Source: an uncultured Chloroflexia bacterium | GTDB taxonomy: Bacteria; Chloroflexota; Anaerolineae; Anaerolineales; UBA4823 | Direction of reading: 5' to 3' | Length of the DNA stretch: 64,000 bases | NCBI GenBank assembly: GCA_963777965.1 | Contig: CAVZSS010000022.1 | Location: 1,829 to 65,828, forward strand | In this document: piece by piece, positions 1 to 64,000 of the stretch | Numbering within the stretch: position 1 is the stretch's first letter | How the letters are laid out: every line of letters starts with the position of its first letter | Position numbers and translations under genes: made by a program | The notes under the pieces: generated by a model | Seen by the model: only the letters and a program-made list of their open reading frames with translations | Told to the model about the DNA's origin: nothing | Database searches by the model: none

Positions 1-3
1 TGG

Positions 4-1569
4 ATGGCAAGTCAGTATCCTCTGCTGGCAGATGGTGATTTTGTGTGGAATGATGCGCGCACCGAGATCACCGTAAAGCTCAAACCAGCCGCACATTGGA
101 GCGATGGCACCCCGTTGACCGCCGATGATGTGGCCTATACCTGGGAAACCAATCTCAAGTACTCGACCAACGCTGGCAACAACTTCAAAGATTACATCGA
201 CACCGTCACAGCCGTTGATCCACAGACGGTTCTGGTCAAGGCCAAGCTGGATGCGGACGGCAACACGGTCAATCCTCTGATGGTCGTGTCTTTCCTGGAC
301 GGCACCTATGTCATGCCAGAAAGCCTGGACCCAAACACTGGAAGAGCGCACCGGCAGTGATGCGACTGCATTTTTAGCCGATCCCGGCTGAAGATGTCGT
401 CTACTCCGGTCCATACCACAAGTTCTTCGCTGACGATACAAAGGTTGTCCTCGTCCGTGATGACAACTATTGGGGTCAGGATGCCTCCATGTTTGGCAAG
501 CTGCCAGCTCCGAAGTACATCGCGCATGCGATCTTCAAGGATAACGCGGCCGGTTCTGTTGCTTTGGCGCAGGGTGAAGTGGATGTCAGCCAGCAGTTTA
601 ACTCCAATATTCAGGTTTTGTGGCTCAACTATGGCTTGCCCGTCTCCACCTACCTTCCCGAAGCTCCCTATGGCATTGGTGCCAGCCTGCCAACCGCCTA
701 CTACAACCTGAAATCCAACGGTTTGGATCAAGGTTGCAATTCGCAAGGCGATTGCGATTGCGGTTGACTATCCCACCATCATTGCCAACGCCATGACCAA
801 CCAATCGGCTACCTTCGATCAGGTTCCACGCAGCCTGATGAACCCAACCCCTGGTGAGCAGGCCCTGTATGACCACGACTGCCGTCGCTGACCTGCAATG
901 GGCTGGCAACGATATCGAAGGCGCCAAGCAATGCTGGATGATGCTGGCGTTGTCGATACCAATGGCGATGGCAACCGGGAATTCAATGGACAGGAACTTC
1001 ACTATGTCGCCACCTGCCCGAATGGCTGGTCTGACTGGCAGGCTGCGATCGAAGTAGTGGCTGCTGCCGGGCAAAAGATCGGTATTGATATCACCACCGC
1101 CTACCCAGAGTGGGGCGTTTATCAGACCGTCGTCACCAAATCGGATACACCTCTGCCTGAAGGCTATGACATCTTCATGATGTGGTCTGACGGTGCTGGC
1201 CCAACCCAACCCTGGGGTCGTATCCGCCACCTGTTGAGCTCTGAATTCGTTGGTAATGCGGTCAACTGGAACGGCAACTGGGGTCAGTATAGCAATCCGG
1301 ACGTCGATGCATTGATCAAAGCGCTCCCCGCTGAAACCGATGCAGCCAAGCTGAAGGAAATGTACACGGAATTGGTCCGGATCTACCTGACCGATGTTCC
1401 CTCCTTCACGCTCATGTATCGTCCTGATTTGTTCCATGCTGTGAACGAGAGTGTCTGGACCAACTTCCCTCACCAGGATGATGGCACCGACCCAGCCGTC
1501 CCACCGATGATCTGTACTGACGGTTGGAGTATCGCATGTCTCTATAACCTCACGCTAGTTAATCCGTAA
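4..1569 (+). CDS. ABC transporter substrate-binding protein, OppA/family 5 (probably oligosaccharide-binding); 5' end outside window, several frameshifts
   Basis: Fragments 4..360 ([16 protein letters not shown]), 489..767 and 898..1569 ([14 protein letters not shown]) are collinear pieces of one SBP_bac_5 protein; lies directly before oppBCDF-like genes. Confidence 0.85.
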
Positions 1570-1583
1570 CCGATAGAATAACG

Positions 1584-1622
1584 AAACAGCCATGTTCCGC
1601 GAACCAGGGGACATGGCTGTTT
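1584..1622 (+). terminator. Stem-loop after the SBP gene (terminator or mRNA stabiliser)
   Basis: aaacagccatgttcc...ggacatggctgttt inverted repeat between SBP and permease. Confidence 0.6.
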
Positions 1623-1707
1623 GTTATGATAAGCTTCTCGATCTATTTATGAAAGACCTGAATATAAAATTATCGGAATTTGATCAATATAAACTGGAGG
1701 CACTGGG

Positions 1708-2712
1708 ATGAAAGGGTATGCCAGGTATTTCAGTAAAAAGCTGATGTGGTTTATTATTACATTCATGGCCGCCTTCCTGTTGAATTTCTTCCTGCCGCGC
1801 ATGATGCCGGGAGATCCTGTGGCAGCCATCGTAGCCAGGATGGCTCAAGGCCAATCCAATGCGACCGGGGTCCAGGCGATTTACAAGCAATACACCGAGT
1901 TGTTTGGCACCAACAAACCCATGATGACACAGTTCTTCATTTACTTAAAAAATGTGGTCCATGGCGATTTTGGTTTCTCGTTCAGCCAATATCCCCGCAC
2001 AGTTGCGAGTGTTCTCAAATCTTCCCTGTGGTGGACGGTGATACTGCAGTTCCCGGCGATCATCATCGGCTTTCTGATCGGGAACATACTCGGCGTGTTA
2101 GCGGCTTATCTCAAGGGCTGGTATGATAAAGCCCTCATGCCGCTCAGCATTTTTGCCAGTGGTTTACCGGCATTTGGCATGGCAACCATTTTGCTGGTCA
2201 TTTTTGGGATCATATTAAACTGGTTACCCACCTCGGGTGGATATGGGTTTGACTTGATCCCCAACCTTAGCTGGTCATTCGTCTGGTCGGTGATCGTCCA
2301 TTACCAGTTGCCGTTCTGGTCGATCGTGTTGATCGCCATTGGCGGCTGGGCGATTGGTATGCGCTCCATGTCGATCTATGAGCTGAATGCCGACTATGTA
2401 AAATACAGCCGTTTCATGGGGATCAAAGACAAGAAGATCATTCAATATGTCTTTCGCAATGCCATGCTTCCACAGGTCACCGGCCTGGCGCTGGCCATTG
2501 GTACCATGGTCGGTGGTGCCCTGGTGGCGGAGATCATTTTCAGTTACCCGGGGCTGGGTACCACCCTGTTGAGCGCGATCAGGGGGCAGGATTATCCGAT
2601 GATCTCAGCCACCACCTTGATCATCACCGTGATGGTATTGATCGCAAACTTTACCCTTGAACTTTTGTACGGCTTCATAGACCCGCGCATTAAAGCGGCG
2701 CAGTCGGATTAA
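1708..2712 (+). CDS. ABC transporter permease, OppB/DppB family
   Basis: PRMMPGDP N-terminus; FRNAMLP and [11 protein letters not shown]...QDYP motifs. Confidence 0.92.
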
Positions 2713-2724
2713 GGAGAAGCCGCA

Positions 2725-3987
2725 ATGAAAAACACCCTCAAGCAGGTTTTTCACTCTGGTAAATTCGTAGCTGGGTTTTCCATTTTCATGTTCATCGTGC
2801 TGACGGTGATCATTTTTCCCTTATTCGTTAAAGCGGATCCATTATTAACCATCAGCCAGAGTGGCGTTCAAGGCTCTTTTTTTCCACCTGGGGTCTATGT
2901 GAATGTGTATGATAGCATCGGTACCACTCCTTATACGCTTTTACTGGAGGATGCTCAAGCCAAGCGGATTGCCAGCAAGCTGGGTGACCAGGAACGCCAG
3001 GACATCAAGGACTGGCTCGTAGCAGCTGGGATTTCTGAAAACGAGATCGATACGACCGATACCAAGAGCCTCCTGGATTTGTGGGCGAACAATTATGATC
3101 CGAAGAAGCAATTACCTGGGATGACCTTTGCTAAAACAAGATACTTTCAAAGGCTCAATGACTCGCTCCAGGGAATATTATCAACCCAAGATCTAACTAT
3201 AGCAGCCGCGGACACGCTGACAAGTACACTGCAGGCAGCCGGTACCATCGGACAATCCGATTATGTGAACGCAAGTGAAGTTCCAAATGTGCGCCTGTTA
3301 TTGCTTGGAACGGATAGCTTTGGCCGGGATGTGATGCCCGAGCTGGTTTCGGCGACCGGCACTTCCCTGTTGATTGGGATTGTGGCGGGTTTTATTGCCA
3401 CCACAATCGGTTTGGTCCTGGGATTGGCAGCAGGTTATATGGGCGGGTTGGTCGATGACGTGGTCATGTTCTTCACCAATCTCTTTACTGTCATCCCCAC
3501 CATTGTATTGTTGATCTTGATTTCATTCAGTATCGGGCAGGAAAGGCGTGGTGCGGTGACCATCGCCGTGGTGATCGGGTTTACTGCCTGGGTTTGGACA
3601 GCCCGGGCTGTACGGGCGCAGGTGATCTCTCTGCGTAATCGCGACCATGTCAACCTGTCGAAATTATCAGGACACCCCGTTTGGATGATCATCTTCACGG
3701 ACATTTTCCCTTACATCGCCTCTTACGTCGCCATGGCGTTGATCCTGCAAATATCCTCGGCTATCCTTTATGAGGCCTCGTTGTCGATCCTTGGCCTGGG
3801 ACCGAAAACCACGATAACAGCAACTTTGGGGACAATGTTGAACTGGGCGTTTTACTACATGGCACCAAGCCTCGGAAAATGGTGGGCGTACATGCCAGTG
3901 ATCGTCGTTATTGCCTTGGTTTCGTTTTCGCTGAACCTGATGAATACCGGTCTCGACCAGGTATACAACCCGGCATTGAGGGAATAG
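2725..3987 (+). CDS. ABC transporter permease, OppC/DppC family, with a large extracytoplasmic insertion
   Basis: [32 protein letters not shown]; 420 aa, longer than usual. Confidence 0.9.
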
Positions 3988-3994
3988 GTGATAT

Positions 3995-5035
3995 ATGAAA
4001 GAAGTCATGCTAGAGGTCAAAGACCTAACTACGAAATATATCACCCGCTACAATGAGGATATTTATGCGGTTGACCATGTTTCCTTAAAGGTTGAAGAAG
4101 GAAAAACGCTCGGAATTGCGGGAGAATCCGGCTGCGGGAAGTCGACCCTGGCACTCAGCCTGATGGGGTATTACTTCGCTCCACTGCACTATACGAGTGG
4201 GGAGATCATTATCGCCGGAAAAAATATATCCGGGTTGGACCCAGATGTCGTTCGCAAATCGATCTTGGGGACAGAAATCTCCTATATCCCCCAGGCAGCC
4301 ATGAACGCCCTCAATCCCACCCGCAAGATCATCAATTTTATTGAAGATGTATATAGAGCCCATGATCAGTACAAGACCAAGCAAGAGGTTTATGAGCTTG
4401 CCTGTGAGTGCTGTAGTATTTTAGGGTTACCGGTGGAAGTGCTACAAAAATACCCGGTTGAGCTCTCAGGCGGCATGAAACAGCGCACCGTGATCGCGGT
4501 TTCTGTGATTCTTTATCCCAAAATACTGATTGCGGATGAGCCTTCCTCTGCCCTGGATGTCACTTCACAGAAGATGGTCATCAAGATGCTGAAGGACTTG
4601 ATGAAAGATGGTTTCATCAAGTCGATGATCTTCATTACGCATGAGCTCCCGCTGCTCTACAACGTGACCGATGATATTATGGTCATGTACGCCGGGCAGA
4701 TTGTCGAAAAGGCCACCGCAAAGGAAGCCGTGTTTGATCCCCTTCATCCCTATTCCAAAGGACTGATGGGCTCGATCATTGTGCCTGAACAAGGTCTGCG
4801 GGATGTAAAATTAGCTGCCATTCCCGGGGTACCTCCAAATCTTAAAAATCCACCGCCAGGCTGCCGGTTTGCACCCCGCTGTAAATATACTCGCAATGAA
4901 TGCACGGCTTCGGTGAATCTTCGAACTCTTGAAGGCGGCCGCGCTTATCGCTGTGTCCTCTCGGAACGTGAACTGAGGGAAACGTATAAAATGGAGGCTC
5001 GAACAAAATGCTCGAAAATAGAGAAATTATTCTGA
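3995..5035 (+). CDS. ABC transporter ATP-binding protein, OppD family
   Basis: Walker [25 protein letters not shown]-terminal GCRFAPRC. Confidence 0.93.
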
Positions 5036-5832
5036 GCGCCAAGGGACTTACCAAGGAATTTGGGTTTGGGGGTACCAGAACACTGGCGGTTGATCATGTG
5101 GATCTAGAGCTATATAAAGGCGAGGTTGTCTCGATTGTGGGGGAATCAGGCAGTGGGAAAACCACCTTAGCGAAGGTGCTGCTTGGATTAATTAGTATTA
5201 CTGAAGGCGAAATTTACTTCCAGGGGAAAAAGCGTGATATCAGGAGTAATAAGAAGAAAAAGGAATATTGGAAAAATATTCAGGCGATCTTTCAGGATCC
5301 ATTCTCTTCCTACAATATATTTCACAAGATTGATGCTGTACTTTTAGATTGTATTCGCATGCGTGGTGGTGGAAAGCTTCCACACGAGAAAAAAGTCGAA
5401 ATGATGGCAGAAGCCTGCAAGTTCGTCAACCTGAAGTACGAGGAATTGACCAATAAGTATCCATTTGAGCTTTCCGGTGGACAGATGCAGCGTTTAATGA
5501 TTGCCCGCATCTTCCTGCTAAAACCAAAGATCTTATTTGCGGATGAACCTACTTCGATGATCGATGCTTGTTCGCGTGCCACCATCCTGGATATGCTGAT
5601 GCAATTACGTAACGAAATCGGGATGACGGTTATTTTCATCACCCATGATATTGGCCTGGCTTATTATGTGTCCGACAAGGTAATTATTATGGAGCATGGG
5701 AAATTTGTTGAAAGCGGAACACCTGATGAGGTCATCCTGTCCCCGAGAGCACCTTACACTAAACGCTTGATCAGCGATGTTCCAAAGATCTATGAAGAAT
5801 GGGATCTATCAACGGTTGAGTGTTCCACTTGA
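5008..5832 (+). CDS. ABC transporter ATP-binding protein, OppF family
   Basis: [32 protein letters not shown]. Confidence 0.93.
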
Positions 5833-5944
5833 ATTTAAAGACAACCGAAATAACGGTATGCACCGAATTCTACACTGGACGCACCTTTGAATTTGGTGCG
5901 CGCTGGGATATCTTATCGAGGCAGATTCATCAGGATAACGCATC

Positions 5945-8431
5945 ATGAGAATTCAATCTTTGGGTGGTGACTGGGATTTTCATCAGGTAGGTACTGAGGA
6001 GTGGATGGCCGCCCACGTCCCGGGTGGCGTGCATACCGATTTACTGGCCTTGGGTCACATTCCCGACCCATTTGTGGCTGATAATGAGAAGCGCGTTCAG
6101 TGGGTGGCTGAGTCCGATTGGATCTACCGCCATAGCTTCACCAGTTCTCCAGAATTGCTGGCTGAAGATCGTATTTTACTGGTATGTGAAGGGTTAGACA
6201 CCCTGGCGACGGTTGTCCTCAATGGTCATGTACTGGGGCACACCAGCAACATGTTCCGCCGCTACGAATGGGAGGTCAAACCATTAATACATGCAGACAG
6301 TGAAAATGTATTGACGATTTCCTTCGCCTCGCCTGTGAAGTTTATTTCTGAGAAGAATGCTATTCGCGAGATGCCAGGTCCTTATCATTCTCTGGGCGGG
6401 GGTCCATACATTCGCAAAGCCCCGTACCAATTCGGTTGGGATTGGGGTCCAAAGCTCCCGCCGATCGGCATATGGAAGGATATTCGCCTGGAAGGTTACA
6501 GTGAGGCACGCCTTGCCGAGGTCCACCTGCGACAGCAGCATGCTGGCGGGCAGGTGACGGTTGAGGCTCAGATCACCATCGAGCATTGGGGAAAAATGCC
6601 GATAACTGGGGTTGTGCAAATCACGGCACCGGATGGTGAGATCCAGGAAAATAATGCTTCGATAACGATGCAGAATGTGGTGATTGTGAAAGTGTCAATT
6701 CCTCATCCTGAGCTATGGTGGCCCAATGGCTATGGGAGTCAGCCACTTTATCGGGTGGATATCTTACTTAAGAGTAGCCTTACTTCCAAGGATGGGTTTT
6801 TGGACCTGCGTAGTTATCAGATCGGGTTGCGTACGATTGAATTGCGTCAACAGGAGGACGAGTGGGGACGCTCCTTCGTGTTTGTGGTCAATAAAATTCC
6901 TATTCTGGCCAAAGGCTCCAATTGGGCTCCTGCCGAATTTTTCCCAACCCGAATCTCTGATGAATATATCGAAGGTCTCATTCGCTCAGCCGCTGAGACA
7001 CACCAGAACATGCTGCGCGTGTGGGGCGGTGGATTCTATGAAGAGGAGCGTTTTTACAACCTTTGTGATCGTTATGGCATCCTGGTGTGGCAGGAATTTA
7101 TTTTCTCGTGCAGTGTATATCCTTTGAACGATCCTGATTTCCTTGAAAACGTCCGCTTGGAAGTAGTTGAGAATGTTCGCCGCCTCCGCCATCGAGCCAG
7201 CCTTGCCTTATGGTGTGGGAATAACGAGATGGAATGGGGTTGGGTGGATTGGAATTGGAATCGACCGGAGCTGCAGGATTTAAAAGCTGCCTACGACCAG
7301 TTTTTCCACCACACCCTGCCTGCATGGTGCCAGGCTGAAGACCCGGATCATTCCTATTGGCCTAGCTCACCCTCTTCCGATATTCCTTTCCTGGATCCGA
7401 ATGGTCAGCGCCAGGGTGATTCTCATTATTGGGACGTCTGGCATGGCGGGAAACCGTTTACTTCTTATCGACAACAATATCCACGCTTTATGAGTGAATT
7501 CGGCTTCCAATCCTTACCCCCTTTGGAAACCATCCGTTCTTATGCTGATGAAGCCGATTGGAATATGACCTCCTACATCATGGAGCAGCACCAGAAGAAT
7601 GCCAGTGGAAATTCCATGATGGTGCGGCAAATGCTGGATATGTTCCGGCTGCCCAAGGATTTTAAATCGCTGGTCTATCTGAGCATGGCTCTCCAGGCGG
7701 AGGGCATCCGCTACGGTGTGGAGCACTGGCGGCGTTATCCCGATCGCGTTGCCGGGATCCTCTACTGGCAGCTCAATGATTGCTGGCCGGTTGCCTCATG
7801 GTCCAGCCTGGATTACTTCGGGCGTTGGAAAGCATTACATTACGCCGCACGCCGGTTCTATGCGCCGTTATTGATGTCCATAGAAGACAACCCATCGGGA
7901 ATGTCGGTTTACCTGACCAATGACTTACTCAAACCCTGGTTGGGAGGGTTGAATTGGAGTTTGGAAATGTTGGATGGGGAAGAACTGACCGGTGGATCTG
8001 TCCCCTTGGTTTTAACCCTTCCGCAAACTGTAAAACAAATATGCAAGCTGGATTTCTCAAAAAATATTACCGAAGACAATCTCCATAAACTGGTATTTAT
8101 CGCTGATCTTCGGGATGAGTTTGAGCATTTTGTGTCCCGGCAGATTGCAACTTTCGTCCCGATCAAACACTTATCCTTGATGGATCCCGCTGTGAAGGTA
8201 GACCTGTCCATCGAGAAGGATCAGCTGATTATAAATCTGGATGCCAAATCTACGGCGCTTCTCGTGGAGGTATCCCTTCCGGGTAGTGAGGTTGTCTTTA
8301 GTGATAATCATTTTAATCTACCTGCAGGTCGGACAGTTCAAATTTCCTGCCCAATGCCAGCTGGTTGGACTTTGAAACGAGCGAAAAATGAGTTTAGGGT
8401 TCACTCGGTTTATGATTCATACTCACACTAA
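5945..8431 (+). CDS. Beta-mannosidase, GH2
   Basis: RKAPYQFGWDWGP, NMLRVWGGG, WCGNNE (acid/base), RFMSEFGFQS (nucleophile), WQLNDCWP. Confidence 0.92.
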   Translation: MRIQSLGGDWDFHQVGTEEWMAAHVPGGVHTDLLALGHIPDPFVADNEKRVQWVAESDWIYRHSFTSSPELLAEDRILLVCEGLDTLATVVLNGHVLGHTSNMFRRYEWEVKPLIHADSENVLTISFASPVKFISEKNAIREMPGPYHSLGGGPYIRKAPYQFGWDWGPKLPPIGIWKDIRLEGYSEARLAEVHLRQQHAGGQVTVEAQITIEHWGKMPITGVVQITAPDGEIQENNASITMQNVVIVKVSIPHPELWWPNGYGSQPLYRVDILLKSSLTSKDGFLDLRSYQIGLRTIELRQQEDEWGRSFVFVVNKIPILAKGSNWAPAEFFPTRISDEYIEGLIRSAAETHQNMLRVWGGGFYEEERFYNLCDRYGILVWQEFIFSCSVYPLNDPDFLENVRLEVVENVRRLRHRASLALWCGNNEMEWGWVDWNWNRPELQDLKAAYDQFFHHTLPAWCQAEDPDHSYWPSSPSSDIPFLDPNGQRQGDSHYWDVWHGGKPFTSYRQQYPRFMSEFGFQSLPPLETIRSYADEADWNMTSYIMEQHQKNASGNSMMVRQMLDMFRLPKDFKSLVYLSMALQAEGIRYGVEHWRRYPDRVAGILYWQLNDCWPVASWSSLDYFGRWKALHYAARRFYAPLLMSIEDNPSGMSVYLTNDLLKPWLGGLNWSLEMLDGEELTGGSVPLVLTLPQTVKQICKLDFSKNITEDNLHKLVFIADLRDEFEHFVSRQIATFVPIKHLSLMDPAVKVDLSIEKDQLIINLDAKSTALLVEVSLPGSEVVFSDNHFNLPAGRTVQISCPMPAGWTLKRAKNEFRVHSVYDSYSH

Positions 8432-8575
8432 GGCTTATCTTAGTGGAATATAGACCAATAGATCGGAAAAAATACACCCCATGAATGTCGGGTGCCTTCA
8501 GTGTGAATGTTAAGGAAGGTATCTTTTATGTTTTTATTATCCAAACTTATATGCATATCTAGAAAGGATTGAAGT

Positions 8576-10843
8576 ATGACTAAAGTAACAGATTTGATTA
8601 AAAAAATGTCCTTGGAAGAAAAAGCCGCCCTGTGTACCGGAGCAGGTCCATGGACGACGACGCTCGTTGAACACCTGGGGATACCCGAATTAATCGTTAC
8701 AGACGGACCTCATGGGGTGCGTCGGGCAGAAAATATAACCACATTTGTTGAGAAAAGCCTGCCTGCCACATGTTTCCCAACCGCTGCTTGTATGGCATCC
8801 ACCTGGGATGTGGATTTGATCCATAAACTGGGGGAAGCCTTGGCATATGAATGCATCGCCTTAAATGTTGATGTGATCCTCGGCCCTGGGGTGAACATGA
8901 AGCGCATCCCTACTTGCGGGCGAAATTTCGAGTATTACTCCGAAGATCCCTACCTTGCCGGCCAGATGGCAGTCAGTTTCATCAACGGTGTGCAAAGTAA
9001 AGGTGTGGGTACGTCACTAAAACATTTCGCCGCCAACAATCAGGAGTGCCAGCGTTCCACCATCAGCTCCGAGCTTGATGAACGAACCTTACGGGAAATT
9101 TACTTGCCAGCTTTTGAGATGGCAGTTAAAAAAGCCAGGCCTTGGACGGTGATGTGCTCTTATAACAAACTCAATGGTACATTTGCTGCCGAGAATCACC
9201 GTCTGCTGACTGAGATCCTGAAGGAGGAGTGGGGTTTCGAGGGTTTTGTCGTTTCCGACTGGGGAGCTGTCCATGACCGGGTGGAGGCATTGAACGCTGG
9301 TCTTGACCTGGAGATGCCCGGTCCACGGGAAAGGCGGGTGAAGGAAGTGATCAATGCTGTTCGTTCGGGTAAACTGGACGAGATGGTGCTGGATGAGGCA
9401 GTGCGCAGGATCCTGGAGATTGTTTTCAAAGCTGCTGAGACGAAAAAAGGCGGTTCGTTTGATGCTGCCAGGCACCATGCCTTGGCACGCAAGGTTGCCG
9501 CGGAAGGTATAGTCCTGTTAAAAAATAACGGTATTTTACCTTTGAAGGCTCAGAAGCATATCGCGGTTATTGGTCGCTCGGCCAAGGAAGCATACTACCA
9601 GGGAGGCGGCAGCTCGCATATCAATCCAACCCAGCTGGATAATCCATATGAAGAGCTGCAAAAATTGGCTGGCGATGCCAGGTTGACCTATTCTGAAGGC
9701 TACCCCAAGGATGAAAGTTTTGACCAGGCCCTGATTGATGAAGCCTGTAAAAATGCCCATTCAGCTGCCGTTGCCTTGATATATATTTCCCTGCCTGCTA
9801 CCAAAGAGTCGGAAGGGTATGACCGGTCTGATCTTGACCTGACTTCTCAACAGGTTGCACTGATCAAAGCGGTTACTGCCACCCAACCCAACACCGTGGT
9901 CATTCTGAATAATGGGGCACCAGTGGTGATGAGTGAGTGGTTGGATGGTGCTGCTGCTGTTATTGAGGCATGGATGATGGGTCAGGCAGGTGGAGGGGCA
10001 ATCGCAGATGTGCTATTTGGAAAGGTCAATCCGTCTGGCAAACTGGCGGAAACCTTCCCACTCAAACTCATAGATACACCGGCATATATAAACTATCCTG
10101 GAGAAAATGGCGCAGTTCGTTATGGTGAGGGGATTTTCATTGGCTACCGTTACTATGACGCCAAGGAAGTTCCGACGCAGTTCCCCTTTGGTTATGGGAT
10201 GAGCTATACCACATTCGATTATCAAAACCTCAAGCTTTCTTCACAACCCTTCCGGGACGTGGATGGTTTGACTGTGTCTGTGGATGTGACGAACACGGGT
10301 AAATTGCCAGGCAAGGAAGTGGTCCAGGTGTATGTGCACGATCAAAAATCGAAGTTGGTCCGACCGCCCAAGGAGCTCAAAGGCTTTGTCAAGCTCGCGC
10401 TCCAGCCAGGCGAGACCAAGACTGTGACCATGAACCTTGATTTCCGTGCTTTTGCCTACTACCACCCAGCTTATAAACGCTGGATTACCGAGGCTGGGGA
10501 GTTCGACATCCTGGTTGGGGCTTCATCTACCGACATTCGCTGCAGGAAAACGGTTACCTTAAATTCCACGCTTGAGTTGCCCAGCATCTTAAATCGAGAC
10601 TCCACGCTTCGGGAATGGACCGAAGACCCACGCGGTATGAGCGTTCTGGGATCATTCCTCCAGCAATTGAATGACCAGATGCGGGCAACCCTTGGTGGTA
10701 GTGAGGCGATCGGAATGGATCCGATGGGTTTCTTAATGGATACGCCTTTGATGGGTTTATTCCATTTCCTGGGCAGTTCTTCACCTGTATCTCCTGAAGA
10801 AATGGTGGATGGATTTCTTGCCAAAGTCCACAGTAGCAATTGA
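8576..10843 (+). CDS. Beta-glucosidase, GH3
   Basis: TDGPHGVR, GRNFEYYSEDP, KHFAANNQE, VVSDWG, ESEGYDR, FnIII-like C-terminal domain. Confidence 0.93.
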   Translation: MTKVTDLIKKMSLEEKAALCTGAGPWTTTLVEHLGIPELIVTDGPHGVRRAENITTFVEKSLPATCFPTAACMASTWDVDLIHKLGEALAYECIALNVDVILGPGVNMKRIPTCGRNFEYYSEDPYLAGQMAVSFINGVQSKGVGTSLKHFAANNQECQRSTISSELDERTLREIYLPAFEMAVKKARPWTVMCSYNKLNGTFAAENHRLLTEILKEEWGFEGFVVSDWGAVHDRVEALNAGLDLEMPGPRERRVKEVINAVRSGKLDEMVLDEAVRRILEIVFKAAETKKGGSFDAARHHALARKVAAEGIVLLKNNGILPLKAQKHIAVIGRSAKEAYYQGGGSSHINPTQLDNPYEELQKLAGDARLTYSEGYPKDESFDQALIDEACKNAHSAAVALIYISLPATKESEGYDRSDLDLTSQQVALIKAVTATQPNTVVILNNGAPVVMSEWLDGAAAVIEAWMMGQAGGGAIADVLFGKVNPSGKLAETFPLKLIDTPAYINYPGENGAVRYGEGIFIGYRYYDAKEVPTQFPFGYGMSYTTFDYQNLKLSSQPFRDVDGLTVSVDVTNTGKLPGKEVVQVYVHDQKSKLVRPPKELKGFVKLALQPGETKTVTMNLDFRAFAYYHPAYKRWITEAGEFDILVGASSTDIRCRKTVTLNSTLELPSILNRDSTLREWTEDPRGMSVLGSFLQQLNDQMRATLGGSEAIGMDPMGFLMDTPLMGLFHFLGSSSPVSPEEMVDGFLAKVHSSN

Positions 10844-10920
10844 AGGGTGTCTTTTCACCAGGACGGCGGTAATACTAAATAAGGTTATTGCACTAAAATA
10901 CTGATTTTTCTGAGGTTACG

Positions 10921-13377
10921 ATGCAATTTGGTTACTTTGACGATGAGCAACGTGAATATGTGATCACACGCCCAGATACACCATTACCCTGGATCAACTA
11001 CCTGGGCTGCGAAGGTTTTTTTGGGATCATCTCAAACACCGCCGGTGGCTATACCTTCTATAAAGATGCCAGGCTGAGGCGCTTGACGCGCTACCGCTAT
11101 AATAACGCTCCTCTGGATACAGGTGGGCGTTATATCTACCTGCGTGATGATGATGGAGGTTCTCCCAATTTCTGGTCACCCACCTGGCAGCCAACCCGTA
11201 CTCCACTGCAGGGGTACCAATGCCGCCATGGCATGGGCTATACGACCATCCAATCAACGTTTTCTGGGATTAAGGCTGAAACCCGCTACTTCATCCCTCT
11301 GGGAGCAAACCTGGAGATCTGGCAGCTTACCCTGGCCAACCAGCGTCCTGAGGCAATTAACTTATCCATTTTTGCTACTGTTGAGTTCTGCCTGTGGGAT
11401 GCGATGGACGATGCCACCAACTTTCAACGTAATTACTCGGTGGGTGAAGTGGAATTGGTGGATGGTGTGATCTACCACAAGACCGAATACCGTGAGCGGC
11501 GTGATCATTTTTCCTTTTTTACCTGCTCTGAGAGATTAGCTGGCTTCGACACCGACCGGGAGGCTTTCCTGGGTGCGTACCGGGGTTGGGATTCACCCGC
11601 CGCTGTGGAAAGGGGCGCTCTCAGCAATTCCATCGCCCATGGCTGGCAGCCGATGGGAGCTCAGCACGTGCGTTTGCATCTGGAAGCTGGGGAGCAGCGA
11701 TCGATGATCTTCTTGCTGGGTTATCACGAAAACCCGCCGGACTCAAGTTTGACCCTCCCGGGTCGCAAACCATAAACAAACGCAGCCTCACTCCTATCAT
11801 TCAACGTTACCTGCAGCCATCCGAGGTGAAATCTGCTTTTGACCAGCTCCAGGGATACTGGCTCGAATTGCTGGAAAAGCTCCAGGTGCATACGCCGGAC
11901 GTTCATACCGACCGAATGGTGAATATCTGGAATGTGTGCCAATTGATGGCAGTCTTCAATTTCTCACGCTCAGCCTCTTATTTTGAATCCGGTATTGGGC
12001 GTGGGATGGGATTTCGTGATTCCAACCAGGATTTGCTCGGGTTCGTTCATCTGCTGCCTGCCCAGGCTCGTAGCCGCATCTTAGATCTGGCAGCCACCCA
12101 GCTTCCAACGGGAGGGGCGTATCACCAGTACCAGCCTCTCACCAGGCGCGGCAACAACGAGGTCGGTTCGGGCTTCAATGATGATCCATTGTGGCTGGTG
12201 TTATCCGTGGCAGCATATATAAAAGAAACCGGGGATTGGGGTATCTTGGACGAGCCTGTGGTGTATGACAATACACCCGGCACTGAAGAGACCCTTTACG
12301 AGCATCTTGAACGCAGTATGCAGTATACCCTCGACCGGCTGGGTCCGCATGGCCTCCCGCTCATTGGCCGGGCAGATTGGAATGACTGCTTGAACCTGAA
12401 TTGCTTCTCCAACTCTCCAGGTCAATCGTTTCAAACCACCACCAATAAGGACGGCAAGGTGGCTGAGAGTGTTTTTATCGCCGGTTTGTACGTCCTGGCT
12501 GCCCGATCAATGATCCAAATCGCCATTAAGATTGCACGAGAAAAGTCAGCCCGGGTTTATAGCCAGGCGATCGATCAGCTGCAACAAGTGGTAGGTGAGG
12601 CCGGCTGGGATGGCGCTTGGTTCCGCCGAGCCTATGACGACTTTGGAGAGCCAGTCGGCTCTATCACCTGTAGTGAGGGACAAATTTTTATCGAGCCACA
12701 GGGCATATGCGTCATGGCAGGATTGGGACTGGCAGATGGGAAAGCCCGGCAGGCGCTCGATTCGGTAGCTGAGAGGCTGGCGACACCCCATGGCGTACAG
12801 CTGCACCAACCGGGATACTCGCCATTATTACCTCAACCTGGGTGAAATTTCCTCCTATCCACCCGGTTATAAGGAGAACGGCAGTGTTTTTTGCCACACG
12901 AACCCGTGGATCATGATTGCTGAAGCCATGCTTGGGAATGGTGCAATGGCCTATGATTATTACCTGCGCATCAACCCATCCAGGCGGGAGCAGATCAGCG
13001 AAGTGCATCGCTGCGAACCATACGTGTATGCCCAGATGATCGCTGGTCGTGAAGCGCCCACGTATGGCGAAGCGAAGAATTCCTGGCTTACCGGTACAGC
13101 CGCCTGGAATTATGTAGCCATCACGCAGTGGATCCTGGGCATCCGCCCGGAGTTCGATGGTTTACGCCTGGATCCTTGTATTCCACCTGAGTGGGATGGT
13201 TTTTCGGTTGAACGCATCTTTAGGGGTAAGTTATTGCATATCTGTGTGCATAACCCGCAGCATGTCAGCCGGGGTGTAACTGCAGTTGAAGTGGATGGTG
13301 TAAAAATCGAGGGTAACCTGGTTATATGTGAGGCTGCCGGCGATGAACACCAGGTGGATGTTTGGTTGGGCAAGTGA
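10921..13377 (+). CDS. cbpA: Cellobiose phosphorylase, GH94 (two frameshifts)
   Basis: [74 protein letters not shown] across ORFs 10921..11775, 11586..12845 and 12790..13377. Confidence 0.85.
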
Positions 13378-13389
13378 GGGGAGGGCAAT

Positions 13390-13794
13390 ATGGATGAAAG
13401 GTTGTTGGAGATCAGGCAATATACCGGTGAAGGTTACCTTCCCTTGATCAATTTTAACACCTGGCGTGTGGCGATCTTACGCTGGGAGCAAGCCTCGCTT
13501 CCGGAGAATATTGAGATGATGGAGCGCCATAACCAAACCGACGAGGTTTTCGTGTTGTTGGAAGGTCAAGCTACCCTGATTCTGGGGGGTAATACTACAA
13601 AGGTGGATGGCATCCAACCCCAGGAACTTGAGCCGTGTAAGTTGTATAACGTTAAGCAGAGCACCTGGCATACCATCCTGCTCAGCCGTGATGCTTCGAT
13701 TTTGATCGTCGAGAACCGCGATACGGGGGATGATAATTCGGAGTATTGTAGGTTATCTAATGAATTCAAGGAAAAAATTATATCATTGAGGTAA
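13390..13794 (+). CDS. Cupin-fold protein (ureidoglycolate lyase-like), last gene of the sugar operon
   Basis: MERHNQTDEVFVLLEG and YNVKQSTWH cupin motifs; RBS upstream. Confidence 0.65.
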   Translation: MDERLLEIRQYTGEGYLPLINFNTWRVAILRWEQASLPENIEMMERHNQTDEVFVLLEGQATLILGGNTTKVDGIQPQELEPCKLYNVKQSTWHTILLSRDASILIVENRDTGDDNSEYCRLSNEFKEKIISLR

Positions 13795-13841
13795 GGACGG
13801 ATCGTGAGCTGCCTATGTTGTTTTGATTTATTGGTTATAGG

Positions 13842-13868
13842 GTAGGGGCGCAGCGTCGCTGCCCCTTC
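13842..13868 (+). repeat. REP-like palindrome (GTAG type) upstream of RAYT
   Basis: gtaggggcgcagcgtcgctgccccttc. Confidence 0.65.
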
Positions 13869-13906
13869 CTATATGATGGTGGATCTAATCATGCCTACAT
13901 GATCGA

Positions 13907-14464
13907 ATGTCCTATCATCGCCGATCCATCCGATTGAAAGGTTTTGATTATGCCTCACCCGGGGCATATTTTGTGACCGTGGTGACCCACAATCATTTAT
14001 GCATATTTGGAAGGGTTATTTCTGGAAAAATGGAGATCAATGCATTAGGTAAGATTGTTCAGGAATGTTGGTTGAAATTACCTGACCATTTTTCCGATAT
14101 TGAGATAGAACCTTTTGTGGTCATGCCAAATCATATCCATGGGATTATTTCCATCTATGAAAAAGACTGTAGGGGCACGATATATCGTGCCCCTACGACT
14201 GAAGATCATCCACACATAGATGCCGATTGTGCCCGAAAAACAGAAAAATTCGGTCAACCGGTCGTTGGTTCAATCCCAACGATAATCCGCACTTACAAGG
14301 CTGCCGTATCACGCCTTGCGAGAAAAGAAATAGGGATGGTAAATATCTGGCAGCGCAACTATTTCGAACATATCATTCGTTCTCAAGACGATTTGAATAA
14401 CATTGCCCATTACATCCTCACCAATCCGGATCATTGGATTGAAGACCCGGAATACATCCATTAG
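13907..14464 (+). mobile_element. REP-associated tyrosine transposase (RAYT, Y1 HUH)
   Basis: HRRSIRLKGFDY, YFVT, MPNHIHGI (HUH), WQRNYFEHIIR...YI..NP. Confidence 0.9.
14169..14196. repeat. Perfect 28-bp REP palindrome inside the RAYT coding sequence
   Basis: gtaggggcacgata/tatcgtgcccctac. Confidence 0.85.
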
Positions 14465-14481
14465 CCTCCTCGGAACCTCCC

Positions 14482-15361
14482 ATGACCTTCACCCTCACCC
14501 CTCCCACCACCTTCTCCCTACCCGCCGTGGTTCGGTCCCACGGCTGGATCCAGATGTCGCCCTTCTCAGAAACATCCGATCAAGGCCTATCCTATGTTAT
14601 CCGCTTGGGCACGGGCAAGGTCCTGCTCTTTGAGGTGCATGCATATGCTGATGTGCTGCGTGTGGATTCGACCGGAGCTGCTGACAGAAACTGAACAAAT
14701 GGAGCTTTCCCACCATATCACCTGGATGCTCGACATGGACCAGGATTTCTCGGAATTCTATGCCCTGGCACGGGCTGAACCCAAGCTTGCCCGTATGGTG
14801 GAGCGAAAAGCGGGTCGCGTGTTGCGTTCCCCAACCCTGTTTGAAGACGTGATCCGCACCATCCTGACCACCAACACCCTGTGGAAGCATACCCTGCGTA
14901 TGTGCCGCGAGCTGACCACGCGTTATGGCGACCCAACCTCCTGTGATCCTGACCTGCACGCCTTCCCCACCCCTGAAAGCCTTACATTGGTGGACGAACC
15001 AACCCTGCGTGAGCAATGCCGTATGGGCTACCGCGCCCCATACGTGGCGGAGCTATCTCAACGCTTGGTCTCTGGCAGCCTTGACCTTGAGGCACTAAAA
15101 ACAAGCTCGCTATCCACTCCTGAGCTGCGTAAGGAGCTGATGAATATCAAGGGTGTGGGTGGTTATGCGGCAGCTAACCTGCTCATGCTGCTGGGTCGCT
15201 ACGATTACGTCCCGGTGGATTCGTGGGCTTTGAAGGTGGTCTCTGACGAATTCTTTAAAGGAGAAAAGATTACCCCCAGGCAGGTATTGGACACATTTGA
15301 GCGTTGGGGGAAATGGCAGGGGCTTGCCTACTGGTTCTGGGATTGGTCCCCACAGCAGTGA
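14482..15361 (+). CDS. HhH-GPD DNA glycosylase (AlkA/OGG1-like), one frameshift
   Basis: RSHGW N-terminus; SPTLFED, FPTPE, GYRA, IKGVGGYAA...PVDSW, WGKWQGLAYW. Confidence 0.8.
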
Positions 15362-15372
15362 AGGTAATATAT

Positions 15373-15405
15373 AAACCTGGTAGGTATCGTAAACCTGCCA
15401 GGTTT
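15373..15405. repeat. AAACCTG-type hairpin repeat between convergent genes
   Basis: aaacctggtaggt-atcgtaa-acctgccaggttt; related copies near 39405 and at 60374-60407. Confidence 0.6.
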
Positions 15406-15461
15406 ATTTGAAAACGTAGATTATTCAATTGGATGGTTGGTAATTCATCCAATTGTTTGAG

Positions 15462-16967
15462 TTAAAGCTGGTATAGCTCCCCAAACTTGGTCTTCAGGTA
15501 TGCAAGGTAAGGCTCGATGCTGAGTGGACCCCCCGTGACTTTCTGGACCAGCTCGTTGGCTGTGAATTTGTTACCGTGCTGGTAAACGTTTTCCACCAGC
15601 CAGGAGTGCAGCGTATCAAACTTTCCTTGGGACATCTCGATGGGGATCTCTGGGTGGGCTTTGAGAGCCTGGCTGAAGAATTGCGCTCCGAAGATGTTGC
15701 CCAGCGTATATCCCTGGAACATGCCCCCGATCGGTCCGCCGAACCAGTGCACGTCCTGCATTACGCCATCCCGGTCGTCCGGTGCCCGCATGCCCATATC
15801 GGCATTGTAACGGGCATGCCAATACTCGGGCAGGTCGCGCACCAGTAAGTTGCCCTCCAGCAAGGCCAGCTCGATGTCAAAGCGGATCATCACGTGCAGG
15901 TTATAAGTCACCTCATCTGCTTCGGTGCGGATGAGCGAGCGCTGCACCTTGTTCACTGCCCGGTAGAATGTCTCTAAAGGCACTTTATTAAGCTGTTCTG
16001 GGAATTTCGCCTGTAGTTTTGGGTAGAAATATTCCCAAAAACCCCGGTTGCGTCCGACCAGGTTCTCCCAGGTGCGTGACTGGCTTTCATGAATGCCAGC
16101 TGAGGTGCCACCGGCTAATGGTGTGCCCTCCAGCTCCATACGGATCCCCTGCTCGTACATGGCGTGCCCGGCTTCGTGAATGGTGCTGAACAAGGCACTG
16201 CTTAAATCATTCTCATCAACCCGGGTGGTGATGCGCACATCCCCTAGTGAAAAACTGGTCATAAAGGGGTGGTGGGTTAGATCTTGCCGGCCACGGTTGA
16301 AGTCATAACCCAATTCCTTGATAATCTCCTGACCAAATTCGAGCTGGTCAGCCTGTGGGTAGTGCAGCTTCAGGCACGCGTCGTCAGCAGGGGGTTGAGA
16401 GGTGATGGCTTGCACGATGGGGACCAATTCCCGACGCAGTTGGGCGAACAGGGCGCGCAAGGTGGTAGCCTTCATACCATAATCAGCATAGTCGATCAAA
16501 GGATCGGCAATATGCTCATAACCCGGGTAGAAATCTGCCATCCTGCGCGAGAGGTCGAGTGTCCGCTCCAGCAGGGGTTCGAGAGTTTTAAAGTTGTTTT
16601 CCGGACGGGCTACCACCCAGGCATTGTATGATTTTTGATATATGTTCATAAAAATCTGCTACGAATTGGGGTGGCAGTTTAAGCGCACGTTCATACTCAC
16701 GGCGTGCCACTCGGATCAGGGAAGCATCATCAGAATCATATGGCAGGCTCTCTTCGAATGGCCGTAGCTCATCCAGCAATTTTCCAAGCGCTGGGTCGAT
16801 GGATTTCTCCTGAGTCAGCCTGGCCAGCAAGGCGCTCTGCCGGCCTCGGGCGGTTGCTCCACCCGGCGGCATGTAGGTGGCTTCATCCCAGCTTATAGCG
16901 CGCCTGCGTGTTGCAGGTCATAGATTTCTGTTAAACGGGTTTTTAGTTCAGAGAATTGTTTTTGCAT
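15462..16967 (-). CDS. Carboxypeptidase, M32 family (frameshifted)
   Basis: Start MQKQFSELK at 16967 with RBS; SWDEATYMPPGG, HPF, HEAGH, HESQSR, IRTEADE, QDVHW. Confidence 0.88.
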
Positions 16968-17022
16968 ACCTCACTCCTTATAATGAAAATACCGGCTAAT
17001 TATAATGCGATATTAAATTTGT

Positions 17023-17050
17023 TGCGCCAGGAGTTGAATTTCCTGGCGCA
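17023..17050. repeat. Intergenic hairpin, REP-like
   Basis: tgcgccagga-gttgaatt-tcctggcgca. Confidence 0.4.
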
Positions 17051-17385
17051 GAGCTGTCCGCCTGGTTTTAGCACGTACAACACTGAACCTTCTACGTATT
17101 TTGTTTCTAAATCCTAAATAAAGATGATCTGTGCGCCACGGTAAGATCAATGAATTCACTGGCAGTGACTGTCACCTACGGACATGATTACTGCGGATAG
17201 CATATCTCAGTTCATATTCAAAGATAAAACTTGTCCCCTATCGCCTCACTCTAGCAAAATAGTTATCACAACAGAATCTGATATTTGGGTCTGGTTAAAC
17301 CTGTGACTTAAAGAACATTCCTTCTGCACTGGCAACCTTATTGGATATCCAATCAGGTTATGTGTATTGTCAGGTGGATTTCCGT

Positions 17386-18821
17386 TTATCCAGCCGGTTT
17401 GATGTTACGATTCGTGCGGAATATATTCTCCGGATCCCACTTCGCCTTGATCTCAGCAAGCCGAGTGAGCCCCTTTCCAAGTGCTGCCTGGACGCGTTCT
17501 GGACTTTCGTCAGCGGATAAAAAGTTAATGTAGTTTCCACCGGTGGAGAACTGCCTCATATCGGTCCACGCTTGGCGAGCCCATTCAATGTTTGCCATAT
17601 CTGTGTCTGCTTGCTCCCACGCAGCTGCCAGGTTAAGAATGTATCGTGCATCACGGTGGCCAGCCGGTGAGTGTTCATCATTTAATCTATTCAACGCACC
17701 GCTGATCTGGACCAGGATCGCCGCTGAGTGAGGCGATTGGATTTTAGCGGCATGCTCGATTAACTTCTCGCACAGGGCTGGTTCGATGCGCTGGAGATAC
17801 TCGCTCTTCCAGTAGTAACGTCTACCTTTCGGATTAACAGCGTCGAGCAATGTCTGCATTTGAGCATAAGGTCGCTGTACGAGCACGTCACCGATGGGAT
17901 TTCGAAACGACTTGATGGGGCGACGATTTTCTCGCCTTCTTCAAGTTTCCCGCTGTAACAGGCTCCGATGATGACGACCGGCGTCGTGTGCAGGTCTTTC
18001 GGTAGCCAGGGAGCAGGCGGTGCCGGGCGCATCATCAAGAGCAGCGTAAGTTCGGGTGGGGCGGTCTCTGCTAAGGTCCGGTACAGTTCGAGCACCTCAG
18101 GTGCCTCGCTGGCTGGCCAGGCTACAAATCCACCGATGACCTCCGGACCGATGGGGTAAAGCTTGTAATCAATACCGGTCACGACGCCAAAGTTCCCGCC
18201 ACCACCCCGTAGCCCCCAGAAGAGGTCTGCATTCTCGTCGCTGCTTGCGTGCACGAGGTGCCCCTCAGCAGTCACGACATCCACTCCGACAACGTTATCC
18301 GATGTCCAACCGTAACGTCTCGTCAAGTAGCCAAATCCTCCCCCCAGGGTGAGTCCGGCGATCCCGGTTAGGGAAACGAAGCCTAAGACAGCCGCGAGAC
18401 CGTGCAGCTGTGTTTCACGATCCACATCGGCTATCAGGCAACCAGCTTGTGCGTGGGCAATCTTTTCCTTTGAATTTACCCATACACCACGCATGAGCGA
18501 CATATCGAGCATCAGAGCACCATCAGCGGTAGCCAGACCGGCGATATTATGCCCACCGCCTTTGATGCTCACCAGAAGATTGTGCTCACGGGCAAAACGA
18601 ACGCACGCGATCACATCTGCGACCCCCAGGCAACGCACCACGAGTGCTGGCTTTCTGTCGATCATGGCGTTCCATACCGTCCGTGACTCATCATAGCTGG
18701 GCTCACCAGGCACGAGTAATGAACCTTTCAGGCGCATCTTTAAACTTTCGATGACATCCTGCTTAAGGTCAAATTCTCCACCATCCAACATTTTTACTTT
18801 TATTGAAGATACTGCTTCCAT
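17386..18821 (-). CDS. FAD-linked oxidase, BBE/6-HDNO-like (one frameshift)
   Basis: IKGGGHNIAG, GLTLGGGFG, LRGGGGNFGVVT; C-terminal YINF...KAKWDPENIFR. Confidence 0.88.
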
Positions 18822-19465
18822 TAGTTTGTTTCTCCTTTGGTAGTTCGAACCTATCCGTTTCCATCAATCCTTAATGAAACTGCATGAAATTAGAAATCAG
18901 ATACTTATCTATGCTTGAAATGTTATAGAACAAAATGATGCTTGGTGTTGGGAGTACAAAATTGTTGAGGGGAAATTATTTGCTTAATCTGTATCACCAA
19001 CCCTTGGGTGATATATATCATAAAACCCGTAAAAGCTGAAGATTAATATTAGATAATGCTAATCTATTTTATCCTAATTGTATTATATAGCAGGTGCCAT
19101 TCTTCTCTTTAGTTAGAATATGGTCTCCTATCCCCTTGCTCAAGTAAAAGCTAGTTATGAAATGGAGGTAAGAAGATCATTGGTGTACATAGCGGGAAGA
19201 TCAACTATTGAATACTCTCCGCAAGTGTCGATTACCCTGTAGACCACCGTCTGGGTAGGGGAAAGTGGGACAAGGATTTGGACGAATCACATTATTCAAA
19301 CACCAGTATTTCATAGAAAATACCAGAGCTAGCAACCTGCTGCATTTGACAAGGTTGGTGAATGTTGAGTTTCAGTCGGCAGGTTCGATATCCATCCATC
19401 CCAACATACCTGAACATCCAATTGTGCGGGAGACTATATAATTTTTTATTTAATATTATGACAGC

Positions 19466-19484
19466 ATCACAAATTATTTGTGAT
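19466..19484. promoter_or_regulatory. Perfect 9-1-9 inverted repeat, candidate operator of the redox operon
   Basis: atcacaaat-t-atttgtgat, about 50 bp upstream of a TTGAAA/TATGAT promoter-like pair (19531-19560). Confidence 0.45.
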
Positions 19485-19569
19485 AAATAATACTTTTCTG
19501 ATGATGAGATTTACATTAATATAGTGTTAATTGAAATATTCGTATTTGCATATATATGATAATACGTCA

Positions 19570-19932
19570 ATGACCAATCCACAACTGACTCAGGAAATTT
19601 CACAACTCCATGCAGATATTTGCTCTGCCCTGGCAGATCCTAAACGTATTTTATTGATCTATGCTTTGGCTGAAAAACCTCGTTCAGTCAATGACCTGGC
19701 GCAAGAATTGGATATCAGCCAGCCAGCCACTTCCCGTAATTTAAAGGTATTGCGCGATCGGGGACTGGTTTTTTCAGTACGCCAGGGTACCACTTTAGAA
19801 TATCGCCTGACGGATACACGTCTGGTGGAAGCTCTGAATATGCTGCGTAATGTATTGCATGATCGGCTTACGTATAGTGCCAACCTCATGGAGAGTGCTG
19901 ATGAGGTCGATAAGGTTGCCAACACAGCTTAA
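19570..19932 (+). CDS. ArsR/SmtB family transcriptional regulator
   Basis: ICSALADPKRILLI, SVNDLAQEL.ISQPATSRNLKVLR.RGLV; ATG 19570 preferred over TTG 19531. Confidence 0.9.
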   Translation: MTNPQLTQEISQLHADICSALADPKRILLIYALAEKPRSVNDLAQELDISQPATSRNLKVLRDRGLVFSVRQGTTLEYRLTDTRLVEALNMLRNVLHDRLTYSANLMESADEVDKVANTA

Positions 19933-20002
19933 CTACCTGGTTTTTCTGCCATAATTCACCCATTTTTGTACGGTGAATTATTTTTATATTGAGGAGGACT
20001 TT

Positions 20003-20905
20003 ATGCACTACCTTAGGAACCGTTATCTAATTCCCATCTTCCTTGGTGCCATCCTGATCGCTGGTTTCTTCCTGCTCCTGACAGCCACAGAGACAAACGC
20101 GCAATGCGGGTCTCAAGCCTCATCCTGTAAAGATTGTCACGAGACACAAGGCGAGGACCCCGTTAATAACGATGGTACTGCCTGGCATACCCAGCATGCG
20201 CAGATCGATGCCTGCGTCAGCTGCCACGCAGGCAACCCCCAAAGCACAGACAAGGACCAGTCACACACCGGTATGGTAGCCTGGGAGTCAGATGTCAAGG
20301 CTGGTTGTGCCATGTGCCACCCCGATGATTACATGCAGCTTGCCCAGGAGTATGCCACCACGCTGGGCGTCACCCTGGGAGAAGGGGGTGCTGTGCCCCC
20401 TGTTGAACCTCCCCCAGGCCCCTCAACGTCCACAACGGAAGAGACTGCTCCCCCTGAAGGAGAGATCGTCATCAGCCAGCCCGGTACGGTCGATTATGTG
20501 CAGCAGTACAATGAAACTGTCCTGGGTGAAACCTCGATCAACTGGGGCAATGTGATCCTGGTGGTATTGATCCTTTGCATTTTATTGGGTGGTGGAGCGT
20601 TCATCTATTGGAACGAACGGCGTCGCAAGGGTTTGAAAGGCTTCTACACGAAAAAAACAGTCCAGCCGCTCGAAGGAGCTGTGCCAGTGGTGGAAGGCTT
20701 TTCCAGTGACGTGACAGAACTTTTACCACTCGTTGCCAAACTGAACCCGGTGGGGTTGCATGCCCTCAAACGCCTCCTGGCCAACCCCGACCAGGCTAAC
20801 GAGATGCTGCATGCCCTATCGCACCTTGACCCTGAGCTTGTGCGCCGCATTCAATCACTGGACAAAGACACGCGTGCCCTGCTGATGGCTCTGGCAGGAA
20901 GCTAA
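20003..20905 (+). CDS. Membrane-anchored triheme c-type cytochrome
   Basis: RBS gaggagg; signal peptide, CKDCH, CVSCH, CAMCH, Pro/Thr linker, TM helix, cytoplasmic tail. Confidence 0.8.
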   Translation: MHYLRNRYLIPIFLGAILIAGFFLLLTATETNAQCGSQASSCKDCHETQGEDPVNNDGTAWHTQHAQIDACVSCHAGNPQSTDKDQSHTGMVAWESDVKAGCAMCHPDDYMQLAQEYATTLGVTLGEGGAVPPVEPPPGPSTSTTEETAPPEGEIVISQPGTVDYVQQYNETVLGETSINWGNVILVVLILCILLGGGAFIYWNERRRKGLKGFYTKKTVQPLEGAVPVVEGFSSDVTELLPLVAKLNPVGLHALKRLLANPDQANEMLHALSHLDPELVRRIQSLDKDTRALLMALAGS

Positions 20906-20942
20906 CCCAAGGCATTTCATTCATCAACGAATTGGAGGAATA

Positions 20943-21498
20943 ATGAATCGGATCAAATCATTTGTATCCAATGAAAGCTGGTCACCCTACCTGGCGGGCA
21001 TCCTGCTCGGTATCGTTGGACTTGCTGACAGTCCTGCTTGCCAACACTTTACTGGGCGCTTCAGGTGCTTTCGAAAGCATAGCAGGGTTGATTGGAAAGA
21101 AGATCGCCCCTAGCGTGTTCAGCAATATCTATTGGGGCATGGAGGGAGGCCGGGCAATGCCAGTCATACGACCAGAGATCACCTGGTCGGTGATCTTGCT
21201 GGTGGGAATCTTTTTTGGTGGGACACTGGCGGCTCTCTCCAGCCGAACGTTCAAATTTCGCTTCAACGATGATGCCCAATGGAAACGCATCTTTGGCCCC
21301 CAACCCTGGAAACGTTGGGTACTCGGCTTCCTCGGCGCGGTCATTGTTGCATATGGGTCTGGCATCGCAGGTGGCTGCACCAGCGGTTTGGCCATCTCGG
21401 GCGGAATGCTGTTTGTGCCAGCCGCTTTCTTATTTATGGCAGGATTTATGGTTTCCGGCATCATCACCGCTTTGATCGTCTACGGCAGGAGGTATTAA
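20943..21498 (+). CDS. YeeE/YedE family sulfur-compound transporter, first half (frameshift near 5' end)
   Basis: WSPYLAGILLG, LGASG, GIFFGG, GIAGGCTSG motif. Confidence 0.85.
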
Positions 21499-21501
21499 AC
21501 C

Positions 21502-22056
21502 ATGACTACCTTCATCATAGCTGTCGTTTTGGGCATTGGCTTTGGGTTTTCGCTCAACAAAGCCGGTTTAACTAAATATCATAAGATTGCAAACCAGTTC
21601 CGTTTCACCGACATGACAATCCTCAAATATATGATGACCGCAATTGCCGTGGCAATGACGGGATTGTACATCTTCCGCGGGCTAGGTTGGGTCACCTTCC
21701 CCACCGTTCCTGCCACATATATTGTGGGGAATTTGATTGGCGGGCTGATCTTTGGAGTGGGTATGGCACTTGCTGGATACTGACCAGGCACCTGCGCCGC
21801 CGGGAGCGGCGAAGGTAAACTGGATTATATTGGTCCTGGACTGTTGGGCTTCTTAGCTGGTGCTGTTCTTTATGGTCTGACGTACCCAAAGGTATTCCCC
21901 ATGATTTCCAAGGCCGCAAACCTTGGCAATGTCGTTCTTCCTGATTTATTGAATCTGAATCCTTTTCTGACAGTACTATTCTTTGACCTGATCGTCATAT
22001 TCCTGTTCTACCTGATCGAGCGGGCAGGCTTACAGCGCAAGGATAAGCTTCAATAA
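21502..22056 (+). CDS. YeeE/YedE family transporter, second half, with in-frame TGA (predicted selenocysteine)
   Basis: ORFs 21502..21783 and 21844..22056 share a frame; readthrough gives GGLIFGVGMALAGY-U-PGTCAAGSGEG, matching the family LxGxCPGT motif. Confidence 0.82.
21784..21823 (+). promoter_or_regulatory. Candidate bacterial SECIS element
   Basis: Directly 3' of the TGA: ccag/ctgg, acct/aggt and cgccgc/gcggcg stems closing a cggga apical loop. Confidence 0.7.
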
Positions 22057-22109
22057 CCAACCTGACCTGTGGTGAGCAGGATCTTTCACCGCAGGTTGAA
22101 AGGCTAATT

Positions 22110-24286
22110 ATGCCGAAAACTGAGATTTCACGACGTGATTTTCTAAAATTAGGCACTGCAGCTGCCTCCGCATTTGCCATTGGGCAATTTATACCTCCAC
22201 CCGTTGCACGGGCGGCTACGCCAGGCAGGCTGCTGGATGACAATGGCAGCGGTTACCTCTATACCATGTGCGAGATGTGTGTATGGCGGTGCGGTGTGCG
22301 CGCCAAGGTGGATGAAGGGCGAGTGGTAAAGCTGGAGGGTAACCCGGAGCACCCCCATTCACATGGCAAGCTGTGTGCCAGAGGCCAGTCCGGCCTGATG
22401 AGCACCTATGACCCCGACCGGGTGCTTACCCCGCTCATCCGCGTGGGGAAGCGGGGTGAGGGCAAATTCCGCCAGGCTTCCTGGGACGAAGCCCTGGACA
22501 TGGTGGCGGAGAACATGCTGAAGATCAAGGACACCTATGGGCCTGAAGCGATGGTCTTCTCTTCCACCCATAATCTCTCGCAGCCTCTATTCGAGAACCT
22601 GCTGTACGGATTTGGATCACCCAATTATGGCACCCAGCGCAGCCTGTGCTTCAACGCCATGGTTACTGCGTTCCTGTTGACTTATGGAATCGAAGAACCA
22701 GCACGAAATTATGAAAATGTCCAGTATGATCTTGTTAGTGGGTCGAAATCTCACCGAGGCAATCTCGACGTCCGAGACCACCGAGATGATGGATGGCATT
22801 GCACCGAGGGGCAAAATTAGTCTATCTAGACCCGCGCTTCACCAAGACGGCCTCCAAAGCGACGAATGGATGCCAGTTCGCCCAGGTACCGACCTGGCTT
22901 TTCTTCTGGCGATGATCAACGTGATCGCAACGAAGAATTTGGAAACTGTGAATTTGTTAAAGAGTTTACCCTCGGTTGTGATCAATTACCCACCCACAGA
23001 GCTGAGTATCACACCAGAATGGGCAGGCAAACTGCGGATTCCAGCGGACACCATTCGGCGAATCGCGCGTGAGTTTGCAGCAGCAAACCGAAATGCCTTA
23101 GCTCACCCCGGATGGCGTACCTCCAATTTTATCAATTCCTTTCACACTGAACGTGCCATTGCCATCCTGAATGCCATGGTGGGTAATGTCTTTGGGGCGT
23201 GACTGTTTAATCGCCGAAAGCCCTGAGCGGTGGAATCTCTGGGCAGCCCACCACAACCTCCATATCCGCGTGTTTCCGCCAACGGTTGGATGGTGTGCCG
23301 TGGAAGTACCCCTTAGTACCACTAAAGATTGGTGTATTCCAGGAATTACGCGATTCCATTGTAGGTGCAACCTTACCAGGCACATGGCTGGTTTATCTCA
23401 CGCCAGAATCCGGTGCTTTCATTACCCGATCGGAGTAAGACGCTGGAAGCATTCAATAAGATGGACTTCATTGTCACAGTGGATATCATCATGAATGACA
23501 CAGGCTGGTTTTCCGATGTCGTCCTCCCTGAAGCATCATATTTGGAGCGCTACGACCCGTTGGTGCCCATGGAGGATCACATTTTCATCCGCCAGCCGGT
23601 TATCGAGCCGCAGGGTGAGGCAAAATCTGCCCTGATGATCTATAAAGAACTGGGCACCCGCCTGGGTTTGGCTGACTTCTTCCAATATAAGGATGAAGAA
23701 GACTACCTTAATCAGCAACTAGCTCCACATGGTTATTCCTTGGAGAGAGCTTCGCTTGCACGGGACATCAAAGTTTCCGATGAAGAAACCAAGATCTTAA
23801 TGTTCAACTCCCAGCGGAAAAGTAGAAGTCTATTCAGAAACCCTGGCAAAAGCTGGAATTTGATCCCGTCTACCTATCTGGGAGGAACCACCCCAACCAA
23901 AGCCAGGTGAGTTTTACCTGCTGACTGGCAAAGTGGGTCAGCACACCCAAATGGGCACTCAAAATAATCAGCTGTTGCACAAGTACCAGGATGAGCCCCG
24001 CCTTTGGATGGCGCCGGATGCTGCTCAAAATCTGAGCTTGAAGGATTGGGATACGGTCGAGGTCACTTCACCCGTGGGCTCGGTCAAAGTGGCCTTGCAG
24101 GTCACCCCTGCTATCCGTACTGACTGTGTCTACCTGACCCCGGGCTTTGGTCATCTCTCGATGGGATTACGCACTGCCTATGGTGTGGGTGCGTCAGACT
24201 CAGTGTTACACGTCACCTACACTGATCCGATCAGTGGTGGTCAGGCACTCAGCCAGACCTTCGTCTCGGTCAGGAAGGCGGGATAA
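22110..24286 (+). CDS. Molybdopterin oxidoreductase catalytic subunit, thiosulfate/polysulfide reductase (PhsA/PsrA)-like; several frameshifts
   Basis: Tat signal SRRDFLK; CEMCVWRC...CARG 4Fe-4S motif; QRSLC Mo-ligand Cys; RPGTD; DVVLPEASYLER; molydop-binding C-terminal domain. Confidence 0.85.
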
Positions 24287-24296
24287 GGAGAAGCCT

Positions 24297-25073
24297 ATGC
24301 CTCAGAAAAATCATTATGCCTTCGTGATTGATGTCGCCCGCTGCATCGACTGCCGGGCATGCCTTGTGGCGTGCAGCGTGGAGAATAACGTGCCTATGGA
24401 TCACACCCGCATCTGGGTATATGACCAGGGGATACAGGGAAATTGGCCTGACCTCAGCCGTACCTTTGTGCCCTACAACTGCATGCACTGTGAACACCCC
24501 CCCTGCACCGAGGTTTGTGTCAGTGGCGCCACCTACAAGGATAAAGTTAATGGTCTCGTGCTGGTGGATCAGGAAGCCTGTATCGGTTGTGGGTATTGTG
24601 TGGAAGCCTGTCCCTATGGGGTGCGTTATATTGACCAGAAACGCGGCGTGGTCGATAAATGTAATGCCTGCCTGCAGCGGCTGGAAGTTGGTCTCGAGCC
24701 AGCCTGTGTCGCCACTTGCGTTGGGAAGTCGCGCCTGTTTGGTGACCTGAATGATCCCGCCTCCGAAGTCTCGCTTGCGCTGCGGAATGCCAAATCGGTA
24801 ACAAATCTGGATTATGAAAAAGGCGAGACGGATACTGACCCAAATATTTACTTCCTGAACCTTCCGGAAACCGAGAGCATCTATTCCTCGGATCCCTTTG
24901 GGCAGGTAGTACAAACCTCCCTGCCTCGCGATCCGCATTACACCCTAGCTCAGGAAAGCTGGAGAAAAGTGGTCATCCCGCTTATGGCGGCGGCCATGGG
25001 GGCAACCTTCCTGGTGCAGGCTATCTTCTTCACCAAACAGCTGATTGAGGGTGAGAAGGAATTCGAGGATTAG
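24297..25073 (+). CDS. 4Fe-4S electron-transfer subunit (PhsB/PsrB/NrfC-like) with a C-terminal TM helix
   Basis: CIDCRAC, CMHCEHPPC, CIGCGYCVEACP, KCNAC...PACV; hydrophobic C-terminus. Confidence 0.9.
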   Translation: MPQKNHYAFVIDVARCIDCRACLVACSVENNVPMDHTRIWVYDQGIQGNWPDLSRTFVPYNCMHCEHPPCTEVCVSGATYKDKVNGLVLVDQEACIGCGYCVEACPYGVRYIDQKRGVVDKCNACLQRLEVGLEPACVATCVGKSRLFGDLNDPASEVSLALRNAKSVTNLDYEKGETDTDPNIYFLNLPETESIYSSDPFGQVVQTSLPRDPHYTLAQESWRKVVIPLMAAAMGATFLVQAIFFTKQLIEGEKEFED

Positions 25074-25093
25074 GCAGGAGAAGGAGAGATGAA

Positions 25094-25891
25094 ATGAGCC
25101 ATAAAAATATTCCTTTACCAGAACGACAGCGACTGCGCCAAAAGATGTACAAGAAGCATAATCTTGCCAACATCCTGACCCACTGGTTCAATGTATTCTC
25201 CTGGCTGCTGCTGCTTTCCACTGGGATTGCCATCATCTCATCCCCCAGGTTGGGGATCACCCCGCTTTGGATGCAGGACGCCTTCCGCAATATATTCGGA
25301 GGCGACGCCAATCTGATCCGCTTTCACTATACAGTGGGTTTTGTCTGGATCTTTGTGATTATATTCAATGTTTTTGTCGGTTTCCGAAAGTACTTCGTTC
25401 CCTTCGCCGCAAAACGCATGCTCTTGGACAGGGATGACATTGAGTGGATGAAGATCAAACCCCTGCAGATGATGGGCTTCATGAAGGGCAAGGATCTGCC
25501 ACCGCAGGATGCTTACAATGCCGGGCAGAAGATTTACAGCTATTTTGTTGTGGTTTGCACGCTTGGGATCATGGTCACCGGGCCGCTGATGGTGCATAAA
25601 TCCCTTTTCCCACCCATCGTCAAGCAGATCGCTCAACCGATTCACTTCATCTGTGTTTTCACAATTGTTGCCTGGTTGTTCATCCATGTTTATATGGGGG
25701 CGGTCTTCCCGGAAGAAAAGGAAGCCTTCTTCTCGATGTTTTCGGGCAAGGTTTCTGCCTGGTATGCACGCGCTCACCATGAGAAATGGTACAATGAAAA
25801 GCTCAAAGAGGAGACGGTGTGGGAGGATGAAGTCGAGCAAGAAGTGCTGGAATCAGATCCCCTCAAGGAAGGAACCAGCGGAGCAGACTGA
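25094..25891 (+). CDS. Cytochrome b membrane anchor, FdnI/PhsC type
   Basis: LTHW, RFHY, PPQDAYNAGQK, PIHF...IHVY, AMF/SMFSG-like motif, HHEKWY. Confidence 0.85.
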   Translation: MSHKNIPLPERQRLRQKMYKKHNLANILTHWFNVFSWLLLLSTGIAIISSPRLGITPLWMQDAFRNIFGGDANLIRFHYTVGFVWIFVIIFNVFVGFRKYFVPFAAKRMLLDRDDIEWMKIKPLQMMGFMKGKDLPPQDAYNAGQKIYSYFVVVCTLGIMVTGPLMVHKSLFPPIVKQIAQPIHFICVFTIVAWLFIHVYMGAVFPEEKEAFFSMFSGKVSAWYARAHHEKWYNEKLKEETVWEDEVEQEVLESDPLKEGTSGAD

Positions 25892-25911
25892 TAACCGCCT
25901 GATTTGTTGAT

Positions 25912-25939
25912 AAACCGCTCCTGAAAAGGGCGGTTTTTT
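25912..25939 (+). terminator. Rho-independent terminator
   Basis: aaaccgctc-ctgaaaa-gggcggttt followed by a T-run. Confidence 0.7.
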
Positions 25940-25954
25940 ATCCCTAACTTGCCC

Positions 25955-26986
25955 ATGCGTCCATCTTTTTACGACCATTTACACCCACCCACGATCCCAG
26001 CCCCTCAGGCGCGCCTGCGCTACACCCTGGGGATGGGGGGATTGGCTGTATTCCTGACCCTGGTGGTGGGTCTCACCGGCGTCATGGTGACCTTTTTTTA
26101 CATCCCCACGCCTGAAGGGGCAGCAAATTCCGTTCAATCCCTGACTTTCCTGGTTCCATTCGGCTGGCTGATACGCAACCTGCATTACTGGTCTGCCCAG
26201 TTGTTGATCCTGGTGTCGTTACTCCACCTGCTGCGGGTAGTTTTCACTGGGGCTTACCTGCCTCCGCGCCGGCTCAATTACCAACTCGGGTTGTCCCTGC
26301 TGGTCGTCTGCCTTTTCCTCGATTTCACCGGCTACGTGTTACGTTGGGACGAGGGTGTTCATTGGGCGCTGGTGGCAGGCACAAATTTGGTGAAGTCCAT
26401 CCCATTGGTTGGCGATGGGCTCTATATAACCCTTGTGGGTGGCAGCCAGGTAGGCGCAGCTACCCTGATTCGCTTCTATGCCTGGCACCTTTTCGGTCTG
26501 ATGCTTATCCTGATGGCAATTGGAGTATGGCACCTGTTCCGGGTTCGTCGTGATGGGGGTATTGCTGTGCCACCTCCTGAGCTCCGCGCGACCCACGCGC
26601 GCATCAAACGCAAAGAGCTATCTCGCCGGGAAGGACTGGCAATGGTATGGGTAACCATTGTGGTGGTGGTACTCGCCATCCTGATACCTGCCCCGTTGGC
26701 ACCGGGTATCCAGGAGGGGTCTGCCTCAGCCATTGAAAACCTGGCCCCATGGTTCTTCCTGTGGGTTCAGCAACTGCTTAAACTGGGGGATCCATTCATT
26801 TTTGGAGTGCTTATTCCTCTTGGGGCACTGTTGGTCCTTGCCCTGGTGCCTTATATCACTCCTAAGAAACTTTCACCAGCCGAGCTCGGCAGGTGGTTCC
26901 CGCATGGTGGGCGCAATATACAAATCCTGATCGCCATCCTTGCAGGGGTGATCATCCTGCTCACGCTACTCGCCCTTCTCACCTGA
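25955..26986 (+). CDS. Cytochrome b of a Rieske/cytochrome b complex (b6-like plus subunit IV-like region)
   Basis: FGWLIRNLHYWSA...HLLRV, FTGYVLRWD, RFYAWH...WHLFRV, APWFF at the PEWY position. Confidence 0.85.
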   Translation: MRPSFYDHLHPPTIPAPQARLRYTLGMGGLAVFLTLVVGLTGVMVTFFYIPTPEGAANSVQSLTFLVPFGWLIRNLHYWSAQLLILVSLLHLLRVVFTGAYLPPRRLNYQLGLSLLVVCLFLDFTGYVLRWDEGVHWALVAGTNLVKSIPLVGDGLYITLVGGSQVGAATLIRFYAWHLFGLMLILMAIGVWHLFRVRRDGGIAVPPPELRATHARIKRKELSRREGLAMVWVTIVVVVLAILIPAPLAPGIQEGSASAIENLAPWFFLWVQQLLKLGDPFIFGVLIPLGALLVLALVPYITPKKLSPAELGRWFPHGGRNIQILIAILAGVIILLTLLALLT

Positions 26987-26987
26987 T

Positions 26988-28206
26988 ATGCGCCGATTGC
27001 TTTTATTCGCCTCGCTTCTTTTATTTGTCGCCTCTGGCTTTGTTCTATGGCGGCAGTTTAGCAATTCCAAACCCATTGGCATCACACCCAGTCTCACCGG
27101 GCAGGCTGAATATTGTCTCACCTGCCATGCTGACCTGCCAGAGGTCAGCCAATCTCACCCAGTGGAAACCTTCGGATGTGTGCTCTGCCACGGTGGGGAA
27201 CCACTGGCACTCTCAGCAGATTTAGCCCACAGCTCCATGCGCGGCGGTGCGAACCCATCGGAGCTTGCAGTTGTGGAAGCTTCCTGTGGAGGTGAGATGT
27301 GTCACAGTGGTACTTCACAGGCAAACCGAGACCACATCCAGCGCGTCGCTACCAGCATTCAAGCAACCTATGCAGGCGCGATTGCCCAGATGCGTTATGC
27401 CTTTGGTGCCCAGCCTGACCTGACTGCTCAAATGGGTGTGTATGCCATTGATGGGCTTTCCGCATTCGACCCTGCTTCAGATAGCTCCCCCGCCCTGCAG
27501 TTATTTTCTGATAATTGCCTGTTTTGCCACCTATCTGCGGATCCTTTGGAGGGAGAAGAATTCAACCGCTGGAGTGGTTGTTCCGCCTGCCATTCCCCAG
27601 CTCCACGGGAGGATGGAACCCTCGTTCACCAGCTGGCAACATCGGTTGCCTACACCCAATGCAACAAATGCCATAATCGCGGTAATTATAGATTATCGGA
27701 TATGCAATTTCACCCACGTGATGATGCCCCAACCGATCGTTTAGGGGATTATTATCAGCCGATTGCTGAGTTCACCCGCTGTGAGTGGACTCTTGATTGT
27801 GCAGACTGCCACACCCGGCAGGAAGCAATGGGTGATGGGCACATCTACAACAACAAGAAGGAGATCCAGTATATCCAATGCCGCACCTGCCATGGCACGT
27901 CCGACGCCCTGCCGCTCTCCTATACCATCACTGAAGAGGACGACCTTGCTCTGCGACTGGATTTCCTTAATCCTGTCCTTGATTTGAAAGTGGGAGATAC
28001 CATCCTGATGACAGATTTAGGTGAGCCTCTGTGGAACATCCGCGTGCTGCCGGGAGATAGGTCGAGTACACCGATGTATGATCTCTTCACCAAAGCCACT
28101 GGTCAACGCCTCACATTTAACCCAGTGATGGGTAGTGCCTGCCAGCAGGACCCTAGATCAACAGGAAGCGCGTTACTGCCATGAATGCCATGCCATCGAA
28201 AGATGA
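26988..28206 (+). CDS. Multiheme c-type cytochrome (8 CxxCH plus one CX4CH); frameshift near 3' end
   Basis: CLTCH, CVLCH, CGGEMCH, CLFCH, CSACH, CNKCH, CADCH, CRTCH, and CHECH in the shifted frame ending at TGA 28204-28206. Confidence 0.8.
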
Positions 28207-28619
28207 TATCCTCTCCCGTCGCAGCTTCCTTGACCTGGCGGTGAAGGCAAGCCTGGCAGGTTCAGCCTTGATAGGTTTGGGGATGATGGTGCGCTACTTC
28301 AGCTTTCAAAGTGAGGCTAAACCCTCCCAGTGACTATGATCTGGGTCCAGCATCAGATTATCCGCCCGGATCACGCATCCCTGTCCAGTCTGCACAGGCA
28401 ATCATCATCCATGACACCCAGGGTTATTCAGCCATCAGCCTGGTCTGCCCCCATCTGGGCTGCGTTATCAACGTGAACGGCGATGGGTTTACCTGTCCAT
28501 GCCATGGCTCACGTTTCCTGCCTGATGGCAGCTTGCGGAGCGGTCCGGCGTCTCACCCCTTGACCAGCTTACGGGTTGAAGTGAATGCTGATGGTCACTT
28601 GATCCTTTATACCGGGTAA
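28190..28619 (+). CDS. Rieske 2Fe-2S protein (one frameshift)
   Basis: MPSKDDILSRRSFL Tat/TM leader from ATG 28190; CPHLGC and CPCHGS boxes; GPA. Confidence 0.88.
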
Positions 28620-28635
28620 GAAAGATGAGGTTTGC

Positions 28636-29214
28636 ATGTCTGAACAGTTATCAGCACTTCTCCGCAAGAGCGCATCCGAACACAGTCACCTATGCCCGCG
28701 CCAGGTTCTGGGGGTGCGCATGGGACTGGCTGGTCTTAAAGCGTTGCGTTTGAAAGCCCCGCTGAGCACTAGGACAGCCCTCGTCATCATCGAAACGGGG
28801 GGATGTTTTGCTGATGGTATAAGGGCAGCCACAGGCGCGACCGTTGGCCATCGGACACTCAGGGTCGAAGACCTGGGTAAGGTTGCCGCCACCTTCACCA
28901 ATCTGAAGTCCGGGACCAGCCTGCGGATGGCACCCAGGTTGGACGTCAGGACCCTTGCCCTTGCTTATGCACCGGAAGAGAAACGCCGTTATTTCGCCCA
29001 GCTACAAGGTTACCAGGTGATGCCAGATGAAGAACTGTTTATTTTTCAATCGGTGGAATTGCAGACCCCCGCCTCCCAGATCATCAGCCACCAGAATGCC
29101 CGCGCGCGATGTTCAAACTGTGGGGAAGAGATCATCAACGAACGCGAGCTGGTGGTGGAAGGTACGATTCTATGCCGTACATGCGCACACGGTGGGTACT
29201 ACCGACTAAAGTAG
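28636..29214 (+). CDS. FmdE family protein with C-terminal zinc finger
   Basis: HSHLCPRQVLGVRMG, CFADG, CSNCGE...CRTC. Confidence 0.85.
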   Translation: MSEQLSALLRKSASEHSHLCPRQVLGVRMGLAGLKALRLKAPLSTRTALVIIETGGCFADGIRAATGATVGHRTLRVEDLGKVAATFTNLKSGTSLRMAPRLDVRTLALAYAPEEKRRYFAQLQGYQVMPDEELFIFQSVELQTPASQIISHQNARARCSNCGEEIINERELVVEGTILCRTCAHGGYYRLK

Positions 29215-29244
29215 TTTATTTTTTTGGCGTATGGCAAGCGCCAT

Positions 29245-29680
29245 GGGGCGGATGGCAACCGCCCTTACTTATTCTTTTCTACTTGTATGGGCGCAAGGTT
29301 TGCGCCCCAGCCTGCATATGCCTAAGGTTTGTGTCCCGGGGCGGATTTCAACCGCCCTGACTTATTCTCCTATACTTGTATGGGCGTAAAGATTTCACCT
29401 CAACTTGTATGTGTGTAAGGCTTGTGTCTGGGGGCGGATTCCATCCGCCCTTACTTATTCACCCATGCTTGTATGGGCGCAAGGTTTACACCTTAACCTG
29501 AATATGTCTAAGGTTTGTTTCCTGTGGCGGATTCCAACCGCCCTGACTTATTCTCTGATACTTGTATGGGCGCAAGGATTGCGCCCCAGCCTGTATATGT
29601 CTAAGGTTTGTGTCCTCGGAGAGATTCCACCGCCCTTACTTATTCTCCTATACTTGTATGGGCGCAAGGATTGCGCCCAG
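29245..29680. repeat. Tandem array of about five 93-bp units, each with two hairpins (BIME-like REP array)
   Basis: Units start near 29245, 29338, 29431, 29524 and 29617: ggcggattcca(a/t)ccgccc-ttacttattctc...gtatgggcgcaagg(t/a)ttgcgccc-agcctg...taaggtttgtgtc. Confidence 0.9.
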
Positions 29681-29709
29681 ATGAATATGATTTAACCAAA
29701 TCTGGGATT

Positions 29710-30285
29710 TTACTCAGATTTTGAAGGGTATAGCTGATCTTTCTGCCAATTTTGTAGGTTGGTGTCTATGTAGTCCCATATTTTCTGAAACTCCCCCTCA
29801 TTCCGGATGATATGCTCAAAATAATTACGTTGCCAGATTTTCATCATATGTAAATCACGCGTAGAGCGACTAGTCACAGCAGATTTGAAACCTGATATGA
29901 AAGTTGATAATGAATGTGGCATTCGGTGTACCTGTTGATGATTTTCTCTAGACATGATGGAGTGTACTTTCTCTCCATCAAAATTATTTACTTCGATAGG
30001 GATACTATTGTTATCAATCCAAACAATACCGTGCAGATGGTTTGGCATTAGAATAAATTCATCTTCATTTACACGAATTTCTTTTCGTATCTTAATGGTC
30101 CGGAACCATTCATCATAAATAATTAGACCCAGTTTAGATGCTATTATCTCGCCGTCTCTTATTTCTCCAAATATTTCTTCATGCTGATAAGCGAGGATTG
30201 TGATGAAATATGCTCCTGGCTGTGTATAGTCGTATCCTTTCAGACGGATAGATCTTCGGTGATGGATTTGAGGATTGAATGTCAT
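29710..30285 (-). mobile_element. REP-associated tyrosine transposase (RAYT)
   Basis: HHRRSIRLKGYDY, YFITI, MPNHLHGI, FKSAVT, WQRNYFEHIIR...DYI. Confidence 0.9.
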
Positions 30286-30326
30286 TTAGTCCGTAATATA
30301 TATATAATTTGATAATAAGAGTAATT

Positions 30327-30480
30327 GGGTAGGATTCCAACCGACCTGACTTATTCTCTTATACTTGTATGGGCGCAAGGATTGCGCCCCAGCCTGTATA
30401 TGTCTAAGGTTTGTGTCCTGTGGCGAATTCCATCCGCCCTCTTATTCTCCAATACTTGTATGGGCGTAAGTTTTGCGCAC
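30327..30480. repeat. Two more copies of the 93-bp REP unit on the other side of the RAYT
   Basis: ttccaaccgacctgacttattctc...gtatgggcgcaaggattgcgccccagcctgtatatgtctaaggtttgtgtc, then a second degenerate copy. Confidence 0.85.
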
Positions 30481-30485
30481 ACCAG

Positions 30486-30977
30486 CTACAAAATGGTATT
30501 CAATATCCCGGTCAACAGGATATATGCCAGCGCTCCCACCACCACGGTAAAAAATGCTTTCGTATCATCCAGGTCCAATCCCTGGCGGATGGCGATGAAT
30601 TCAGCTGCGATTGCCCAGATGATGCCAATCAAGCCACCCACGCATGGGATGATGCTCAATATCATGGGGGAATAAGCAAACCCGATTACACGCAGCATCT
30701 GGCCTATGTCAGCCTCTCCCTTGAAGAAGCGCGTACCGACGAACCAGGTCACGGCTGACCAAAGCAACCAGCCAAGCAGCACGCCGATCAAAGATCCAAG
30801 GAATCCGCTGAAGAAACTTCGATGCAAGAAACCATTAAATAGTCCGTTCCCAACCCCACTCACAAGTGAAACCAACAGGACGATGATAGCAGCAGGTAAG
30901 GTTAGGCTGGTATCGTGCTCAATCTCCTCGAAGGTCGAGGCGCTAAGTTTAAATACACCGATGATGCGAGCAAACAT
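30486..30977 (-). CDS. YIP1 family membrane protein
   Basis: TFEEIEHD, RVIGFAYSP, IAIRQGLD; multiple TM helices; RBS ggaggt. Confidence 0.8.
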   Translation of the reverse strand: MFARIIGVFKLSASTFEEIEHDTSLTLPAAIIVLLVSLVSGVGNGLFNGFLHRSFFSGFLGSLIGVLLGWLLWSAVTWFVGTRFFKGEADIGQMLRVIGFAYSPMILSIIPCVGGLIGIIWAIAAEFIAIRQGLDLDDTKAFFTVVVGALAYILLTGILNTIL

Positions 30978-31106
30978 GATTCACCTCCAATGTTCCTCAG
31001 TCATAACCCTATAGCCTGGGTAGGGTTACGCAGGTAATAACCATGTGAGTGTTCATACGTTAATTCGCAGCCAGCTTACGGTTTTGCAAGGTGGGGGCAA
31101 AGATAG

Positions 31107-31135
31107 TTGATTTTTTAATGGTTTTCTGCTAAAAT
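31107..31135 (+). promoter_or_regulatory. Sigma70-type promoter for the flp gene
   Basis: TTGATT-17nt-TAAAAT with extended -10 TG. Confidence 0.6.
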
Positions 31136-31311
31136 AATAGCAGAATTATAAAACATGATCATGGCAACTCCAGGGCTTCGAGCGCGACCACAGTCATTTT
31201 CATTATCATATATTCTCGCTCCCCAATTTATTCACTGGCCCCCCCGATGTCTCCCGGAGATGAAGCCTAGATCACCATAAGGTTATCATCACTGAAAGGA
31301 GGTTGGGCACC

Positions 31312-31473
31312 ATGTTATTTCAAAAAACGGAGCGAGGCCAGGGAATGGTCGAATATGCATTAATTATCCTTTTAATAGCCATTGCAGTTATCGCAGCATT
31401 AACGATCTTTGGCACACAATTATCTACCACATACAGTTTTATTGATAGTAGCGTTGGCGCGGTGATCCCTTAA
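31312..31473 (+). CDS. flp: Flp/Fap type IVb pilin, 53 aa (not in the ORF track)
   Basis: RBS aaggagg; MLFQKTERG/QGMVEYALIILLIAIAVIAALTIFGTQLSTTYSFIDSSVGAVIP, with the G|xxxxEY prepilin motif. Confidence 0.9.
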   Translation: MLFQKTERGQGMVEYALIILLIAIAVIAALTIFGTQLSTTYSFIDSSVGAVIP

Positions 31474-31485
31474 CTCTCATACATC

Positions 31486-31518
31486 AAAACAACCCGCTTC
31501 AGTGGGTGTTTTGTTTCT
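31486..31518 (+). terminator. Terminator after flp (possibly bidirectional)
   Basis: aaaacaacccgc-ttca-gtgggtgttttgtt. Confidence 0.55.
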
Positions 31519-31578
31519 ATGGGTAAATTGCAACGAATTACGGTCTTGATCAGGATAGTGATGCTATTGTTCGATCTC

Positions 31579-31833
31579 TCAGCTTGGTTTGAGGCGTGTC
31601 TTATTCGTTTTCGAATTATATTGGTACGCCTTCCCACAACTCGGGCATTTTAAATTGACCCAGCTCCCGGTTTGTTTTCCCGAATCTCCCAGGCTTTCCC
31701 GCTTCTTCTGGTAAGCTTTATCCAATGCCGCGCTAGGAGGTCCTTTGCTTACGCCGAATACGGCTTTATTTATCGTGCGCACCTTTCCACAATGAGGGCA
31801 AGTGATTTTAATCGCCTGTTCAGGCATAGGCAC
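31579..31833 (-). CDS. Small basic zinc-ribbon protein
   Basis: CPHCG and CPSCG pairs; Lys-rich. Confidence 0.55.
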   Translation of the reverse strand: MPMPEQAIKITCPHCGKVRTINKAVFGVSKGPPSAALDKAYQKKRESLGDSGKQTGSWVNLKCPSCGKAYQYNSKTNKTRLKPS

Positions 31834-31930
31834 CTCTGCATTCTTTGTAACGCGATATTATTGAAAAGACAATCGGTTCCACATGCTAAGTAATTATGGG
31901 TATAGGTTGCAATTCGCATGCCCGAATTTT

Positions 31931-34452
31931 CTACGCCTTCTCCCTTTCGATCACCATCAAGGTGATGTCATCGAACTGCTGGGTATTTCCGATCCAACTC
32001 CGTACATCGCTAAACAGCAACTCGTGCATCTCTTCCGCTGATTTCCCAAAGTACTTCTGCAGGGCATCGTGTAATTGCTGCTGACCAAAGAATTGTTCCT
32101 TCTCATTCAATGCATCCGTGACCCCATCCGTATAAAGCACCAGGGTATCACCTTGCCCGAGTGTTGTTCTGTGCTGGTTCCAAGTTGTTTCTTCCATCAC
32201 ACCCAGGGGTATTCCAGTCCGGCCTAACTCGTCAATAAGCCGATCCTTTGACCGAAGTAGGTAAGCAGGGTGGTGGCCAGCACTGCAATAGGTGAATTCG
32301 CCGCTCTTCGGATCCAGGATGCCATAAAATAAGGTGATAAATAATCCCCCATGGGTATCCGCCAGTATACGCTGGTTAGTCATTTCCATCGTTTTTTCAG
32401 GAGTATCCGGGTATTCTGCTGCGTAGGTGCGCCATAAAGAGCGGCTTAATGCCATGAATAAGGCTGCCCCCGTACCCTTATCGGTTACATCAGCAATCGT
32501 CACCCCGATTTTTCCACCCGGGAGATCAATGTAATCATAAAAATCCCCCGATGTCTCACCAGCGGGTTTGAGCGCTACGGCTAACCTCCAACCTGGTAAA
32601 ACTGGCAATGTTTTCGGCAATAAACTTTCCTGTACCTGGCCTGCTTTCTTCAAGTCTTTGGTCATCTTCTCGTGGTCAAGCACCTGGGCATACGTATGAG
32701 ACCGGACCATTTGTAATTTGCTCTGCGCTATCATCGCATAATGACCAGAACCGATTTCTGTGCATATCGTTAGAGTCTCGCGCAATAAAACCTGGGCTCG
32801 TTCCATATCCGCCGGTTCTCCCCGCTTGATATGCAGGTCTGCCCAAATCAGTAAATATCTTGAAACAAGACCGCGAAATCCAGCGCGAGCGGCTACAGAA
32901 TTCATCTTTTCAATAATTCTCAGCGCCCTCTGCCACTCTTGCCTGGCACAGGCGATATCAATTTCCGCTTCCCCTTGTAATAACTCATGCCAGGGTGAAG
33001 GCTTGGTCTTGGAAGCACTACGGGCTTTCTCAAGCCACTCATTCGCTTCATCCAAACGACCCTGCCTCACCTGGATTATTGCCATGCGTGGATAGATCCA
33101 GATATTCTCTTCAGAATTGTCCTGCTCGATGAGCCTGACCGCATCCAGCAGAAAAGTCGCTGTTTCGCTCAGATCATCCAGCTCACCCCACCTGCTTTTC
33201 TCCAATAAGAAGTAGGATAATTCGCTGAGCATACCAATTTCAGCTTCCAGGTTCTTGAGCTTCCTCCATTCACCCAGCAATTCCCTGAAGGTGGAAATGG
33301 CTGTATCCCAATCGCCCCGGTATCCGGTCAAAGCAGCGCGGATGAATTTGACTGAACAGCTGCATTGGAAGCGAATTCGAGTTTTTCTCTACCAGCTCAT
33401 CCAGCTTGGGCAGCTCCTGCTTCAATTTCTTTGTATCTACCTGGCAATATCAAGCAGCTGGTATAACTAACAAGGCCGATGATCTCTTCTGATGCGGCGC
33501 CTCGCAGCCTTCCCTGTTCAGCTGACTGGCGGAAGTGTTCCAGGGCTGCCTCATTGTCCATCAGCCAGGTCCGGATCATGGTGCCCAGGTTTTGATGGGC
33601 GCGCATGCTCACTTGCAGAAAACCATTCGCCTCAGCCAGCTCAACTGATTTTCGAAGCGCATCCAGCGATTCCTCGGGTGAAAGCCCTGCCAGTATGCCC
33701 AAGGTCGCCAGTGCATCCGCCTGTACATACGTTGCCCCGAACTGTTCTGCCATTGCAAGTGCCTGCCGGCAGATGGGAAGTGCTTTATCCGAATTCCTAT
33801 TGAAATGATATGCTCGGGCTGTTTCGTGCATTAGGCTTGCTTTACCACTGCTGGCAGGAGCATCTTTTACCAACTCCAGGCCTTGCAGGCAGGTATGCAA
33901 TCCTGCCGGACGGTCTCCCGCGTACCAGTGGATTCTCCCCACCCTGCCATATAACCCGGCAACTTTGTCACTATCCCCAATCGAGTTATAGATATTTATA
34001 CTGTTATAAATGGCTTCTATAGCTTCGTCGAAACGGCCTTGTCGGTATACTGCTTCACCCAATCCTGAATAAAGCCTGGCGATCTCGGAATCCGAACAGC
34101 ATGCAAGCTTCAAGGCGCGCATGTATTGGAATTCAGCTTCCTGGTTGGCATATGCTGCCAGAGCTTCATCCCCAGCGAGCAGAAAGTAGCTTAAAGCTCT
34201 TTCGTCCTGGCCGGCTTCCTGGAAGTGATAGCCAAGCAGGGCTGAAAGTTCTTTTTTCCGATCAGGGTAAAGGGTTTCGATGGCATCCCCAACGGCTTGG
34301 TGCAATCTTTTCCGATCTCCATCCAGAAGCGATGCGTAGGCAGCATCCTGCACCAGGCTGTGTAGAAAATTGTATTCCAGGTCGGGTTCCACCTTTGCCA
34401 CCCGGATCAATCCTGCAAATTCCAAGGTACCCAGGTCACTGAATAGGGTCAT
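31931..34452 (-). CDS. wHTH-TPR protein with C-terminal SpoIIE/PP2C phosphatase (one frameshift near 33350-33400)
   Basis: LEFAGLI...EYNFLHSLVQDAAY, TPR helices, then VQESLLP, SGDFYD, IADVTDKG, YTDGVTD, DDIT. Confidence 0.8.
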
Positions 34453-36436
34453 CCAACGCTCCTTTGCATGACTTGCAATAAGACTTTGATCGGGAAGGTT
34501 CGCCCAATCACGGAGGCAACCAACAATGTATACCGGGCTTCAGCAGGCAGTCGGTCAATGCGCGCCAAAAGCAGTCCATTGAGGTTATCAGGAATATCCC
34601 GGTCCAGGATATCTTGTTGTGCGATCCATGTGCCATCCTGGTGTTGGATGGCACCTCGCTCAATGAACATCCGGATCACCTCTTCCACGAAGAACGGGTT
34701 GCCTTCAGCTTTTTTCAGGATTAATTCCCGCACTCGCTCTGGTAATGCTTCGATATCCAGCAAATTCGCCACCAGCGAGCGGCTGTCTTTATCCGAGAGG
34801 GCACCCAGGGTTATTTCTGTCAGGCTGCCACCTAGCAGCTCACGTGCAGCACTGACCAGCTTCCACCCCACGGCTTCGCGCTCAGGCCTGGTCACCAGGC
34901 AGACCAGGATCGGGGCTTGCAAGACCAGGGGAAGTAGTTTAATGATCAGTTCTGTGGAAGACGCATCTGCCCAGTGCAGGTCTTCCAGTACGATCACAAG
35001 TGGGCTTTCCTTTGTAGATGTCAGGAGCATTCGCTGAATAGCAGTCAGGTATTGGGTCTGCAGGGCTTGTGGGTCGGTGATGTTTGCCCGTTCTTGGGCT
35101 TCCCCTTTCAATTTCACTGAAAGAAGATGCCCCAGGTATGGATAAACATCCATCATCTGGTCACCCAATAACCTGCGCAGGACTACCAATAAGTGCTGTA
35201 TGAACCTCTGGTTCTTCGCTGCCCACACTGACTCCCAGCATGTTTTTTATTACATCAATTAATAAACGGTATGCCAATCCCTGCCCATACGATGTGCATC
35301 GCCCGGTCACCCAACGACCGAGGGGAGTCCTTGTCGTATGCAATGTACCATTTAACGAGTCTTTTTCTTTCTCCGCGTTCTTCTGCCATTCCTGGATCAG
35401 GCGGGTTTTCCCAAGGCCAGGTTCACCCACCACCAGCACAGCCCGTCCTAAGCCCATCTGGACGGCGTCACATAATTGTTGTAAAGTTGCCAGTTCCTGA
35501 TCCCTTCCAACCATCGGGCTTTCGAGGTCAGCAAATCCTCGTGTCCGTCCAAGGACTGCCCTGGCAGCTTTCACCTGGAAAACGCGCAATTCCTCGCTTT
35601 CACCCTTCACTTCAAGCGCTCCCAGGTCATCACAATCAAAGTAAGGTGCGATATAGCGGTAGGTATTGCCGGTGATAAGCACGCTCATGGATGGACCAGC
35701 GAACTTGATGCGTGACGTCAGGTTTACCGTGCTCCCTGTAGCAGTGTACTCAAACCTTAGGTCATCGCCTACCGGTCCGATCACCACCGGACCGGTGTTA
35801 ATGCATACCCGTACCGCAAAGTTGACGTTATGTGCTTTCTTCAGCTCGCCCGCATATATATCCATCAGGTCAAGGATTTCCAGAGCCTGCTCTCACTGAG
35901 CGCTGAGGATCATCTTCATGCGCGACTGCGGCTCCAAAAAAAGCCAGCAGTGAATCCCCCAATAAGCGCACGATCGTGCCCTCGTATTTGTAAATAACCG
36001 GTGCGATGCGGTCGAAGGCATTGTTCATCCCCGTCATCCACGTTTCAAGGTTAAGCTGTTCAGCCAGCTTCGTTGAACCCACTACATCGACGATCAGCGT
36101 GGTCACGGTTCGTCTTTCCCCTAATGCTCCAGTGGTCGGTTTTGGCTTCTCTTTGGAGGCCGTACGTATCTTTTGTATCAGTGGTCCGGGAGCTGCTGCG
36201 GTCAATCGGTTTAATCGAACTTCATCCACCGGGGTTTGCTCCATCACAGGCTGGCCGCATTCCATGCAAAATCTAACCCCGGGGGCAAGGATGGTCTGGC
36301 AGTTGGTGCACCGGCGTTCCAACGCCTGTCCGCAGTTAAGGCAAAAGCGGGCTTTTTCAGGGTTTTCGGTCTGGCAGCGGGGACAGTACATGATCCTATA
36401 CTCCTGTGGCAAAATTGGAATGCTGGTGACCGTCAT
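34449..36436 (-). CDS. Double zinc ribbon - class III adenylate/guanylate cyclase - AAA/STAND ATPase (two frameshifts)
   Basis: CPRC..CLNC..CTNC..CMEC; IVDVVGST, GDSLLAFFG, TVNLTSR; MVGRDQE, GEPGLGKTRL, LEDLHWAD, GNPFFVEE. Confidence 0.82.
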
Positions 36437-36639
36437 TCACCCAACATCGAGCCGTATGATTCTATCATTTTTACCATCCCCGTTACAGCCTACTTTGGAT
36501 ATTTTTGTAATATCGCAGGCGATCGCTCACGGATCCACAATCCACAAACCAACCTAAAGTAGGGGCGTAAAGGCGCTTTTCAAGAGTAGTTCCTGAATTG
36601 CATCCCTGCACCTCTAGGATCGTTTTTCCAACTTATGCT

Positions 36640-38098
36640 TCACCCCGCCTCAATCCCCGCCAGCCTCTTCGCCAGGTTTTGCTTGAACTCCAGATCCATC
36701 TGGCGCTGGATTTGGATGCGTTGCGCCTGGGGAGAGCCTGCCCCATGCAGCGATTCGGTCAGGTAGCCCACTGCGTTGCGCCCCAGGGTCAGGTTCTCGA
36801 TCAAGCGCAGGATGCGCATACGCTGCTCGGTGGGCACCTCGGCTTACCCCTTTGAGGTATTTCTCCAGCCGTGGGCCGACTTCTTGGTTACGGTAATCCG
36901 CCTCGGACGGCAGTGTCACGAGCAAGCCCACCTGCCAGGTCTTGCGCCAGGCGGCTCATTTCGTAGGGTATTGCGGGTTACTGTTTGCTTGCATACGTTC
37001 GCCAGCAGCCCATCGCACAGATACGCCCCCGACTTGGGTGGCTTGGCTTTGGTAACGAAGACGCGATCCCCGTGGCATAGATCGTCTCGTTGAGATGGGT
37101 CATCTCCACCAGCTTGTCGCGGATGTGTGAAGCCTGTTCCACACCGTTGTATTCGGCTACGGTCGCGGCTGCTCCGATCAGCACGTCGCCCACCCCACTC
37201 TTGCACACATAACTGCGCCGGTGATAAGCGGTGAAGCGCTCCACCAGCATGGCAGTGAACTCTGTCTCGCCATCCATGAAGATCAGTTCGTTGGGGATGA
37301 AGGCGTCCTCGAAGATGACCAGGGCTTCCTGCCCGCTGAATGGCTGCATTCCCCGCCTCGATCTCCCCTTCCAGGCAGCGCGTATCGCACGACTGCCTGC
37401 CCATACACATAGATGATGCCGTCGGCATCCACCGGCAATGCGCCGACGATGGCATAATCTCCGTCCTCCGGCTGAAGCCGCAGGGTGGGCATCACCACCA
37501 GCCAGTGCGAGTTGATGCAGCCCGTCTGGTGCGCCTTGGCACCCCGGATGTACACCCCTTCCGTGGTGCGCTTGCTGACGTGTACGTACATGTCCGGGTC
37601 AGCCTGCTGTGAAGGTGACTTGCTGCGGTCACCTTTCACGTCCGTCATCGCCCCGCCGATCACGTAATTTGCCTGCTGCATTTCATTGATGAATGCCTTT
37701 AACCGTGCGTGGTAGGGCGTTCCATGCTTCTCATCGATCTCATAGGTCACGGAGTACAGGGCATTCGAGCGCATCCATCCCCACGCAACGTTGGAAGCAG
37801 GTGCCGGTCAGCTGTCCCAGCCGGCGCTGCATCTTGTTCTGCTGAACCACGTCATCCGCACTCCTGGCGACATGCAAAAAACGGTTCACCCGTTCACCGG
37901 TGAACGGCGACATCACCGTCGCCAGTTCAGGTGCCTCCAAAGCCAGGTCGTAGGTCTTTGCCATGGCATTTATTGATGGCCGTATCATCGGGTGATCAAC
38001 GGGCTCATCCACCGTCGCCCCATCAGGAAAACCTTCAACCCACGCCCACGCAGGCTGTGGATGTAATCTTCGCCCGTGATGATTTTATGTGCCCTCAT
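36640..38098 (-). CDS. abfD: 4-hydroxybutyryl-CoA dehydratase (AbfD; HpaB-like fold), many frameshifts
   Basis: TGEDYIHSLR start; GTCFQRCVGMD, AMTDVKGDRS, GAKAHQTG, YHRRSYVCK (Fe-S His/Cys ligands), ESLHGAGSPQAQ. Confidence 0.78.
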
Positions 38099-38896
38099 CG
38101 AATCCCTCCCTGTTCTTTGGGTGGAAGTCACCACGCCATGCCAGTAATTTATAGCTTCTCTCATTACCGAAACCCAGCTTACGGGCGATCTTCAATGAGC
38201 GGATGTTGAGCTTCACACAGTCCCAATAAGTCGCACAACTCAGCTCGTCACACCACTTGAGCAGATGTGCCACAGCAGTGGTTCCGAAGCCATGGCCCGC
38301 GGTACGCTTCCCCAGTGACCACACCCAACTCACGAATACCATCCACCTCCATATCTGCATCAGCCTTAGCTACGAACTCATCCCCATACATAATACACAC
38401 CCCCATTCCCATCTCCATGAATGTTTCGAGATTTCCATATCGGATCAGGACATCATTCAGGCGTGGATGTTTTTCAAACAGTTCCCTGGTCATGCGCTGA
38501 ACTTCATATCCAGCAGGCAAGGTTAAATCGGCTGACAGGTCACTTCCCCAAACGGGACGATCCAGCTCGACACACTCCGCCCCGAGCCTCCGGGTCGGGC
38601 GGGAAGCAGTCCATTTGTGGGTCGCCATCCCTGAATCCCAACGCCACCGTACCTGATTGCCTCAGTAGCTCGACCATCTGGTGTAAAACCTGCCTGTCCC
38701 TTACCCCACCCTGATACAGGGTACCATCATCCTGCTCCCATGCATACCCCATATGCGGTTGTTCCAGGTCATCGGTGAAAATTCGACCCACGATCCCACC
38801 CCCTAATACTGCAGAGCAGCGTATCGCCGTGGGCATGTTGGGATCGAAGAGAAACTTGAATTGTTGAGTGACCTGTTCTGGTCGGATTTCGATCAT
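38085..38896 (-). CDS. GNAT family acetyltransferase (frameshifted)
   Basis: ELGVVTGEAYRGHGFGT...YWDC..N..S..IARKLGF across ORFs 38540..38896, 38248..38628 and 38085..38360. Confidence 0.7.
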
Positions 38897-38915
38897 TTTT
38901 TAGAACCTGCCTCTG

Positions 38916-39380
38916 TCACGCGCCCCATCCCTCGCGCCCCAGCAGTCCCAGCGCCAGGGACAACTCTCCGCGGTGGTGGATCTCATGCTCCAGCACATGC
39001 CAGATGATCCAGCGCAAGGTGTATGTCTCCCCTTCCGAGATTTCATACACTTTGTCCAGGTCGTCCTCTTCCAGGCTATCCATAAAAGCGATTGTCCTGT
39101 TGTGTGCCCGTTCCAACATCTCTCGAATAGCCCCCAGGCTTGGGTAGTCTGCAAGATCGTAGAATATCCACGGTTTCACCTCCTGCCGCACAACACCATG
39201 CAGCCAGTTGTCCTCACAATCGGCAATATGTAGCATGATCTGCCCGACGGACCATGAACCCTTGAAGGGTGAGAAAGTTAAGTCTTCCTGGTTGAACCTG
39301 TCGATCATCGCCAGGAGACTTCCGCGCACTTGCTCCCAATGGCTGAACATTTCACTCGGTTTCATCGATTCTCCTATCAC
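38916..39380 (-). CDS. DinB family protein
   Basis: SVGQIMLHI and WHVLEHEIHHRGE His motifs. Confidence 0.85.
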   Translation of the reverse strand: MIGESMKPSEMFSHWEQVRGSLLAMIDRFNQEDLTFSPFKGSWSVGQIMLHIADCEDNWLHGVVRQEVKPWIFYDLADYPSLGAIREMLERAHNRTIAFMDSLEEDDLDKVYEISEGETYTLRWIIWHVLEHEIHHRGELSLALGLLGREGWGA

Positions 39381-39765
39381 TTATTCACGCTGGTGTGGTT
39401 TTTGAAAACCTGCCAGGCGATTTATTTCCCCTAATTATACAGTCGCTCGGTGTAAATTTTGTAGGCAGGCTATCTAACCCGCTGAGTTTGTTGCTGGGGG
39501 CGCAGCGACTACGGATGCTCTTCAGAATCCTCTATTTTTATTTTTACAGGTGTTATCCATAGGATCGGCGTAAGTCCTATCAGGATATTGGGCATCTGCC
39601 CATGTATCTAAATAGCTAAACGGTAGAGCTCAGACGAGGTTAAATGTTTCCGTTGATGATGACAGTTCTCTAAATTGAAATTATAATCAATTGTTATTCG
39701 CTGGGCTATTATTTTATCCCAGGAATCCGATTCGCTGATGTTTTCCCCATGAGATATCTGAGATT

Positions 39766-40023
39766 ATGAGCTTATTCCGGCAGGAAAAAAATCGCCTCAC
39801 CAACCGGGCCCAGGGACAGGTCGTGTCAGATCCGGCACGCTGTGTGCAGTGCGGCATCTGCTCGTTCAACTGCCCGGTGGAGATTGATGTGCGCCAGCAT
39901 GTATGGTTGGGTCAACCGGTGGTTCACAGCCGCTGCCTCACTTGTAGTGAGTGCGTGATGCGCTGCCCACGCGGGGTGCTCAAATTCGAGCGCACCAACC
40001 TGTTCAAGGAGCCATCCAGGTGA
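39766..40023 (+). CDS. 2x[4Fe-4S] ferredoxin
   Basis: CVQCGICSFNCP and CLTCSECVMRCP. Confidence 0.85.
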   Translation: MSLFRQEKNRLTNRAQGQVVSDPARCVQCGICSFNCPVEIDVRQHVWLGQPVVHSRCLTCSECVMRCPRGVLKFERTNLFKEPSR

Positions 40024-41326
40024 CCCGTTACGTCATCATCGGCACCGGAGTTTCCGCCATCGCGGCTGCAGAAGCCATTCGCATCGCTGATAGCCAGGGT
40101 GAGCTATCTATCGTCAGCGAGGATCCTTTTGTCTACTACTCACGTCCTGGTCTGGCGTATTACTTGACGGGTGAGGTACCGGAGAGACTGCTCTTTCCTT
40201 TTCAAAAGGGTGATTACCAGCAGCTCCATGCGAAATTTCTCACCGCCAGTGTCCAGCGCATACAACCTGCAGATAAAACCATCCTCCTGGATACTGGCGT
40301 CAGCCTGCCCTATGACCGTTTGCTCATCGCCACTGGCGCGCAGGCTTTACCGCTCAAGATCCCCGGTGCTGACCTGATCGGGGTGCATAAACTCGACCAC
40401 CTTGGTGATGCCCGGGCTCTGCTTGCCAGTGCTAAGCGTGGGCGCACCGCCCTGGTCACGGGTGGCGGAATTACCGCTCTCGAGCTGGCCGAAGGGTTGG
40501 CAGCTCGTAAAGTTCACGTCCACTATATCCTGCGCAGTGAGCGCTACTGGCCCAATGTGCTGGATGAAGCAGAATCCCGCATCATCGAGAGCAGGCTGGT
40601 GCACGAAGGCATTCAATTGCATCATAAAAGTGAAGTCGTTGAAATATTGGACAAAAAAGGGCATGTGACGGGTGCACGCCTGGCGGATGGGAGCCTGCTT
40701 CCTTGTGATTTTATCGCCTTTGCCATCGGCATCGCGCCTCGTATAGGCTTGGCGCAGGATGCCGGGATTACCTGCGAGCGTGGCATCCTGGTGGATGAAT
40801 TCATGCAAACGAACCACCCAGATATTTTCGCTGCTGGGGATGTGGCTCAGGTCTTTGATCCAGTCTCCGGTAAATATATCCTGGACAGCCTTTGGACACC
40901 TGCACGCGAACAGGGGCGTGCTGCTGGGCGTAATATGAGCGGGGAAAAACTACCCTACCGCAAACCGATTGCCTTCAACGTTACCCGCCTGGCTGGGCTG
41001 ACCACCACCATCATCGGCATGGTGGGAGCTGGCAGCGACCCAGACTTGCACGGCATCGCCCGAGGCGATAGCGAAACCTGGCGCCAGTTGCCGGATGCCA
41101 TCCTTGCCCAGGAAGGCTTCGAAATCAATCGATTGCGCCTGATGCTAGGTGAGAAGCATGTGCTGGGAGCCATCGTCATGGGCGACCAGAAACTTATCCA
41201 CCTGCCCTCCAGGCCATCGTCCGAGATAAAGTTGATATTTCGCCCATCCATTCTGCCTTGTTAGCTCCTAATGCTCCTGTTGCGGATATCCTGGCACGCT
41301 TCTGGTCGGGATATAAGGTAAGCTAA
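40020..41326 (+). CDS. FAD-dependent pyridine nucleotide oxidoreductase (NirB/Nox-like); frameshift near 3' end
   Basis: YVIIGTG, YDRLLIATG, GGGITALE, IFAAGDVA; GTG start overlaps the ferredoxin stop. Confidence 0.85.
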
Positions 41327-41338
41327 TGGATCAGGAAC

Positions 41339-41908
41339 ATGGGTATGCTTCGTAACTCCAAGGAACTCATCTATGCCTTTTTAGCATGTATATTTATCAC
41401 CCTATCCTATGGTTTGGTTTTTCAATCCACCCACCAAATCCCGGCTGCCAGTGATTTATATGGGCACGTAATCGGAATTATCGGTTTCCTGCTCATGCTT
41501 GCCACCGAAACGCTCTATTCCCTGCGCAAACGTAGCCGGCTGGCACGCTGGGGAAGTATGTCCAGCTGGCTGCAATTCCACATCTTCACCGGTATTGTGG
41601 GTCCGTTCATGGTCCTCTTGCATACTTCCTGGAAATTCAATGGGCTGGCAGGCGTTACCACCCTGTTGACCGGCGTAATCGTATTGAGTGGCTTCATCGG
41701 GCGCTACATCTATACCCGCATCCCACGCACCGCCGATGGAATTGAAGATACTGGTTTGATCGGCCAGATGCAGGCTGGAGCGCTTGCCAACACCCGCCGT
41801 TTATTGTCGCTCTGGCACACCATCCACATCCCCATCGGCGTGGCTCTCTTTGTTGCTGCCTTTGCCCATATCCTGGGCGCACTTTACTACGCTACTCTGC
41901 TCAAATGA
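41339..41908 (+). CDS. Membrane protein with paired TM His residues, probable diheme cytochrome b (ferric-reductase-like)
   Basis: YSLRKR, WLQFHIFTG...VLLH, SGFIGRYIY, WHTIHIP...AHI. Confidence 0.7.
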   Translation: MGMLRNSKELIYAFLACIFITLSYGLVFQSTHQIPAASDLYGHVIGIIGFLLMLATETLYSLRKRSRLARWGSMSSWLQFHIFTGIVGPFMVLLHTSWKFNGLAGVTTLLTGVIVLSGFIGRYIYTRIPRTADGIEDTGLIGQMQAGALANTRRLLSLWHTIHIPIGVALFVAAFAHILGALYYATLLK

Positions 41909-43290
41909 ATACACCAGCGGATCGGTTGCCTTTCCCCACTCGCCCTGATCACTGCTAGCATTGTGCTGGTCATCATTTTTGCAGCCGAGATCATTTCGGG
42001 TAATTCCATGTTCAACCCGGGTGACCTCAATGCACAGGCTGGAACATCAATCGGTGGTGTGACATCCCATGCCGAGCTCGGCAAGCAGTGCGGCAAGTGC
42101 CATGCAGCCTTCTGGTCTGACCAAACCATGTCGGTCTTGTGCCTGGAATGCCATGCGAATATACAGGCAGCAAATAGCGGAGTCCAACATCCATGCATGG
42201 CATCCTGTCTCAAGGTGCATCAAAACCGTGCCAGACCTGCCATACGGAGCATCATGGATCCAACGACTCCCTGACGGTTATGGACCCCACGGATTTTCCC
42301 CATGATGGGACCGGCTATTCCCTGAACGGACATCAGGTTGGAGCGGATGGTAAACCTTTCACCTGCGGTGATTGTCATGTCCAGGGCATTTCCACCTTTG
42401 ATCAGGGTACCTGCATCAATTGTCACCGCGCCCTCGACATGGATTTTACCGTCACCCATACCCATGATTTTGGCCCCTCATGCCTGACCTGTCATGACGG
42501 TGTTGACCGCTATGGTGATTTCGACCACAACCAATTGAGCTTTACCCTCATCGGAGAGCACATCGGGGTAGAATGCTCCGCATGTCACCCGGACGACCGC
42601 ACGATCCCCGATTTACAGGATACGTCTACCGAATGTGAAGCCTGCCATCTATCCGATGATGCCCATGCAGGTAAATATGGAATCCAATGCGGTCTATGCC
42701 ACACCCCTGCAGGCTGGATACCGGCAGAATTTGACCACAACCTGGCTGATTTCAAGTTAGAGGGTAAACATGTTGATGTGCCCTGTGAGAGCTGCCACAT
42801 TAACGGCTTCAAGGGCACCCCCAAGGATTGTTACTCCTGCCACCAGCCTGATGATGAGCATAACGGTGCCTTTGGGACTGCCTGCGAAACCTGCCACAAC
42901 CCGTCCGACTGGGCGGATGCCACATTTGATCACAGCCTTACCGCATTTACGCTAACTGGTGCGCATGTGAACGTCGAGTGCAGAGCATGTCATATTAACA
43001 ACGTCTTCAAGGGAACACCCCACGAGTGCGCCGCCTGTCATGCTGACCCAGCATTCCATGCTGGTCTATTTGCAGGCATGGCATGCGACCAGTGCCACAC
43101 CACAAGCAGCTGGAGCGGAGCAAGCTTTAACCTCTCTCATCCCGGCGTTTGCGGTGAAGATGCCTGTATTAATCACGAAGGGGCAACCTGCCGGGATTGC
43201 CACACGACCAACCTTTCCACGGCTACATGCCTCACATGCCACGACAGCAATAATCCAACCGATAGCGGTGATGGCGGCGGTGATGACTAA
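41905..43290 (+). CDS. Multiheme c-type cytochrome with 17 CxxCH motifs (frameshifts near 5' end)
   Basis: 2 motifs in ORF 41963..42274 and 15 in ORF 42193..43290; repeating FDHxxxxFxLxGxHxxVxCxxCH unit; N-terminal TM anchor. Confidence 0.85.
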
Positions 43291-43343
43291 ATATGTGGCG
43301 GGTATCCGTCCCCGCCACCTCAATGATAATCTGTAGTGAATAT

Positions 43344-43795
43344 GTAGGGCGGGTATTTTACCCGCCATGGTTATAGTTAGCCTGTAGGGCGTTTATTTTA
43401 CCCGCACGGAAATTGGGTGGGTATCCCTGACCGTCTGTTTCATCCTGTTGGGTTGAACGGTTTTTGTGAAACCCAACAGTAGTAGAAAGGCGGGTATCCT
43501 TACCGCTTTTTCTCTTCCCAACGCGCCCCATTCAATCTGCGATGGTTACCCCTTAAATGCTGTATTTTGATAAATAGGGCGGGATTTACCCGCCATATTT
43601 ATAGTTAGCCCTGAAGGTGCGTATTTCACACGGAGACAGGTGGGTACCCCTGACCGCTTGTTTCATCCTGTAGGTTGGGTTGAACGGTTTTTGTGAAACC
43701 CAACAGTAGTAGAAAGGCGGGTATCCTTACTCTTATTTTCCCTTCCTAACGCACCCCATTCGATCTGCGATGGTCCCCCCTTAAATGCTGCTTTT
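43344..43795. repeat. Direct duplication of a ~230-bp block made of several REP-like hairpins
   Basis: Two copies of agggcggg...tacccgccat / gttgggttgaacggtttttgtgaaacccaac / gtagaaaggcgggtatccttac / ctgcgatgg...ccccttaaatgctg. Confidence 0.85.
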
Positions 43796-43952
43796 TTGTT
43801 GCCAATAGGATGCGTATTCCTCGCACCCCGAATCGTTGCAGATGACGGTCTGGTGATTGCCTTTTTTACAACCGATCCATGACCCGAAATCTATTATTTG
43901 CCTACTGCCAACCCAGATGAACGCCTGGCTATAATCCGTTTATGTTGTCTTC

Positions 43953-44534
43953 TCAGCTTTGGTCTATTTCTTCGCTATCATCGTCTACGATTTGGTCTGG
44001 CTCTTCGCCAGAGTCCTCTGTGACATAGAATGTTACTTCGCCAGGGTCCCCTGCACCATAGACTGTTTCTTTGTCAACTTCTAACTTTCGATTACGATAT
44101 GACTCATAATCGGGAACCAGGCGATCATACTCGCCATCCATTAGCGGGGATGAGATCATGAAATCAGCGGAGGCTCGATTGCAAGCGATTGGAATATTCC
44201 ACACGACTGCCATTCGTAAGAGTGCCTTGACATCCGGATCATGGGGCATGGGTTCGAGTGGATCCCAGAAAAAGATAAGAAAATCAATCTCGTTATCAGA
44301 AATCTTGGCCCCGATTTGCTGATCACCGCCCAGGGGCCCGCTTTGGAGTTTTGTGACTGTAAAGCCAAGTTCATGTTCCAGGATATCACCAGTAGTGCCT
44401 GTGGCATAAACATCGTGGTGAGCCAGGAGAACGCGATTATATTTTGCCCATTCCACCAGATCCCGTTTCTTATTGTCATGCGCAACAAGCGCAATCTTTT
44501 TATCATGTTCCATAGCAATCTTTTTATATAGCAT
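43953..44534 (-). CDS. mgsA: Methylglyoxal synthase with acidic C-terminal tail
   Basis: [44 protein letters not shown]. Confidence 0.95.
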
Positions 44535-44671
44535 AATAATTCTTCAGTCCTTTCGGCACCGCGCTAAAACGTTTCTGGACAGCCTGACGAATTGTTTCAA
44601 AGGCTATTTTTTCATTTTGTATCATCGTGCAGGCTGCACAACCAATGATTCTACTGCGAATTTGCAGAATA

Positions 44672-45149
44672 TCATATTCCCCGGTTTCTCGGCACCCACC
44701 TCCCTACCGAACGTCGGTAGGCTAAGTATTCTTCCCCGAATAGTTCCTCCAGTTTTGGTTCTTCAAATAACACCACAAACAAATGTACAGCAATTCCTAC
44801 CCCCATTGCATATAGCAGTAGCCACTTGTCTGTGAAGACACCTGCCCAACCTAATATGACAAGGATCACCCCCGAGTACATCGGGTTGCGAGTGTAACGG
44901 TATAGCCCTCGAGCCACAAGCTGCTTGGGTGCGTCGATGGGCAGGGGGGTACCCCTGCCAATGCTGGCAAAATCCCAAACCGTCCAGAGATATAATGAAT
45001 ACACCTGTACCTAGCAGTAGGATACCAACCACCACAGATTCAGGCTGCGTGGAAATACTTTTACCTTGGGTGATAAGTAATGGTACATACACTGCCACTG
45101 TTCCTGGCACCAGTAGGGTGAACAGCAGGGTTTTTAGGAGTAGCTTCAC
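44672..45149 (-). CDS. Isoprenylcysteine carboxyl methyltransferase (ICMT/PEMT) family membrane protein (frameshift)
   Basis: GRGTP.P.DAP..LV..GLYRYTRNPMY...EEP.L...FGEEY..Y. Confidence 0.8.
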
Positions 45150-45709
45150 TATGCCGGCTCTGATTCGCTCCAATGGTTGGTGTGAACCAGGTCTTTCAAA
45201 TCCGTTCGTGTGCGCTTCGATAACCTTTCTTGGGCAGCCTCTAGATAACTCTCCTCAATGGGGTATGCCAGGGGGGTTGCCACCACCGCTCGCACGTCCT
45301 CCGGGATGTGCAGGATTTGCTTCACCATCGCTTCATCGAAAGCGGTCATCAAATGCGTAACGATGCCGAGTTCGGTTGCCGCCAGAACCATGTTCTCCAC
45401 TGCCAGCCCAAGGTCGAAAAGGTAATACTCCAGGCCATTTTTGATCACATCGTCCCCTGCCCGGGCACAGATGACAAGGATCACCGGTGCGGCAACAATC
45501 ACCTGGTTCGATTCCGAGAACGCCTTGACAAGCTTCTCCACCACTTTCCTGTCTTGCACAACTATAAACCGCCAGGGTTGGTAATTACGGGCAGAGGGCG
45601 CCAGCTGCCCTGCCTCCAGGATTGTGTTGATCTTCTCCAGCTCGATCTCCCGCCCCGAGATATGCATCTTGAGACTGCAGCGTTTGCGAATGGTGTCCAT
45701 TGTGTTCAT
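45149..45709 (-). CDS. Nitroreductase family protein
   Basis: APSARNYQPWRFIVV, ENMVLAATELG. Confidence 0.88.
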   Translation of the reverse strand: MNTMDTIRKRCSLKMHISGREIELEKINTILEAGQLAPSARNYQPWRFIVVQDRKVVEKLVKAFSESNQVIVAAPVILVICARAGDDVIKNGLEYYLFDLGLAVENMVLAATELGIVTHLMTAFDEAMVKQILHIPEDVRAVVATPLAYPIEESYLEAAQERLSKRTRTDLKDLVHTNHWSESEPA

Positions 45710-45820
45710 GATCTCTCCTTATGTGTCATTCTAAGCGATATTTGAATTTCATCTTCTGCCCATATGTCCAGCGATCTTGATCTCTATTTCTAGGTAAGGA
45801 TGCACTAATGATATTCTACC

Positions 45821-45849
45821 TTGACTTTTCTCTTTATAAAGCTTATAAT
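45821..45849 (+). promoter_or_regulatory. Near-consensus sigma70 promoter
   Basis: TTGACT-17nt-TATAAT. Confidence 0.65.
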
Positions 45850-45933
45850 AATATCTACAAATCAGACCTTATTAGTAATAATACAAGCGGGAAGGATCTG
45901 ATCCGGAGGCGTGTGGTTTCCACACTAAAAAAA

Positions 45934-46203
45934 ATGGACCGATATTTGATTGAAACCCCTCATACAGACCAGGATTGCCATATGATCGTGGACCAGATTT
46001 ATGCCATGGGTTATCTCTATCAATTTGAATGGGGCTGCCCGGATGGAGTTCACTGTGCCTGGGCGATCATTGAAGCAGAAAACCGTGCTCAGGCACTACT
46101 GACAGTGCCTTCCTTGCTTCGCAGCAAGGCACGCGTGATCAAATTGTGTAAATTTGATGGTGACGCATCCGCAATCCACCAGGCGACTGTAGGGATTGCC
46201 TGA
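45934..46203 (+). CDS. Small hypothetical protein with Cys/His cluster
   Basis: MDRYLIETPH...C...WGCPDGVH..WAIIEAE; downstream of a strong promoter; start uncertain. Confidence 0.6.
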   Translation: MDRYLIETPHTDQDCHMIVDQIYAMGYLYQFEWGCPDGVHCAWAIIEAENRAQALLTVPSLLRSKARVIKLCKFDGDASAIHQATVGIA

Positions 46204-46222
46204 CGGGGATGTCGGAGCAGTT

Positions 46223-46798
46223 CTAGCCTGCTGCTTGGTATGCTCGACGCACCCAACCTACAATGGTATCGTCGACCTGTTCAGGGTCGGTGAGGCGCAC
46301 CTTGTAATTGCACATACTGCCAGCCGGCTGTTCGAGCAGGCGCTCATCAGTTTCCAGGTCTTTAATATTGATCCCCAGCTCAAAGCGGGTATTGGAAGCC
46401 GGTCCGAGCATGGCGAACTGACGTTTACGGCGTAGTGAGACATAACCTTTCTTGGGGGCGATCTCGAACTCGCCAAATTGGTGGATGGCGCTCATCAACT
46501 TCTCATGGATAGGGCGTAGGCTGGTTTTCGGGCCAGCGTAAATTTCATCCAAAACATCATCGGTTGTGAGCCCCTTTTCCTGGACGATAATCTGCATATC
46601 GGTCTTGAGCGCAAACTGGATCAGCATGCTGGCGTCCCCATACCCCAAGCCCAGCTCTTCCATCAACATGCTGCGAATCTCCCCATGCTTGCTCAAACCG
46701 CTGGATTGAATCAGTTCGCTCAGCTCCGCCATCGATTTACCGGTCTTTTTTTGGATATTTTCTAACTGGGTAGCTTTTGCACGTTCTACGCTGCTCAT
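46223..46798 (-). CDS. DUF4287/DUF5655-type protein
   Basis: NIQKKTGKS...KHGEI...LGYGDA; PKKGYVSLRRKRQFA. Confidence 0.75.
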   Translation of the reverse strand: MSSVERAKATQLENIQKKTGKSMAELSELIQSSGLSKHGEIRSMLMEELGLGYGDASMLIQFALKTDMQIIVQEKGLTTDDVLDEIYAGPKTSLRPIHEKLMSAIHQFGEFEIAPKKGYVSLRRKRQFAMLGPASNTRFELGINIKDLETDERLLEQPAGSMCNYKVRLTDPEQVDDTIVGWVRRAYQAAG

Positions 46799-47024
46799 AA
46801 ATATACTCCTTGTGATCATTAACCATCGTAATGCTAAAATGTGATTTTTTTATAACGTGATCCAACCATAACATAAAAATATTAAGTGTAGTTATCTGCA
46901 TCCTAAGAAATAGTTAATAAAATAATGATATACAGCCCTCCAGGCTAGTTATTTTTTGGGGTTCGTTAAATCCATTGATTTGTTGGGCCTCACACAGCAC
47001 CCTCAACCCTAAAACTCCCCGCTG

Positions 47025-48330
47025 TTAAATTAACGCCTTCAGTAAAAGTTCAAAGGTCAGGTTTCCCGCCAGCTCGAACGACATCTCCTTGAGGATGGTC
47101 CCCATGAGTGGCCAATATTGCTTCTTAACCCTGGCCATCAAATTCTTCTCGGGTTCATCCAGGCTTATTTTTCCGGACTGAAGCCATTCACTCACACTCA
47201 CCTGCGAGGCTTGCTCATCTGGACCAGCAGCCAGCTCACGCATGATCCAGCCTTCCAGGCTGGTCGAAAGCAGGGCATAGCATCCGGAATCGCCGTTTTG
47301 CTCACGCAGCAAGCCGCGTTTGATTAAATGATCGGCATCCATGGCCGCGCGTGGGTAGATTTTGACCAACCGCTCCATAAAAGGAGCTTCTTTCTTGCTT
47401 GGTTTACTCTTACAAAGCATGATGGTGGAAAGCAAGGTTATTTTCTCGCTTTCGCTGCAGCGTCCCCACAGATAGCTGAAGTGTGGGGTGGTCTGCTGTT
47501 CAAATTGAGCTGTCACCCAGCTCTCCAGCTTATCGGATGGCATTCCCTGCTGCAGTGCATCGAAGATATAATATCCGGCAATCTGGGTGAACAGCGGGTG
47601 CCCGCCACTCAAACACCAGGTTAGCTCATGCTCCCGCGCACCAAACGACACTCCCGATTCGTGCGTATACCGATCCAGGAGCTCATCCACTTCCACCCGC
47701 TTGAACAGGCGCAGGACGATATTGGCGAAAATGTTGAAGAATGGCGAGCCCTTGATCTCTTCCGAGTGGCACAGGTCGATCAACTCACGCCGGGTGGCGG
47801 TGATTAGAGGCAGGTTATGATGGATCGCTAAGGGCGCGTAGTCCGCCGAAGAAATCTGCCCCGAAATTGGGGTTCTGCGTGACGTATTCGAACTCATCCA
47901 GCAGCAGCACCACACATATGCCAGCCTCGGCGATAGCCTCACACAGGTCCTCCAGGTCGAATAGCTCGATATTTTCCTGTTTTTGAAGGATTTCGATTTG
48001 TAAGCGCAAGTTTGGGTCTGTGATCGAGCGCCCCATGCGAGTCAGCACCCGTCCCCAAAAACGTTGGGGGGTGATGTCGACCAAGCCCTGGAAGTCAATG
48101 TAAATCAGGCAAAAGCGCTCAGGCACCAATCCAAGTGATTTGGCAGTCGATTTATCCGCCAGGTGCATCAGTAGGGAGGTCTTACCAATGCGCCTCTCTC
48201 CAACGATGGAAGTGCTTTCATGGGCGCTGGAAAGCAGCCGGTTGACCACCTGGCGCAGCTCTGCCTGCCGGCCAATGAAGCGCCCTGGCTCACGGATGGG
48301 GTTGCCAAAGGTGAATGGGTTTTGGGTCAT
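47025..48330 (-). CDS. AAA/STAND-like P-loop ATPase (one frameshift near 47830)
   Basis: NPFTFGNP...FIGR, Walker A GERRIGKTS, Walker B LLLDEFE, SPFFNIF, GGHP. Confidence 0.82.
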
Positions 48331-48334
48331 AATA

Positions 48335-51300
48335 TTATTCGTCCAGGTTCCAGAATTTTAAATTGCTGATATCCACCTGAGCAAATTCAGCTCCATTACT
48401 AAGCAGATTAGTCATTGGGTACATTAAACCTTCACCCGAGCGTGAAATAAACACAGTTTCGATCAGTTCCTGGTTCAGGTAAACCCTAAACCGATCAGCA
48501 TTTACGATGACCATGACCGTAGCCATCGTATCCTGCGGCACGGGCAGTGTAGAACCATTAGCAATATAGCTCCAACTATAGTTTTCATGCTTTCCGAATA
48601 GCCATCCACCAGTAAACGGACTGAATTCAAAGAAGTAACTGTTGTGATCTGTATTCTCTCTCAGGTTCCATTCCAGGGATGCAAGATCAGGCATATCACG
48701 CGGGATGAATGTCACTTCCAAGGCGAAATTGGTGGCTGTCAATTCTTCCCGCTCTAACGATGTACCACTAATTTCGTCGGAAACCAGCACCGCCCTGCCA
48801 TCCTCGTATTTCTCATTTTCCGCCGGACCGAAAATCCAGCCTTCATTCGGCATGAAATAATTTTCATCCACGATGGGTGTGCGCAAGTAGATCCTCTCCG
48901 GGATCATCATCTCTGGCGAGTCCAAATCCCAGAACCTGATGGATGATATATCTACCTGGGCATATGGACTATCATTACTCCGAATGACCACTTCATTCCA
49001 AGTCCCTGTTCCCATGTTGCTGTTTTCTGCATAACCCAGGAAGCTGGTTCCATTGAATGCGCTCACCCGATCTCCATCCACCAGTACCATGATCGTACCA
49101 AGAGTATCATCCGGTGTAGGCTGTGCCCATCCTGAAGCAAGAACCGAAGTATTATTATTATTTTCCACCCATATTAACTGCCAGAAACCTGTTGAAGTGA
49201 AGTATTCAAATTCATGTTTTTCCCCTGTGGAGGTGTCCTGTCGAAGAAACAGCACCAGCGAGGCCTCTTCAGGCATATCTACGGAATTAAAACTCACTTC
49301 GAAGGCGAAATTTGTCCCATGGATATCTTCCCGGGTCAGTCCGGTTTCATTTTCATTCGCTGCGGACATCGTTACCTGGCCATGTATCTCTCCTGCCCCA
49401 CTTAACTGCCAGCCTTCATCAGGGGTGAAATTATCGTCGCTAAATGTCGGCGCGCTCTCGGTGATCCAATCGTTTCTCATGTAAGCCGGCGTCTCAAGTT
49501 CCCAGGAGCGCCAGTTATCAATATCCAGGGTAGCCTTACCGAAAGGATTATCGACTAATCCAAAGTGATTATCCAGCCCATATAAACTGACTCCCTCCTG
49601 GATGAGAATTGTCTGACCGTCCCAATATACCCACATCGTATCTTTATTCACCACGACACTCAGCTCGTACCAGCGACCCTCTTCGATTTTTCCCAACATT
49701 CCATTCTGGATTACGTCGCCTTGTCCATGAGGGTCTGTGCTCACCCATAACGACCACTCACCAGTAAAGGGATTGATACCAAAATGATATTCCGAATATC
49801 CATTTGGGAATACGGAATTTCGTATTGCGTATCCAAAACTCTCACTTCCAGTCTGACCAGCGAACCGCAAATCGACCTGCAGGATGTAATTCATTAACTG
49901 CAATGGTTCACCGATCCAATCATCCACACGCAGGGCACCATCCTGGAGGGTACCTGACGGATTACCCCCCCATTGCCAATATTCCTGGAGGGTATCACTC
50001 GAAAAATCGTCTTCCACACTGGGCGGGGTGTCCCCAACCAGGTTTTCTCTCATTTGCGTGAATGAGGGAACCCCCAGGTTCCAGAAGCTGATTTTCGATA
50101 TGTCAACCTGGGTAAATGGCGATTGTTTCCCTGAGACCACCAGCTCGTTCCACGTCCCTGATCCCGATCGATCGGTATTCGCATAACCGATAAATTTGTC
50201 CTCGAAGAAGGCACTCACCTGGTCTCCATAAGCAATAACCATGATTGTCCCGGTGCTGCCTTGTGGGGTGGGGTGGGTCCATCCCAAGGTTAACGCCACC
50301 CATTGGCTGTTTTCCACCTGGTTGATCTGCCAACGACCATTACTGGGGCAATATTCAAATGCGATCATATCTCCAGTGTCGGTGTGTTTTCCCAGGAACC
50401 AGACCAGAGACGAAGTCTCAGGCATGTCTTGCGGGGTGAAACTCACTTGCATGGCGGAATCGGTAAAACCTTGGAGATCGTCCCGGGTTAGTCCGGTTTC
50501 ATCTCCTTCTGTGTACAGTACTGCCATGCCGTCCTCATATTTTTCATTTTCTACTGGGCTGAACTGCCAGCCTTCACCACCTGAGAAATTATCCTCCACA
50601 AAGGTTGGCGTGCTTTCTTTGATCCATTTGGTTGTCATCCAATCCGCTACACCCAGGTCCCAGACGCGCCAGTTATCGATATCTAATGTGGCATTCCCCC
50701 CCGCCTTGTCCGGATCTAATCCAAAGTGATTGTTTAATCCATATAGCCTTACACCGGACTGGCTGAGTAATTCCATATCATCCCAAAACACCCTAAAAAA
50801 ATCATCCTGTACCTCAACTCCCAACTCATACCAGCGATCAGCTTCAATTATATCGAGGCTTCCCTGCTTAACTTCTGATGATTGTGTATCATAAGGGTTC
50901 ATATTTGAATAAAGAGACCATGTTCCCAGGGATGGGATGATCTCCAATAAAAAATCTGTACTATTGTTCTCATCAATTGGGTTCAAGCGGAGAGTATAGT
51001 AAAACTTTTCACCCCCTGAAAGCCCGTTGAAGCGCAGATCCACCTGCAGGATGTAATTCATCCTTTTGAGCGCATCATCCCCAATTTTATATTGGTTATT
51101 AAGTCGTAAAAATCCGTCTTGGAGGCTGGCATTCTGAGCGCCTTCATCGATTATCCAATACTCTCCGAGGGATGTACCTGAAAAATCGTCCTGCACATCC
51201 GGTGCTCTATCCCCGATTATTTCTTCTCTCACCTGTGCAAATGAGGCACTATCCTGGCTGGCTACGGCTGCAGTCGATGTGGAGGGTGTAATGATACCTG

Positions 51301-53629
51301 CACCCTGGGTAGCAGGTTGAGTGATCCCTGTTGACTGGGTCGCACTTTGTGTTTTCGGCTGAACCAGTCCTGCAATCAAGGGATTGATACGTGACCACTG
51401 GGTGGCTATTCCAACCATCGCTGCGATCAGGAGCAGTATTGGCAGCGCCCAGCGCAGCCATCTCAACGGTAGTTTGAACGCTTCCTTTGGTCGCCTCTTC
51501 AAGCAATCCACCAGCAGTTTTGCGGCGTCTTTATATGTTGCATCCATGGCGATCACACCCTGCAGCAGGGCGATCGCCTGGCTGTAATGCCCTTCCTTGA
51601 TGGCACCTTGGGCCAGGTTGTAATCACCGGCGATCTTATGCATGCGTCGGGCATGCTCCAGTGATTTTTGAATGGATGCTTCATCCTCCGGTTGGTATTG
51701 GAGGCAGGCTTCCCAATCCTGGATCGCCTCCTCCCAGCGCTCACTGCCTTCCATTTCCTGGGCGTGGGTACGCAGCAGAGAAATTTTTACCCGGCGTGCT
51801 GTATCTTTGACTTCTGCCAAACGCCTCATTAAATCAGGGTCGTCTGGTGACAGCTGCTGTGCCCTCTGGATGGCATCCACAGCAGCCTCCCAATCCCCCT
51901 TATCCTTGGCTTGCTGCGATTGCTTCAGCAGCTCGTCGATGATCCGCTGGGTGTGCAGCTCCTTGGCACGGGCGTAGCGTGCCTTCAGCTGGTCATCATC
52001 CGGGGCATGCTCCAGGGCAAGTGGATAGTACTTCAAAGCAAGCTCAGCGTCACCTCTGGCAAGCGCTTCATCCGCCTGGCTAGTATACAGGCCTGCCAGG
52101 CGCAGGTGCACTTCAACGTGGTCGGGGTTTATCGTCAGGATGCGCTGGTAGTATCCCACACCTTCATCGAATTTACCCATCGCCACCGCTGCCTCACCCA
52201 GGGCCAGTAAAGCTGTACATAATCCGCTGCGGGCGGCGATATCATCCTCATCGATACGCAGGGCGGCCTCATACCCCTGCACAGCCTGGTCATAATTCCT
52301 GCCTTCCAGGTGCAGGTTGGCGATGCTCACCTGGGCGCGCAAGTTGGTTGGGTCGGTGGACAGTGCCTGCCTGAAGCTCTCCAGGGCCTTGTCTGGTTGC
52401 CCTAGCTCGCGGAATTCATCTCCGATCTCATTGTAACGGTTGGCGATTGGGTTGACCTGCACCAGCTCCTCCCGCACCCGGTCCAACGGCCGGTTTTTCA
52501 CCAGCCAGATGCTCAGCAGCTCGACGATGAAGTGATTATCCTGGGTGAGCACATCTTTCTCACGCAGGTGAACCAAAGCAGTGTTCAGGTCATTTTCACT
52601 ATAGCGTACGTGCTGGTTGTTGAGGACAGTGGCCAGCTGTCTGTCAGTGCAAACGGATCGGCTTTGGACGCCAGTTGCTTGCCGTTCAAAGCTCCAGCGC
52701 TTGCAGCTCATGGGCCAGGCAGGAAGCACCCATTTTTCCAGGTCGGAGGCTTCATCCCACACGAACTTGAGGTTGACCGTGCCACGCTCGATCACATCTT
52801 CCAGGACAGAGTCCACATCTTCCCTGGTGAGGGTCCTCCTGCCGGTCTTTTGGCTGAGTGAGAACAGCTCATGGCAGATGAGCTGAGTGAAATAGGGGTG
52901 CCCGGAGGTAATGGCGTAAATGCGTTCCACCGCCATCGGCTCGTAAACCAGCATACCTTCCACCGGGCGGGTGATCAGGTGGGCAGCAATCCTCCTGCTT
53001 CAGGAAACTGATCTTGCGGTACAGGGCAGTCTTGAAGAATTCGGTGTAGGAAGCCTGCATATTTTCCAGCTTGTGCCCGGAGGAGCCAATGGAGAAGATG
53101 AAATTCAAGTTGGGCAGGTCGAACAGGCGCCGCAGGTAAGCGATTAATGGTCTCGTCAGGCTTTGTTGGATCTCGGCTTCGGAGAGTGTGTCGAACTCGT
53201 CGAAGGTCAGCAGCAGGATCGATTCCTCCTAACTTGGACAGCACCTCAGGCAGGAAGGTGGTTGCCAGGTACTCACCATCTTGGGTGAACAATTCACGCT
53301 CGGCGATCGGGATGGACTGCCCTGCGGCCTGGCTGACTGCCCGGCTTATCTCACGTGCCAGCCACCATTGAAAGCGATCAAGGCTGGTGTGGGTGCGTCC
53401 TTGCAGGTCGATGAAGACATGGATGAAACGTGAGCGGCAGGTGGTTGGGGATCTGCTTGAGCACAGAAGTCTTGCCGACCCGGCGTTGGCCATGGATGAC
53501 CAGGATGTGGTTGACGAAGCGACCACTCAGATTCTCCTCAATCCAATCGAATACATCCTGCCGGCCGAAGAACATGCTCGGTTCTACGACCGGGGCTCCT
53601 GCGATGTATGGATTGAGAAAATCGTTCAT
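48335..53629 (-). CDS. Very large STAND-like ATPase-TPR-transmembrane protein with five extracellular beta-rich repeats (frameshifts in 5' part)
   Basis: NPYIAGAP...FFGR, GQRRVGKTS, LTFDEFD, SGHPYFTQ; many TPRs; TM WALPILLLIAAMVGIA; repeats ending D(I)xNxxxWxL. Confidence 0.8.
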
Positions 53630-53923
53630 CGCTCGATCAGTTCTCCAAAAATCGATCAATTTTCAGGACAATATGCATAATCATTATACATCTGGAATCA
53701 AATGCGATTCACAGGGTTAAACTTAAGCTGATTTCACCATCGGAAACATGCAACGATATGATCCAAAACCCGCGATTTTTTTATTAAAGGCGATGAACTT
53801 CCCCCTGGATTAGGTTTCTGGATGTACTCCGAAACACAACCTTCATGTTTTTCAAGCCATCAGGTAAGCAGATCTCTCAGTGGAATCAGATATAGATCCC
53901 ATGCCTAGAAACGGGATCATTAG

Positions 53924-54214
53924 TCAGCGGGTGTTTTCCTGGTTTTTATTTGCCCAGTATTCTTCCGCCTCATTCTCCATCCGTTCAAGGCGGGTGTAGT
54001 AGTCAGGGAACTCTTTCAGATGAGCCAGTGCAATCTTGCCCGTCTGGATCTCGTCGTCGTTTGTGACGTTTGTCTCCAGGTCGCGCGCACCATGTTCCAG
54101 CTCGACCCCCAGGCCTGCCTGGAATTCCTCGATCCTGACCTGTTCCCAATGGATGCCCAGGGAATCTCCGATCCTTTTTGCATCCTGCTGGGTGAATTTC
54201 CGTTTTGGTGACAT
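53924..54214 (-). CDS. DUF5661 family protein
   Basis: GLGVELEHG...TNVT.DD...KIALAHLKEFPDYY. Confidence 0.75.
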   Translation of the reverse strand: MSPKRKFTQQDAKRIGDSLGIHWEQVRIEEFQAGLGVELEHGARDLETNVTNDDEIQTGKIALAHLKEFPDYYTRLERMENEAEEYWANKNQENTR

Positions 54215-54243
54215 AATTTCTGCTCCTTTTTTATGATATTTGC

Positions 54244-54509
54244 CTAAGCTACAAACCCCCCATCTTCCGCTTTCTTCATCACCTCCTGGATCACTTCCAC
54301 CAGCTTCCTCGCCGAGGCTGCATCCAGTTCCACCGCCACGCGCCTCCAGGGTTTCCCGCCTGCTTGGTGAAATCGAGGTTCAACGAATATTCCAGGGGCA
54401 TATCGAAGGGATGGTCGTAGCTCACGCTGGCTGTGTCCAATCTGAACCAACCTTCGCCTGCCTTTCCACTGCCGCTGATATTCACTTGTTGGGCGATCAT
54501 CGTACACAT
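54244..54509 (-). CDS. DUF6295-like protein (frameshift)
   Basis: MCTMI...GSGK..GWF....VSYDHP...LNLDF...RVAVELDAASAR. Confidence 0.65.
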
Positions 54510-54511
54510 TT

Positions 54512-55285
54512 TTATGCTCCCTTGAGGGTTTTATCCAGGAATGCGAACACCTTGTTCCAGCCGTCCACTGCCTGCTCCTGGCGGTAGTTCGGGCGGTTGT
54601 GGTAGAAGAAGCCGTGCCCGGCACCATCGTAACGGTGGAACTCGTACGACTTGCCATGCCGCTTGAGTGCCTCTTCTAGCTGGTTCACCTGCTCGGGGGT
54701 GGGGCTTTGATCATCATTGCCGAATATTCCAAGCACCGGGCATGCTAGGTCCGCGGTGTAATCCACCGGAGCCACGGGTTGTTTGAGGGTGAGCTCTTGC
54801 GGCGACATCACCACCCGCCCGCCCCAGCAATCCACCACTGCCGAGAAACCCGGGATACGGCAGGCGCACAGGTATGCATGCCTGCCACCCGAGCAGGTGC
54901 CGAACAGTCCCACCTTGCCGTTCACGTAAGGTGAGGCCAGTACCATTTCGAGCGCCGCGCCTACATCTCCCAACACCTGCTCGTCGGAAACGCCTCCTGC
55001 CCCGCGCACCCTGGCTGCCACATCCTCGGGTGTGCCATGCCCATCCCGGAAATACAGGTTTGGGCACAGGGTGACAAATCCATGCGCTGCGAACTTGCGC
55101 GCTGTCTCCCGGTACCATTCATCCCAGCCCGGCAGGTGGTGGATGAGCACCATCCCCGGGAATGGACCCTGCCCCAGGGGTCGTGCGAAATAGGCGTTGA
55201 TCAGGTCGGCGTGGTACCCGGGCAAGACCACCGTCTCTGCCAGCATGCCCTCATATTGGTCTGTCGTATACATACAAGCCTCCAA
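54512..55285 (-). CDS. Dienelactone hydrolase family protein
   Basis: GTCSGG nucleophile elbow, FGNDD, YDGAGHGF. Confidence 0.88.
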   Translation of the reverse strand: MEACMYTTDQYEGMLAETVVLPGYHADLINAYFARPLGQGPFPGMVLIHHLPGWDEWYRETARKFAAHGFVTLCPNLYFRDGHGTPEDVAARVRGAGGVSDEQVLGDVGAALEMVLASPYVNGKVGLFGTCSGGRHAYLCACRIPGFSAVVDCWGGRVVMSPQELTLKQPVAPVDYTADLACPVLGIFGNDDQSPTPEQVNQLEEALKRHGKSYEFHRYDGAGHGFFYHNRPNYRQEQAVDGWNKVFAFLDKTLKGA

Positions 55286-55386
55286 TTCGCGAAATTGATT
55301 TCATTGATTGTTATAACACCGTTTCAGCGAAGGCTGACTTTGAAAAATCCAAAGCTGTGGTACTTCCCGCAATGGTGCTGTAGTTT

Positions 55387-56031
55387 TCATCCATCACCCA
55401 GCACGCTCTCCGGTTGATGCAGGTATTCTTCGATATACCCATAGAACTTGCCCATGTGGATGCCATCCATGACTGCATGGTGCCCCTGCACGCTCAGCGG
55501 CATTTTCAAGCGCTTCCCTTCCTCAAAATACTTTCCCCACGCAAAGCGAGGCACGCTATCAGCCGGATGCTGCCTCATCGGGTGCATGAAGCTTGTAAAA
55601 GATACCCATGGGATGGCGGTCATGTATAACAGGTCATCCCGCCCGGGTGGATCCTTCAGCGTGGGGTCATTCTTCACCCTGGAGATCATCCTGGCAGCCT
55701 TGCCAGCGAATTCAGCGAAATCCTGGCAGTAGTCGATGGTACAGAAGCTAAACAGGTCGTTCTCAACCAGGATGGTCACCGAAGGGCTGACCGTCTCATG
55801 CTCCACCACTTCTCCATCCTGCAGTCGCTGGCGGAATTCCGGGATGGCATTGGCGGCGCGTGAGATCAGGTAGATAATTGCCGCGGTAAAGGATATCCCA
55901 TGCCCCTTGAGGTAGGGATGGACGATTGTCAGATCCACGTTTGCGCACATGTTGAAGTGCGGGTGGTTGAAGTTGCTGAAGAATTCGAAGTGCTCTCTCC
56001 TCGGCCAGCTTTGCATGTCGATCTTACGCAT
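55387..56031 (-). CDS. CatA-like O-acetyltransferase (chloramphenicol acetyltransferase fold)
   Basis: W.RREHF.FF, IPWVSFTS, PRFAWGK, HHAVMDG catalytic motif. Confidence 0.85.
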   Translation of the reverse strand: MRKIDMQSWPRREHFEFFSNFNHPHFNMCANVDLTIVHPYLKGHGISFTAAIIYLISRAANAIPEFRQRLQDGEVVEHETVSPSVTILVENDLFSFCTIDYCQDFAEFAGKAARMISRVKNDPTLKDPPGRDDLLYMTAIPWVSFTSFMHPMRQHPADSVPRFAWGKYFEEGKRLKMPLSVQGHHAVMDGIHMGKFYGYIEEYLHQPESVLGDG

Positions 56032-56287
56032 GGTTCAGCTCCTAATCGATCGCTATGGGTTCCATCAAGGTTGAAATGTTTACTACCTCTGCTGAAATTA
56101 AATAACGAAGCAAGTTTTTCGATGGAGTTCGATGCGTTTACTATACATCAATTTAAAATAGCGTCAAGCTATCCTGATATTGTCCCATGTACTGCATTTC
56201 CATTTCTGCTTGTGTAAACCTTGTTTTGGGCTTCCATACAATGCTGTGTAGTATAGTTTTGGAGAAAAAATTGAATTACTTTAATAC

Positions 56288-56315
56288 TTGACAAATAAGA
56301 GTAAATTGGTATAAT
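56288..56315 (+). promoter_or_regulatory. Consensus sigma70 promoter
   Basis: TTGACA-16nt-TATAAT with extended -10 TG. Confidence 0.65.
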
Positions 56316-56394
56316 ATCGGTTGGGTAGGGGAAGAATACGTCCGTAAAAATTTTTTGCTCACCCTAATAACATACCATTTTAAGGAGAAAAAAA

Positions 56395-56775
56395 GTGAAA
56401 AACGGTAAATTCTATATTCTATTAATGGGTTTGCTATTGGTAACCTTATCTCTTTCGGCCTGCAGTGCTGGGTCATCAGAAAAATCGAATTTCCCCACTG
56501 GAAAATTCATGTCTTTTACTGATAAGTTTATTTCATATGAATTCAACGAAGATGGCACCTGGAGCTATCTTGATGCGGGGATGGTTAGCGCTGATGGCAC
56601 ATATACGGTTAAAGGTAATCAATGGATCGAGAATGGGACGGACGAATGTCCATTCGAAGGAACTTATGCATGGTCTTTTGATGGTACAAATCTCAGCTTC
56701 AAACTTGTGGGTGAGGATGCATGTGAGCCACGTAAAGCCGCCACGGATGGTGAAACTTTTGTAATCCTGAAATAA
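56395..56775 (+). CDS. Lipoprotein (small beta-rich domain)
   Basis: RBS aaggag; lipobox LSAC; two further Cys. Confidence 0.75.
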   Translation: MKNGKFYILLMGLLLVTLSLSACSAGSSEKSNFPTGKFMSFTDKFISYEFNEDGTWSYLDAGMVSADGTYTVKGNQWIENGTDECPFEGTYAWSFDGTNLSFKLVGEDACEPRKAATDGETFVILK

Positions 56776-56798
56776 GTATTCATTGACTTGATTTATAT

Positions 56799-56848
56799 AG
56801 CAAGGTGCCTCGATCTGCAAAAGCATTAATCTGATTAGGCACCTTGCT
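56799..56848 (+). terminator. Terminator after the lipoprotein gene
   Basis: agcaaggtgcct...aggcaccttgct 12-bp stem followed by a T-rich tract. Confidence 0.55.
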
Positions 56849-56897
56849 GTATTTCTTTTCTATTTGTAAACTCTCCAGGCAAACATAATCTTCTGTA

Positions 56898-56926
56898 TTG
56901 ACACTCAACGAGTTCCTGGGTATAGT
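56898..56926 (+). promoter_or_regulatory. Sigma70 promoter, probably giving a leaderless mRNA
   Basis: TTGACA-17nt-TATAGT, 7 nt before ATG 56934. Confidence 0.6.
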
Positions 56927-56933
56927 CCTCCGA

Positions 56934-57646
56934 ATGACCATACCCTCTGCCTCACCACAGAAAACCCGCCAGCTCTATCTCGTCATCGCCATCGGTTGCC
57001 TCCTGTTTGCGCTGCTCACCTTCCTTGCCATGCTGATCTACCCCGGTGGCTCAGTCGATGATCACGCTTCACCTGGCTATTCCTTCTCCCACAGCTTTCT
57101 CAGCAACCTGGGCATGCTCACTTCCCTCTCCGGTGAGCCGAATTGGGCTTCAGCCATCCTGTTCTTCACTCCCTGGCTGCAGCCGGGGTTTGCCTGGTGA
57201 TCTTCTTCATCCTATTTCCGCGTTTGTTCCAAAGCAGCCGCATTCAGCGGGTGCTTGGCGTGTTTGGATCGGTCTTCGGTGTCCTGGCAGGCATCAGCTT
57301 CGTGGGCATCGCCTGCGCCCCAGCGGATATCGCCAGGCCTGCCCACGTGCAGTTTGTCATCTGGGCTTTCCGTCTCTTCCCCCTGGCAGTGTTATTCTAC
57401 GTCCCGGTCCTCTTTCTAGATAAAAGTTACCCAAAAGTCTTTGCCTGGGTCTTCGCTGCCTTCTGTCTGATGCTGATCGGCTACTACCTGCTCCTCACCC
57501 AGGGTCCCGACTTTAGTTCCCCGCAGGGGCTGGTCATCCAGGTAATTGGGCAAAAGGTCATTGCCTATGCTTCTATTCTCAGCATCGGCATCCAATCCCT
57601 GGGGGCGTATAAGTTCTTGGGTAAACCTATCAGTATTGAGCTTTGA
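56934..57646 (+). CDS. Multi-pass membrane protein, DUF998-like (frameshift)
   Basis: AMLIYPGG...GYSF...FLSNLG; several TM helices; QK near the C-terminus. Confidence 0.65.
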
Positions 57647-57716
57647 GCCATGAGCTTTTTTCAGTTCCAAGAGCGATCAGCTTTGAGATTTGATCTGAAA
57701 GCCCAAGGCTGATAGC

Positions 57717-59370
57717 TCATAGCTTTTTATGCTTCAACACCACCCCCGGCAAATTACCGGTGTGTTCCTCCCCATTCACCACCATCATTCCATTCACGAA
57801 CACGAAATCAATCCCTTCCGGGTACTGGTGCGGGTAATTTTCGAAGGGATAGCTGTGCGGGTACAGGTTGGTAGCCCGGTCGCGCACCCGCTCCAGGTCG
57901 AACACGACGATGTCCGCCCATGCACCCGGTCGCAGCACCCCGCGGTCCCACAAGCCCAGCCGTTGGGCTGGGAAGGAGGTCATCTTGCGGATAGCCTCTT
58001 GCAAAGTCAACACCGGCTCATTGCGCACGTAACGCTCCAGCACGCCCGGGAACTCACCATAGCTGCACGGGGAATAGGGGGTCGGTTCATTCAGGAAGCC
58101 GTAGGGTGCCAGCACCTCCCCGTCGGACGAAATCATCACTGCCGGGTGCTTCAGCAGGATGCGAATATTGGCCTCGTCGATATAATCAAAGATAGCCTCT
58201 GCCCCATGACCATTTTCGATGATCAGGTCAAAATAAGTGTCGAAAGGATCATGGCCTCTTTCTTCTGCGATCCTTTGGATAGTCTTTCCGATTACCGCAG
58301 GTGTTTTCGGGCGCATGCAGTAGCGTGATCCGCTGCCACTGACCATGCTTGAGCAAGCCGGTTGGGCCAAATGCCGGCTTGTGATCCTCCACAATCTCCC
58401 TGCGAATTTCAGAACGCTTCTCGAGGTCTCGTAGCAGGGCTGCTATTTCCTCATCAGACTTATCCTGGATGTGCTGTGGCAGCCCATGTGCCAGCTCAGG
58501 TGCCAGGTCGGTGTGCAGGTCGTTATCCACCGTCACATCCTGACCACGCAGGCGTGCCTCCTCCACCAGGTTTAGGTTGGCACTCGCATCGCATGGCGCG
58601 CCGAACTTGGGTGCGTTGTGCGAGATCTGTACCGGTACACCAGCTTCATGCCCGATGTGGATGGCTTCAGCCACTGCCTGCAGGATGGTCTCGCGCTCCC
58701 CGCGGATGTGCGAGGTGTATATCCCATGATAGCGAGAGACGATCCGGCATAATGAAATTATCTCTTCGGTATTGGCATAACACCCGGGTGGGTAGACCAG
58801 CCCGGTGGACATCCCGAATGCCCCCGCCTGCATGGCAGATTCAAGCTGCACTTCCATAATTTCAAGATCATCGCAGGTTGCCTCACCCTCATTCAGACCC
58901 ATGGCCGCGATCCGCAGCGCTCCATGCCCTGCCAGCGGAGCAATGTTGATTCCCAACCCGCCGGACTGCAACACCTGCAGGTATTCCCCAAACGTGCGCC
59001 ACTCCCAGCTCACTTCCGGCTGGTTTGAGATGCTTCCCCATTGGTTTTTTATCTCAGCCAGGTGTGCATCCACCACTGGCGCTGGGCTCATCCCGCAGTT
59101 CCCGATCACGTGCGTGGTGGCACCCTGCCTGACGGCACTCTCCGCTCGCCGGTTGACAAGTATAGTAAGGTCCGAATGGGTGTGGATATCGATGAAACCC
59201 GGTGAGACGAAGCGCCCCGCCACATCCACCATCTGCTTCCCCTTCAATGTCCCCTCCGGGGCGATTTCGACGATGCGCCCCCCTTGAATGGCCAGGTCTC
59301 CCCAGAACCACGGATTCCCGCACCCATCCACGATCCGTCCATTGGCAAGCACGATGTCATGGATTTTCAT
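57717..59370 (-). CDS. N-acyl-D-amino acid deacylase / D-aminoacylase (frameshift)
   Basis: PGFIDIHTHSD, GNCG, STGLVYPPG, SHIRGE, RKMTSFPAQRLGL.DRG, ADIVVFD. Confidence 0.88.
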
Positions 59371-59407
59371 AATCTATCTCCAACATTCTCATCATTTCGT
59401 TAAATAA

Positions 59408-59916
59408 TTATCGTTTGTCTTCAACCAGAAAGATGTGGTCACAATACTCATTGCCTTCCATCAATGTCTTTGTCCGCTGGAATCCCAATTTGGGGTTATA
59501 GGATTTTACCCAAGGACCATCTCTGGCGCACATGACCATTCCAAGTTCGGGCTCACCAAGCCCTAGAAGGATCTCAGCATACATACAACGCGAGAAATGA
59601 TATCCTATCCGATCTGGCTCTTCGATCACCCTTTCCCATCGATGCGAACCAGCTGCCGCATGATCTACCATTGTACAGAATTTGAATAGATCCTCCTCAG
59701 GATTCCCTATTTCCTCTTCAGGTGGGAATTCCTGCTCCATCGCCATTTGCCGGACGACTTCGCGACTTCCGGACCAAACCGCTTTTCAATTGCATTAAGC
59801 AGCTGTACTGCCAGATCCAGCGAGACTGTCATTTTTCGTTTAAGCAGATCTAAAATGACCTCCTCATTCTCTGGGGAGATTGGCTGTGGAAGTAAATCAT
59901 TAAGGCTACCAGGCAT
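59408..59916 (-). CDS. L-2-amino-thiazoline-4-carboxylate hydrolase-like protein (frameshift)
   Basis: RCMYAE....GEPELG...C..D...RTKTLMEG..YCDH. Confidence 0.7.
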
Positions 59917-60262
59917 ATGACCTCCTTTAAAGTTTATTGCTGCACAAGCGATTTTAATACTTTGTAATTGCCTTACCGAAAAAATCTACTAACTGATCAA
60001 ACAAGTTTGCCTTATAAAATATACCTTCTAAATTATAGAACACTATATATAAACTCGTAATAGGCAAGTTGAATCAAAAACTTGAATGATCCCATTTTCC
60101 AATTCATACTTTTTCAGGAAGATTATCTTGCTATTCTCAAAAATCACTCTCGCTGGTATGGCGCGGAAATGCACTTAAATCAGCCGGATGATTTGATATG
60201 GGGTTTCGATAGTAATTGCCCGCTGCCAATGCCCGGCTTTTGGTACAATAACCTCATCAACC

Positions 60263-61281
60263 ATGCACCCTCACCTGCTCTCCCTCGCCTGCCAGCTCTA
60301 TGCCACTTCCCCCGGCCAGCTGATTCCTCTCTCGGGCGGGCATTCCAACGCGGTCTACAAATTCCCTCTCCAGAAGATCTCAAAGGATTTAAAACCTGTG
60401 AGGTCTTGAAATTCGGCGTGCTGCGCATCGGTGTGCAGGATTGTCCTGTCGAACAGACGCTTGCCATGCTTGAATGGGCGCGCTTCTTCATGACCATGGA
60501 GCCCCGGTCACCGCACCCCTGCCTTCTACCAATCATCTTCTGCTTGAGCAGCTCGAACATGAACGGCACCCACTACATCGTCACCGCCTTCCAGAATGCC
60601 GAGGGGACTTTGGCGGAAAACATCCCTCCTTCCGAATGGACGGATGACTTGTTTTGCAGCATTGGCCGCGCGGCAGGAAAATTTCACCGCATCTCGCTTG
60701 GCTACACTCCGTCCAGTCCAATCCTCACTCGCCCCATGTGGTTTGATAGCTACGAGATCGTCGAGGCGATCCAGCTGCTTGCCGCCTCAAACGACCCCGC
60801 CCGTGAAAAACTTGCCGCTTTGGTCGAAGCGTTGAAGCAGCTGCCTGCTGGTGCATCCGATTTTGGTCTTATCCACGATGACCTGCACTTCGCCAACTTT
60901 CTCATCCAGGCAGACGGTATGGTTTCAATCATCGATTTCGATGATTGTGCGTATAGCTGGTTTGCTATGGACGTCGCCATGGCCTTGTTTGACATCCTGG
61001 TGCTTTATGACCCGCTAAGTGAAGCGGATAAACAATCTTTTGCCCGTCGATTCCTCTCCAACTACCTCTCTGGTTACCGGATGGAAAAAGAAATGCCTCA
61101 ATACTGGCTGGAGCAGATTCCCCGCTTCCTCAAGCTCAAAGAGCTGTGTATTTACGCCACATTGATCGGTCATGCTGATATTGCCCAATCTGGTTCCTGG
61201 GTTGGGCGTTTCATGCGTGGTCGCTCCGACCGCATCGCTAACGAAGTAATCTACGTGGACATCGACTTTACAGCACTGTAG
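60263..61281 (+). CDS. Aminoglycoside phosphotransferase / homoserine kinase type II family kinase (frameshift near 60370)
   Basis: True start is probably ATG 60263 (MHPHLL...LSGGHSNAVYKF); IHDDLHFAN and IIDFDD catalytic motifs. Confidence 0.8.
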
Positions 61282-61733
61282 GGGGAAAGGTTGAAATTTC
61301 GATAAACCTGTTTATTCTGTTACGTTCGAATCCTTGGTGTCCGTTGCGCACTTTGTGGTTATCTTTATTGAATTCGCAGTAAAATTACCCCATGGGCTCC
61401 TTTCTTCGTCCCCCCGATGATGTCTACTGGCATTTCAGGCGCATGAAATCCGCTAACCAGGTGGGCGCGGAATATACCAGCTGGGAGGATGGCTGTCTTT
61501 ACCGGGTCAACTCTGCGCGCAGTATTTGCCGGGTGGTGGATGGTATTGAAGAACCGACTATTGACAGCCTTCCGTCCAGGCTGCCGGCTGGGGCACACGT
61601 ACTCACCGGATCAGGTTGGGGTTTCCATATGCATATCTCCACCTTCTACCAGCAGATCATCGCTAGCTCGGCGGCGAAACGAGAGCATAGCTAAATCTAA
61701 ATCATGGCAGGTCTGATTGCAGGTCTGATTGCC

Positions 61734-62180
61734 TCACCGGCTCATATTTCGTAGATTTTTTAACATCTCCTGGGTGGATGGGGCAGTCTGACGATAAAAA
61801 ACGGGTTGAAGGCTCTGATTCAATGAATCGTTGATTCTTTCTACATGTTTTGGATTAGTATTAATTGGAAGTCTATCCACATCGAAATACTTGCTCTCGC
61901 CGGCACCTTCCGTTATTGATAACTCCCCTCCAATGGCGTGGCAGATAAAGGAAAAATCCAATTCATCTTTATTGATTTTGCCATAAACTCCAACCAGGCG
62001 CCCGATCTCCACTTCCAGGCCACTTTCTTCCATCACCTCACGAATAAGGGCATCGGTTGGCATCTCCCCACTGTCAACTCGCCCGCCAGGTAGATTCCAC
62101 ACATCCATATCTTCCCGGTGGCACAGGAGTACCCGACCTAGTTCATCGAAAATGATACCAAATGCACCAATGTTGAACAT
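61734..62180 (-). CDS. NUDIX hydrolase
   Basis: WNLPGGRVDSGE....ALIREVMEESGL Nudix box. Confidence 0.9.
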   Translation of the reverse strand: MFNIGAFGIIFDELGRVLLCHREDMDVWNLPGGRVDSGEMPTDALIREVMEESGLEVEIGRLVGVYGKINKDELDFSFICHAIGGELSITEGAGESKYFDVDRLPINTNPKHVERINDSLNQSLQPVFYRQTAPSTQEMLKNLRNMSR

Positions 62181-62421
62181 TTAAACCTCCTAAAAAAGCC
62201 AGATGTTTTATTTTTCGCTCGCTAGGATGATCATCTGGGAGACCTCCCATACCTCAGGGTGAGCATGCCGATTGAATGGTCCAAAAGGTGTGGAACTATA
62301 ATCAATTTTACTATTCAATTGAATCAAGTTCTGGCTGATTATAAAAAAACCCTGATAGATGATTATCCAACAGGGTCGTTTTGGCTCCCGCGCTCACTTC
62401 AGCAGTATGAATCAGGTGCAA

Positions 62422-62977
62422 CTACCTGGTCAGTAGCGGGAGAAAGTTTCGCGGAGGGATATCTGCCGGGCAGGTCACCGAGCCATAATTTGCCGAAGCT
62501 AACCCACCCGAATCCCGTGCCCTCAAAGTATAGCTGTGATTTGCACCCAGGTTCGGATCACCACCTGCACCTTGAGCGCCGCATGGGACCCGGAATACCA
62601 TCATCTCTGACGGAACATACATAGTGCTTTGAAAAAAGCCACCATAACGGGCGCGGGTTTTGTCGTCAATTCCGATCGTCATGCTGATCATGTAATTAGG
62701 GCTCGCATCCGCGTACATGTACGCCCAGGTCATCAGGCATACGCCGGTGTTTGCCCTGGGGAGTATGCAGGATGCGGTTGGGCTGTCTATAAACGAGATG
62801 TCCGGCGATTCAATTTCAGGCTGTTCTCGTAGGGGAGCTGGGGTCGTTAGCGCTGGCATATTCAGGATTTCCCGGCGCTGGCTGCAGCGCAGGCGCAGCC
62901 TGGACCACTCCCCACGCCAGGAATAGACCTGCTAAAAGTGCTGTTACAGACAGGCTGATTCTAAGTGGATGAGACAT
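62422..62977 (-). CDS. Secreted Cys-containing hypothetical protein (paralog B; frameshift near 62860)
   Basis: Signal peptide from ATG 62977; ISFIDSPTASC...RARDSGGL..ANYG...CPA; ends FLPLLTR. Confidence 0.7.
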
Positions 62978-62995
62978 CTTATTTACCCACCTTGA

Positions 62996-63544
62996 TTAAG
63001 GTGTGTAGGCAGGACAATAAGCCGTGCCGTAATTTGCAGCTTTTAATCCACCAGAATCACGGGCGCGGATGGTATACGCATAGGCTTCCCCCCATTTTGG
63101 ATCTCCACCAGAACCTAAAGCACCACAGGCCACTTTATATCCCTGCGGGTTCATGTTATACGGCACGTACATGCTGGTCTGGAAAAAGCCGTTGTAGCGC
63201 CCCACGAAACCAAAATCGTTTAGCATTACCGTCATGGTGATCATATAGCTGGGATCTGCGCTCACCGACATGTAATACCAGTTGATGAAACACTCGTTTT
63301 TCGTTGTATCTGGTAGAACGCAGGCAGCAGTGGGTGAGTCGATAAAGCTGATCAGCGGTTGGTTGGATTGATCCGTTCCTTCTGGAGCGCTGACCTGGCG
63401 GGTGTTCCCGTCCAGGGATTCAGAGCTGATGACTACCTCACTTTTCGGTGCAGATATTTCCTGCCCGCGGGCAACCTGCAAGGCACCGAAAGCAGATAAG
63501 AGCATTAAACCAGCTATTGCTATGGGGATAATTATTTTGCGCAT
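62996..63544 (-). CDS. Secreted Cys-containing hypothetical protein (paralog A)
   Basis: Signal peptide; ISFIDSPTAAC...FFQTSMYVP...RARDSGGLKAANYG...CPA. Confidence 0.8.
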   Translation of the reverse strand: MRKIIIPIAIAGLMLLSAFGALQVARGQEISAPKSEVVISSESLDGNTRQVSAPEGTDQSNQPLISFIDSPTAACVLPDTTKNECFINWYYMSVSADPSYMITMTVMLNDFGFVGRYNGFFQTSMYVPYNMNPQGYKVACGALGSGGDPKWGEAYAYTIRARDSGGLKAANYGTAYCPAYTP

Positions 63545-63724
63545 GCTGAGCTCCTAAATAAATGGTTGGTTTGCAAGGAAGGCTAAATTCTTTGATTTGC
63601 CCAGCCCTGACGGTTGGTATTTTGAGCAAGCTAAATTTTTGTCATTATGAACTGGGTCTGGATTTATTTCCAATTAAAACAATCCTATGGCAGGTGGACA
63701 ATCGATCACCAGACTTGGGTAGTA

Positions 63725-63760
63725 ATTGGCTGAACCTGGGATAACGCAGGTTCAGCCAAT
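63725..63760. terminator. Perfect 14-bp stem-loop downstream of the small secreted-peptide gene
   Basis: attggctgaacctg-ggataacg-caggttcagccaat. Confidence 0.55.
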
Positions 63761-63799
63761 GATGTGGAATCGAAGCTTACTGGATGTTTCGAAAATTGT

Positions 63800-63964
63800 T
63801 TATGCCGCTTCGATCTCAACTGTGCTGCCATCCACTGCATCCAGGCTGATGGCACCTTCATCGATTTGCTCAATGGATGCCTTACCGCGTGATGCCTGGT
63901 ATACACCCAAGCCAGTCAGAAGTAGAAATGTTGCAATTCCAAGGGGAATAATTATTTTTCGCAT
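63800..63964 (-). CDS. 54-aa secreted peptide homologous to the N-terminus of paralog A (not in the ORF track)
   Basis: RBS aggag; MRKIIIPLGIATFLLLTGLGVYQASRGKASIEQIDEGAISLDAVDGSTVEIEAA. Confidence 0.65.
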   Translation of the reverse strand: MRKIIIPLGIATFLLLTGLGVYQASRGKASIEQIDEGAISLDAVDGSTVEIEAA

Positions 63965-64000
63965 TGTGAGCTCCTTTTTTTTAATTTGCCGTCTGAGGTT

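Follow-up and report, generated by a model that had tools for sequence, protein, structure and literature searches.

The only characterised relatives of the protein pair described here are the TsuA/YeeE proteins (S. thermophila, E. coli; PDB 6LEO), which are described as thiosulfate uptake proteins (PMC7449682, PMC11582611). TsuA is a single chain of ~330 aa with nine transmembrane (TM) helices and three cysteines that has YeeD as its partner and plays an assimilatory role (PMC7449682). The three pore cysteines of YeeE/TsuA have been published as essential and are proposed only to hydrogen-bond thiosulfate; for StYeeE, C91 and C293 are reported as essential (PMC7449682). Half-size members of the family, PmpA and PmpB of Serratia (~130 aa, four TM helices, Cys-bearing), have been proposed to form heterodimers and are encoded by adjacent genes for an N-terminal half with the Cys91 equivalent and a C-terminal half with the Cys293 equivalent (PMC11582611). 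Selenocysteine (Sec) in this family has been predicted as well: two reviews (PMC9312934, PMC13188914) list a YeeE/YedE-family selenoprotein with the motif GUxSG, along with other transporter-associated ones, so that the earlier note on this DNA, which called Sec in a transporter unusual, overstated the novelty. These reviews are the only sources that a literature search for a Sec-containing YeeE returned, and Zhang & Gladyshev 2008 and Peng 2016 name neither YeeE nor YedE in their main text. With respect to the published example (WP_012471001.1), a tblastn search of plasmids with the TGA-as-Cys translation of the protein described below (P0001) yielded 18 distant half-size YeeE/DUF6691 genes, none of them relevant.

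The locus in question lies in a 64,000-nucleotide stretch of contig CAVZSS010000022.1 from an uncultured Chloroflexia bacterium (the window), and all features discussed below are on its forward strand. Two adjacent genes, YeeE-A (20943..21498) and YeeE-B (21502..22056), correspond to the C-terminal and N-terminal halves, respectively, of Pfam PF04143 (Sulf_transp). The frame of YeeE-B is split by a single TGA, as the earlier note stated: the open reading frame 21502..21783 ends in TGA 21781-21783, and no stop interrupts the following 60 nt, which share their frame with the open reading frame 21844..22056. Readthrough yields 184 residues (184 codons including the UGA at codon 94) containing ...GMALAGY-U-PGTCAAGSGEGKLDY..., with the UGA inside the motif G-Y-U-P-G-T-C. 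The readthrough protein matches PF04143 with 72.6 bits (cut-off 27; profile positions 10-155; 5e-20) and PDB 6LEO with an E value of 6.7e-4; in the latter alignment U94 is opposite Cys91 of StYeeE, and the TGA thus falls exactly on a conserved cysteine, as had been proposed. We read the in-frame TGA as very probably a genuine Sec codon, standing where an essential pore cysteine would be in one half of a sulfur-transporter-like membrane protein encoded by two genes, and hold with high confidence that a two-half YeeE/YedE-type selenoprotein is the best explanation of the locus as a whole.

The codon itself appears to be sound. Short contigs from four sequencing runs of three studies bridge 21781-21783, and among the 40 differences listed in this comparison (29 are not shown) none falls on the codon, in agreement with the original view that the break is not an indel. 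This assembly does contain indel errors, namely an insertion near 21021 and frame breaks in the downstream molybdoenzyme gene and in selB, which could be taken to suggest that the true codon is TGC or TGT. Such a misreading would, however, have to be a substitution, and the errors found in this assembly are indels; dozens of independently assembled genomes also carry TGA at this codon. We consider it vanishingly improbable.

Conservation of the column is extensive. Among 132 distinct orthologous coding sequences from Chloroflexota (duplicates removed), 77 have TGA and 55 have TGY at this position, and the column is conserved down to 52% protein identity. Exactly one in-frame TGA, always in the same column, is present in 24 of the 26 close orthologs from 61 related genomes, the other two having Cys; the further orthologs in a 401-genome sample of the class have TGA there in 16 of 29 cases, as do 39 of the best 80 species-representative loci, one of which (L145) belongs to a metagenome-assembled genome recorded as Brevefilum fermentans. 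Homologs with TGA or TGY, which the earlier note suggested looking for, do occur, precisely in this column, and those with Sec retain the hairpin described below. At the protein level, among 121 sequences (P0001 and the 120 best database proteins) 115 have Cys in the Sec column and six have W, with no U or X; the six W entries are JGI gene calls that translate this very TGA as W. The motif G-[YFIT]-U-P-G-T-C is present in all 77 Sec forms.

These patterns bear on the possibility that the UGA is a true stop that leaves either a pseudogene or two small proteins of 93 aa and about 70 aa. Translation table 11 splits the frame, neighbouring genes in the window carry real frame breaks, and in public gene calls the TGA forms mostly lack a full-length product, being split or mistranslated as Trp, all of which would fit such a stop. 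Against this, 77 distinct genes carry the TGA in a single column, and the sequence on either side of it stays in one conserved frame down to 52% identity; the remaining orthologs have Cys at this column, there is no other break beside the TGA, and a synonymous constraint is located exactly downstream and is confined to the TGA forms. Furthermore, a pseudogene would not be expected to persist over many genera together with an intact partner gene and operon. A genuine stop is accordingly extremely unlikely.

Immediately 3' of the TGA there is a SECIS-like hairpin (21784..21824) with a core stem-loop at 21790-21816 and the apical loop CGGGA at 21801-21805, 17 nt past the codon. Folding of 61 nt from 21775 reproduces the pairing that the earlier note described, with a ccag/ctgg outer stem, acc(u)/(a)ggu and cgccgc/gcggcg; the core stem consists of 3-4 bp, a mismatch and then a 6-bp GC stem. 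The 61-nt fold has an energy of -24 kcal/mol compared with a shuffle mean of -16.4 (z -2.7), and 4 of 200 shuffles fold as well, so that the hairpin by itself is modestly above chance and the case is made by comparative data. Published criteria for bacterial SECIS (bSECIS) elements specify a 3-9 nt apical loop, a 4-16 bp upper stem, a G in the first two loop positions, a distance of 16-37 nt from the UGA and a minimum free energy of -7.5 kcal/mol or lower (PMC13188914). The hairpin agrees with all four: its loop is 5 nt long and has G at position 2 with another G after it, the upper stem has 6 bp, the spacing is 17 nt and the energy is -16.8 kcal/mol. This is in line with its proposed identity as a bacterial SECIS. 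It resembles known bSECIS elements in its 3' adjacency to the UGA within the coding region, the small G-containing loop and the GC-rich upper stem; it differs in that it matches no Rfam SECIS family (with E values up to 10 allowed, the region 19000-26000 gave only three chance-level matches), and the recruitment of SelB is a prediction from the sequence.

Across 40 Sec forms, 94.4% of 360 stem cells are paired, and the changes are of the wobble type only. Synonymous differences in codons 95-105 amount to 0.32 compared with 0.58 in the rest of the gene among 35 Sec forms, the lowest value of 174 sliding windows, whereas in 14 Cys forms the respective values are 0.55 and 0.54. The hairpin has greater stability in the Sec forms (-14.4 kcal/mol) than in the Cys forms (-10.4 kcal/mol). 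In one divergent Sec form (L078) the peptide has changed, yet a shifted hairpin is kept, with the loop GGUCUU at an equal distance. Compensatory changes are absent, none of the nine stem pairs being altered at both of its positions, and shuffled data do as well as the real ones, so the RNA evidence consists of conservation, wobble-only change and synonymous constraint rather than covariation.

The machinery for Sec incorporation is for the most part detectable in the same genome, where selA, selB and selD, all sought following the earlier note, are present. The selA gene is intact (531 bits), selD (360 bits) has an in-frame TGA of its own, and selB consists of two adjacent pieces (170 and 136 bits) split by a frameshift and a TAA. 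The fourth gene that had been sought, selC, was not found among the 27 tRNAs of the source genome (a 63.6% complete metagenome-assembled genome), but tRNA-Sec (anticodon tca) is present in four of five relatives. The absent tRNA-Sec and the split selB fit an error-prone genome of this completeness without constituting proof. More broadly, selA is found in 36 of 39 Sec-form genomes; it was not found in G010 (72% complete), G400 (92%) and G228 (91%), of which the latter two are highly fragmented assemblies. Nor was selA found in the genomes of the two Cys forms nearest to this clade, G059 (98% complete) and G038 (93%).

The same data can be set against a reading of the UGA as a standard amino acid, with no selenium involved, either through a lineage-wide reassignment or through hairpin-aided near-cognate suppression (Trp or Cys). 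The six W-containing JGI gene calls agree with such decoding, and a hairpin of this kind might in principle promote readthrough in a generic way. However, TGA ends 426 of the 1103 open frames of at least 300 codons in the source genome and is the terminator of the YeeE-B gene itself in G015; the codon has therefore not been reassigned. In addition, homologs have Cys at this column and never Trp or Gly from a sense codon, the hairpin fits the SelB-type bSECIS model, selA, selB and selD are in the genome and tRNA-Sec in relatives, and the nearest two Cys forms come from genomes where selA was not found. Insertion of a standard amino acid is therefore very unlikely, and Sec remains the preferred reading of codon 94.

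The partner half, YeeE-A, covers PF04143 profile positions 226-309 of 310, with 39.5 bits in the window and 58.2 bits for the intact ortholog in G015 (cut-off 27). The gene is broken in this assembly by a 1-nt insertion near 21021 that is absent from independent contigs of runs X1 and X3; the ORF 20962..21498 contains GIAGGCTSGL. The expectation that this half keeps its Cys (GGCTSG) is confirmed, the Cys being invariant in 50 of 50 orthologs and the GCxSG of the partner half always occurring with Cys. A phmmer search of the partner half against PDB gave chance matches only; because there is no direct structural alignment, the equivalence of this Cys to C293 of StYeeE is predicted from the profile, in which the GGC motif sits in the part that holds Cys293.

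The suggestion of a Cys/Sec heterodimeric transporter is based on strict gene adjacency and a weak complex prediction. The natural Cys-form pair of G059 scored 0.40 (best of three controls 0.00), on a scale where a pass at or below 0.60 was obtained by only 7 of 80 solved complexes and also by each of the two mismatched pairs that passed; a pass for the halves of a solved single-chain fold may also reflect the predictor's acquaintance with, or likeness to, that fold. In this model the pLDDT of the partner is 67-68 and contact agreement is at least 98%. The AlphaFold2 monomer of the readthrough protein is poor (mean pLDDT 62.6, pTM 0.43), and a Foldseek search of PDB with this model had no match with an E value at or below 0.001. 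Within the low-confidence monomer model, residues 92-94 form a loop and residues 95-102 a short helix.

The YeeE pair is embedded in a conserved cluster of genes with apparent respiratory functions. The cluster opens with an ArsR/SmtB-family transcription regulator (19531..19932; NCBIfam NF033788, 76 bits with a cut-off of 55; Pfam HTH_5), whose ortholog has the equivalent place in the G015 cluster. Next is a membrane-anchored c-type cytochrome (19973..20905) with three CxxCH motifs (CKDCH, CVSCH, CAMCH) and one hydrophobic helix, which is 81% identical to its G015 ortholog and has weak family matches only. Downstream of the pair, a PhsA/PsrA-like Tat-exported molybdopterin oxidoreductase (22110..24286) occupies three reading frames in this assembly; its N-terminal piece matches the PhsA model with 176 bits and contains a Tat signal and an Fe4S4 domain, and the intact G015 ortholog of 725 aa scores 564 bits, below the PhsA cut-off of 694. 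It is followed by a 4Fe-4S electron-transfer subunit of the TtrB/NrfC/DsrO-like type (24297..25070), 84% identical to the G015 ortholog, which matches the TtrB, NrfC and DsrO models below their cut-offs as well as Pfam Fer4_11. The cluster continues with a cytochrome b561/FdnI-like membrane subunit (25094..25888; assigned by comparison with the G015 ortholog), a cytochrome b resembling an ExtP and ExtQ fusion (25955..26956; G015 ortholog: NF040969, 212 bits with a cut-off of 290, and Pfam Cytochrome_B) and an ExtM-like multiheme c-type cytochrome (27030..28151; NF040943, 123 bits, far under the cut-off of 800), and ends with an FmdE-domain protein (28612..29211; G015 ortholog: Pfam FmdE, 94 bits). 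The partner gene upstream and the PhsA-like gene downstream are present in 125 of the 128 loci with room on both sides; the YeeE pair is almost always located between the c-type cytochrome gene and the PhsA/PsrA-like molybdoenzyme operon. No yeeD-like gene was seen between the genes of the cluster, and no RNA run is among the listed runs containing this stretch.

Comparison with the described systems shows both clear affinity and several departures. The region homologous to the TsuA/YeeE fold places U94 on the essential Cys91 (PMC7449682), but instead of one chain there are two of ~180 aa, with Sec for Cys, an extra Cys at +4 and no Cys22 equivalent. The TsuA/YeeE equivalog models NF052577 (42.2 bits, cut-off 400) and NF041049 (24.8, cut-off 645) and the YedE/FdhT models NF033796 (32.3, cut-off 350) and TIGR04112 (19.9, cut-off 200) are not matched; with scores this far under the cut-offs, thiosulfate can be assigned by analogy only. 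Compared with PmpA/PmpB, the halves are longer (178-191 aa each, with more helices in the low-confidence model), the order is C-terminal half and then N-terminal half, and the N-terminal half bears Sec. The published Sec-containing YeeE/YedE entry shares with the present protein the Pfam family, a single Sec for Cys in a glycine-rich motif and the status of a computational prediction. It is set apart by its described motif, GUxSG as opposed to the G-[YFIT]-U-P-G-T-C of the 77 Sec forms, and the protein described here is a subunit of half size, its Cys-bearing partner being a second chain, and is encoded in a PhsA-like operon in Anaerolineae. What is new is the division into two chains, the invariance of the motif U-P-G-T-C, the association with a reductase operon and the wide distribution in Anaerolineae, which annotation has missed.

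Under the proposed mechanism, 20943-21498 and 21502-22056 would each encode one half of a YeeE/YedE-type membrane protein, split in a PmpA/PmpB-like arrangement. The stem-loop beginning 9 nt past the UGA of codon 94, with its G-rich apical loop 17 nt downstream, would recruit SelB and Sec-tRNA(Sec), which would decode this UGA as Sec. Sec94, at the Cys91 position of the thiosulfate transporter StYeeE and four residues ahead of the second Cys (U-P-G-T-C), would be complemented by the predicted Cys293 equivalent of the partner half, and the two halves may form a pseudo-symmetric heterodimer. Such a heterodimer might transport thiosulfate, sulfane sulfur or a similar sulfur or selenium species through the membrane to serve the PhsA/PsrA-like extracytoplasmic reductase encoded directly downstream, a more nucleophilic selenolate replacing the thiol where the pathway is narrowest.

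A minority but realistic possibility is that the selenoprotein is genuine and yet acts not as a solute transporter but as a membrane-embedded chalcogen relay or oxidoreductase, in which sulfane sulfur or selenium would be exchanged covalently between the neighbouring cytochrome-molybdoenzyme system and a U94/C98 selenosulfide couple acting with the partner Cys. The Cys at +4 is present in 77 of 77 Sec forms and lacking in 18 of 55 Cys forms, a pattern that, the sequences being related, does not count as an independent statistic; UxxxC and CxxxC are similar to redox motifs, the cluster is of a respiratory type with cytochromes c and b and a PhsA-like enzyme, and StYeeE crystals contain a C22-C91 disulfide (PMC7449682). 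Conversely, the characterised relatives are described as thiosulfate uptake proteins, and the pair has no redox partner domain. The more specific proposal, that Sec94, Cys98 and the partner Cys form a covalent relay across the membrane via selenosulfide or selenotrisulfide intermediates rather than conducting free anions, and thereby couple the extracytoplasmic PhsA/PsrA-like reductase and cytochromes to the cytoplasm, is doubtful. If it were true, YeeE-family 'transporters' would rely on thiol/selenol chemistry, and its rate-limiting sites would be those marked by the repeated Sec/Cys switches.

The central pore Cys has been swapped for Sec repeatedly, which argues for nucleophilic or redox chemistry at this position; the natural Sec/Cys pair is available for testing that chemistry. 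A tree of 127 genes implies at least 15 Sec/Cys changes, at least five of which are forced by well-supported branches. Anaerolineae are an abundant group in sediments and digesters. The present protein adds to them a common membrane-embedded selenoprotein that public gene calls have overlooked, and ties selenium use to a conserved reductase cluster that is, by sequence likeness, of the thiosulfate/polysulfide/selenite type. A phylum-wide scan for PF04143 in 301 genomes gave a tally of 72 of 301, including G666 and G493, which are flagged as unpublished and were used for this tally alone. Several TGAs in partner-type halves (G315, G291, G212 and G456) were considered as Sec codons and rejected, as they are the stop codons of the upstream gene.

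The YeeE-B gene of the window (21502..22056) is split in the manner described in the earlier note, and translation bears this out: the ORF 21502..21783 is ended by the TGA at 21781-21783, and the 60 stop-free nt on its 3' side are in the same frame as the ORF 21844..22056. The readthrough product comprises 184 residues and contains ...GMALAGY-U-PGTCAAGSGEGKLDY..., the TGA being codon 94 (U94). Short contigs of four sequencing runs from three studies bridge this codon, and the 40 differences listed for these contigs (there are 29 further ones) include none at 21781-21783. Three other genes are broken by indels. Compared with genomes G015 and G011, the adjacent YeeE-A gene (20943..21498) shows a 1-nt insertion near 21021, a base that independent contigs from runs X1 and X3 do not have; the PhsA-like gene (22110-24286) is spread over three frames; and selB, elsewhere in the source assembly (G000:C5:114454-116341), occupies two frames and includes a TAA. 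These breaks look like assembly errors, not decay, and the TGA of YeeE-B is unlike them, being a conserved, substitution-level feature. It is highly probable that this TGA is a genuine Sec codon within a YeeE-family half-protein.

The readthrough protein matches the N-terminal half of Sulf_transp, a Pfam family (PF04143; 72.6 bits, profile positions 10-155) and the YeeE-A ORF matches its C-terminal half (positions 226-309); the NCBIfam TsuA and YedE equivalog models are matched far under their cut-offs. Among solved structures, YeeE-B aligns to the thiosulfate transporter StYeeE (6LEO; E 6.7e-4), with U94 opposite Cys91, in ...LAGGC.... In StYeeE, C22, C91 and C293 are reported to line the hourglass at its centre, with about 7 A between them, and complementation is abolished in C91A and C293A (PMC7449682).

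The UGA is conserved at this C91-equivalent column. A close ortholog of YeeE-B (E <= 1e-58) is present in 26 of 61 related genomes; 24 of these orthologs contain exactly one in-frame TGA, in each case in the same column of the translation (G-Y/F-U-P-G-T-C), and the other two contain none and have Cys. Even sampling of the class, with 401 genomes (E <= 1e-40), yielded 28 further genomes with 29 gene copies, of which 16 have TGA at this column (Sec forms) and 13 Cys (Cys forms). A scan of bacteria and archaea as a whole, at one genome per species, gave 436 relatives; the best 80 of these have Chloroflexota-type titles throughout and divide into 39 with TGA and 41 with Cys. After removal of duplicates, 132 distinct CDS remain, 77 Sec forms (sharing 52-99% identity with the window's YeeE-B protein) and 55 Cys forms, so that the homologs with TGA or TGY sought in the earlier note do exist. 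A Cys at +4 from Sec is present in all 77 Sec forms and is absent from 18 of the 55 Cys forms. A FastTree tree of 127 distinct full-length genes, built with the Sec/Cys column masked, requires at least 15 Sec/Cys changes, of unspecified direction, at least five of them forced by well-supported branches. Public gene calls do not recognize the Sec forms, given that among 121 proteins (the readthrough protein P0001, written with C for TGA, and the 120 best database proteins) the residue at this column is Cys in 115, W in six and U or X in none. All six W entries (P0002, P0003, P0017, P0080, P0082 and P0120) are JGI calls that read TGA as Trp (G-Y/F-W-P-G-T-C), probably from short contigs called with a TGA=Trp code; they are a trap when this family is aligned.

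The 61 nt around the TGA fold into the hairpin drawn in the earlier note (-24 kcal/mol, z -2.7), with 4 of 200 shuffles as stable; a single-sequence fold is only modest evidence for a SECIS element. With the U of UGA numbered 1, pairs form between C11-C12-U13 and A33-G34-G35 and between C15-C20 and G26-G31, and the apical loop is C21-G22-G23-G24-A25. In the bacterial SECIS model (PMC13188914, section 5), an upper stem 4-16 bp long carries an apical loop of 3-9 nt, a G lies within the first two positions of the loop, with G or U usually next, and the spacing from the UGA is 16-37 nt with an energy <= -7.5 kcal/mol. In the hairpin of the window the spacing is 17 nt and positions 10-37 fold at -16.8 kcal/mol; this hairpin agrees with the model on all four counts. 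Across 40 Sec forms, 94.4% of the 360 cells for the nine stem pairs are paired; the 26 one-sided changes all lead to G-U, and 12 of the 20 unpaired cells fall on one single pair in a clade with GQG for GEG. The covariation that the earlier note proposed to look for is absent from the stem, since none of the nine pairs shows a two-sided change in these 40 forms and the shuffle control is not exceeded.

Three other lines of evidence support a functional RNA element. First, in 35 full-length Sec forms, synonymous differences average 0.32 at codons 95-105 vs 0.58 elsewhere, and of 174 sliding windows of 11 codons the four with the lowest values begin at codons 93-96, whereas in 14 Cys forms the values are 0.55 and 0.54, with the minimum at another place. 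Second, the mean energy of +10 to +37 is -14.4 kcal/mol in Sec forms vs -10.4 in Cys forms (Mann-Whitney p 1.8e-4, which overstates the difference because the sequences are related). Third, the most divergent Sec form (locus L078, UPGTCLAGLGRG) has lost the consensus stem and folds a shifted hairpin of 7-8 bp whose loop again starts with GGU, at positions 22-24. The predicted SelB-type hairpin is under selection. Summed over contigs, the depth in metagenome run X4 is 19.4 over 21780-21823 vs 3.8 and 5.1 in the flanking bins, with several otherwise dissimilar contigs matching only these ~45 nt 3' of the TGA; this block is conserved in nucleotides across different organisms of one sample. One Cys form with TGT (L070, G238:C48) keeps a near-perfect SECIS-like hairpin in the same register (-17.0 kcal/mol), as expected of a recent Sec-to-Cys change or of a Cys form poised to switch.

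The Sec machinery is present. The source assembly (G000; 2.8-Mb, 36 contigs, 63.6% complete) encodes an intact SelA (531 bits), a SelB that lies in two neighbouring pieces, with a frameshift as well as a TAA, and a SelD (L008, G000:C9:14181) with its own in-frame TGA (...SCAG-U-ASKL...), which, judging from this context, appears to be a selenoprotein itself. Among the sel genes that the earlier note proposed to look for, selC is the one not recovered: no tRNA-Sec was found in this 63.6% complete assembly, which yields only 27 tRNAs. A tRNA-SeC (96 nt, anticodon tca, 72 bits) is present in four of five well-assembled relatives and was not found in the fifth (G020, 78% complete). The selA gene was recovered from 36 of the 39 Sec-form genomes, all but G010 (72% complete), G400 (92%, 750 contigs) and G228 (91%, 500 contigs), and from 12 of 15 Cys-form genomes. 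The Cys-form genomes without a selA match include G059 (98% complete, L032) and G038 (93%, L041), which hold the two Cys forms nearest the clade of the window; this fits replacement of Sec by Cys upon loss of the Sec trait. Reassignment of TGA in the genetic code is ruled out, since TGA terminates 426 of the 1103 stop-to-stop frames of >=300 codons in G000 and is the terminator of the YeeE-B gene itself in G015. In a different family of the phylum, a 1.9-Mb genome (G569) contains three YeeE-family genes (among its loci, L178, G569:C10:45764-46777, and L182, G569:C14:8446-9327), each with one in-frame TGA. The contexts, PGT-U-VSS, FCAG-U-YVG (CxxU-like) and HAA-U-GLV, are non-homologous to the codon-94 site, and these TGAs could be further Sec sites, or TGA could be read differently in that lineage.

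The earlier note regarded a membrane transporter as an unusual place for Sec. Sec in this family is already known as a prediction, because two reviews, PMC9312934 (2022) and PMC13188914 (2026), include a YeeE/YedE entry, exemplified by WP_012471001.1 (motif GUxSG in the 2026 table); they credit Zhang & Gladyshev 2008 and Peng et al. 2016 with it, and PMC13188914 counts it among several transporter-linked selenoproteins. The names YeeE and YedE are absent from the main texts of the two credited papers; their supplements may hold details, perhaps including Chloroflexota forms. Compared by description, the present system differs from the published entry in motif, subunit architecture, lineage and context, and full-text literature searches returned no paper describing a split YeeE selenoprotein, a UPGTC motif or such an operon.

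The gene order common to G015, where the cluster is intact, and the window is: an ArsR-family regulator, a membrane-anchored cytochrome c with three CxxCH motifs, YeeE-A, YeeE-B, a Tat-exported PhsA/PsrA-like molybdoenzyme (22110-24286 in the window; its G015 ortholog scores 564 bits vs the PhsA cut-off of 694), a 4Fe-4S subunit, a cytochrome b561-like subunit, an ExtP/ExtQ-like cytochrome b, an ExtM-like multiheme cytochrome and an FmdE-domain protein. In the Cys-form G059, ORFs match by size and order from the regulator through the cytochrome b561-like gene. There is room on both sides in 128 of 135 loci (132 distinct CDS), and 125 of these have YeeE-A as the immediate upstream neighbour and the PhsA-like gene as the immediate downstream one; the partner gene and the reductase cluster are obligatory companions of YeeE-B. 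All of 50 YeeE-A sequences share the motif A-G-G-C-T-S-G-L unchanged, and its Cys is never TGA; the partner half keeps Cys. The same two-half logic applies to PmpB, a half-size N-half with the C91 equivalent, and PmpA, a C-half with the C293 equivalent, for which a heterodimer has been proposed (PMC11582611); here, by contrast, the halves are ~180 aa each and the C-half gene comes first. A YeeE-A/YeeE-B heterodimer is likely, chiefly because the two genes are so strictly paired and their products are homologous to the two halves of one solved chain. Complex prediction for the two G059 proteins, a natural Cys-form pair (alignments with 50 and 48 rows), scored 0.40 in all three runs, with 0.00 for the best of three controls, partner pLDDT of 67-68 and contact agreement of >=98%. 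This is graded as weak support, and halves of a solved fold may also pass because the predictor has memorized that fold. In calibration, 58 of 80 solved complexes passed, as did 2 of 110 mismatches; passing scores <=0.60 occurred in just 7 of those 80 complexes and in both of these mismatches. If the structure of TsuA and the proposal for PmpAB are a guide, the two halves would build a YeeE-like hourglass with Sec94 central and the partner Cys towards the outside. The substrate might, speculatively, be thiosulfate, sulfane sulfur or a selenium species, with Sec94 and Cys98 perhaps acting covalently; the odds that the pair is a transporter at all, taken alone, are about even. The best NCBIfam names for the cytochromes at 25955-28151 are ExtP, ExtQ and ExtM ("selenite/tellurite reduction operon"), all under cut-off, which hints that the PhsA-like enzyme may use a selenium or tellurium oxyanion, not thiosulfate.
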